Below are positions 1 to 64,000 of a stretch of DNA of 64,000 nt, in pieces. Source of the stretch: Macrostomum lignano (lineage: Eukaryota); contig NIVC01000418.1 in assembly GCA_002269645.1 (NCBI GenBank), positions 62,001-126,000 of the forward strand, read 5' to 3'. The notes beneath the pieces were generated by a model. The model was given only the letters and a program-made list of their open reading frames with translations. It did no database searches and was not told the DNA's origin. Made by a program: the position numbers and the translations under genes. Position 1 is the stretch's first letter. The number at the start of each line of letters is the position of its first letter.

Positions 1-2823
1 GCCGAGCTCAGCAACTACCAGTTCACCGCCGACAACCAGATTGCGTCAGCCTCGGTCAGCCTCGCCGCCGTCGCCAGCGTCGCTGCCGCGCCGGAAACCG
101 GCAGGGCGGAAATCGACGAGCACGCAGAGCGCTGCCGGCGGGCAATAAAGGACGCTGAGTCAGCGAAGCGGCTCCTCATCCGGCTGCAGGTCGATGCCGA
201 TGCTCCTGGAGGAGGCAGCAGCGGCGGTGGCAGCAGCAGCGGCAACGGCGGTGACTTTGCAATAAGCCGCTGCCTGACTGCCGACCTGCCGGCGCCGTCG
301 CACGCGGCTCTGTCCGCCGACCTGGACGCCGCCCAGCTTGAGATGCTGCGCCTGGCCGCTGCCGCCTGCCCGACCAGCTTCGCCGAGGACTCCGGCTTGG
401 CCGACTCGCTGAAGGCCCAGCTGCACGGCGAGAACTCCCGCTGCCGCATCGGCCTGGCCCGCGTGGCCGAGGCGCTGAGCCGGTCTGCGGGACCCGCACT
501 GGCCGCTGAGCTGTCGTGAGTTATGAGAGCAACTGCTCTGGCGCTCTTTTTGTCACACTCGGTGTCACTCCATTTGTCACACTCGGTGTCACTCCATTTG
601 TCACACTCGGTGTCACTCCCTTTGTCACACTCGGTGTCACTCCCTTTATCACACTCGGTGTCGCTCCCTTTGTCACACTCGGTGTCACTCCATTTGTCAC
701 ACTCGGTGCCACTCCCTTTGTCACACTCGGTGTCACTCCCTTTGTCACACTCGGTGTCGCTCCCTTTGTCACACTCGTTGTCACTCCCTTTGTCACACTC
801 GGTGTCACTCTCTTTGTCACACTCGGTGTCACTCTATTTGTCACACTCGGTGTCACTCTCTTTGTCACAATCAGTGTCACTTCCTTTGTCACACTCGGTG
901 TCGCTCCCTTTGTCACACTCGGTGTCACTCCCTTTGTCACACTTGGTGTCACTCTTTTGACACACTCGGTGTCACTCTCTTTGTGACGTCACTCGGTGTC
1001 ACTCTATTTGTCACTCGGTGTCACTCCCTTTGTCACACTCGGTGTCACTCCCTATTGTTACTCACTTTATCACACTCGGTGTCACTCCCTATTGTTACTT
1101 ACTTTGTCACACTCGGTGTCACTCCTTTTAATATACTCCGTGTCACTCTCTTTGTCACACTCTGTGTCACTCTTTGTCATAATCGGTGTATTTTCCACAA
1201 TGCTCAGTGCCCCAATGATATGTCTAAGTTGACTTCATTGCTAACTTATTTTCAGCGTTCTCAAGCTTAACAGCGCTCTGGTGATTACTACCCACCTGCA
1301 GGAAGTGGCCATTCGTAACTTGCACCAGTCGACGGACTCTTTGGTAAGCTGAAGACTTCTTGTCAGCTTCAAATACGGTAAAATGAGCTGATCTATTTAA
1401 TGTTCAAATAGTTGCGAATAAAATTTTACTGACTCTTTTCGGACACTCCAACTCGGACACCCATATAGGACAATTATCTCCGACACTCATCTCGGGCACT
1501 CACCTCGGACACTCTAACTCGGACACCCATATAGGACAATTATCTCCGACACTCATCTCGGGCACTCACCTCAGACACTCATCTCATACACTCACCTCGG
1601 ACACTCACCTCGGACACTTATCTCATGCACAGCATCTCGGACACTCACCTCGGACACTCATCTCATGCAATCATCTCGGACACTCATCTCATGCAATCAT
1701 CTCGGATACTCACCTCGGACACTTATCTCATGCACTGCATCTCGGACACTCACCTCGGACAATCACCTCGGACACTCAACTCGGACACTCATCTCATGCA
1801 CTGCATCTCGGACACTCATCTCGGACACTCACCTCGAACGCACCTCGGACACTCAAATGGAACACTAGTAGGTTCCTAAAAATTCCCCCCCCCTAAGACA
1901 AATCACGCCTTCCAATGCAGAACTCGCTGATCCGGAAGAAAGTATTCGTGCCAACCCTGCGCCGCAACATGGAGGCGTCCCATTCTGGCCACAACAGCCG
2001 GGGCCGCCCGCTCTCCTTGTTTCCGGCTTCTAATAAATCTTCGACGCCGCATCAACATCCGGCTCCTGATTCGCCAGAAACTCTCAGTGAAGAAGATGTC
2101 GAGGAGTTGAGCCTTAGCGAAGATGACTGGGATCCGTCAAAGCCGACAGCCGCACTGGCGCACACCCATCGGCCTGTCGGCGACAAAAATCGACGCTTGC
2201 CAACGTCGCGAAAACAACCGCCGGCGCCGGTCAACGGTGTCGTTAGTGGCGAAGACAGCTCTCGGGAGCTGCCGACTAGGCCGCTGCCACAGATGCCTCA
2301 GACTCTGAAGCCCCTGCCTCCGCCGACGCCATCACCGACACCACCGACGCCAGAGCCACCGACGCCGCCATCACCGACACCACCGACGCCAGAGCCACCG
2401 ACGCCTCAGACTCTGAAGCCCCTGCCTCCGACACCGCTGATGCCACCGACGCCGCCGACGCCGCTGTCGCAGACGCTGCCGCCACCGACGCCGCCGCCAA
2501 AGACGCCGCCAAAGACGCCGCCAAAGACGACGACTTTGACACAGCAATTGAATCCTCCTCCAGGAATCCGAGTGCCACCCGGTGCTGTGGCAATTCCGGG
2601 CCTGGCGATGAGCATGCCAATGCCTCGCCCGCAACAGCAGCATCAGCAGAACCAGCAGAACCAGCCGCCGTCAGTGCCACCAAAACCGCCGTGCAAGCCA
2701 TTGAGAAAAAAGAATATTGACACACCAGCTCCCGAGGAGGCGCGAGCGCCAGTGCCTGTACCAAGAAAGCGGGGCGGAAATGCTAAGATTAACGACTCAC
2801 CGGGTTCTGAGTGCGACGCCTGA
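1..2823 (+). CDS. CARMIL: CARMIL/LRRC16-like capping-protein regulator, 3' part (helical dimerisation domain plus Pro-rich tail); 5' end lies outside the window
   Basis: Exons 1-515, 1256-1343 and 1921-2823 join in frame through GT-AG sites (gtgagt at 516; CTAAC branch plus ttcag at 1255; gtaagc at 1344; tgcag at 1920). [30 protein letters not shown] and [23 protein letters not shown] align by eye with the CARMIL C-terminal helical domain as I recall it. These are followed by a CPI-like LAHTHRP..KNRRLPT motif and PxxP tracts. Confidence 0.75.
549..1180. repeat. 24-bp minisatellite (TTTGTCACACTCGGTGTCACTCCC) in a CARMIL intron
   Basis: About 25 visible tandem copies; explains the VTLGVTPF-type ORFs. 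Confidence 0.95.
1440..1860. repeat. Degenerate 13-bp-based minisatellite (GGACACTCACCTC/GGACACTCATCTC)
   Basis: Repeated ggacactc core with variable spacers. Confidence 0.9.
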
Positions 2824-2929
2824 TGCGACTGATTTCACTCTACGCCATTACATACTGGACCCACGGTGTATTTACGCGTAGCATCGCTAGCACTGTCTGT
2901 TTTAGCCCCCCTTTACAACTGCCGAATGC

Positions 2930-3415
2930 TGCACCCACCTCACTCCCCGCCTGTCCCCAACCCCCAAAGCCGCAGCACCCACCTCACTCCCCGCCTGTCC
3001 ACAACCCCCAAAGCCGCAGCACCCACCTCACTCCCCGCCTGTCCACAACCCCCAAAGCCGCAGCACCCACCTCACTCCCCGCCTGTCCACAAGCCCCAAA
3101 GCCGCAGCACCCACCTCACTCCCCGCCTGTCGCCAACCCCCAAAGCCGCAGCACCCACCTCACTCCCCGCCTGTCCACAACCCCCAATGCCGCAGCACCC
3201 ACCTCACTCCCCGCCTGTCCCCAACCCCCAAAGCCGCAGCACCCACCTCACTCCCCGCCTGTCCCCAACCTCCAATGCCGCAGCACCCACCTCACTCCTC
3301 GCCTGTCCCCAACCTCCAAAGCCGCAGCACCCACCTCACTCCCCGCCTGTCCCCAACCTCCAATGCCGCAGCACCCACCTCACTCCCAGCCTGTCCCCAA
3401 CCCCAAAGCCGCAAC
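2930..3415. repeat. 44-bp minisatellite downstream of the CARMIL stop
   Basis: About 11 copies of CACCCACCTCACTCCCCGCCTGTCCCCAACCCCCAAAGCCGCAG. Confidence 0.95.
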
Positions 3416-4916
3416 ACCTAGTAGGCTCCGATTAGGCTTATAACTGCAGTTCATTTGTCTCAATGCTCTCAACTGCTCAATACCATTTATAATTCATTTC
3501 ATGTATCTGCACTGACAAGAACAATATTAGGCTGTATGAGCGTAAATATCATCTGTTCGGTGCTACAACTATGCTATATTCATAATTACCAAATTGAATT
3601 GTTTGAACATAAAATTGGTGCAAAGTTTGCTGCCTTCATTTCATTCCATGTTGCATTAATCCAGAGAGGGTTGTTCCCCGACGCCACAAAATGAAGTTTT
3701 GAAGTTTTGTTCCCCGACGCCATTCCATTTCGCATTAATCCAGAGAGGGTTGTTCCCCGACGCCACAAAATAATCTGCTTCTTGTGCCATTTTGATATAA
3801 AAGCGCGTGTAAGCCTAGTTTACCTTTTTGCACTTTTGTCGGTTTTTCCTACTTGCCTAGCTGTCTGTGATTATTTTTCGAACATTTTTTAATCCATTTT
3901 TATTTGAGAATGGTTTTCTTTTTAATTTGAAAAACGTGATGAAATACAGATATCGTGTGCTGTGTCCACCCAATCACTCCAAATCAGTGAGCTTTCCTAT
4001 GCGTTAAAAATTATTTCACTGAGTTTACACAGGTAACAGGTAGCATAACAAGTATAGTGAGGGTAAGCTGATAGAGCCAGACCAAATGTCTTGAACTGAT
4101 ATGATGCGATTATGTGTGATACTCAGGGGCGTCGCCACCCGGGGGGGACATGCCAATGCTTTGTCCCCCCCCCAACCTTGTGACCCGTTATGGAAATCAA
4201 TATTTTTGATTCAGGGCGACAAAACATAGCGCCTGCGGCGCCAAAATTTGTGTCTGCGGCGCCAAAATGAATGAGCGCTAACAACAACAACTCTGAAAAT
4301 AATGTACATGTAGGAATTTAGTCATGTACAGGTACATGTAGAATTCTTGGCTTTGTTCCCCCTCCCATGATTTAACACAGTCGAGTTCAGCTTCCTCCTA
4401 CTTCAGGTGTCCATGCATTGAACAATCTGATTGGAGAGTTGAGCTGAGACCAATAAGGCCATGGTAATCTCATCGTCTGTGTTTCTCCATCTTGTTTCTG
4501 CTGGCTCAGCAAAAAGTTTCAGGAGCAGTCAGCATGGCGACAACCCTTTGCTGTCTGCAGTCCTTCTGGGCTGTGCTGTGTTTGATCTGGACCAACACCT
4601 GGTGCCCCAGTGTTGACTCGGCAATGGGTAAGCTGAGCTCACATCCTGATCGTGGCTATTCTAATGTGCCAAAACTGCTTTTTTCACGGGTTTTGTTACT
4701 ACGCACGTGTAGGCGTCAGTAAACAACAACGGTACTGCTTTCCAACTGGTGTCTTTGCTTTTAATTATACCGTGTTAATCATTCAATGTGATGGCCGCCA
4801 CCCTAACTCAGTAAAATATCATACCCTATCTAGTATTTCTTTATTGAATTAATAAGATGTTTTGCTGCAGCTCAGTTTTATTTCCGAATTCAAAGAAGGA
4901 CCAAAAATGTAAAGGA

Positions 4917-5122
4917 GGCCGTAGTCTAGTACATGTACATGTAGTCGGGCTCGGCGTTATGATGCGCCAGCGGCCCAGGCTCGATTCCAAAGTGCAGTCA
5001 CATGACTGCGTACGTATCTGCGCGGTTGTGTGCCTGCTACATAGGGAGTCGGCGGAATGGGCCGGCAGCAATGCCTCTCGCCGGTTGTGTGACAATGTCG
5101 CATAAAATGAGCCAGGGTGCAT
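4917..5122 (+). mobile_element. tRNA-derived SINE family A, internally deleted copy
   Basis: tRNA-like head ending GGCTCGATTCC (B-box-like); body shared with the copies at 9401, 28164 and 29760. Confidence 0.75.
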
Positions 5123-6099
5123 TTGCATGCCCCGACTTGCTCATGAACAATGACGATGTAGTGACCATTCGAATCCCATATTGAAATAGATTCATGCGGA
5201 ATTCGAAATTTTGCATGGAAAGTCGCAACGGGCAGTGGCGTACGCAGGGGGGTCAGGGGGGCAGCGCCCCCCCCCTAAACACCTTCACAAAAACTGGACG
5301 AAAGAAGCTCGTCGAAGGACAGAAGCTCAAATTTTGACATCTTTAGGACTTGGCGTCCACCAGCCTAGCAGACAGGGGGTTGGGGCACCCACCTAAGTAA
5401 GAGGGTGTCCACCAATCTATCGAATTCCATCTGCAGTGATTCGTCAGTTCCTACTCGAATCGAATTCGCTGAAGTCTGTCGCCGAGTTTGCTAAGGTGGC
5501 GAGATCGGTTGCCAGCAGCAAGATTCACTGCGCCGCTTTGTGCAGCAGCCGTAGCGACTGTCTGACATTCAGCTACTCGCCGAGCAGTTCCGAGTGTCGG
5601 ATGTCGAACGAGGAACTTGGATTTCTTAACACTGATGGCCATCCGGCCTACAGCTCCGGCCTGAAAGAACGGGCAGGTGAGGTGACAGAAGTCACTCGAA
5701 CAGGCCCAGCCTTTAAATCAAATCTCATTTTTAACGTTTTAACGGTTTAATCGGACTTGAATAAACGTTTGTATTAGGAAAAAGCTTTTTGAGATTCTTT
5801 GAAAAACGCTGGCTAACTACAAAATGAAGAACAACATCATTCACCAGTTCCGTTCGATTGAAATGCTGCAAATAGTTTTAATTTATTGATTACTTTACGC
5901 AAACAGCCTTCGGGTCTCCGTGCAAGCGTACCATCGTGACAATGACTGACGGTCGCCACTTCTGCCCCATGCAGCAGCGGGTGAGCGACGCCGACTTTCA
6001 GCAGCCATGGATTGTCTACGAGTCTGGCTTCGGCGACGATATCAACTACTGGATTGATGAGCTCGGCTCTCTGACTCTTCAAAATGCTGTATTACAGCA

Positions 6100-7260
6100 T
6101 GTGATCGAACGGTCTAGGGCAGGGGTCGGCAGAAGCCTCTCTATCCGGCCCTGATCGGGTCCTTTGAAACTTCACAATAGCAATCCGGCCCGCTCAAGGT
6201 TTGTGTCTCTTCTCAGCTCTCTTCTCAGTTCTCTCCGTTTTCCTCCCCTCCCCTATTTTCTTTCCTCTCTCCCTTCTGTCTTTTCTAAAATTTTTATTTA
6301 GCGTATAATAATATCGATTTTGAGTAGCAAAATGTTTTACAGTTTCAGAATTAGCAGAGGCGAGACTTTTGGGGCCTCTAACTAACTAACTAAAATAAGT
6401 AAATCTGGCGCCTCAGCCATTGAGCAGGCTCTTACGCCACACGTGATAATTTGGGTTCCAGATTGGGAGTGTACGAATGTACACAAGGTTTCTAAGCTAG
6501 AGTGAGAGTGACTGTGGCCAACAAGCTGAGCAGGCAACACCAGTCGGGCAAAGGGCGGGCCCTACCCCCTGCCTTCGGGGCGTTAAGCCTACTCCAAGCT
6601 CAAATCAAAACCTACCCGGGGCCAGAGGGGGTTGAGTGAACCAATCAGGGAAGCCCGTGCCTTCTCCGGGTTAGAAGAGCCAAAAACCGGTCATTTGACC
6701 GCCCCCACGGCCGTGGCTACCCTCGAGGAGCCTCCCCCCCTCACTAAACCCCGGGTACTCTTGCCTGACAGTCTCTTATCTTTGAAGCGGCAGGAGGGCT
6801 AATCGCCGGGACTATTTCACCCTTTGCTTCGCCAACCCGCCATTTCTATTAGGCCGTGCCAACGGCCCCGTCCTGGTCAGACTCAGTCCTGGTTCTGGCA
6901 CACTCCAGCTTTAATAGAGTCGCTGGCTGTTCGCTCAGAGGACACCCCGAGGGAGGGAGGACACTCCGAGGGAGGGAGGACACTCCGCCAGAGCATCAAC
7001 TGGAACAGGTTAGGCCTGCCTTCCCATACAGCTACCCACAGCCCTTCCTGATCGACTATTACCCTCCAACCCAGCCTACTAACTCATTACAAGCTTTCAG
7101 CCAGGCAGAGACAAGTGTCACAGTGGTACTGCGGTTAGGCGTCTCTATGCGAGACAAAACTAGGGGCAAGAATTTAGGGCCTCCTAACCAACTGCTTCCT
7201 TATTCTTACTGAATCATGCTAACCCCTTATCTAACCTTAACTAATATTCTCTCAAACGGA
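6100..7260 (+). mobile_element. Possible LTR-like non-coding insertion in intron 3 of PAN-FReD copy 1
   Basis: GC-rich, ORF-less, with CCAAT and GGGCGG motifs and a TAACTAACT tract. Patchy resemblance to the reverse complement of the 11748-13963 LTR. No target-site duplication found. Confidence 0.35.
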
Positions 7261-8584
7261 AACTACTAACAGTAGTTTTAATGCATATTCGCATTCGATT
7301 TTACACGCATAGCACTCAATGCCTAATATCACTCATTTATAATTTCGGAATCAAGTTTTTTCAAGCCAATCGATAACTGCTATTAACTGTCACGCCCATG
7401 AAGTTTGAGGCGAAAACCGAAAGCTGTCAAGCAAGTTAGCTCGATTTTTAAGTGCAAGTCTGATTTACCTATCCATGCCTGCCATATTTCCCACGGAACA
7501 CGTGTCGTGCCTGTTTTGGAAAGTCACGGGCCGCAACTCCCGCAGGTCTGCAAGCCATACACCGGCTTACTTCGTGCGATGCTAACGGAGTTGCTCTGCT
7601 AGTTCAACTGGTCACATGGCGCAACGAGTCGCTCTACCAGGTGTACTCCAACTTCAGCGTTCGGGATCTCCACTCGAATTACACAATGACAGTTGGACCC
7701 ATCGTTTCTAACAGTTCGAATATTGATTTTAACCATCTTGACTACCAGAACGGCATGATGTTTTCTACCACGGATCAGGACAACGACATGTTTGCGGCTG
7801 TCTGTTCGAACGCCTACCACGGCAGCGGCGGCTGGTGGTTCAACGCATGCGCCCGTTCCAATCCGAACGGTCTGTTTGTGTCTGAGCAGCTCATCGGCCC
7901 CGAGTGGATCGGTTAGATGCGCGATGGTCTCTGATGAGAATGAAGTTGGGGGCTCATGTCTACTTTCGCTTGGTCTCGAACAGGCGCAGATTTACGATCG
8001 ATATTAAGCAGGACCATAGACTTACTCTCTTTTCGAGAAACTGTCCTTTGCGTAAAGTTGCGATCGATCGTACGTCGCGTCAAGTTGCGAGCCTTTCGAG
8101 CAAACTATAAGTGCTTCCTCCCTAACTTACGTCTATGGCACACCGGAAGTCGCTTTCGAGAAAGACCCCCCTCCAGATTTCTCAAGAGTACACTAACTGC
8201 ACTGCAGCGATACGACAAATATATATGTTGCTTACCAGCGTACAGTTCATTTCTAAGAAAATCTAGTGTAGCTTCCTCCTGTCTTAGAAACTTCCGTTGT
8301 CCACGCTTGTCGAGCTTAAGACTGCTTCAAACTCGAACAATCAAGCAATTACGATCTCAAGGTTTGTCATTTGAGCTTTTTGTTCAAGGAAGAAATTTGA
8401 ATAAAAACACACCAATAATAAGCATCGATCACAGCAAGTATCCAAAATCGAAATTAAAATCTTTTGTTTTTGCTACATTGCAGCGGCATTCTGTATCAGT
8501 AGTAGACATTGGACATCACAAGTGTCATGAGCCGCTTTATTTGTCTCCCAGTGTATTTAACAATAGTTGATCAGTCAATTAGTA

Positions 8585-10160
8585 TCATCGTTCAATTTCC
8601 CGAATCAGGCGATCAGAAGCAGCAGACGCGTCGCCTTCAGCGACTTCCAAACGCTGGAGCGTTTCCAGCTCATCCACCTGTGCTCCCCGTGACCAACCGC
8701 CGGTACAGCGAGAGTACACTCCGTTCGGATTGAACAGGGTGCAGCCTCGGAACCACCAGCCGCTTCTTCCGTGATATTTATTCGAACAGGAGGCTGTAAG
8801 CATATCGTTATCCCGATCCGTAGTTGAGAACATACCTCCGTTGCTAAGGCTTAGTTTACTTTCCTTAGCGTTCGATTTCGCCGAATCAACGGGCCCGACA
8901 GTCATGACGTACGAGTAGTTTGTGCTGGCGTTTTGGACGAGAAAGTTCGAGTACTCCTGATACTGCAGCTCGTCGTCCTCCCAGGTCACAACTTGGACGA
9001 GAAGAGTGACTCCGTTGGCGACAGCCGAGCTGAGCTGGTGAATCGCTTCTAGGCCTGCCGATTGGTAAAAATCACAATTAATTCCATCACTTTTTATTAG
9101 TAAACGAAACAATGTCAATACTCTAAGAGTTGAAGCTTAAAATGGACGACTCACCAAGTAGTTTAAATCGTCGCCCAAACCGGTCTCGTACGCACTCCAC
9201 GACTGCTCGAAGCTGGTGTCGCTCACCCGCTGCTGGATGGGGCAGAACTGTCGACCGTCAGTCATGGTCACTATGTTACGCTTGCACTGAGATCCGGTGT
9301 CTGTGGAGGTGTTATGTGTGTCCATTGAATGGTTGGATTTTCTCTTTTTTGGATACTTTTATCACTCTCCAGGACGTTTGCGCTCGTGAGGCTTACTGTT
9401 GGCCCAGGCTCGATTCCCAGTGCAGTCACATTAATTTGGGACTGAATTGGAATCTCGGCTTGGCTCTGCTCGTGAAATTAACGCCCTTGAGGGCCACCAC
9501 CCCCCTCAAGACACAGTGAAGTGTACATGCCTAACTATAAATAAAGTTAGGGCCGCTGTACACTCCTGTGTGAGTGTGTGCCTGTGCGTATGACTGCTTA
9601 CGTATCCGCGCGCTTGTGTGCCTGCTCAGGGGAGTCGGTGGAATGGGCAGAAATGCCTCTCGCCGGTTGTGTGACAATGTCGCATAAAATGCGCCAGGGT
9701 GCACACAGCCAGCTGCCACTAAAAATGCACTGAGTGTATTTACCACCTGAAGCTGAAAAGTCAGAACAGATATGTTCGTCTTTGTGTGCGTTTGTGCGCT
9801 CGAGACCCATCTTAAAATTAACACTGTTGCTGTTATATCTGCATACAGATCGATCCATGTTGACAGTCCTGAAAACTGATGAATTGTTCTCTTCCAAGTT
9901 AATTAGCTGCTCACTTGCTTCGCTTGCGCGCCTCCTATGACCGAGGCTGTACTCAGGTAGACCAAAGCTGGCGAGGCCTCCGTTCTGGTTTGACATCCGG
10001 CACTCGGAGCTGTCCGGTGAGTAGCTGAATGTCCGACAGTAGCTGCGGCTGCTGCACAAAGCGGCGCAGTGAATCTTGCTGCTGGCAACCGATCTGGTCA
10101 CCTGGGCGAACTCGGTGACAAGGTTTGGTGAACTCGATTTGAGTTAGAACTCTAAAGCCA
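8585..10160 (-). pseudogene. PAN/apple + fibrinogen domain gene, copy 2 (disrupted; tail-to-tail with copy 1)
   Basis: PAN exon ~10160-9915 has an in-frame TAA at 10146-10144. FReD N exon 9300-9155 is 146 nt versus 150 in copy 1 (4-nt loss). FReD C exon from 9054 has a frameshift after NPNGVY; the shifted frame gives the canonical W..W..SLKATRLLL end. Signal-peptide exon not found. Confidence 0.85.
9401..9709 (+). mobile_element. tRNA-derived SINE family A, 5'-truncated copy
   Basis: Matches the reverse complement of 28164-28440 over about 300 bp; lies in an intron of PAN-FReD copy 2. Confidence 0.8.
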
Positions 10161-10599
10161 CTAAAATTTGAGTTCAGTGAGTGTGCGATGAGAATGGCGT
10201 TTCGGGTTGGTCGCAAAAAAATTTAAAAGGTAATTGCTCACGTCCATCAGCATTGACCGCTAACATTAACGTCAGGATTACAAATGGTAAAAGTTGCTTT
10301 AATTCAGTCATGGCTTGCCGGGAGCTACACTTAGCCAGCAGCGGACGGCAGCCGAATCCGAAAGCCTATTTATACACGGTATGAATTACAAAATGATAAC
10401 AATAGTGGATGCCATCCGTTGCTGCAGCGCCTGAATTCTCTCATCATTCGTCTTTCATAGTCTCCCCCGTCGCTCTGATGAAGCTCTGCATTCAAAGCCT
10501 CAGATTATTTGTCTACGGCTTTTCAAGCATCAAAGAAACGCCGCTTATAGGCCAGTTGCTGCTTGTTAGCATTGAACTTCGGTGCCTTTCATCGACGGT

Positions 10600-10815
10600 T
10601 CGGGGGTTCCGGGCGTCCGGATACAGCGGGGAGGTGTTGGCGCCCATTCCGCCAACCCCTGGAGACCACGGGCAGCTGGTGCTGCGGTGTCGCGCGGGGA
10701 GATCCGGTGGAGCCGGCGTCCGCAGCGCGGTCCCCCTCCGGAGAGTCCAGCAGGTGGATGGTCGCTCGCCCGGTAGTGGACGTAGTGGACGAGCTGGCAG
10801 AGATTCTCGGGCCTG
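10600..10815 (+). repeat. GC-rich dispersed repeat of unknown class; inverted homologue at ~20575-20755
   Basis: Shared blocks such as ACCCCTGG.GACCACGGGCAGCTGGTGCTGCG and GGTGGATGGTCGCTCGCCCGGTAG. Confidence 0.7.
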
Positions 10816-11647
10816 AAAACGTCAGAGGTCCACGTTAATGTATCGCCAACGGAGCTAACGGCGTAGTGCTTCGAAAAGTGAATCGAATACTTTCTGATGA
10901 TGAACACTGCATGTTGAATTTTGCTGTTGTAGAGTTCAGCCGACAGAAGACAGGTAAGTTGTTTTAGAAGCTATTCATTAGCACGAGCCTGTGACTTTCC
11001 TCTGGGTGCCGCTTCAATAAGGGAAGTCTCTATCGTTGTTCGTAGATAAAAAGTGCCGACTTGAGACTATGCAGTCCTAGAGTCAATCAGCGAAGTCTGT
11101 CATCATCATTGTTAGCAGATAAAAAGTGCCGACTAAGTCCTTTGTCCCAAGATTGAAGCGATGCAATCAGAGCGGCGCTTTCGCTGTCGGATCCCTCTAT
11201 AGAACTTTTCGTGCACAGGAGACGAGCCCAGGAGTTACATGTGCACTGAACTACCCTGGACCCCTGGTCCAAATCACATTACCAGGTAAAACACCAATTT
11301 GGTACCATGAATCGCTCGTGGTGGCTGCATTACTTCATAGAAGTAGCTTGCAGATTGCGTTGCTTGCCCGCAAGTTTTTGTCTGTCAATGAGTTTTGGTT
11401 CAATAAGAATATGCAAACAAAAGCCCTGACTACTTGTAGTAGCCAGTGTTGCATTCCGCTTTAATGCCACCTCAAAGTATAAAGTATGCTTAAAGTCTTG
11501 TTTTACGTAGGCGTGAATCAGGTGTTTGAGTCAAAGGGACGATTGGCTCGATTCACTCTCCTGGTATCTGTCTCGATTCTTCGTTTCTTTTTTCTTCGTT
11601 TTTTATTTATTCGCTTTATATATTCGTTTATAGATATCTCATGCGAT

Positions 11648-14430
11648 CTCTATCCTCTCCCTCTCTCTGTCCACACCCTCACTCTACCCTCTCCCTCTCT
11701 CTATCCTCTCCCTCTCTCTGTCCACTCCCTCTATATCCTCTCCCTCTTGATGTAACCGCCCTTGTCGCCTGTCCGCTCCTATTGAGAGACGAACGCTTGG
11801 CTAGAGGGGGCAATGACCGTAGGCTGCCTATGACCGGGCAATGACCTGACGGACCTCCAGCACCAGACTGTCCCGCCCACATGATTAGTAGCTTTGGTAG
11901 CGCTTCGTGACCAGAGGGCCAAGGACCCACATGGACCCCACCTGTAGCCAAGGTGCAATAGTTGGTCACTCGGTCATGGTATGACCGAGTGGCTGCCACC
12001 ACTCTATGTGACCTGGCGCACCTGGATCTTTCTACCAGACCTCTCGAGGCTAGAGCCCCGCCTGGATTGGTTACCAGGGGATTTAGGCTAACAGGGGAGA
12101 CGCATGCAGCCGAGTACAGGGACTCTGCTTGGGGCATGATCGGGAACTCTGGGCTCAATCCTGGAGGATTTCTCAGCAGGGGATCCTTTGTGGCTGTGAG
12201 CGAGGCTGACTTGCGACTTTGATTACTAAGAGTAGTATGAGGCGAACATGTACTGTCTCTAGTTTAGATTGCTCAGGGCGAAGGGACGCGTTAGCATGGG
12301 GTTGCAACCTTCCTACTGCCATTCTGTGCCAAAACTCGCTAATCACCCTCCACTGCACGCACTCCCGAACCCGCCGCACGCACTCACACAGGCGGGCTTT
12401 GCACGGGGAGAGGCCATTAGCTTACCCAAACTTCCTTATGCTTTGCCACCCCGGGAGAAAGGCTTAGCAAGCCATGAGTTAAATGATGGTGAAAGATTGA
12501 ATAATGATGAAGTTAGTTAGTAGTTAGTAATTAGGCCTCTAGGCGAATAATTAGGCAATTAGGCGGCTTCACTATTGAGTAAAATACAGCAAAAATTTAC
12601 GGTATCACAATTGGCTCAGCTCTCTAATCAGACAATGGAAAATAGGCAAACCCCGGATAAGCAAAGGCAATTAGAGCACAAATTAGTAACAGGAACTTAC
12701 CGGCAGCTGCACAGAGAGAGAGAGAGGCGGAGTGACCGAGGGCGGCTGTAGGCTGCAGTCAGGCAGACAGTGAAGCGGCGATGCGCTGGAGCGACGAGGC
12801 GCTGATGTAGATCAGGCGATGCTGATGATGCTGGGCGGTATCAGACCGCTGGCCGATAGGCGAGCTCACTTGGGGAGCTAAGGATAACTTGGCGGTAACA
12901 GACCGCGGACCGGCAGGGATTCGTCTTAGAGACGAATGGGTCAGAACTCAAGCTGACAGCAAGTCCAAAGAAGGACGAGGAGAGGAAGAGTCTGAGGATT
13001 CTCATGCCGAAATCGCTTCCTTTTATAGACCTCACAGCCGCCTCCTCAAGGTCGTTACCATGGCTCCCTCTCTCTGATTGGCTGCCGGCAGAATGACGTC
13101 AGAATGAGTCATGATGAGAAGCATGAGACCGGCATAGCAACATGAGAAATCGGGAAATTGCGCAATCCGGAGGTGGGGTGGGGGGATAATTGGCGCAGCG
13201 GGTGGTCGCGAAAGTATTGCGCAAGCAAACATTGAGAACAATAGGGCTGGGGTCGAGAACAAAGGAATTGGAAAACGGGGATAATTGGGGAGAACTGAGA
13301 ACAATGGAAAAGTAAACATTGGGGAAAAGGTGATAATTAGGTGCGAAAACGAGAACAAAAGAAAGAGAAAATCGGAGAAAATTTGATAATTGGTGGGGTT
13401 CGAGAGAACAAAAGAAACAAAAACGAGAACAATAGAAGCGGAGGTGGGGTGGGTGTCGCATGAGAAATTTGGGGAGGAGAACAATGGCGTGAGAAAAGGT
13501 TGCGCAAGAGAGGGGGGATGAGTCATCGATGAGTCACCGAGGGGGAGAGGGGGTCACACGACTTGCGTCACCGTTTGGGAGTTTGAGAGGGTATGGGGAG
13601 ACGGTGAGCACACAACATACTGTAAGTAGACACAGAGAAAGAGGGGGGGCAGCGCAGGAAAAGAGTGCAGAGGGAGACAAAAAGAGGGGAGATAGGGAAA
13701 GTACAGGAAGAATAGGGCGGAAAACAGAAGAGATAGGGTAGAGGGGGAGGTACAGAAAGGGGTAGGGGGCTCCGGAAAGGCAGGTGTGGCGGCAGGGGAG
13801 ACGGGACCAAGGCAGCAGGAGGGGTGCAGCAGAGCGGGAGTCTCCAGGCCCGGTCGGAGACCTGGCCGAGTCTTGACAGCTCTGTGCAGAGGGTGCACGG
13901 GATAGGAGGCACTTTCGAAAAAGTTCCCATGCCCTATCCCGCGACCAGAGCGTGGTTACATCACTCTCTCTATCCTCTCCCTCTCTCTATCCTCTCTCCC
14001 TCTCTATCCTCTCTCCCTCTCTATCCTCTCCCTCTCTCTATCCTCTCCCTCTCTCTGTCCACTCCCTCTCTCTATCGTCTCCCTCTCTCTATCGTCTCTC
14101 TCTCTCTATCGTCTCCCTCTCTCTATCGTCTCCCTCTCTCTATCGTCTCTCTCTCTCTATCCTCTCTCCCTCTCTATCCTCTCTCCCTCTCTATCCTCTC
14201 CCTCTCTATCCTCTCTCCCTCTCTATCCTCTCCCTCTCTATCCTCTCTCCCTCTCTATCCTCTCCCTCTCTATCCTCTCCCTCTCTCTATCCTCTCTCCC
14301 TCTCTATCCTCTCCCTCTCTCTATCCTCTCTCCCTCTCTATCCTCTCCCTCTCTCTATCCTCTCCCTCTCTCTATCCTTTCCCTCTCTCTATCGTCCCCC
14401 TCTCTATCTCTCCCTCCCTCAACCTTCTCC
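11648..14430. repeat. CT-rich low-complexity minisatellite (CTCTCTATCCTCTCC), split by the solo LTR
   Basis: The same motif lies on both sides of the insertion: 11648-11747 and 13964-14430. Confidence 0.9.
11748..13963 (-). mobile_element. 2216-bp solo LTR (Gypsy/BEL-type TG...CA termini)
   Basis: 10-bp perfect inverted termini TGATGTAACC...GGTTACATCA with a 4-bp CTCT duplication and no credible ORF. On the minus strand: AP-1 site (13105-13111), CRE (13094-13101), CCAAT (13077-13081), TATAAAA (13021-13027) and a GTAAGT donor at 12700. Confidence 0.7.
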
Positions 14431-14877
14431 CTATGTTAAGCAGTATATTCTCACAGGTTTCTATCACAGGTGCATACAAAGAAGGGCAGCTCCAGGCTAC
14501 TAAGACAGGCGGACCAATGAAAGACACTTATATACTTGAGAAAGCATGGACTTGGAAATTGTTTAAACCAAATTCGGGATTAAATATTTTTTCGAAAATT
14601 CAATTCTCTCCATTTACACAGATCTTTAAAGAAGTAACAAGATTCCAGTAAAGCGATTTCGCAATATTTGAGCCTTAAATTCTTAAGGATAAGCCATCTT
14701 CCCAAGCTCCACAAAAAGCCGTTTGCTTTGGAGGGATTTTTTCCTTTTTAAGCCATTTCAGAAATCCATTTTTGGTAATGTGCCAAATTTCTAATCGGGT
14801 GAAATTCTCACATCCGCCAGATAGAAAATCTCTGGGTGAGATGAGCTGGTGAGGTAGTCAGTGAGACAACAGCTGTC

Positions 14878-15438
14878 CTGTCTGAGAGCCTGAGCTCTGC
14901 TATCTCAGTGCCTGAGCTCTGATGTCTCAGTGCCTGAGCTCTGCTGTCTCAGTGCCTGAGCTCTGATGTCTCAGTGCCTGAGCTCTCCTGTCTCAGTGCC
15001 TGAGCTCTCCTGTCTCAGTGCCTGAGCTCTGCTATCTCAGAGCCTGAGCTCTGCTATCTCAGAGCCTGAGCTCTGCTATCTCAGTGCCTGAGCTCTGATG
15101 TCTCAGTGCCTGAGCTCTGATGTCTCAGTGCCTGAGCTCTGCTATCTCAGAGCCTGAGCTCTCCTGTCTCAGTGCCTGAGCTCTCCTGTCTCAGTGCATG
15201 AGCTCTCCTGTCTCAGTGCCTGAGCTCTCCTATCTCAGTGCATGAGCTCTCCTGTCTCAGTGCCTGAGCTCTCCTGTCTCAGTGCCTGAGCTCTCCTGTC
15301 TCAGTGCATGAGCTCTCCTGTCTCAGTGCCTGAGCTCTCCTATCTCAGTGCATGAGCTCTCCTGTCTCAGTGCATGAGCTCTCCTGTCTCAGTGCCTGAG
15401 CTCTCCTGTCTCAGTGCTTGAACTCTGCTGTCTGAGTG
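14878..15438. repeat. 22-bp minisatellite (TGAGCTCTCCTGTCTCAGTGCC)
   Basis: About 25 copies; each unit contains CTCAG-tgc-CTGAG and the palindrome GAGCTC. Confidence 0.95.
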
Positions 15439-15706
15439 CTTATATATTTTCTCTCTCTAGAAATTCTACTCCTCATTTACTCTGTGTCGGTGATAACCGA
15501 CAAGCCCGCAAGTTTTTATGCTTATTTGAATTGTGTGTGGATTAATTAACGATTGAGGCTGTTTATGGCTAAGAAACTAACTAAAATTTCCAATCTCGCT
15601 AATTTACGAGCGAGTCAGTGAAAACTTTATTTAGATTTATCGAGACTCAAGTACTTCCACTACAGTTGAATCTTAATTGTGAGCAGGGCAACCCCTGCAG
15701 TTCCGC

Positions 15707-16677
15707 TTAGTTCGCATGCAGCTCCATGGGCCTGCCGTAGCAGGAGATCGGATGGAACAGACAGGCCGCGTTCCCGCCAGGCAGTTTGGCCGCGCTGACT
15801 TCGGCGTCCAGCTGGCGGGACAGTTCAAGCCGACTTGGCTGCGTGTACAAACGATTGTGCTGCCTCTTTAGCGGCTCCTGGAGTTGTGGCTTCGGCGGCG
15901 TCACTTTTAGCTTGTCACCGGAAGTGACTCTGCGGAGAGCTTCCGCAGCCAGGTGCATCTTGCGTTCAGCGTCGCCGAGTCGCAGTGCAACTGACTTCAT
16001 CCGGGTCAGAAGTTTTGCGGCACCATCAACCTGAGGATTGCTGGGCTAAAACGGATGAATTGGACGAGTGACAAGCAGCAGAACCCACTGCAGCTAAGGA
16101 AGCATGGCTCTTGAAAAGTTCTTTAACCGTGTCATTTGTAAGTAAAGCCCCGCTGAGAAATAAATCAGATGCTAATAACGTTGAGCTAAGCTTTGCTGTT
16201 GTGCTGCATATTGTAATTCAGTGAATTACAATTACTGCTAACTATTTATATCTCAGAAACTAATCTCTCTAATCTTCGGTAAGGTCTCCCAAGCCTCTAT
16301 TGAAGTTCAGGTACGTTAACTCTTCATATACTTGGGTTGAAGCTACGAGCGTACATAAGAAACTCTACTGGCTTAGGAAGTCTTCAATTATGAGTATTTC
16401 GTAAGTACATGGGGGAACTAAAGACAGGCTCACTGCGGACTATTCAACATCCATATTCTACGAAAACGATTTAGATTTAGATGTAGATCTTTATGTCTGA
16501 CACTGTTGACTGGGGTGTGGAAGGTCTAAGGTTCTAAAAAATAGTCGTCAGGTTGAAATCGATGAAACTTACGTTGCTAGGACTAGCATCAGATTCCGTG
16601 ATGGGTTGAATGGCCGAACCAAGGTGAGCCAGGTTGAGTAGAATAGCCAGAGCTGCAAGATGCTGGCTGAGTTTCAT
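15707..16677 (-). CDS. Neuropeptide precursor, allatostatin-C/somatostatin-like (142 aa)
   Basis: Exon 1, 16677-16573, encodes signal peptide MKLSQHLAALAILLNLAHLGSA and ends at a gtaagt donor. Exon 2, 16030-15707, joins in phase 0. It has RR and KR sites and a C-terminal CLFHPISCY-GR, with C-x6-C spacing like insect AstC CYFNPISCF plus an amidation signal. Confidence 0.8.
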
Positions 16678-17473
16678 GGCTTGGTCAGTTGTGCTCTTAA
16701 ACTGCTCTTCCCATGAGAAGCAAATGCGTCAATTTACCTCCTTAAATACTCTCGTCTCAGAGGAACAACAGGATTTTCAATTTCTTACACCCTACTGCCA
16801 GTAGTAGACTTTAGTGAAACATTGATTGTATTTAACTAAATCAGTTTTTTAAGGGTATTTCTAACACGAACTGCCACAACATGTCTTAGATACTGTAAGG
16901 TACGTGGATGCGTAAAGGTACACATGTACCTGGATACCCACCAGTAAAGGTACCTAGATACCTAAAGATACCTAAAGATACCTGGATACCTAAAGATACC
17001 TGGATACATAGAGATACCTGGATGTGGATACCTAAAGATACCCGAATTACAGGAAGATACCCAAGTGCTTTAAAATGTACCTGGACGTCCATTTAAGGCG
17101 TTACAGATCGCTAACTCGGCATACAAAACAAATTTGTCCTCATTTTCCCCAACCCTATTTTGATTGCTTTCGACTTTGAATGCATTAGGTTGGTCCCCAT
17201 GCACTAAAAAGATTTGCATAAAAAACTTTATTTTTGCAAGTAGCTTAACAATGACTGCAAACAATGCTTGTCTTTCAAACTTCGGGACAGAGCTAAAAAC
17301 ATTTTGCGACCGGAATAAAATCTCTGGGTAGACAGAAAAAGCTGTTTTTATGGGAAATTTCAACTTAAAAGTCTATGTCATAAACATCGGCGCTGAGACT
17401 TAATTTTTTAAACAGATCCTAAAAACAATTTTGTTGCATCAATTTCAAACATACTGACTTCTCTGCATCCTTA

Positions 17474-18334
<861 letters not shown>

Positions 18335-18575
18335 GTGAATAACTGGACAGTGCAATAAAAATGACTGGCAAGCAAGTATTTTTCGACCGCCTGGGATGCT
18401 AGAATTTGTGAGGCTTTATTTAAGCAGGATATATATTGCCTGTATTGTACTTTTGAATTCAATTTTAGATTCAATTTTGTTGTTGTTGTATTTCATAGAG
18501 TTTTCCGTATTCAGTTGTTTGTACTTCAAAGTTAAGCCAGCTGTATCCGTGCACATCAGCCGAGCGTCCACCTGC

Positions 18576-21500
18576 TCAGGGTCCCTCTGTAGGCAGTTGA
18601 ACCAACAGCCTGACAGCCTTCAGAGAATTCTTGTTGCCATGCACACTATACCAGTGCACGGCCTTGGGAAAGTTGTCAACCTGGCCCGAGGTCATCCAGC
18701 CGTTCGGGTTAACGTTAGAGCAGCCGCGAAACCACCAGCCGGCGGCGCCGTGATAGATGAGGCTGCAGGATCCGCCGAAATTGTCATTGTCCCTGTCCAT
18801 TGTTGAGAACTTTTCGCCTCTGCAGAGTGACAGAGAATCTCCGGTGACGTTCGAATTGGCGCTGAGAAATCCGGCATAGTCCATTGTGTACTGCGTGCTG
18901 GCGTTCTTCACGACGAATCCCAAATACTCGGCCGAGAACATGGCGTCGGACCAGTCAAAGAGTTCGGCTCTTAGAGTACTGTTGGACAGAGATGTTATCA
19001 GGCTGAGCAGTTCGAGACCTGACAACCAGTGCGGAAATGCGAGCTATGACTGAGATAGTGTCACAAGAGCAATGTGATCAAAATTAATTTGACATGGACA
19101 TTGTGACAAGGATATTGTGACCATTATAGTAATAAATAATAATAATACGAGAAATAATTGATTAGACCTGCCCTTATGAGCAGATGTGCAACCGACAGCT
19201 CAGCCGCAGCTATACAGCTGCGTACGGCTGTTCAGTCCAAGGACTGGGAGGGGGGGGGGTCGCCAAACACCCTCAATTACCCCAGCTAATGCTGGCACCC
19301 ATTTTACAGCTGGGTGAACTGAAGCAATGTAGAGTTAAAAGTCTTGCTCAAGGCCTTAGTGTCTTAGTCAAGGATCCACAAATTGTTCCCGTGGGATCGG
19401 GAATCGAACCCCCGACCTTCAAGTCGGGTATTGTGGTGACCAAAGTGACCATAGTAATAAAACAACAGTAATATGTGCATCAGAAACAGCGAGAACTACC
19501 TCAAGAAAACCAATGGAATCCGACCAACAAAATCCTTACCAATCCAGAAGTTGTCCTCATCTCCAAAGCCGCTCACATAGTCCGGCCAGGGTCGGCTGAA
19601 ATTTACCGAGTCGGTCAGGCGCTGCTGAAAAACGCAGAACAGCTTCGAACCTCGGCACACTTTGCGACAGGCAGACAGTCGGGCATCTGTTTGGAAAAAG
19701 TTTATTGTTGCTGCAGAGCGATAGGATAGAGGCCTAACGCTCTACCAAGCTACTCTACCGAGTTACTCTACCAAGCTACTCTACCGAGCTTCTCTACCAA
19801 GCTACTCTACCGAGCTACTCTACCAAGCTACTCTACCGAGCTACTCTACCAAGCTACTCTACCAAGCTACTCTACCAAGCTACTCTACCAAGCTACTCTA
19901 CCAAGCTACTCTACCAAGCTACTCTACCGAGTTACTCTGCCGAGCTACTCTGTTCACTGGCATCCAATATATTTGTACTGTTTATCCCTACTTTGACCGA
20001 AATTCTATCCAGTTCGTGCGCTATCCCCGCTTGTGAAGGCGTAAACAAGTTATTGTGAGGTTTTGAGAATTTGCGATAAATTTATTGGTTTCTAAAGTGC
20101 CCCATCTATCATGTGTCTGAGTACAGACCTGCAAACTCAAAGCTATTGGAAGTTGACGCCTTGGTGAGCAAACTTAACCATTGTAACATTATTTCTGCAG
20201 CTTTCCAGCTGACTTAAATTGCACCTTTTTAAAGTAAATTTAGCCATTCTTACACACTACATCCGCAGTTCTCATGGTTACGGCACAGGGGGGGCTCTAG
20301 CACTGGGGTTGATGTTGACTCACTGTCAGTGAGAGACACAGTTTCACTCACTGATGATACAGCTGCAGTTTTTTTGCAGTACCTGAGGGTATCGTTGCAT
20401 TTTCACTTTACTCACTTTGGTATATTCACTGGGGGCTTCGGACTCATGGGGGATCAGCAGTGGGGGGGCCTCTTCTGCCTCTCCGGTGTTGAGAATGCGG
20501 AGCACTTCACCCGTGACTGTCCCGCCTCTACTCAGGACAGGCTCACCTACCAAGGCCCAAAACTGAGAATCTTTGTCAGTTCGTCCGCTACCCAAGGGCT
20601 ACCGGGCGAGCGACCATCCACCTTCTGGATTCTCCCGAGGGGGACCGCACTGCGGACACCGGCACCACCGGAACTCCCTGCGCAGCACCAGCTGCCCGTG
20701 GTCGCCAGGGGTTAGCGGGAATAGGCGCACAACGCCTCCCGGCTGTATCAAGAAATGATTCATTTAATGAGCGGTGTAATCAAGCCCTGAGCCCTAAGTG
20801 TTTGTGATCTGATGATGGCTCTGGATGTTCATACTCAAACCAGTCTTGTCATACGTACTAGACCCTGCCTGATGTAACCCATGGATGTCTAAAAAAAATT
20901 AAGTGGCTCTTGCGTCTTATCTATATAACTGAACTCCCTATTTATCTAAAGTTGTGTTCATGATCGAATTCATATTCAAGGCTGTCCATGAAGCCAGAGG
21001 GTGTCCATGAAGCCAGAGGGTGGGACCCAGTGGGTGGAACTGAACTTAGAAGGTCTATGCAGCCAAGAAGATGTTTAAGAAGCTTATGAAGCCACAGCTT
21101 ATGTGGCTTTATGAAGCCACACGGTGTCCATGAATCCAGAGGGTGTCCATGAATCCAGAGGGTGTCCATGAACCCAAAAGGTGTCCATGAATCCAGAGGG
21201 TGTCCATGAACCCAGAGGGTGTCCATGAACCCAGAGGGTGTCCATGAACCCAGAGAATGTCCATGAAGCCATAGTGTCCATGAATCCAGAGGGTGTCCAT
21301 GAATCCAGAGGGTGTCCATGAACCCAGAGGGTGTCCAATCCGGAATGTCTCACCGGCTTTGTGATGCGTCATGCCTTGCGCTCGACTCGACAGGCTGCAA
21401 ACGCCAGCTTGCGAATCGAAACGCAGGTAGCCGCAGGCGTCTCGCATGGCGCACAGAATCGAGCAGGTCGTCTGGCTGTCCGCTGGCAGTTCGATGGAGA

Positions 21501-22942
21501 GATTTTCACCAGCAGCCAAGACGCTGGCCGATGGAGCGGGCGGACAGCTGGCCTCGAACGGCTCGAAGCGTTGCGAGGCTGATGGATGTTTAATGACGCT
21601 GATGTTTAATATTTACTATACAGAATCTTTTAATGGTCTCTCCCGCAGGAGTTGCCTTATTCCAACCTTTGCTCAACATAAAGTATGCTAAAACGGCCCT
21701 TTTGAGGCTCCAACATTAAGTTTTCTAAAACGGTCCTTTTAAGGGCCTAACATAAGGTATACTAAAACGGCCCTTTAAAGGGCGTGGAATTATATGCAAA
21801 AATATTTTGTTTCTTTAATTCTGCTTTTTCTAGTCTAACTATACTTTTTTGCGATTGAATTTGTCCAAACTGCAAAACCTTTCGTCCACAAATGCTTTCT
21901 TAATGGGAGCTAAATTTAGATCATACCATAGACAACTGTGTTCACGCAAAACGGTTCATCCAGTTTGTAAAACATTTCGTCCCCCAGACTAGAGACCGAC
22001 CGAGTGTACTGTTCCTACCATAGTTAACACCCAATTGACAGTTCGCTTTTGCTACCACTACAGCTACAGCTACATTTTGAAGAGAGAGGTCGAAGCTGCA
22101 CTGCACGTGAATACACAGGAGAAGTGCCAGCAATGGACCAATCACACTGTGGGTTACTACGGCCGCTGTTTGGCCTACGAAGACATTTTGAACTAACATT
22201 CTAACAAGAGACACTGTTTTTGCTTTGTTCAATATCTCGTGATATCAAATAAAGTCGCTCCGTTTAGCTGTTAGCTGTTTGGACGTAGGTTTAGACGAAA
22301 TGTTTTACAAACTGGATGAACCGTTTTGCGTGAACACAGTTGTCTATGGTATAATCTAAATTTAGCTCCCATTAAGAAAGCATTTGTGGACGAAAGGTTT
22401 TGCAGTTTGGACGAATTCAATCGCAAAAAAGTATAATTGTTAAAGTATAATGCCCTACGCTATTTTTCCGATATGGTTTTTCTGTTTTATGTTCCAGTTA
22501 AAGTGAGGTTTTCTATGGCCAAACCTACGAGTATTTTGGCAGACAGAAAGGAGACAACGTGAAAGAACTGAAATTTGACATTGTTTAGCAATTTGACGAT
22601 CATTATTCACATTTTTAATGCAGAACAATCCAATACTACAAACAATGCATTGTCTGTAGGATCGTCAAACAGAAAAACAATGCAAAGAATCAGCGGTCCC
22701 AGTGCGTGACAACGATTGTCTATGGCTCGCGCCGCTGATTATTTATCCATTGTCACTCACAATTTCACAACACTTTCCCTACAATAGTCTAGGAGGCTTT
22801 GAATTGAGAAAAAATGAGCAAGTCGCAGAAGCCTCAGCTCACCTGAGCCTGGGGCACAGCCGGGAGTCGCATCAGCCGTGACGGTGCCAGCATGCAGCAG
22901 AGCAGTCAGTAAAATCCAGCAAGGCCATCCGGCAGCAGACAT
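18576..22942 (-). CDS. Secreted PAN/apple + fibrinogen C-terminal domain protein, copy 3 (intact, 304 aa)
   Basis: Exons 22942-22843 (signal peptide), 21578-21354 (PAN: CSILCAMRDAC.Y..F....GVC), 19686-19540 (FQQRLTDSVNFSRPWPDYVSGFGDEDNFWI) and 19018-18576 (FSTMDRDND, GWWFRGC, SLKAVRLL). All GT-AG, phase 1; total 915 nt, open. Confidence 0.88.
19213..19427 (-). mobile_element. CORE-type tRNA SINE (family B), copy with a truncated head
   Basis: Homologous to 53673-53909; B-box GGTTCGATTC is present. Confidence 0.75.
19740..19950. repeat. 13-bp minisatellite (GCTACTCTACCAA)
   Basis: About 15 copies. Confidence 0.95.
20575..20755 (-). repeat. Second copy of the GC-rich dispersed repeat at 10600-10815
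   Basis: Inverted homology by direct comparison. Confidence 0.7.
20983..21337. repeat. 19-bp minisatellite (GAATCCAGAGGGTGTCCAT)
   Basis: Main array at 21122-21337; sibling of the 32158-32990 array in opposite orientation. Confidence 0.9.
21842..22433. mobile_element. 592-bp MITE with ~140-bp terminal inverted repeats and TA duplication (Tc1/mariner-like)
   Basis: 21842-21981 is the near-perfect reverse complement of 22294-22433; ends are TA|TACTTTTTTGCG and CGCAAAAAAGTA|TA. Confidence 0.85.
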
Positions 22943-23571
22943 GCTGAATTTGTTGAGGAATTGCCACTGGAAGTTTTGCTTCAGAGGTCCGGAGGTGAGC
23001 AGCTCTCCTCACCGTTTCCATGCAACATATTTATGGCAGTTCTGAGGAAAGGAAGTGTCATCCATGCATTTAATTGGCTGGCTGCAGACTTTGGAGTGAG
23101 CTGCACTTTTTAGAAGATGGCGATTCGTCTGTGTTGGATCTTACATTAACCCTGCGCCATTAGTCACAGCTCACCCTGGTTGTTGAAACCGGTTGAACAA
23201 TGGTAGGCTTTTTAACCCTAATGCGAAAAACCGGCCTACGCAAAAATTCAAAGACCTTAAAATTTTTTAAATAAGTTTACATCGAATTGAAAAGTACTTT
23301 TATGTTAGTGCTTGATTGTAATTAGATGCATTCAAATATATATTCAGCTTCCAAATTTCAGCAATGTAATTCTCATTTTTTTATTTGTGGCAAAAAATAG
23401 TGTCAATAACCGGTTAAATAGCATATTAGATCGACATTGAAGCTGAGTACGGGCCATACGTCTCAAAATGCTATTTAAAAGCATCATACCGGTAAGATTT
23501 ATGCGTTTATCTTCGTAAAGACGTACAGGCATGAATAATGCACGCATGTCGCCTCAATTCCCAGTTCTGCA

Positions 23572-24100
23572 CAGTCAGTCATCTGACACCCCAACCCCAA
23601 TTAGTCATTCACCTGATACCCCAACCCCAATTAGTCATTTACCTGATACGCAAACCCTAATTAGTCATTTACCTGATACCCAAACCCTAATTAGTCATTC
23701 ACCTGATACCCCAACCCCAATTAGTCATTTACCTGATACCCCAACCCCAATTAGTCATTTACCTGATACCCCAATCCCAATTAGTCATTTACCTGATACC
23801 CCAACCCCAATTAGTCATTTACCTGATACCCCAACCCCAATTAGTCATTTACCTGATACCCAAAACCCTAATTAGTCATTTACCTGATACTCAAACTCTA
23901 ATTAGTCATTCACCTGATACCCCAACCCCAATTAGTCATTTACCTGATACCCCAACCCCAATTAGTCATTTACCTGATACCCCAACCCCAATTAGTCATT
24001 TACCTGATACCCCAACCCCAATTAGTCATTTACCTGATACCCCAACCCTAATTAGTCATTCACCTGACATCGCATTCCTAATTACTCAGTCACCTGACGC
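23572..24100. repeat. 30-bp minisatellite (TACCTGATACCCCAACCCCAATTAGTCATT)
   Basis: About 17 copies. Confidence 0.95.
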
Positions 24101-24118
24101 TCAACTCTCATAGTTAAG

Positions 24119-24919
24119 TCAGGCGTCGCTCTGATCACAAGCCTCGTCCAAGCCTCCTGGAGGCGCTGGTACACCCTGGTCAATCAGGGCCAGGGCGGCG
24201 TGTAGCTCGGCACAGACGACCTCCTTCGTCGGCTGCTCCAGCATCAGCTTCGGCTCGGTGCGCGGCTGTTTAGCGCTGCGCTGGCGGAATCTCGCCATAG
24301 AGTCGGGCATCGACTGACGACCATCGTCGCTGACGCATTGCACCATCGACTCGGAGACGCTGCGCATCTCCAGTGAGTCAATCGCCCATCGACGGTTCCG
24401 AACGGCGACCTTCGATTGTTCTGGGGGGGGGGGGGGTGAAGGATATGACTGCTTTTGACAAAGAAGCAGACCCAATGTTCATATTTTGATATGTCTGCCT
24501 TTCTTATAGCTCTATTGCTATTCATACACCTTATGTTTAGAAACTTAGGATTCTATGTTGACTTTATATCCTACTTTTACATGTCCTGTGCCGAAAAAGT
24601 CTTTAAAAATGGCACAATTCGACTTATTGGTTTTATGATTCTGCTACACATTTTGTCATTAAGCTAAGAATGATAAATTGATTATCTCCGGCCCGATGGT
24701 CCCTGATGATGGTCTGGCAGCGCTCCAGGTACGCGTCGAAGATTTCTCGGCTCGTTGAAGCAGTGCTCCTGGCAGCACGGGCAGGTGAGGGTGTCCTGGT
24801 TAGCGTCGTGCACGCCTTCCAGGCACCGCAGGCAGAAGATGTGCAGGAATGTCGAACTCGCCGAAGCAGACACTGCACGTCAGAGCCGCGTAGGGGTCAG
24901 TGTTGAGTAGCCTGGCCAT
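24119..24919 (-). pseudogene. Decayed RING-HC (TRIM-like) gene, divergent from the intact RING gene
   Basis: MARLLNTDPYAALTCSVCFGEFDIP, then a frameshifting deletion, then LHIFCLRCL...LTCPCCQ. A probable second exon at ~24420-24119 follows a C-rich acceptor. Confidence 0.7.
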
Positions 24920-25268
24920 GTCAGCTGCTTTCGGGGCACTGTGTGCAAGCTCTGCGCGACTCTGGGTAAACTCGAGCAAGCGAGTACGTTTTTGTCTGAA
25001 TGCGTTTATTGTTGTTATCTTAGCTGTGTGCGCGGTTCGGCAGTCAGTGGCCCAGATAATTACTCGCAAATAAGGCACAGATTCGGTAGAAGACGACAAC
25101 AGCGACAAGCTTAAAGTGGCTTTGTACTTGGAGTATAGTGTACGCACGCCAGAGCTTGCGTTTTGCGTACGAAAATTGCAAAATGAAATAAAAGCAAGCG
25201 GACATTCAAGCCTTATGTGGCGCTTTCGCAAAGTATTTTCCCAAGCGACTCTCTTAACAGTAATTCGA

Positions 25269-26027
25269 ATGGCCAGAGCGAGTGACGACTTTGACAGCTC
25301 GCTCACCGAATGCGGAATCTGCTTTGAGGAGATGAAAGACCCCAGGGCGTTGCCCTGCCTGCACTCATACTGCCTGGGCTGTCTGCAGGAGGTCTATCGC
25401 AGATCTGGCACACTCTGCTGTCCGGAGTGCCGCAAGCTGACCAACAAACGACCTGACCAGCTGACCAAGGACTTTCGAGTTGAGCAGCTGAGAGCCCTGT
25501 TTAATGCTGGACGAGTCCAGATGGCCCAAGAGGGAGCCAAACTGGCTAAAAGGATTCTACTTGAAGTGGACAGCAAAGCCGATCTGGAGCAGACGATCAG
25601 CGCTTGCGATTCGGAGCTGAAAAGATGCCGACTTGAGCAGGAGAAGAAGATCGCATCGCTAGGCAGCGCAATGGAGCTCCTCACTGACCAGGTGGGGAAC
25701 TGGGCCAACAAGCAGGTGTCCTACCTGAATAGGAGAAAACAATGGGCAGAGAACCAGCTCCAGGTTAGAACCCTGGCCGCTAACTTGCTGGCCGCAGAGA
25801 GACTGGGCAATCTGGACAGCGCCTGTGAGAGCTGCAAGCGGCTGCGGTCGATCCCATGCTATGAGGCACCGCCAAAATTGGATCAGCCGGCGTTTCTCCA
25901 GCCTGATGATCGTCTGATAAGGCTCTATGCTCAAGTGAAAAACCTAATTGAGCCATGTGGTCTGCAGGACAAAGTAAAGCTGCTCAGCCTCTTTCTAGAG
26001 GAGGAGTTCAAGGCTAGCAAGGATTAG
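25269..26027 (+). CDS. Intronless RING-HC finger + coiled-coil protein (TRIM-like without a B-box; putative E3 ligase), 252 aa
   Basis: CGICFEEMKDPRALPCLHSYCLGCL...CPECR is a C3HC4 pattern near the N-terminus, followed by a helical region. ATG at 25269 is preferred over the upstream non-ATG start used in the track. Confidence 0.88.
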   Translation: MARASDDFDSSLTECGICFEEMKDPRALPCLHSYCLGCLQEVYRRSGTLCCPECRKLTNKRPDQLTKDFRVEQLRALFNAGRVQMAQEGAKLAKRILLEVDSKADLEQTISACDSELKRCRLEQEKKIASLGSAMELLTDQVGNWANKQVSYLNRRKQWAENQLQVRTLAANLLAAERLGNLDSACESCKRLRSIPCYEAPPKLDQPAFLQPDDRLIRLYAQVKNLIEPCGLQDKVKLLSLFLEEEFKASKD

Positions 26028-26768
26028 GGATAATGGTAGGGACTCAGGGAGATTCTCAGAAAGACTGGGGAGCAGAGAGACAGGTTCAGGGAGACTGGGG
26101 CAGCAGAGAGGCCCAGGTTTAAGAATAATTATATGGATGAGAAGAGCTGCAAAACTTATCGAGAAAGCAAGCAGGACAAATTTCTATTTGTGCTCTTTTG
26201 GTACGCTTTAATCAGTAAAACAAATATTTATCCAATTTTTCAGTTTACTAGTACTCGTAGTAGCAAAGCAACGTTTTTATGGCTTTGATAGTTTTTAGTT
26301 TAGAAAAATTGACATATTTATTACCTCTGATGCTAAACTATTCAAAGAAATAACCTCGTGCCTTATTAATTTTAGTAATAAATACGAGCGATTGCTTTAA
26401 GTACGAAAATGTAGTGTCTTTTTTATTTTTTTGTGCAGAAATCTTATTTTGGATAGCTGGCCTGTGTATCGGGTGAACTGCTCAAGTAATGAGCGAGCCT
26501 AGCTTGAGAAAAAAAACAGACAAAAATAGCCAAGTGGATCGAAGTCAGACCTGGATCCGTGGCGCATGAATATTTGTTTTTGTGTTCTAAACAAAACTTA
26601 GGGATGTTGCTCGCATCAGTGAGTCATATTATACTACGTGAGGCCATATTGTAACAGGTGAGGCCATATCGTAATAACGGGTGAGGCCATATTGTAACAA
26701 CAGGTGAGGCCATAATATTATAACCGATGTGGCCACATTATAACAGGTGAGGCCATGCTATTGAAGTC

Positions 26769-27438
26769 CCAATTAGTCAATCACCTATCACATCAAATCC
26801 CAATTAGTCAGTCACCTGACACATCAAATCCCAATTAGTCAGTCACCTGACACATCAAATCCCAATTAGTCAGTCACCTGACACATCAAATCCCAATTAG
26901 TCAGTCACCTGACACATCAAATCCCAATTAGTCAGTCACCTGACACATCAAATCCCAATTAGTCAGTCACCTGACACATCAAATCCCAATTAGTCAGTCA
27001 CCTGACACATCAAATCCCAATTAGTCAGTCACCTGACACATCAAATCCCAATTAGTCAGTCACCTGACACATCAAATCCCAATTAGTCAGTCACCTGACA
27101 CATCAAATCCCAATTAGTCAATCACCTGACACATCAAATCCCAATTAGTCAGTCACCTGACACATCAAATACCCAATTAGTCAGTCACCTGACACATCAA
27201 ATACCCAATTAGTCAGTCACCTGACACATCAAATCCCAATTAGTCAATCACCTGACACATCAAATCCCAATTAGTCAGTCACCTGACACATCAAATACCC
27301 AATTAGTCAGTCACCTGACACATCAAATACCCAATTAGTCAGTCACCTGACACATCAAATTCCCAATTAGTCAGTCACCTGACACATCAAATACCCAATT
27401 AGTCAGTCACCTGACACATCAAATACCCAATTAGTCAA
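26769..27438. repeat. 31-bp minisatellite (CACCTGACACATCAAATCCCAATTAGTCAGT)
   Basis: About 21 highly similar copies sharing the CCAATTAGTCA.T.ACCTGA.AC core with the 23572 array. Confidence 0.95.
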
Positions 27439-27489
27439 TGATAGTTTTGCACTACTTGCAGCGGCCCTTCTCCAGCAGCAGCTTTGGAG

Positions 27490-30387
27490 TCACTGCGAGC
27501 TGGCACTGTCGGAGCCGCGGTTCCGCCGGCACCCCAGCTGAGCCCTGAACGCTGGCACCCGGATGCAGTAGATCAGCCAGTTCAGCGAGCTGTTGATGAA
27601 GAACAGGTAATTGAAGTTGTTAGCCAGCGAGAACAGAAGCTGCTGGAAGGTCGGATCGGCGCGACGCTCCTCGTCTTGGGTGTACAGCGTGAAGTGCCAG
27701 GTGTAGGCCACCACCCGCGGCACCGAGGCGGCGAGGTGTACGAAGGCGAGGATCACCAAGGTGACGCTGCTTCGAAGCTCGCCACTGCTTGGCCCGCTGT
27801 CGCTGCCGGTGAGGCGGGCTTTGTCGAAGTGAATCTTGCGGATCCGAGCGCACAGGTAGATGTTGGCCGAGGCGAGACAGACCCCGGCCAGCAAGCCATT
27901 CATCACCACGTTGGTGTACACCTGGACGGCCATGTTGACTGCCGGACTGACCGTCAGGGCCACGTAGCAATAGCGAGACCCGAAGTACTCGTAGGCGTCG
28001 TACACCAGCACGCCGTGGACAGCGATGACGGCAAAGGCTAGGACGAATGCGGCTACGGTGACTGAGTACCTGAGGTTGGGCGATGGGGCTTGCCGATGTT
28101 TCTAGGGAATGATTAACTAAGGGGAACTGTTGCTCCTCGGTGGAAGGCTTGAAGAAGATTAAATGGCGCACTTTAAGCGACATTGTCACACAACCAACGA
28201 GAGGCATTGCTGCCCATTCCGCCGACTCCCCTGAGCAGGCACACAAGAGCACAGGCACACACTCACACAGGAGTGTACAGCGGCCCTAACTTTATTCTAT
28301 CGTTAGGCATGTACACTTCACTGCGCCTTGGGGGGTTGGCCCTCAAGGCCGTTAATTGCACGAGCAGAGCCAAGCCGAGATTCCATTTCAGCCCCAAATC
28401 AATGTGACTGCACTGGGAATCGAGCCTGGGTCGCTGGCACATCATAACGCCGTGCCAGGAACACTGAGCTACGGCCTTCGTTTGAAGTGAACAGTGGGGC
28501 TTCACTATGCTATAAGCTCTAAAAGAAGAAATTACGATTAATCAAGTCTTCACCTGGTCCTCGCCATGTGCACCCGGTGGTGCATAGGCCAGCTCAACGC
28601 GTAGACTCGGTCGGCGGCCAGCAGGCAGAGAAAGTTGGACGACAGGCTGTTGCTGAGGATCCAGAAGAAGGACCACAACTGGCAAACCCAGCCCAGCTGC
28701 ACCTGCGGCATCTGGAGGCCCAGGCCGGAGCTCAGAAACTCGCGAGAGAGCAGCCTGAGGGTTGAGGGAATGCAGTCGAGTTGGTGAAAGAATGAATGAA
28801 TGAATGAATAAATAAATGAATGAATGAATAAACGAATGAATAAATGAATGAATGAATAAATAAATAAATAAATAACTGAATGAGTGATGAAGGAAGAAAT
28901 TAAGAAATTAAGAAATTAATAAAAGCATGAGCGAAAAGAAAGCTTGATATATGCCGAATATTTTACAAAAGTACAGCGAGAGCTTGTTTTACTTAGAAAA
29001 TGATTGCTATTAAATGTAATTACTTTCGCAGTAATTATTTCTTTTTGACAAAAAATCGATATAATGATCTGATGATCTGAAATAAAAATGAGAAGCCCTT
29101 TGGTTGGCAGATAGATTAGGTTCAGACAGGGACTGAATTCAATTTAATAGAGCCCCAACTGGGATAATTTGCAAAGGATTCTAGCGGCTCAGAATGTCCC
29201 GAGTGGACTGTCACAGACACATCTTGTGTCCGGATTCTGTGTCACAGTTTCGTCTCACAGATCCCCGAGTTTTTTCGTTGCTTCCCTTAGAATTACATCA
29301 ATGCTGTCAGTTCCAGTTTCTAAGGCTGCGTGCACTGAAAGCTTGGTTCATGGAAGCTGAGCTCTCATCGTTCTGCACCCATGTTTGGGACGTTGTGCAC
29401 CATGCTGTCAACGTCCTGCACCATGCTGTCAACGTCCTGCACCATACTGTCAACGTCCTGCACCATGCTGTCAACGTCCTGCACCATGCTGTCAACGTCC
29501 TGCACCATGCTGTCAACGTCCTGAAACATGCTGTCAACGTCCTGCACCATATTGTCAACCTCCTGTACCATTCTCTGAATGACCTGCACCATACACTCAA
29601 CGTTCAACTTGTACCAGAAGCTCTACTTGTACCAGAGGCTCTGTTTGTACCAGAAGCTCTACTTGTACCAGAAGCTATATTTGTACCAGAAGCTCTACTT
29701 GTACCAGAAGCTCTACTTGTACCAGAAGCTCTATTCGTAAGAGAAGCTCTACTTGTACATTAATTTGGGGCTGAATTGGAATCTCGGCTTGGCTCTGCTC
29801 GTGCAATTAACGGCCTTGAGAGCCAACCCCCCAAGGCGCAGTGAAGTGTACATGCCCAACGATAATATAAAGTTAGAGCCGCTGTACACTCCTGTGTGAG
29901 TGTGTGCCTGCGTACGTATCCGCGCGCTTGTATGCCTGCTCAGGGGAGTCGGCGGAATGGGCAGTAATGCCTCTCGCCGGTTGTGAGCCTATGTCGCTTA
30001 AAGTGCGCCAGGGTGCACACAACCCCTGCTTCTAATAAAAATAATAATCTATTTGTACCAGAAGCTCTACTTGTACCAGCAGCTCTATTCGTACCAGAAG
30101 CTTTATAAAATGCGAAATTCTACGCCTAACGCCAGTTCCTCACGTGCAGACGGCGGTGATCATGTCAGCCGCAGCCAAGCAGCACAGCACGAGATCCTTG
30201 CCCTTCACTCGACGCCAGGACCTGATGGCACAGTACAGCACCACGGCCGCGCCAACGATGGCCAGAAGAGAGAGCGATGGTGCCGCGTACAAGCGAAGAT
30301 AGTTGAGCACTTTGTTGGATGCGGTCAGAGCGGACAGGAGAGTTGGACTTCTGGCGTTCCTGCCGCTACTCGCTGTAGTAGCATTTA
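27490..30387 (-). CDS. Rhodopsin-family (class A) peptide-type GPCR; start exon not located
   Basis: Exons 30387-30144 (NATT, TM1, LAAAD in TM2), 28754-28554 (TM3 with DRV) and 28069-27490 (TM4-7, NSSLNWLIY). Phases are consistent. Confidence 0.88.
28164..28476 (-). mobile_element. tRNA-derived SINE family A, most complete copy (head resembles tRNA-His)
   Basis: Head GGCCGTAGCTCAGTG...GCGTTATG...CAGCGACCCAGGCTCGATTCCCAGTGCAGTCA has A-box-like and B-box-like motifs. Confidence 0.8.
29392..29760. repeat. Adjacent 21-bp (CACCATGCTGTCAACGTCCTG) and 18-bp (CTTGTACCAGAAGCTCTA) minisatellites in a GPCR intron
   Basis: Directly visible; they explain the HHAVNVL and VPEALL ORFs. Confidence 0.9.
29760..30027 (+). 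mobile_element. SINE family A, headless copy
   Basis: Body matches 9430-9709. Confidence 0.75.
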
Positions 30388-30461
30388 CTGTAAAGGTTAT
30401 AAGAGTTAGCCTTTGCTGCAGTGACTTCCATGCCTATATGACTTCCCAGTCTTCACACAAC

Positions 30462-31748
30462 CGATGACAGTCAGTTTTGACAACACGAAAATCCACTTTT
30501 AAAAACACATCCCTGACAGTCCAGTTTTAATAACACACTCATGACAATCCAGTCTTGACAACGCATCCATCACAATCCAGTTTTGACAACACATCCATGA
30601 CAATCCAGTTTTGACAAGACATCCCTGACAATCCAGTTTTGACAACACGAAAATCCACTTTCAAAAACACATCCCTGACAGTCCAGTTTTAATAAAACAC
30701 TCATGACAATCCAGTTTTGACAACGCACAATCCAGTCTTGACAACGCATCCATGACAATCCAGTTTTGACAATACATCCCTGACTAATCCAGTTTTGACA
30801 ACACATCCCTGACAATCCAGTTTTGACAACACACTCATGACAATCCATTTTTGACAACACATCCATGACAATCCAGTTTTGACAACACATCTGTTAACAA
30901 GAGATTCTTAAGATCTGAGAACTCAGCACTTGGCGGCTAGCCTCGCAATTGACAATCGTAGCAGACAACAAAATCACCAAGGGGGTAAGCGCAGTCTACT
31001 CTTGAGCTAGGTATATTTATTCTCAATATAATATATGGCGGAGTTGACACAGGCTTTAGCGGGGGGGGGGTTGTAAGTGTGCATGACTTACTATGTACTC
31101 GTACGTCTAACCAAATCAGAATGGGGGGTGAGAAAGTGGCGTGAGGCGCGGAGGGGGGCAGGTAAATTAGCTAGGCAAATGATGAGTAATAGTACAGAAG
31201 TACAATGAAATAAGCAAAACCTTTACTCTTCAATCCAACATCCATGACAATCCAGTTTTGACAACACATCCATGACAATCCATTTTTGACAACACATCCA
31301 TGACAATCCAGTTTTGATAACACATCCCTGACAATCCAGTTTTGACAACACATCCATGACAATCCAGTTTTGACAACACATCCATGACAATCCATTTTTG
31401 ACAACACATCCATGACAATCCAGTTTTGACAACACATCCATGACAATCCAGTTTTGACAACACATCCATGACAATCCAGTTTTGATAACACATCCCTGAC
31501 AATCCAGTTTTGACAACACATCCATGACAATCCAGTTTTGACAACACATCCATGACAATCCATTTTTGACAACACATCCATGACAATCCAGTTTTGACAA
31601 CACATCCATGACAATCCAGTTTTGACAACACATCCATGACAATCCAGTTTTGATAACACATCCCTGACAATCCAGTTTTGACAACACATCCATGACAATC
31701 CAGTTTTGACAACACATCCCTGACAATCCAGTTTTGATAACACATCCA
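30462..31748. repeat. 28-bp minisatellite (CATGACAATCCAGTTTTGACAACACATC) in two blocks, 30462-30895 and 31236-31748
   Basis: Directly visible. Confidence 0.93.
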
Positions 31749-32157
31749 CGAAAATCCTATGTTGACAAAATAGGAATTACAAATTTGAAAAGTAACTTCT
31801 CTATAACATACTTACCCATCTCTACAAAGTTATTGAAGTTTTTTCAATTATTGAACGATTCTTTAAAATTCAGGAATAAATAAGGCTATCAAATTTAAAT
31901 TTTTTGTGTTTAAATGGGAAAACGCTGCCCACCCCCCCCCCTGTCTCATCGTGTGTTTTAACTGGCCAATAGAGGGCGGGCCACTGCTCAAGAGGTGAAA
32001 GCAGACCAGCAGCTGGAGTTCTGAGATTTTAATCTGATTTTATGTTGGGATAGAAATCTACTAGTATCCAAAAAACACTTGATGCATTGTACTTATAAGG
32101 TTCTGCTTTTGAGCTCATTGCAGCCGTCTAAATGAGAGAAAACAATTAGAAATATGG

Positions 32158-32990
32158 GTTTATGGACGCCCAATGGATTCATGGACACCCAAATGTTCAT
32201 GGACACCCAATGGGTTCATGGACACTCAATATGTTCATGGACACTCAATAGGTTCATAGACACCCAATGGGTTCATGGACACTCAATAGGTTCATAGACA
32301 CCCAATGGATTCATGGACACTTAATATGTTCATGGACACCCAATGGATTCATGGACACCCAAATGTTCATAGACACCCAATGGGTTCATGGACACTCAAT
32401 AGGTTCATAGACACCCAATGGATTCATGGACACTTAATATGTTCATGGACACCCAATGGATTCATGGACACTTAATATGTTCATGGACACCCAATGGGTT
32501 CATGGACACTCAATAGGTTCATAGACACCCAATGGGTTCATGGACACTCAATAGGTTCATAGACACCCAATGGATTCATGGACACTTAATATGTTCATGG
32601 ACACCCAATGGATTCATGGACACCCAAATGTTCATGGACACCCAATGGGTTCATGGACACTCAATAGGTTCATAGACACCCAATGGATTCATGGACACTT
32701 AATATGTTCATGGACACCCAATGGATTCATGGACACCCAAATGTTCATGGACACCCAATGGGTTCATGGACACTCAATAGGTTCATAGACACCCAATGGG
32801 TTCATGGACACTCAATGGATTCATGGACACTCAATATGTTCATAGACACCCAATGGATTCATGGACACTTAATATGTTCATGGACACCCAATGGGTTCAT
32901 GGACACCCAATGGATTCATGGACACTCAATATGTTCATGGACACTCAATATGTTCATGGACACTCAATATGTTCATGGACACCCACTGGG
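32158..32990. repeat. 19-bp minisatellite (ATGGACACCCAATGGGTTC)
   Basis: About 43 copies. Confidence 0.95.
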
Positions 32991-33693
32991 TTCAGTGGAA
33001 CGGGACTGTCGTATTGATTTTCAGAAGTGCTCAAGGGCCCATGCAAAACAACAAAAAACTAAATAACATGAGTTCTCCCTGCTAGCTCGTATCCCTAGCT
33101 TCTGTTTGAAAGCGCGGCATGAAATCGAACTTTCATGTGAGAAATTTTCAAATCCGTAACACCCAAAGGACGGTCACGTTTTGAGCTGCTGAGATATTTG
33201 AGAACGAAATAAATATAAAAATAGGGAAGCTTAACCGAATATAAGTGCTGCTCAACCGGTACAACAAGCTCTCTATGGCCAAAACTCTATTTAAACTGGC
33301 CATCAACTGGCCAGAAATTTCAGAAGTTTTACAGAAAACTCAAGTGCAGTCTACGGTAGTAGGTGAAGCCAGGCAAAAGGACATGGTATCACACAGTACT
33401 TTGCCCTCCAGTTAACCCCTGATAGACGTACTTACAAAAAATTTTGTCCCCAACCTGCTGCTAGCACAAAAACGACCTCACGCCAGAAAGAAGTTCTTTT
33501 AAAATAGAATACGCGAGGCAGAAAACTATGAGCATGCGCATGCATCTGCTGTCTGAGCAGGAATTACAAGACTAGAGGTGCATGTAATCTGAGTTTTGGG
33601 ATGGGCCGCTCAGTCTCGTAACTTTGATGTCGTGGGTTTTTCATTGATTATGAAAATCAAACAAAGTTTGACAAATTTAGCAAACATGGCCTT

Positions 33694-34010
<317 letters not shown>

Positions 34011-34092
34011 TCGATATTCATAAGGCAGTTTGAAACTGCAAACCACGCACTCGGAAGATATTGAAGGTTACCAGTTGTCGAATGTTCGAAAA

Positions 34093-34133
34093 AAACCGAT
34101 ATTTCGGCCCAGACTGGGCCTTCGTCAGGGTTT
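34093..34133 (-). ncRNA. Minimal type I hammerhead ribozyme motif, copy 1
   Basis: AAACC CUGACGA A GGCCCA-GUC-UGGGCC GAAA UA UC^GGUUU. Stem I is AAACC/GGUUU, stem II has 6 bp, stem III is the palindrome AUAU, and the cleavage triplet is AUC. Confidence 0.8.
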
Positions 34134-35167
34134 ATTTATTCGGGTTTAAAAACAAATATATTGGCAGTGAAGTTATTGTAACATAATTTCAATATATATA
34201 TATGCGACTTTTGGGGGTGCACTGAGCAGTGTTGAGTAAAGATGTGTACGCATAATTAGCTAAAAACGTGAGTTGAAGCACGCTGATTGGTTAAAGATTG
34301 GCAGCTTAAAGCCTTGCACAAAAAATATTAAAGATGTTAGGTGCTATAGAAAAACAGATTTAGAGCGTAGAAGTGTATGAATAAGCATCTTGAAAAGTTC
34401 AACAAATAAGTTATTTACGCCCGTAGAATTGAGAACAAATATTAAATTAAAACAGAGCACTGAGAACTTTGAGAACTGAGAAAATTGAGTCGCCAGGCAG
34501 GCCACTAGTTGCAGTTGGCGGCGTCTGGTCACAGATCGCCGCCTGCACAGCCCCTGGTCACAGGCGACTGGGCACTGCAGATCAGTTGAGGCTAGATTAT
34601 CAGTAGTAGTAGCACTAGTAGTTGCAGTAGTAGCTCGTAGTAGTAGTAATGGAAGTAGTAGTAGTACAAGTATTAGTAGAGTAGTAGTAGAGCAGTCGTA
34701 GGCGTAGTCGTAGTAGAGACGTACTGGTAAGCAGTTATTTGAAGTAGCCAGGCAGGCCACTAGTCGCAGTTGGCGGCGTCTGGTCACAGATCGCCGCCTG
34801 CACAGCCCCTGGTCACAGGCGACTGGGCACTGCGGATCAGTTGAAGCTAGATTTTCAGTAGTAGTAGCACTAGTAGTTGCAGTAGTAGTAGTAGTGGTAG
34901 TAGAGTAGTAGTAGTACAGTCGTAGTCGTAGCCGTAGTCGTAGTAGTGTCGTGCGTCTTAAATATTCAGCTGCAGAAATAGTACTCTTGCTTATCCCAAG
35001 TAGATTTTTGGCGGAGAATAGCTCGTATACGAAGATATTTTGTTGACAAACATGGCGAGCCTCAATAATAGTCCGGTCCTGGGTACAGATATTCATAAGG
35101 CAGTTTGAAACTGCAAACCACGCACTCGGAAGATATTGAAGGTTACCAGTTGTCGAATGTTCGAAAA

Positions 35168-35208
35168 AAACCGATATTTCGGCCCAGACTGGGCCTTCGT
35201 CAGGGTTT
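35168..35208 (-). ncRNA. Minimal type I hammerhead ribozyme motif, copy 2
   Basis: Identical to copy 1, offset by 1075 bp. Confidence 0.8.
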
Positions 35209-36242
35209 ATTTATTCGGGTTTAAAAACAAATATATTGGCAGTGAAGTTATTGTAACATAATTTCAATATATATATATGCGACTTTTGGGGGTGCACTGA
35301 GCAGTGTTGAGTAAAGATGTGTACGCATAATTAGCTAAAAACGTGAGTTGAAGCACGCTGATTGGTTAAAGATTGGCAGCTTAAAGCCTTGCACAAAAAA
35401 TATTAAAGATGTTAGGTGCTATAGAAAAACAGATTTAGAGCGTAGAAGTGTATGAATAAGCATCTTGAAAAGTTCAACAAATAAGTTATTTACGCCCGTA
35501 GAATTGAGAACAAATATTAAATTAAAACAGAGCACTGAGAACTTTGAGAACTGAGAAAATTGAGTCGCCAGGCAGGCCACTAGTTGCAGTTGGCGGCGTC
35601 TGGTCACAGATCGCCGCCTGCACAGCCCCTGGTCACAGGCGACTGGGCACTGCAGATCAGTTGAGGCTAGATTATCAGTAGTAGTAGCACTAGTAGTTGC
35701 AGTAGTAGCTCGTAGTAGTAGTAATGGAAGTAGTAGTAGTACAAGTATTAGTAGAGTAGTAGTAGAGCAGTCGTAGGCGTAGTCGTAGTAGAGACGTACT
35801 GGTAAGCAGTTATTTGAAGTAGCCAGGCAGGCCACTAGTCGCAGTTGGCGGCGTCTGGTCCCAGATCGCCGCCTGCACAGCCCCTGGTCACAGGCGACTG
35901 GGCACTGCGGATCAGTTGAAGCTAGATTTTCAGTAGTAGTAGCACTAGTAGTTGCAGTAGTAGTAGTAGTGGTAGTAGAGTAGTAGTAGTACAGTCGTAG
36001 TCGTAGCCGTAGTCGTAGTAGTGTCGTGCGTCTTAAATATTCAGCTGCAGAAATAGTACTCTTGCTTATCCCAAGTAGATTTTTGGCGGAGAATAGCTCG
36101 TATACGAAGATATTTTGTTGACAAACATGGCGAGCCTCAATAATAGTCCGGTCCTGGGTACAGATATTCATAAGGCAGTTTGAAACTGCAAACCACGCAC
36201 TCGGAAGATATTGAAGGTTACCAGTTGTCGAATGTTCGAAAA

Positions 36243-36283
36243 AAACCGATATTTCGGCCCAGACTGGGCCTTCGTCAGGGTTT
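36243..36283 (-). ncRNA. Minimal type I hammerhead ribozyme motif, copy 3
   Basis: Identical to copy 1, offset by 2150 bp. Confidence 0.8.
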
Positions 36284-36335
36284 ATTTATTCGGGTTTAAA
36301 AACAAATATATTGGCAGTGAAGTTATTGTAACTTT

Positions 36336-36681
<346 letters not shown>

Positions 36682-37254
36682 CTCTTCCCGCCAAAAGACC
36701 CTTGCTACACTCGTGCATTGTGCTCATGCTGGGGCAGTGAACTCGAATCTGCATGTATGACCATGTTTCTGCATGGTTGACACGACTTCATTCGATAGCG
36801 GGTATGACACTACTGAACAAAACGTAACGAACTCAAGTCAATAAGAAACCCAATTCCAACAGTTAACAATTTAGAAATCAACAATGTGAAAAATCAGATC
36901 AATTATATTCAGACCTTTTAATTTGTCTATATAAATATATATTGGCAATTATTTAATCTAGTGTTTGACATTTGAGTCACGGGGAAGGCAATTGTTAGTG
37001 CATTGTTTAACCACAATTACGCAAAAGCAGTGACATGGTTAATCAGTGTGGCTAATTTCTGCTTCATTAAAAACACTTCCGGTTATTAGAGGTCATCACC
37101 ACACAGAAAATGCTTGTGACAACAATATTTTGGAGTAGACAGCCAATTAATAATGGATTGTTGCCCTCGAACAACGGGCTTTTGGGGAATTCTTGAATTT
37201 AAAAATAATGCTGAACAAAATGGGGGTTTGATGAGTCATTCCGTTTTGTCAGGG

Positions 37255-37460
37255 GCGATTTTTATGGCTGGGTCAAAGGTGATTTTTATGGCTGGGTCAG
37301 AGGCGATTCTTATGGCTGGGTCAGAGGCGATTCTTATGGCTGGGTCAGGGGGGCGATTCTTATTGCTTGGTCAGGGGGGCGATTCTTATGGCTTGGTCAG
37401 GGGGGCGATTCTTATGGCTTGGTCAGAGGCGATTTTTATGGCTTGGTCAGAGCCGATTCT
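37255..37460. repeat. 24-bp minisatellite (CTTATGGCTGGGTCAGAGGCGATT)
   Basis: About 8 degenerate copies. Confidence 0.85.
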
Positions 37461-37664
37461 TGTTATTTATTAATGTTATGTTATTTGGGTTTATTAGACA
37501 GGTGTTCAAGCAGGTGTTAAATATGCAGGCAATTAAGACTCTAAAGCAAGAACATAACAACAATGCAGACTCTAAGCCGTTTAAAATCAGTTTTTAAAAA
37601 TTGCTAATAAATATTTTGAAACTAAAAATCAAACAAAGCAGACATAAAACCCAGTCTAGAGAGG

Positions 37665-44608
<6,944 letters not shown>

Positions 44609-45989
44609 GATGTTGCAGGATTTGTATAGGTGAGGTAGACTTTGTTTCTTTGATTGATAAACTCAAATTTGTTTAGGCTGATCTAATATCAATAATAACT
44701 CGAAACAAGATTTCATGAACAAAATAATTTTGTAATTCAAAGATTCATTAGCAAAATATATACAAGCAATAGCCTATAATAGTACAAGACTTAAGTCTAG
44801 AGTTTCATTTAAATTATTTATATCACAAGTAAATTTAGAATGTTACTATAGGATCATGTTCACTAATAGATTTTGCTAGACTTACTAATCAAATACCTAC
44901 TAAAACTTATAATAATATATAATATAGAATTATAGAATTATAGAATATAGAAAACTATATCAATATTATATAGAAAAATAATATAACACAATTATATTAA
45001 AAAGCAAATTAACTTGTTTTTTTATAAGTTTTTTGTAGCTCTTAATATTCTAGCATTTTATTTGTCTACTAAACTAACTAACTTCCCAATAACCACTTTT
45101 TACCATAGTTTGAATCATCTAGATTAGATTTTTTTAGTATTCAAGGGAAAATTTTAGCATAGGCTTCTCCCACTCCTTAATCTTACACTCCCCTAATACA
45201 TTAGAAAATTCCTGTGTACAATAGAACTGAAAAATAGTTGTTATAAAGTATTTAGTGTATGGAACAATCTACCAGAAAATTGTGTCACAGAGCCACCATA
45301 TGACATAGCTGTTGGTGTACAAAAAGACCAAAATTTTGTAATGCACAAAAGATTCTTGTATTGTTGCAATGCAAAAAGGTCATGTATTGTTGTAACACTT
45401 TTGATAATGTCCAGCATATATACAATGCTCAAGAAGGCATGCCAGAATCAAAGATGAACAAAGCTACCAATTCACACCAAGCATGCCAACATTTTTAGTC
45501 AACTGTTTCATGTATGCTAAGCATGTTAAAATTTTAATGACCCTTTTTACTATGCATGTCAAATATACTATAGGCCTAATGTTTTGACCCCTAAATTTTT
45601 AGGCTTTTAAAAACACTGATACTTTTTAAAAATAATTATTCAACAATAACAACAAATTATACTATGTTTTGATTATTAGAAGGCAATATATTATTATTTA
45701 GGTCTAGAGTCCAACCAAGATCTCAATATTGAAATTTCAAGACTTGGCCTTTTTAGGTCATTTTGAGAAATTCTTAAAATTTTGAGAATGGGCTTAGAAT
45801 TTGAGAACAGTCAAGCAAGATTGAATTCAATATAGAAAGTGTTAAAATATTATGAAGTGCCAAATAAAAGAAACAAATAATGCATTGTCTAATGCATAAT
45901 TAGCACTTTTTTGTTTTGTTTGTTGGTATATTTACAGCTTTTTAAAAATTAAAATATATTAATATTTTACTTCTATGAAACAGATTTAA

Positions 45990-48450
45990 CAGTAGGAATA
46001 CCAAGCCATTTTTCCGCCCATCGAACTACCAAGGGGGGGGGGAAATTTCCCCCCCCCTGACAATTTTTTTTGCTGCGCCGGAACGGAGCAACGCAGACAC
46101 ACAAAATTCAAGAACACGGGCTAACTTTTTGTTGCGCACCTTCTCAAACAAGAATCAAGTCGCCAGCCCTCCGGACCGTCGAAATATTCGACGATTCTGC
46201 CAGAAGGTCGGATTTTTCCCAGAAGCGCTAGTGTATTCAGTACACCCCTGTGCGCCAATTAGCACTGCACCTCAGTGCAGCCTTGCCAAGTCTCCAAATT
46301 TCATCAGCACATCGACCACATGTGTCTGCATCAGCTCTGACTTCGTTGGTCACTAGCCTTCACCCAGGCGGAGCTTCTGGACCTTCAACAGGTGGCACCA
46401 AGTGACTATGGACACTCTGATACAAATTTCTCGAGTTTCGCTGATCAAGCCTCGACAGTGGGCATACCTGAACTGCTAGGTATCCTCAGCTAGTCTCTCG
46501 AGCCTTCCATCATCACCCCGACGCCGTCGGCACCTTCAATGGATTACACCAGGTGACTATGAACACCCTGATGCAAATTTCTCTATTTTCGCTGATCAAG
46601 CCTTGCCAATGGGCAAGAATCAACCGCCAGACATTCTCAGCTAGTCTCTCAAGCATTCCGTCATCATCCCGACGCCGTCGGCTCCTTCAACAGATGACAC
46701 CAAGTGACTATGGAAACCCTGATGCGAATTTCTCTAGTTTCGCCAATCAAGCCTCGACAGTAGGCAAGCCTCAACTGCCGGACACCTTCAGCTATTCTTC
46801 TAAGCATTTAGCCATCACCCCGACGCCGTCGGCACCTTCAACAGGTGGTACCAGGGGAGTAAGGACACCTGAGCGTGATTTTTCATCATGCTCTTAACAT
46901 TTCTGAAGCTCTCAAAATTTTTAAAGCACGGACATTGCTATAGTTAAGCTTGAACTCATGTTGCTGTATATTATATTATTATTACACATACCTTTATGCA
47001 TACGAGCTACATACATATTTTATTTAAAAAGCTGTTTAGTTTATTCAACTATAATATTGAACCCAATTTTTATGCAGAAAGGGTTATGCTTTTAAGAAGC
47101 CAGTAAATTCAATCGGTTTTTTCATTTTTTAATGATTCAGAAATGTTAAGAGCATGATGAAAAATCACGCTCAGGTGTCCTTACTCCCCTGGTACCACCT
47201 GTTGAAGGTGCCGACGGCGTCGGGGTGATGGCTAAATGCTTAGGAGACTAGCTGAAGGTGTCCGGCAGTTGAGGCCCGCCCACTGTCGAGGCTTGATCGG
47301 CGAAACTAGAGAAATTCGCATCAGGGTTTCCATAGTCACTTGGTGTCATCTGTTGAAGGAGCCGACGGCGTCGGGATGATGACGGAATGCTTGAGAGACT
47401 AGCTGACAATGTCCGTCGGTTGAGGTTTGCCCATTATTGAAGCTTTATAAGAAAGACCTGACATATTTGCAACAGGATTTCCATAGTCACCTGGTGTAAT
47501 CTGTTGAAGGAGCCGACGGCGTCGGGATGATGACAGAATGCTTGAGAGACTAGCTGAGAATGTCTGGCGGTTGATTCTTGCCCATTGGCAAGGCTTGATC
47601 AGCGAAAATAGAGAAATTTGCATCAGGGTGTTCATAGTCACCTGGTGTAATCCGTTGAAGGTGCCGATGGCGTCGGGGTGATGATGGAAGGCTCGAGAGA
47701 CTAGCTGAGGATACCTAGCAGTTCAGGTATGCCCACTGTCGAGGCTTGATCAGCGAAACTCGAGAAATTCGTATCAGAGTGTCCATAGTCACTTGGTGCC
47801 ACCTGTTGAAGGTCCAGAAGCTCCGCCTGGGTGAAGGCTAGTGACCAACGAAGTCAGAGCTGATGCAGACACATGTGGTCGACGTGCTGATGAAATTTGG
47901 AGACTTGGCAAGGCTGCACTGAGGCGCAGTGCTAATTGGCGCACAGGGGTGTACTGAATACACTAGCGCTTCTGGGAAAAATCCGACCTTCTGGCAGAAT
48001 CGTCGAATATCTCGACGGTCCGGAGGGCTGGTGACTTGATTCTTGTTTGAGAAGGTGCGCAACAAAAAGTTAGCCCGTGTTCTTGAATTTTGTGTGTGCG
48101 TTGCTCCGTTCCGTCGCAGCCCTATTGCAGCCAATGGCCATTTTCGTGGACGGCGTCCGGCGCGGATTGGACTGGTGGCGGCGCGGCGCGCGGCGGCGGC
48201 GCGGCGCGTGGCGGCGGCGCGCGGTGGCGTGGTGTGTGGCGGCGGCGCGCAGCGCGCGGCGAGCCATTGACTGACTAATTGAACCAAATCACTGATCCTG
48301 GGGACTGGCCCTGGCGCAGTACGGGTAGATGTCTGGCGCGGGAAAGGGGGGCGTCCGGCGCGGTTCAGACCTTGGCTGCAATAGGGCGTCGCAGCAAAAA
48401 AAATTGTCAGGGGGGGGGGGAATTTCCCCCCCCCCTTGGTAGTTCTACTG
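45990..48450. mobile_element. 2461-bp foldback DNA element with ~0.9-1.3-kb inverted arms, CAGTAG termini and TTAA duplication (Sola3-like, non-autonomous)
   Basis: TTAA|CAGTAG at 45986-45995 and CTACTG|TTAA at 48445-48454. Arms ~46020-46910 and ~47137-48450 are reverse complements and contain ~151-bp subrepeats, with a ~230-bp AT-rich spacer. Confidence 0.82.
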
Positions 48451-49124
48451 TTAAACACAAGTTTTATCTGTATTTTTTCACACAGAAAATTGTGTTTTAG
48501 TATTAAAATACAGATAACCCCAATATAGGCTAAAATTTATATATAACTTATCATAAGTATTATTCTTCCTATACAAATTCACAATTGCAGCTGGATCACC
48601 AATTCTCAATTGACTTATTTTTAATCTTAATTTTTTTAAATTCTTGCTTGATCTCACTTGAAAACAAAAATCTAATCTTGGTAGGACTATTCAAGTCACT
48701 ACAATATACAAGCATTTTTATAAGTATTGTTTATCTGCTGTCTCATTAAAAATTTGAATACTTCATTAGATATTGTTTCGTAGAATTTGACTCAGAGCCT
48801 CTATAGCTGAGTTCCAGAGCCTAGCCCCCCCCTGGGTATACACTTAGTGAATTTAAGCTAACCCTCCCAAATGCAATGCACAAAGCAACAAAAATTCTTG
48901 CATGCACAGTGCATACTTGAGACTATAGATTGTACCATATTTTACCATTGCCTTAAGCATGCCAATTGTGCCATATTTTTATGATTGCTTTAAACATGCC
49001 ATTGAAAAAATCTGGCATACCGTATATATGCCAGAAACTTCTAGCATATTTGCCGCCTTTTTTATTATGGCATATATATTACAAGTAAATTTGTTTTTCT
49101 AGCATAAAATTGATTTTATGGGAT

Positions 49125-49894
49125 AATGGCTAGAGTTCGGGCACCGGAACCCATTTTCTAATGGCTATGGATCTGGCACTCTTCTGCAGGCAATGATCTA
49201 CTAATAATGAAATTTTTGAACATTAGTATGTTAGAAGTATACATGTGCAACTGCTAGCGGACCTGGCCAATCTGGCCACCGTAAATTGTGGTAGACCAGG
49301 GGTAAGTCGCAAAAATGCCCAGCCTAGAGAATATGGACATAGTAATAATTAGATGATGAGGCATTTAGCCCTTATAAGACAGTCATAGTTACTTTTGCCA
49401 TTTACCCAAAATTGCATTAGGGTTTCTTTTACAAGTCACATTTTTGGTCAAAAAATAAGTCGCATATCCAGCCAGTGTACATGCTTAGGCGCAACCTTAG
49501 GATTCACTCGGAAGTTTCTATTGGCAACACACACATGTAAGTCGCTATTGGCTGAGAGCAGTCACGTGACTACTGTTCTGTCCAATAGCGACTTACATGC
49601 GTGTGTTGCCAATAGAAACGGCTGGGTGAATCCCAAAGTTGCGCATGTATGCCAGTGTAAATCAGGGGGGTTGCGCATGTATGGTTAGAAGTATATTCTT
49701 GTTTTGAATCTATCATTTCATTTTGATCTTATCTTAAACAAAATCTCAATATCAACCACCTGTTAAAAAGTAAAATGTTTTTGCTATACTATAGGCCTAC
49801 CTATAAATTGCACTACTGGAATACCACTGCCAGATCCATAGCCATTAGAAAATGGGTTCCATTCTGGTGCCTGGGTGCTGGAACTCTAGCCATT
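49125..49894. mobile_element. Nested palindromic MITE-like element
   Basis: Outer inverted arms 49125-49178 and 49828-49894; inner arms 49515-49551 and 49582-49618 around the palindrome GTCACGTGAC (49561-49570). Confidence 0.65.
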
Positions 49895-51905
49895 GCTTTT
49901 ATGGTGTAGGGGTCACTTTTTCCTGTAGGGCCCTACTGTGTAATAGATTTGAGAGTGTGGAGGCGTCCTTATATATTGCAATTAATGCATATTTGGCACT
50001 AAAATGTTTTAGAATATCTAGATGTCTAACTCTAATTCCCCCTAAAGGGTTACAAAGCCCATAGGCCCAATCCTAGCCTATTTAAATGTATAAAACATTT
50101 TTTTCTTTTTTAAGCAGCTATAGGCCCTATTATATTTAGCCAAGGAGTTAAACTGAATGATATCCTAAAGCCTAGAAAAGGCCTATCTAAATTAAATTTG
50201 TTGAATATTTAAATACAATTTTAAAGTGGGTTACTTATTGGTTAGGTTATGGGGTCCATAATACAACTAGAGCACATATCGCTTACATCGTTTAGGACAT
50301 TTGATCTAACTCAGCTATGCTATAGGCTCATTCTATTCATGTCAAACTTAATTCTATCAATAATTTTGGCAGTAGAGTAATTACTCCGCGAGGCCGCGTG
50401 GATGGATTACAGGAAATTTTTTGATTTTTAAATTTTCGCCAGAAGTCAGCTTATAATTCAATTTATAAAATTGTAATTTGGCCGTATTGGTTATTGAATT
50501 TTAAGTTTTCTTATATTACTACATGCGTGGCATTTTCTATAATCTTACTTAAATCGACACTTGGTCATTATTGAAGAAATGTTAGATCTAGTTTGTTTTA
50601 CTTAATGAAGAGCGAAAACTTTTGCTGATAGCTACAATAACTACAACTGCATGTGCAATGATTATTACTTACATCTCTCCATCCCAGCTCTCTCGAACCC
50701 TGCGGCCGATTTTGCACCCCGATCGTCACTATTTTGGTTGCCGATCGAGGTCCTTTAATTAACTGTCTTAGAATACTTTGGCATTTAATGTGTGCAGCAG
50801 CCCGCTGCAGCCGATAAGTGACAGATATGGTAAAGCAATGGAAATGTTTTAAAGCTAATTAATTTTACAAGTGCATTAGAAAAAACACAAACTTTAAGAA
50901 CTATTAGAATTATAACACATTTTCAAAAATTTAAGAAACGTCTACATGTAAATGATAAATATAGATCTGGCCTACTGAAAATCAGAAATACTGTAGTACC
51001 AGCTATGTAATGTAGTGTACGTGTTGCTCATAACAGCTGCATTAAAGCAGCATACAAAAGACGTGTGTTTTAGGGTCGTTTGAAAAAAACATTAAAACAT
51101 ACAGTAATTTGTCTTGGTTGCAGATGCCCAGGTGTATCCACAAATATTTACCTGTCAGGGCCCCAATCAGAACATGAATACATGTAAACCATGCAGCATA
51201 GTTCGAATACTCGTAAGAAAGCAAATCGGATAACAAAACATCTAATTTGAACCACGATTTTCGTACATTGTATCTGAGGTCTATATTTGCCCTCTTCGAA
51301 CAAATTTCGATAGAAACTTAGAAAGAATAGGTACAGTGTGTACATATTTTCAGTGTGTAGTGGTAGTGCCGCGTACAATTGACTTTTAAAAACTGATTAA
51401 AGAGCTTATATACTCATTAAAACATTGGATAGCAAAACCAGCATCAAAAACATACTGCTGGTCGCTGAATAAAAACAAACTACCTGTGGCTATCTAGCTG
51501 TTTTCTTTTTAAAAATTGATCGGTACTTGAGTCGATTAAAATAATTTCTTAGTCATCGGGGAGAGGATGATGTGAGTGTACAGTGTAGATGTGAGTACAC
51601 GCAGTGATGACTTTAAAAACCTTGATACAGAATGCAACGTTAGATTTAGTCCTTCAGTGATCCAAGTTGATATCAAATAAGAAGAGTTCACAGAAGCAGC
51701 AACAGTAGCAGAGAGTCAACTGAATTTCGAGACAATCCGTCTTTCTGAGGAATCGAAAAAATAATTACGATAAAAAAAATTCTGGCTGGGAAATACAAAC
51801 GTGCAGAACAAAAAATGTAATTTATCAAGCTAAAAACCAGCAAAAACCGTGATTACTATTGTTGTATATGCACGAGTATTGATCGTGTAGAATATTACGA
51901 GCGTA

Positions 51906-54433
51906 TCATTTGTCTTGAAAAACTTTCCTCATACGAGAGTACTCCTTCAGAGCTTTCGGGCCAAGCTTGTAGACTCGCTTCTTAGACGCTTTTCCACCGG
52001 ATAGGTAATCGAAGTAGTCCTTTTGGCGTTCGCGGCCCACACTGAAAGCGTGCAGTTGTGATTGATGGAAAGGTATCAATGAAGTTCGCAGCCGCAATTC
52101 AAGGTGACAGTTTACCCACAGAAATAGCTTATTCTGCTAACCCCCTAAGGCACTACTTGCTCGCAAAAACTGTGCAGTGGCCCTAACTTCGTCAAGCATC
52201 TACACAATACACTACTCTGCGCGCCTTTGTAGATCGGCTTTCCTGGGTGTCAATGATACAGGACAAGAGGCAGACCAATTTAAACATTAATTATTATACG
52301 TTATAATATTTAACAAGTTGGCTTTAGAAAATTTTATTCTCTATATACTTTGAGCTTAAAATCGGAGACAAAAAAAACACTTTGTTCCTCACCGCATGGC
52401 TCGAGCAAATGTGTCAAAGTTGCCGTTCCTGTTGCCCTTCAGGCTCTGCCAGATCAGTCCCATAAGTTTCGTGTCGCGAGCCACAAAGTTTTCGCTGACC
52501 TCGTCAGTTTCCGTCCCGTCCTCGGTGCAGAAGCTCAAAACTTTGTTAAAGTTTAGCTCACTACCGGCTTGCAAAATTGCCAAAACAACTTCGTGCACCT
52601 GGATTTTTCCATTGCTACAAGCGGCGGCTCCTTTCTTGTGGTAATTTGCTGCAAAAGCGAGTGTTTTTTTGCTGCGTTGTAAAATATTGATCAATTTGAA
52701 ACGGGTTTACCATGGCACTGTGCATTTTTTCTGGTTCCAATGATTATTTCTCAAACTTTATGAGCGTAAACTTTGAACCTCTGACAATAGACGTATATAG
52801 ATTGTGGACACCCTGATGCAACGTCTTAGGCGTTATAGCGCATACAAGCGCGCCAATACTGTCTGTACGCAGGCACGCGCTCACACAGGGTGCGCAGCGG
52901 CCCTGACTTTCTAATCGTGAGGCATGTACACTCGTTGTGCCTTGGGAGCCCTCATGGTGGCTGTGAATCGTGGCTTTCCCATAGTCGCGTAAAGTCCTCA
53001 CTTCTCCCATTCCGTGAGAAATCCGTCAATTCTCTTCCGACTTACCAACAGCTCTTTGAATGTAACCGACTTTCTCACTCAGGTCCTCCCGTTCTGTAGA
53101 GCTCAAGGAGCCCCGACTCTTGGCGCTGCCGCTCTTAACTTTCGCCACCTTCGAATGTCGTTTCAAAGACGGCTGCTCCTGCGGCGTCAACTCCAACTGC
53201 TGCTGAGGCTGTGTCTGCATCTCCATTTGAGGCGTCTGTGCTGGCTGCGTTACCTCTGTGCCGGACGTTGCCGACAGGGGGGACAGGATCTCGTCAACAA
53301 TATCGGGGTCCACAGTCTCAAGCAGAGGCAGCTGCCGCGGCGGGCAGGCCTTGAACACGGGCAGCGTGGGCACCCCGCCCTGTTCTGGAATTGGATGCCG
53401 AGGCTCCTGCGTCACCTGCAGAGTGCCCGGGTACTCCAGCGTCTGCGCCATGTTGGTCATGCCGCTGCTGACCGGCTGCGACACGATTGACGATGACGGC
53501 GGCGGCGAATCAATGTCCATGGACTTCGGCGAGGACCGTCCCGGAGGTGGCAGCCACGACTTTAAAGCTTCTTCGCCAGACTAAAGAGCAATAATTGTGT
53601 CGGTTGTCTTCTTGTTTATTTCACAGAATTATAATTTTCATGGCTCATTCATTTTAATTAGTTAATTAAGGCGCATCTGAAGGCTGCGTACGGCTGTTCA
53701 GTCCAAGGACTGGGGGGGGGGGGGGGGTCGCCACACACCCTCAATTACCCCAGCTAATGCTGGCACCCATTTTACAGTTGGGTGAACTGAAGTAATGCAG
53801 GTTTAAGTGTCTTGCTCAATGACACAAATAATTGTTCTGAGTGGGCGAGAATCGAACCCCCGACCTTTAAATCGTGAGTCCGACGCTCTAACCACTTGGC
53901 TACAACCCCCTAACTAACCGCTTGTCACACTGTCTGCTCGTCAGCACCATCAGTTGGTTTTTAAAATCAAAACTTGCCTTTCAGGCTCTTAGCAGGTTGG
54001 CGTCTTCCAATATTACTGAAGCATTACATTGTTACTTATCTTATCTTCGGTTTCGATACGTTGGTACCCATGAGAGAGTAAAGCTACGCAAACAGAATTG
54101 ACTTGAGTGATTTTTTGTGTCTGTACGAGTGATATACCCAAACGCTCGTGTCAAAACATGCATGTGAGTACATGTAAGCTCGCAATAAGTACATAAGCAC
54201 ACACTTCCAGGACTTCACTGTACCTTGGAATCGTTGATAAAGCACTGCTGGATGTTCATCGCGGTTGCAACTTCTGGCTCGGAAGCGTCGTTAAATAGTT
54301 CGTGAACTAGACTATCGAAGCTGGCAGACTTCTCCAGCAGGGCTCGCGGATGCGACTGCGACAAGTGAAATTTCAGCCCATCGTCGGATCGTCTAGTTAG
54401 CTGCAGTAGCAAATCATCCGACGACAGATCCAT
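51906..54433 (-). CDS. Putative transcription factor with a highly divergent C-terminal ETS-like domain (378 aa as modelled; 5' end uncertain)
   Basis: Exons 54433-54224, 53580-53046, 52648-52393 and 52041-51906 join in frame (1137 nt). IQVHEVVLAIL, LIWQSLKGNRNGNFDTFARAMR and KKRVYKLG follow the order and spacing of ETS motifs (QLWQFLLELL, WG.RKN..MNY.KLSRALR, RLVYKF). Confidence 0.65.
52826..52985 (-). mobile_element. Diverged relative of the SINE family A central domain, in an ETS-like gene intron
   Basis: GTGTACATGCCT...AAAGTCAGGGCCGCTG..CAC.CCTGTGTGAG..CGTGCCTGCGTAC...GCGCGCTTGTATG matches family A. Confidence 0.65.
53673..53909 (-). mobile_element. CORE-type tRNA-derived SINE (family B), apparently full length
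   Basis: A-box TAGCCAAGTGG and B-box GGTTCGATTC, followed by TGTGTCATTGAGCAAGACACTTAAACC...CTTCAGTTCACCCAACTGTAAAATGGG, which resembles the MIR/CORE domain. Confidence 0.82.
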
Positions 54434-55247
54434 GACTGAGCTTTCCAAAAAATTTCCTTCTTGTTACCTTTATTTGTATTCTAAACTGTTATTTTACTTG
54501 GTTTTCTGCTCACATGACTACTGCTTTTGCAGCTCGAGCTCTACAAGGAACTAAAACCTAAAAGCACTAGCGAGGGCTTTAGGCAAGAACTTTTCTTGTA
54601 TAAATAGAGCTAGCACATTAGTTGGGGTCGGCTTTCTAGGCGTTTGGCATCTCTACCCCAGTTTACTGCGGGGATGGATCATAGAGTGTACAGTCTAAAC
54701 AGAATGTACAGACTAACTGAATGTACATTATAAACTGAATGTACAGTGAAGAACGGGTGGGCCGTGGTTTTTCTCACGGGCTTGCCGCCGGATTGGCCAT
54801 TGAAATTCCGTGGAGAAAGCTTTGAAACCCTCCCTTTACCCCTTGCAGATAAGCTGTGCTTGCATTATCTCTTGTAGAGAGACAATTTCACTCACAACTA
54901 ACTATTCGTAAAAGACGGGTTTAATTGAAGAGGCTAGCATTTTAATTCATGCTGAACTTATTACAGAATATGCAGTTTGCAAATTCTAGCTGGAGTTTCA
55001 AGTCCTCATTGCATATTCACGGACCAACGACGACGCTAAAAATAAAGTGGACTGCTAAACTTACATGTGACGCGAGTAGCAAAAATAGAACGCGATTTGA
55101 GTTACGAAACCGTAAAACTATAAAATAAATTCATGCAGCATATCTTCTGGGCTGGGCTGTGACTGTGAACTGCCTTCATGTTCCAGAAAATGTTTAATTC
55201 TTTGTTTCAATAATAATAGCGTACGATCGGATACACTAATTCCTAGT

Positions 55248-55252
55248 CTGTA

Positions 55253-55331
<79 letters not shown>

Positions 55332-55342
55332 GTGTCTGTCTC

Positions 55343-55417
<75 letters not shown>

Positions 55418-55418
55418 G
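55248..55418. repeat. (TCTG)n microsatellite, left flank of the EnSpm element
   Basis: Directly visible. Confidence 0.99.
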
Positions 55419-58400
55419 CCCAGTGTCCATGATGTCAGCATTATGCCGTAATTATGCTGACGCGTCAGCATATTTTTGACAAGCAAAAAAATTCCAAATT
55501 TGTGTTGCATTGATATCTGTTTGATATTTATTGAAAGTGCTTTCAGTTTTGCCAGCAATTCTTTCTTTTTTAGGCGCAGCATCAAACTGGAATAAATTTG
55601 GCCTGTGCATGCCACGGCACAATTAAGGCATTAAGTGCTAAAAATATGACTTTGAGAAACTTAGAAGGAAAAGATTTTATGCAGGTTCCTGAATAGTCCC
55701 AAATTTATAATAGTCTTCAAAGATACCCATTGACAAATTTTACTGTCTTCATAATTTTTGCATATATACAGCATGCAAATGCTTGTTCATTTCGTCGATT
55801 TGATATAATTTGAATTGTACATGTTTCTTATATATACTGAATGGACTACAAATAGTAGTCATACAAGTAATATTTAGATGGTTTATTTTAAGCTATGTTA
55901 TCTTTTGGCTATAGTAGTTATACATGTTTTTATTTTTTGTTATAATAATGAATATTAAACAATATTGAACAAAAATATAGCACATTTTTAATTGATGCTT
56001 TTTACACTCATTTGTCTTAGGCCTAGTCTGTCTCGATCAATTGTACTGGCTTTTATATGTATGCGCAGAAAAATACCTTTTCTAACAAGGCATTTGTATA
56101 TTAGTTTCTAGCAATAGTAGTGGGTGCAGTCTGACAATTTTCTAAGGCTGTATATGATATTACGAAGTTATATATGTTAATGTACTAGCCTAGGCTCTAT
56201 AGGCATAGGCCTATGTGAAATATTGTACTTGTCATATTTTATATAGGGCCTACACCAGTTTTTAGTTGCTTTGTTGTATAAATTGCTGTTAAAATATGAT
56301 ATGATATAATACTGTTCCTTGTAGTTTATATTGCAAATAGCAAACAATTACATATTCAGTTGTCAAAAAAGGATAAAACTAATTTTAAGTTTTATCTAAA
56401 TCAATGAAACAAATGTTGAAATCAGACAATAGGCTTTTTCCAGTTTCTTAACTATTTTATTTACTGGGACACTTAAGCCTTTAAGAGGTCTACTTATAGT
56501 AAAGTACTTATCTAAATATCTATAGACAGAATAATAATTCATTGTAGGCCTAATTATAGGTTATAAACATAGCTAGGCCTATAGTATATTATTGTATAAG
56601 GCAAAAAAAGGTTTAACCTTTTATATTTATAAGTTAGGCCTAATGAATAGGCCCTTAATTTACTCTGTATATATATAAAGCCTAGGTTTTTTTAAGGTTA
56701 GAAATCCAGTTGCCAATGGCTATTTTTGGTTGCCCACTGGCAACCTAACTACCCGCATTCTTGAGGATCTAGATATTTCTAGGGCTCATTAAAACATGGA
56801 TACACTATATGACTATGTGAATGAAACAGTTTGGGACTTGGTATTAAATTGACATTGAAATTGTCCATTTTTGCAACTTTGTTTTTGCATCAACTTAGAT
56901 TAATAGGCCTATAACATTTTTATTATACTTGTAAAATCATTTTCTGAAAGTGGCAACTGGCACAGGGAAATAAAGTTGCTAGATTGGCCTCTGATGCCAA
57001 AAATCCAATTGCCAATGAGATTTTCAAGGGGCCAAAAAATCCCATATGGCCAAAAAATAAACCTAGGCATTATATCTTATATTATTGTTATTTAATTACT
57101 AATTTAACTATAAAGTGCCAATTTATTTTGATTTAATAGGATTTATTTGGTTACCTACAAAAAATAAATATAATATAATAATATATAAAGGCAAATTCTA
57201 TAAACAAAAAATTTAAATTGAATATCAATTTTTTAGCAATATTAAAAATGTGATAAATATATTTTTTCCATCATAGTTTAAGACTTTATTATGGCTTTTT
57301 AAATTCTAATTTTTTATTTTTTATATTGTAATGTTCATGATATTTTCATGATTAAATGTCTAAATACGATATATTGATACAATATTAAGTATAGCAAAAG
57401 CAGTTAATATGCAGTGTATTATGTTAATGTGTAGTTTAATATTTTTATATATTGCAAGTATAGCATGTTGTTAAAGAGGGACATTATTTTCATGGTATAT
57501 ATTGACAAAGATCAATCAATTTTATTAGTTTACTATGTGGATAAGACTAGGACTAGGAGCAGCATTATCTACATAATTCTATGCCAATTGGGAAAATATT
57601 CTATAGTATATAATATTAAATATTAAGTATTGAGTAGTATTAAGTATTTTCTTCCTTAATAGTCAGTTTATCTAAGATTCTAAGAGAAGGAAAGACAGGG
57701 ATTGGAAAAGAATAATAGATATATATTAGACAACTATATAAGTGGTAGAAAGGAGAGGAGAAGACTATGGGAATTGAAAAAAGAAAAGTTTGTAAGTGGG
57801 AGTTAAAAGCCAAATAAACATGTTATCTAAAGTCCAATTCATGCATTATTTCTTATTTCAGATGAGCATTCAATTTGAACAATGCAAATTCAAAGTCACA
57901 TGCTTCGAAGCTGGGATGCAATTACTGTCAAGGTTGAAGAAGTTTCGCTGAAGATAGGGTGGTTTACAAAACTTTTGTAGGCATTAAAAGAACAGATGCA
58001 GACTACAAATCTGGTCTTGAGAATAACCAACTGCAGATTTCGCCACTCATTGACAATGCAAACTTGCAGTCTGGTTTCCCTGTTGATTACTAACATTCTG
58101 TTTGTTTGGGAGTTGTTCGCCAATTGTTAAAGTTTTTTCTCCACTGTAAAGGGTTTTTGTCTTCGTTGTAAATTACACCCAACTGCTTTGGCTGAGCTGT
58201 CTGAAAAGTCGATTTCTTTGGCAAAATTTATACCAAATGAGTTTCAGTGACGGCCAAGGCGATTTGATACCAAGCTTTCTCATTTTAAGGCAACAGAATT
58301 CAGACTCTTTGCTGTATTTGGGACCCTATCTTTTAAAGAAGTATCTGCTTATAACTTTTGTATGTTGTTTTTGTTGCTATATTCTGTTTATATTTTTATG

Positions 58401-59016
58401 TTGTTATGTTTCTGTTTTCCCATGCTATTTAAGTTACTATTTAAGTTAAATTATAAAAGAATTAAAGAACTAAAAACATGTTCCTACCATTGTTTTCGAT
58501 GTTAAAAAAATACTTTTCTGCGCCGTCTTTTTTACAATACACTCGTATTTAGTTCTTTTGTACCATTTCCTAAAGCCTAATTAAAGCCTTGTGGAGTTCA
58601 AAAAGGGTTAAGTGCTTCATTGTAATAATTGGACAACAATTGCATTATTTATGAGCCACAGAAAGCTACGGCGTACATTGGTTTACTATATAATTGAACA
58701 GGCATATCAGTCGCATATAGTTGGCATAAAAGCAGCATTACACTGGCATTTCATGCTAACATAATGCCTGGATCCCGTCGCGACATTCAGTCTGGCATGA
58801 TATGCCAGCATTATTCCAACAATGCAGCCACAATGCTACGAAGTACATTGGTTAACTACGTAATTGAACAGGCATATCAGTCGCATATAGTTGGCATAAA
58901 AGCAGCATTACACTGGCACTTCATGCTAACATTATGCCTGGATCTCGTCGCGACATTCAGTCTGGCATGATGCTGGCATAATATTCCGGCATTATTCCGA
59001 CAATGCGGACACTGGG
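55419..59016 (+). mobile_element. Decayed 3.6-kb EnSpm/CACTA (CMC superfamily) DNA transposon inserted in (TCTG)n
   Basis: Imperfect terminal inverted repeats start CCCAGTGTCC at both ends; 2-bp TG duplication; ATGCCAG-type subterminal repeats including a ~170-bp duplication (58673/58843); transposase remnant inside. Confidence 0.82.
57890..58350 (+). pseudogene. EnSpm-type transposase remnant
   Basis: GCNYC..., RTD, FPVDY*HSVCLGVVRQLL, IPNEFQ*RPR, HFKATEFR and LLYLGPYLLKKYL across frames, with stops and frameshifts. Confidence 0.85.
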
Positions 59017-59611
<595 letters not shown>

Positions 59612-61285
59612 AATACCTCTCCTCATCTAGAGCCTTTTTCTTTGTTTTTGTGCCCCTGTTTTTTGCCTGACATTTATCCTACCCAGGGCTCATACATACC
59701 TGTGTTACCGCCCGTCTCTATTTCACGTATCCAATCAAGAATCCATAACAATCCAATGGAGTCCAATAGTCGCTAATGACCAGTCGCTATCTGAAAGCAA
59801 GGACTCAAGTCTCCTGTTGCCAGATATTCAATTAATTATTTTCGATATCGAATTTTACTTGAAGATTAAATTGCGTGCAAAAACCTTTCATTTTATATCT
59901 TAGCTCCTATTTCGGGCTGCTTATCACGGCAGTAATAAAACAGGTAAGAGTATATTATTAATCACAATGTGAAAGGGTGAGAGATACAGTCATACAGGAT
60001 AGCTAATATAACAGAAACATTTAATAAAACGAAATATATTTCAAGTAGAGGATATTTAACATACAGCTCTGAAGTCTGTCAACAATTCTGGAATATTGTG
60101 GCGTGCAAGGTTACAAAATCTTCTTTTTGAGGCGTATTATAGGCAATTTCGAGTAAGTTCCAGTGGACCATTTCAAAGCATGCACAGACGCAGGCAACTT
60201 GCTTTGACAACAAGAGAACAGCTGCTTGTCATACTCATAAGTTGATATATTGCTTGGTCAAAGTAGATGAGGTAAGTCGTTAGAATTTGTTAATAAATAA
60301 ATAACTTAGGCTAAAATACTGCTTTAGAAGATAGATGTAAAGTCATCCATTGTTAGTGACAACTTTTGATTTCATAACACTTGATCTTCCATTAATTTTA
60401 AACTGGTAATCTCAAACGCAGCGTTTTAAACAAATTAAAGCCATTGAAAAAATGAAGCTAAAACAAGCAAGTTTCACAGCTAGCTTTAGTTAAACAAAAA
60501 CTTATTAAGGTGAGAACTTAGATGCTTAGGTGCAAAATATAGATGAAATTACAGTTTAATACTTAGATAAAACGAAAAGCAGATCCGTTTAAAATAGAAT
60601 GACAAAAGAATTAGATTTCTAGCTAAAAAGTGTTTTACACGGTCATATTGTATTGCAGACAATCTTCGAACAAAAATTGAAAGTGAAAAGGGATGTAGAA
60701 GCATCTCTGCTGTGAAAGAAACGAAAAAATTGTAAAACATATATTACTACTGTCCAGATTAGCCTTGGACAGTAGCTACATGCGCATTTAAATTGTAGTG
60801 TTATAATTTTTGCTTCGTTTCCTATTTTAATCGACCTACAAGTCCCTCTATCGACCTGGTATTTACGATTCAAATCTTTCGTCTACTTGTTTCAGTAGTC
60901 TAAATTGAATCTCTCACAATGTGAAATCTGCCGCCAAGGGGAGTAGAATCGCCAGAAATATTTGTACACAGGGAACTGTGATGCAGGAGCCTGGGAACTA
61001 GTGGAAATTCCGTTCGTCCCGATAGTAAAACAGCATAGGGAGCCTGAGTACACTGTGGGACTGATCTGTGCCGCACGGAATTTCCACGGATTTTCCGGCA
61101 GCACATTAGTCTATATATATCCCCGCTTGCTATATAGATTTTCTTACTAAAATGTTAAACTTAAGTTCGACAACATTTTGACAAAATAATTAACAAAAAA
61201 CTCTACCAGAATAAAATTTCCTGTTCTAGATTCGTTCGATTCGATTAGTTTAAAACTAAATAATTTTGGCTGATCGATCCAATGT

Positions 61286-63770
61286 TCACGATATCGAATG
61301 ATGCATTCTGCGCTGCCCGTGCCCTGGGAACGGCAGCAGAGCCTCGGTTGCTGCGTCAGCCTCGTCAACTCCTTCGGATTCTTCAACAACCTGCATCGTC
61401 CTTGGCTGCTGATGCCTCGGCTGCAGCTGCTGCTGCTGCTGTTGTTGCAGTTGCCGACGTTCCAACTGGTTCAACAGGCCAAGCTCTGCGCGTAGATCGG
61501 CGCTTTCATCCCGGTGAAGTCCGCCCGAGTAGTCAAATATGGGTCGGATTGGCAGGCCAGCGTAGTCTATGGTGTGCTGTTGCTGCTGCTGCGGGCGGAA
61601 GCTATTTGACGTCCGGGGCAACCTTGGCGGTGGATGAGCACCGTTGGTGCTGACGCTGTCTGGCAGGCGGTGCAGCTCCATCTGCTGCGACTGTTTCGGC
61701 TGCTGACTGTCCTGACGCTGCGGTTCAATTTTTAAAGTCTCAGCCGGAGTTTCAGTCATGGTTGCAACGTCTGTCAGGGTTGCCGTACCGTTGCTGGGGT
61801 ACTGAGTTTCCTGGAAGTTAATAGTAAATATTTTGTTTTCTTCTGTTTATGCATTGGCGTTTTGAAGCAATGTACATGGGTAGAGAGAAGACGGGGTAGT
61901 TCCCAGTTCACTCAGCTATGATTTGTTGGCACAAGACCTACAGGGGTAGAGAGGTAATGGGTGAATGGGATGGCGCTCAGTTCACTCAGTTATCATTGGT
62001 TGACTTAGACCATACTGAATTAGGGTAGAGAGGGAATTGAGGTGGTGCTCAGTTCACTCAGTTATCATTGGTTGACTTAGACCATACTGAATTGGGGTAG
62101 AGAGGGAATGAAGATGGCGCTCAGTTCACTCAGTTATCATTGGTTGACTTAGACCATACTGCATTGGGGTAGAGAGGGAATGGGGATGGCGCTCAGTTCA
62201 CTCAGTTATCATTGGTTGACTTAGACCATACTGAGTTGGGGTAGAGAGGGAATGGGGATGGCGCTCAGTTCACTCAGTTATCATTGGTTGACTTAGACCA
62301 TACTGAATTGGGGTAGAGAGGGAATGAAGATGGCGCTCAGTTCACTCAGTTATCATTGGTTGACTTAGACCATACTGCATTGGGGTAGAGAGGGAATGGG
62401 GATGGCGCTCAGTTCACTCAGTTATCATTGGTTGACTTAGACCATACTGAATTAGGGTAGAGAGGGAATTGAGGTGGTGCTCAGTTCACTCAGTTATCAT
62501 TGGTTGACTTAGACCATACTGAATTGGGGTAGAGAGGGAATGGGGATGGCGCTCAGTTCACTCAGTTATCATTGGTTGACTTAGACCATATACTGCATTG
62601 GGGTAGAGAGGGAATGAAGATGGCGCTCAGTTCACTCAGTTATCATTGGTTGACTTAGACCATACTGAATTAGGGTAGAGAGGGAATTGAGGTGGTGCTC
62701 AGTTCACTCAGTTATCATTGGTTGACTTAGACCATACTGAATTGGGGTAGAGAGGGAATGGGGATGGCGCTCAGTTCACTCAGTTATCATTGGTTGACCT
62801 AGACCATACTGAATTGGGGTAGAGAGGTAATGGGGATGGCGCTCAGTTCACTCAGTTATCATTGGTTGACCTAGACCATACTGAATTGGGGTAGAGAGGT
62901 AATTGAGGTGGTGCTCAGTTCACTCAGTTATCATTTGTTGACCTAGACCATACTGAATTGGGGTAGAGAGGGAATGGGGATGGCGCTCAGTTCACTCAGT
63001 TATCATTGGTTGACTTAGACCATACTGAGTTGGGGTAGAGAGGGAATGGGGATGGCGCTCAGTTCACTCAGTTATCATTGGTTGACTTAGACCATACTGC
63101 ATTGGGGTAGAGAGGGAATGGGGATGGCGCTCAGTTCACTCAGTTATCATTGGTTGACTTAGACCATACTGAATTGGGGTAGAGAGGGAATGGGGATGGC
63201 GCTCAGTTCACTCAGCTATCATTGGTCGGTACTAGATCCTTACTCGTACTGGTACTTTGCTTGCTACTATCGAGCGTACATGTATATGTTTAGTACACAA
63301 CACTACACGAAAGTTCCCCTATAATGGGCAAAGCAAGCATAGCTATATAAAAAATGCTCAAAAAGTGACATACCACATTGTCGCACCTAGATGACAGTCG
63401 AGACCTTCTTAGTCGCCTGTCCAATCTTCGACGCCTGAAGTTTGAGAATTCAGTTTTACTGTGAAGCTTTCTCAATTTTATTGCTATAGAACTCTCTATA
63501 CAATAGTACAATAGTTTAGCGAATCCGACACAAAACGAAATATTAAATTAGAAACAATCGCTACTGCAAGTAGAGTGCAAAGCTGATTTTACAACATAAA
63601 AACTCTCTAGTCTCTATAAACAACACCCACTTACACTTTGTGAAGCATCAGACAGACGGACAGCAATACAATAGCTAGGACGGCAAAGACCGCCACGAAC
63701 ACAACACCAAGAGCGGCGGAGGAAATGGGCGCGGCTACCGCTTCCTGGCTCTGGTAAACTGCGGCGCCTT
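61286..63770 (-). CDS. Single-pass membrane protein, 3' exons (TM helix, basic stop-transfer segment, Gln-rich cytoplasmic tail); gene continues beyond the window
   Basis: Exons 63770-63635 (LGVVFVAVFAVLAIVLLSVCLML), 63434-63374 (RRRLDRRLRRSR) and 61810-61286 join in frame through gtaagt and gtatgt donors. Confidence 0.75.
61968..63226. repeat. 72-bp intronic minisatellite
   Basis: About 17 copies with a constant core and a variable purine-rich segment. Confidence 0.96.
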
Positions 63771-64000
63771 CTGAAATACATGTAACAACACGATAATTGA
63801 AGGCATAAAAAATAAATAATTACTAGGTGCAAGCTATACTATAAATATTTTTAGTACACTACTAATAGTAAGCGAAAAATATGCGCTTGAACGTAAAACT
63901 TGACGCACGACATTGAAATTCTAAATAAGGTTAAGATCGAATTAAGAGACACAGCAATTTGGTGAGCATTATATACGGCTACAAACCTGGCAAGGTACCA

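What the first reader, a model, noticed from the sequence alone, without database searches (positions are those of the whole stretch)
34013..36332. Hammerhead-ribozyme tandem array (1075-nt monomer) inserted in a GATA microsatellite
Seen: three identical minimal type I hammerhead motifs on the minus strand (CUGACGA, 6-bp stem II, GAAA, palindromic AUAU stem III, AUC cleavage triplet, stem I AAACC/GGUUU). They are spaced exactly 1075 nt apart in an A-B-A-B-A array with no credible ORF, flanked on both sides by (GATA)n. Known: minimal type I hammerheads with a palindromic stem III are typical of Penelope-like elements and animal non-LTR retrozymes, where tandem copies cleave as dimers. Inference: transcription from the CCAAT/TATA at the end of B would give unit-length 1075-nt RNAs that could circularise and be mobilised in trans. 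That is longer than the few-hundred-nt monomers I recall for animal retrozymes, so this may be an undescribed family.
Basis: partly seen in the sequence, partly recalled or inferred. Interest (0 to 1): 0.88.

Follow-up and report, generated by a model that had tools for sequence, protein, structure and literature searches.

The report
Hammerhead-carrying retroelement array in GATA microsatellite
This is a real, recently active, non-coding mobile element of the flatworm Macrostomum lignano that carries a Penelope-type minimal hammerhead ribozyme motif and always inserts, as partial tandem copies, into (GATA)n microsatellites; it is an undescribed family of an already known kind of element.

Summary
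Window 34013-36332 is 2.16 head-to-tail copies of a 1075-bp unit with one mismatch, lying inside a (GATA)n tract. Each copy carries the same minimal type I hammerhead motif on the minus strand.

The motif also has the features that mark Penelope-like-element (PLE) hammerheads: an unpaired base between A9 and G10.1, a G10.1-C11.1 pair and a palindromic AUAU helix III. No Rfam model detects it. A descriptor scan found none in 200 shuffled windows.

The host is Macrostomum lignano. Four other loci of its assembly carry the same family (17 more units, 1.3-1.9 kb). Every array has the same 3' junction (...GAATATC|(TATC)n), the same orientation and a variable 5' truncation, as target-primed reverse transcription would leave.

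The 3' boundary lies 85 nt downstream of the ribozyme cut site, just after a stem-loop. That matches the internal RT start site of a biochemically studied Poseidon PLE.

My best reading is a non-autonomous PLE-type element (a "retrozyme" in the broad sense), copied from multi-unit RNA in trans. Self-cleavage, RNA circles and the RT-encoding partner remain untested. The 1075-nt unit is only slightly longer than published animal retrozyme families (up to 972 bp). This is a new member of a known kind.

The parts
33694..34016 (.). (GATA)n microsatellite flank. This is the 3' side of the element in its sense (minus) orientation, and the element's last bases (TATC) merge into it.
   Evidence: TRF period 4, 80.8 copies; junction sequence
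34013..35087 (-). Full 1075-bp unit (the downstream unit in the sense orientation)
   Evidence: blastn self-comparison, 100%/99.9% identity
35088..36162 (-). Full 1075-bp unit (the upstream unit in the sense orientation)
36163..36332 (-). 5'-truncated partial copy holding the last 170 nt of a unit, pseudo-LTR-like. It includes a hammerhead but lies downstream of the TATA-like run.
36336..36681 (.). (GATA)n microsatellite flank on the 5' side of the element. Three extra bases (AAA on the sense strand) lie at the junction.
34093..34133 (-). Minimal type I hammerhead motif, copy 3; C17 at 34098
35168..35208 (-). Minimal type I hammerhead motif, copy 2; C17 at 35173
36243..36283 (-). Minimal type I hammerhead motif, copy 1; C17 at 36248
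34191..34301 (-). Promoter-like block: two CCAAT boxes (34286-34290 and 34297-34301 as ATTGG on the + strand) and a TATA-like run (34191-34203). It repeats at 35266-35376. It belongs to the most conserved block of the family.
   Evidence: Sequence; alignment A1; 95.5% identity against 76-78% in the flanks. Promoter function is inferred only.
34025..34039 (-). 6-bp stem-loop GCAGUU-UCA-AACUGC, ending 12 nt before the element's 3' end. It repeats at 35100-35114 and 36175-36189. It is a candidate recognition or initiation site for the reverse transcriptase.
   Evidence: Fold. The old copy L005 keeps the stem through a U-A to U.G change, with the other change in the loop.
34485..34960 (-). Two ~255-bp internal sub-repeats rich in (TAC)n. 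They repeat at 35560-36035. Copy number is 2 here and 3-5 at other loci.
34344..35096 (-). 250-aa low-complexity ORF that starts 9 nt before a unit's 3' end and reads across the tandem junction. A second copy lies at 35419-36171. It is probably not a real protein.
   Evidence: Homologues BOX15_Mlig029405g1, 001316g2, 032641g1 and 001677g1.

Best explanation
The insert is a non-autonomous retroelement of the Penelope-like-element (PLE) type in Macrostomum lignano, which is a 'non-LTR retrozyme' in the broad sense.

Unit layout, on the sense (window minus) strand:
- a non-coding body with 2-5 copies of a 255-bp sub-repeat;
- a conserved ~200-nt block holding CCAAT and TATA motifs and a PLE-style minimal hammerhead;
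- an ~85-nt tail that ends in a small stem-loop and ...GAAUAUC.

Proposed cycle:
- Pol II transcribes arrays into multi-unit RNA.
- A PLE reverse transcriptase/endonuclease supplied in trans nicks a (GATA)n/(TATC)n tract.
- It starts cDNA synthesis internally on the RNA, at the UAUC next to the stem-loop, 85 nt downstream of the ribozyme cut site. The GATA 3' end of the target probably pairs there.
- It copies back through one or more units and stops at variable points.
- The result is a 5'-truncated copy followed by full copies (pseudo-LTR layout), always in one orientation inside the microsatellite.
- The hammerhead probably works only as a dimer or with protein help. It may trim or circularise the RNA, but cleavage is not needed to explain the insertions.

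Shown: the anatomy, the multi-locus family, the invariant 3' junction, the variable 5' ends, the target and orientation specificity, and the conserved block.

Inferred: the promoter, the identity of the RT, self-cleavage and any circular RNA.
For: Hammerhead core and PLE-specific extras:
- All core positions are present, together with the four features that Cervera & de la Pena 2014 (PMC4209133) list as characteristic of PLE min-HHRs.
[quoted passage not shown] All four are met.
- Expected by chance: 0 hits in 200 shuffles.

Family:
- The element ORF hits M. lignano proteins.
- Loci L004-L007 of GCA_002269645.1 hold 17 more hammerhead-bearing units.
- The young copies are 98.6-100% identical to the window unit outside the sub-repeats.

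Junctions:
- All seven other arrays end ...CCTT(A/T)TG(A/C)ATATC|(TATC)n, as the window array does.
- 5' ends differ, at unit positions 906, 826, 305, ~315 and ~137.
- Tandem junctions are always GAATATC|TGTACC.
- The hammerhead-sense strand is always the TATC strand.

A partial copy followed by full copies is the PLE hallmark, and PLEs show a microsatellite insertion bias (PMC8557442).

In the Poseidon PLE of Anolis, reverse transcription starts internally in a stem-loop 111-118 nt into the ORF, with the hammerhead cut 26 nt into the ORF. That places the start ~85-92 nt downstream of the cut, on unprocessed multi-copy RNA (PMC11167929). Here the boundary is 85 nt downstream of C17 and 12 nt after a stem-loop.

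The CCAAT-to-hammerhead block is 95.5% identical between the old copy L005 and the young copies, against 76-78% in the flanks (Fisher p = 2e-5).

The Mlig_3_7 gene models are built from RNA-seq transcripts (PMC5730564), and four of them lie on these arrays. The arrays are therefore transcribed.

No protein domain is found in any frame. GC content is 43%.
Against: - No RT or GIY-YIG partner was found. There is no YxDD or GIY-YIG motif in the window or in L004-L007, and no annotated protein shares the ORF's N-terminus.
- No Rfam hammerhead model matches.
- Only one diverged copy is available, so there is no covariation evidence for the ribozyme helices. That copy's single change breaks a helix II pair.
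- Helix III (AUAU) is very weak, and a local hairpin (-6.0 kcal/mol) competes for the cleavage site.
- The PLE 'tail' and inverted 5' copies were not seen.
- Unlike Poseidon, the initiation site here is homologous to the target.
- The strand of transcription is not proven, because the gene models may have been oriented by the ORF.
- Unit lengths differ within single arrays (L004 about 1878/1365/1621 bp). DNA-level slippage or unequal exchange must therefore also act.
Confidence: 0.62

Rival explanations
1. Classical retrozyme cycle. Hammerhead cleavage at two successive sites releases a unit-length RNA. A tRNA ligase circularises it. A reverse transcriptase copies the circle by rolling-circle synthesis, which produces the tandem arrays.
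For: - The tandem copies in the window are identical in length and differ at one base.
- L007 has five units of 1619-1621 bp.
- The hammerhead sits so that helix I would bring the two ends of a monomer together.
- This is the published model for animal retrozymes and was proposed for PLEs (PMC7229834, PMC4209133).
- An internal priming site is needed in any case, and a circle provides one.
Against: - Animal retrozymes shown to form circles carry canonical hammerheads with loop-loop contacts. Minimal PLE hammerheads cleave poorly in vitro.
- The monomer RNA is not unusually structured (circular MFE z = -1.5, 50% paired).
- Arrays such as L004 have units of three different lengths, which a single circle cannot produce.
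- In the one PLE tested, hammerhead mutants did not affect insertion, and no reads ended at the cut site.
Confidence: 0.2
2. A SINE-like passenger of a LINE whose RT recognises a 3' stem-loop plus a (UAUC)n tail. On this view the (TATC)n downstream is the element's own tail or the annealing target. The hammerhead only trims read-through transcripts, as in the schistosome SM-alpha element.
For: - A conserved stem-loop lies 12 nt from the 3' end, followed directly by a simple repeat.
- The 3' end is invariant and the 5' ends are truncated.
- Flatworm SINE-like elements with hammerheads are known.
Against: - Head-to-tail partial tandems are not what LINE/SINE insertion produces.
- The microsatellite also lies upstream of most arrays and runs for up to 8 kb.
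- The hammerhead has the PLE-specific minimal form, not the canonical SM-alpha form.
- No tRNA-like head is present.
- No LINE partner was found either.
Confidence: 0.1
3. An ordinary DNA-level tandem duplication or satellite within a microsatellite. The hammerhead-like motif is a chance match, or the tandem structure is an assembly artefact.
For: - Sub-repeat number and unit length vary within arrays.
- L004 and L006 contain DNA-level duplications of [microsatellite + partial copy] blocks.
- M. lignano assemblies are known to be difficult.
- Rfam finds nothing.
Against: - The same unit occurs at five separate loci. Each has the identical 3' junction, one orientation and a different 5' truncation.
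- No motif turns up in 200 shuffles.
- The hammerhead block is the best-conserved part of the only diverged copy.
- Tandem organisation recurs at independent loci of a long-read assembly.
Confidence: 0.04

Closest known systems
Minimal hammerheads in the pseudo-LTRs of Penelope-like elements (Cervera & de la Pena 2014, PMC4209133), including Cercyon PLEs of the flatworm Schistosoma mansoni
   Same: - Type I topology.
- Helix I of 5 bp and helix II of 6 bp.
- An unpaired base between A9 and G10.1, and a G10.1-C11.1 pair.
- Palindromic helix III with no loop.
- Location in the repeated terminal part of a partial-tandem insertion.
   Different: No RT/GIY-YIG ORF lies between the repeats. The body is a non-coding sub-repeat array. 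The sequence is unrelated to any published PLE that I could compare.
Animal non-LTR retrozymes (Cervera & de la Pena 2020, PMC7229834; Li, Clavereau & Pollet 2026, 10.64898/2026.07.22.740005)
   Same: - Non-coding tandem repeats with a type I hammerhead in every unit.
- GC content below 45%.
- Dispersed arrays ranging from dimers to multimers.
- Proposed derivation from PLE pseudo-LTRs.
   Different: - Units are 1075-1876 bp, against 51-972 bp published.
- The hammerhead is minimal rather than canonical.
- Insertion is strict and orientation-specific, into (GATA)n.
- The 3' boundary is defined and lies 85 nt from the cut site.
- Circular RNA has not been shown.
Poseidon PLE of Anolis carolinensis, characterised in vitro (Frangieh et al. 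2024, PMC11167929)
   Same: - Multi-copy RNA serves as template.
- Reverse transcription starts internally in or next to a stem-loop, ~85-92 nt downstream of the hammerhead cut (85 nt here).
- The hammerhead is not needed to explain the insertions.
- The promoter is thought to lie in the repeated region.
   Different: - Poseidon is autonomous, targets AT-rich DNA, and initiates at a site not homologous to the target.
- Here the last four bases match the target repeat, and the target is a tetranucleotide microsatellite.
SM-alpha / Sj-alpha SINE-like elements and W-element satellites of schistosomes
   Same: Flatworm, non-coding, hammerhead-bearing repeats that are often in tandem and are transcribed.
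   Different: Those are ~335 bp with a canonical, efficiently cleaving hammerhead. No microsatellite specificity is reported for them.
Plant LTR retrozymes
   Same: Similar size (600-1000 nt); non-autonomous; flanked by hammerheads.
   Different: Those carry type III hammerheads in true LTRs, with a primer binding site (PBS), a polypurine tract (PPT) and 4-bp target duplications. They depend on Gypsy elements and have GC above 55%.

Membership tests
Hammerhead ribozyme (type I) | Conserved core: C3 U4 G5 A6 N7 G8 A9, G12 A13 A14, A15.1-U16.1, H17 | tested here: met
   CUGACGA ... GAAA UAU C, with C17 at the cleavage position. One extra A lies after A9; this is known in natural hammerheads and typical of PLE ones.
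Hammerhead ribozyme (type I) | Three helices around the core | tested here: inconclusive
   Helices I (5 bp) and II (6 bp) form in the MFE fold at -14.3 kcal/mol. Helix III (AUAU) can form only between two copies and is unstable alone at +1.6 kcal/mol.
Hammerhead ribozyme (type I) | Match to the curated Rfam hammerhead models | tested here: not met
   No hit at gathering score or at E<=10 over 33900-36450. My inference is that this is expected for a motif without helix III and with a core insertion.
Hammerhead ribozyme (type I) | Site-specific self-cleavage | not testable with these tools
   Needs in vitro transcription of monomer and dimer constructs.
Hammerhead ribozyme (type I) | Covariation supporting the helices | tested here: inconclusive
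   Of 20 copies, 16 are identical across the 41-nt motif. The only diverged copy (L005) has one change, and it breaks a helix II pair.
PLE-type minimal hammerhead (Cervera & de la Pena 2014) | Short helix I (4-5 bp), long helix II (6-8 bp), nucleotide between 9 and 10.1, G10.1-C11.1, palindromic 15.2-16.2 | tested here: met
   Helix I is 5 bp and helix II 6 bp. The unpaired A, the G-C closing pair and palindromic AUAU are all present.
Penelope-like element (autonomous) | ORF with telomerase-like RT and GIY-YIG endonuclease | tested here: not met
   No Pfam domain in any frame of the unit. No YxDD or GIY-YIG motif in the window or in L004-L007.
Penelope-like element (insertion signature) | A 5'-truncated copy ahead of full copies (pseudo-LTR), frequent 5' truncation, microsatellite bias | tested here: met
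   Seen in the window, L004, L006 and L007, against the description in PMC8557442.
Penelope-like element (insertion signature) | 30-40-bp 'tail' extension and/or an adjacent inverted 5'-truncated copy | tested here: not met
   No inverted repeats in 33000-37500. The junctions show no tail, only AAA at the window's 5' junction. Both features are optional in PLEs.
Penelope-like element (insertion signature) | Internal RT start downstream of the hammerhead, in a stem-loop | tested here: met
   The 3' boundary is 85 nt after C17 and 12 nt after a 6-bp stem-loop. Poseidon shows ~85-92 nt. This is an analogy of position, not a biochemical test.
Non-LTR retrozyme (operational definition of Li et al. 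2026) | Tandem repeat with a complete type I hammerhead (canonical or minimal, MFE < -5 kcal/mol) in at least two consecutive units, and no ORF | tested here: met
   Three consecutive motifs at -14.3 kcal/mol. There is no domain-bearing ORF. The unit exceeds their 1000-bp TRF period limit.
Non-LTR retrozyme | Accumulation of unit-length linear and circular RNA | not testable with these tools
   Only indirect evidence of transcription is available, from RNA-seq-based gene models on the arrays.
SINE | tRNA-, 5S- or 7SL-derived head with an internal pol III promoter | tested here: not met
   No tRNA-like sequence and no Rfam hit.

The most novel reading that the evidence does not exclude
The family is the passenger of a still-undescribed, currently active PLE lineage in Macrostomum lignano. 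On this reading the endonuclease/RT is specific for (GATA)n and primes by base-pairing of the nicked GATA end to an internal UAUC of the template. That differs from the non-homologous internal initiation seen in Poseidon. The 1.1-1.9-kb monomers would also be released by (protein-assisted) hammerhead cleavage as the largest animal retrozyme circles known. Because M. lignano is transgenic-tractable, this would be a first in vivo system in which hammerhead function and PLE mobilisation can be tested genetically.
Probability: 0.2. Interest if true: 0.6.

Novelty: new member of a known kind. Interest (0 to 1): 0.4.

Why it matters
What PLE hammerheads do, and how PLEs and retrozymes are copied into tandem arrays, are still open questions.

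This family offers a compact example, with units of only 1.1-1.9 kb. Young copies at different loci are 98.6-100% identical outside the sub-repeats, so it looks young. Its 3' boundary, its target and its orientation can all be read directly from the genome. It also occurs in a flatworm that can be grown, injected and made transgenic.

The 85-nt offset between the ribozyme cut site and the insertion boundary supports internal initiation of reverse transcription, so far shown for one lizard element in vitro. The support comes from genomic data in a distant phylum and is independent of that work.

For genome annotation, four GenBank 'hypothetical proteins' of M. lignano are almost certainly translations of this repeat.

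Tried and rejected
- Rfam at gathering score on the whole window, and at E<=10 on the region: no hammerhead hit. The only result was a sub-threshold mir-34 match (16.8 bits against 53.4), which I treat as noise.
- Exact-pattern scan for the hammerhead in viral contigs: nothing.
- The same scan in JGI metagenomes: three contigs (two share the same sequence) with unrelated flanks, about what chance predicts for the pattern. They say nothing about this family.
- Exact look-up of the window's 250-aa ORF: not on record.
- Coding potential: no Pfam domain in the ORF, its GenBank homologue or any of the six frames.
- tRNA-like head: none.
- RT/GIY-YIG partner: motif scans of the window and of about 86 kb of related loci were negative. 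ORF lists of L001, L002 and L005 showed nothing RT-like.
- I ran no further search on a PLE probe written from memory. Hits from other animals would have swamped any M. lignano hit.
- Viroid-like compact fold of the monomer: not supported (z = -1.5).
- A fixed transcription start explaining the 5' ends: rejected, because the 5' ends differ among loci (906, 826, 305, ~315, ~137).
- Priming at the ribozyme-made 3' end: rejected, because no copy ends at the cut site even though that end would also read ...AUAUC.
- Lunse et al. 2017, on dimeric cleavage of PLE hammerheads, is not held in the library.
Full report
**1. The observation**

Window 34013-36332 consists of two complete 1075-bp units (34013-35087 and 35088-36162) and a 170-bp partial unit (36163-36332). 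The two full units differ at one base (34786 A versus 35861 C), and the partial copy is identical to the others. No other copy lies in the window. (GATA)n tracts of 323 and 346 bp abut both ends.

On the minus strand each copy reads AAACC-CUGACGA-A-GGCCCA-GUC-UGGGCC-GAAA-UAU-C|GGUUU. C17 falls at 36248, 35173 and 34098.

I wrote a descriptor for a minimal type I hammerhead. It requires helix I and helix II of at least 4 bp, 0-1 inserted base after A9, a palindromic helix III and UH. It finds only these three sites in the 64-kb window and none in 200 dinucleotide-preserving shuffles. The 41-nt motif folds into helices I and II at -14.3 kcal/mol.

There is an unpaired A between A9 and G10.1. There is also a 250-aa low-complexity ORF on the minus strand that reads across the unit junction and has no Pfam domain.

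**2. The suggested Rfam test is negative**

No Rfam family reaches gathering score in the window. Nothing hammerhead-like appears even at E<=10 over the region. I take this to reflect the missing helix III and the core insertion, not absence of the motif, but it is a membership test that was not met.

**3. What kind of hammerhead it is**

Cervera & de la Pena 2014 (PMC4209133) describe the hammerheads in the pseudo-LTRs of Penelope-like elements (PLEs), including those of the flatworm Schistosoma mansoni. These have:
- a short helix I (4-5 bp);
- a long helix II (6-8 bp);
- a conserved G10.1-C11.1 pair;
- palindromic positions 15.2-16.2, so that helix III forms only between two copies.

Every one of these is present here. 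The same paper and a later review (PMC6765202) report that such motifs cleave very poorly in vitro, even as dimers.

My calculations agree. An AUAU/AUAU duplex is unfavourable on its own (+1.6 kcal/mol). A local hairpin, GGCCGA-AAUA-UCGGUU (-6.0 kcal/mol), competes for the cleavage site.

**4. Host and family**

A UDP-GlcNAc pyrophosphorylase exon in the window is most similar to a Macrostomum lignano protein (76% identity).

The element's ORF matches M. lignano GenBank proteins at 97-100% identity. Their 90% cluster adds two more. The four encoding loci of assembly GCA_002269645.1 (L004-L007) each contain the element. Together they hold 17 further hammerhead-bearing units.

The young copies are 98.6-100% identical to the window unit outside the sub-repeats. 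L005 is an older copy at about 80% identity.

Unit length varies (1075, about 1330-1365, 1585-1621 and 1876 bp) with the number of 255-bp (TAC)n-rich sub-repeats.

The window is thus from M. lignano or a very close relative, and the family is multi-copy and young. I found no paper that links Macrostomum with hammerheads or PLEs.

**5. Insertion signature**

With the hammerhead strand as sense, every array ends in the same sequence...CCTTATGAATATC, followed directly by (TATC)n. The old copy reads ...CCTTTTGCATATC.

Every internal junction is GAATATC|TGTACC(C)AGG.

The 5' ends differ: unit position 906 in the window, 826 in L006, 305 in L004, about 315 in L007 and about 137 in L005. Most 5' ends abut (TATC)n as well. 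L007 has 380 bp of unrelated sequence there.

An invariant 3' end, variable 5' truncation, one orientation and one target together are the signature of target-primed reverse transcription into a specific repeat. A 5'-truncated copy followed by full copies is the pseudo-LTR layout typical of PLEs, which also show microsatellite insertion bias (PMC8557442).

Some features are DNA-level. L004 and L006 each contain a duplicated [microsatellite + partial copy] block. Unit lengths differ within arrays. A hAT-like MITE sits inside one unit.

**6. Where reverse transcription starts**

The unit contains four TATC sites (sense positions 51, 987, 1028 and 1072). The one at 987-990 is the end that hammerhead cleavage would create. 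Even so, only the site at 1072-1075 is ever the genomic 3' boundary. That site is 85 nt downstream of C17 and 12 nt after a 6-bp stem-loop (GCAGUU-UCA-AACUGC).

The old copy L005 keeps the stem through a U-A to U.G change, and its other change is in the loop.

This layout matches the only PLE studied biochemically. In Poseidon of Anolis the hammerhead cut is 26 nt into the ORF, and reverse transcription starts internally, in a stem-loop 111-118 nt into the ORF. The template is unprocessed multi-copy RNA, and hammerhead mutants do not affect insertion (PMC11167929).

The offset there is about 85-92 nt, and here it is 85 nt (81-85 nt, allowing for the TATC overlap with the target). One difference is that the start site here is homologous to the target, whereas in Poseidon it is not.

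**7. Conserved block and transcription**

Between L005 and the young copies, the stretch from the two CCAAT boxes through the TATA-like run to the end of the hammerhead is 95.5% identical (9 differences in 202 positions). The 3' tail is 78% identical, the sequence just upstream 76%, and the sub-repeats about 80% (Fisher p = 2e-5). This argues that the promoter-like region plus the hammerhead is the constrained part of the element. With a single diverged copy it does not single out the ribozyme.

The GenBank annotation of Mlig_3_7 was built from RNA-seq transcript assemblies (PMC5730564). The four gene models on these arrays therefore indicate transcription. The strand may have been assigned from the ORF.

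**8. Circles**

The cut-to-cut monomer is not unusually structured (circular MFE -242 kcal/mol, z = -1.5, 50% paired). Nothing here tests circularisation.

Identical tandem units in the window and in most of L007 would fit rolling-circle copying of a circle. The mixed unit lengths in L004 would not.

**9. Size claim**

Li, Clavereau & Pollet 2026 (10.64898/2026.07.22.740005) find animal retrozyme families of 51-972 bp, using a 1000-bp period limit. They report a mean of 650 bp in ray-finned fishes, and they derive these families from PLE pseudo-LTRs. A unit of 1075-1876 bp extends that range but is not a different kind of thing.

**10. Verdict**

The finding is real and was read essentially correctly. 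It is a non-autonomous, hammerhead-bearing, PLE-type retroelement family of M. lignano, specific for (GATA)n. It is undescribed as far as I could search, but it is a new member of a known kind.

The RT partner, self-cleavage and circular RNA remain to be shown.

Noticed in passing
L004:7513-8741: A ~1.2-kb MITE sits inside one element unit. It has terminal inverted repeats CAGTGTTGGGCA... and an 8-bp target duplication CTTACCAG, which is hAT-like.
   Followed up: partly
L006:18657-19654: A ~1-kb mariner/Tc1-like remnant with long terminal inverted repeats, a TA duplication and an HTH_32 remnant (E = 8.5e-9). It is also inserted in a (GATA)n tract, in a different way from the hammerhead element.
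   Followed up: partly
window 8585-9118 (-), 18576-19025 (-), 25116-26027 (+), 27490-28011 (-), 39135-39650 (-): Host gene fragments around the element: two Fibrinogen_C domain ORFs, a RING-finger ORF, a weak Srw-like GPCR fragment and a UDPGP (UAP1-like) exon. The UAP1-like exon abuts a 2.2-kb (ACAG)n tract, so the mechanical ORF runs on for 879 aa.
   Followed up: partly
window, whole: The window is extremely dense in micro- and minisatellites. TRF gives 36 rows with score >=200, including (ACTA)n 17473-18334, (ACAG)n 39691-41870, (TGTC)n 59017-59611 and many arrays of 13-170-bp period. This fits the known repeat-rich M. lignano genome.
   Followed up: no
L002:1496-1536 (-), L003:1002-1042 (+): Two JGI metagenome contigs share an unrelated sequence with a min-hammerhead-like motif that has the same CUGACGA-N ... 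CGAAAUAUC-GGU core. It may be a PLE motif of a host animal in that sample. The number of hits is about what chance predicts for the pattern.
   Followed up: partly
L004:10001-10822; L005:10001-10423; L006:10001-13567; L007:10001-11901: GenBank 'hypothetical proteins' BOX15_Mlig029405g1, 001677g1, 001316g2 and 032641g1 are translations of this repeat and of the adjacent (TATC)n. They have no domains and are likely annotation artefacts.
   Followed up: yes
window 34155-34198 and 35230-35273 (+): A sub-threshold mir-34 covariance-model match (16.8 bits against a gathering score of 53.4, E = 3.3) lies on the antisense strand of the element. I judged it to be noise.
   Followed up: no
window 34013-35087 (sense positions 51, 987, 1028, 1072): Unexplained: of the four TATC sites in the unit, only the last ever forms the 3' junction. 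The site created by hammerhead cleavage would also end in ...AUAUC but is never used.
   Followed up: partly
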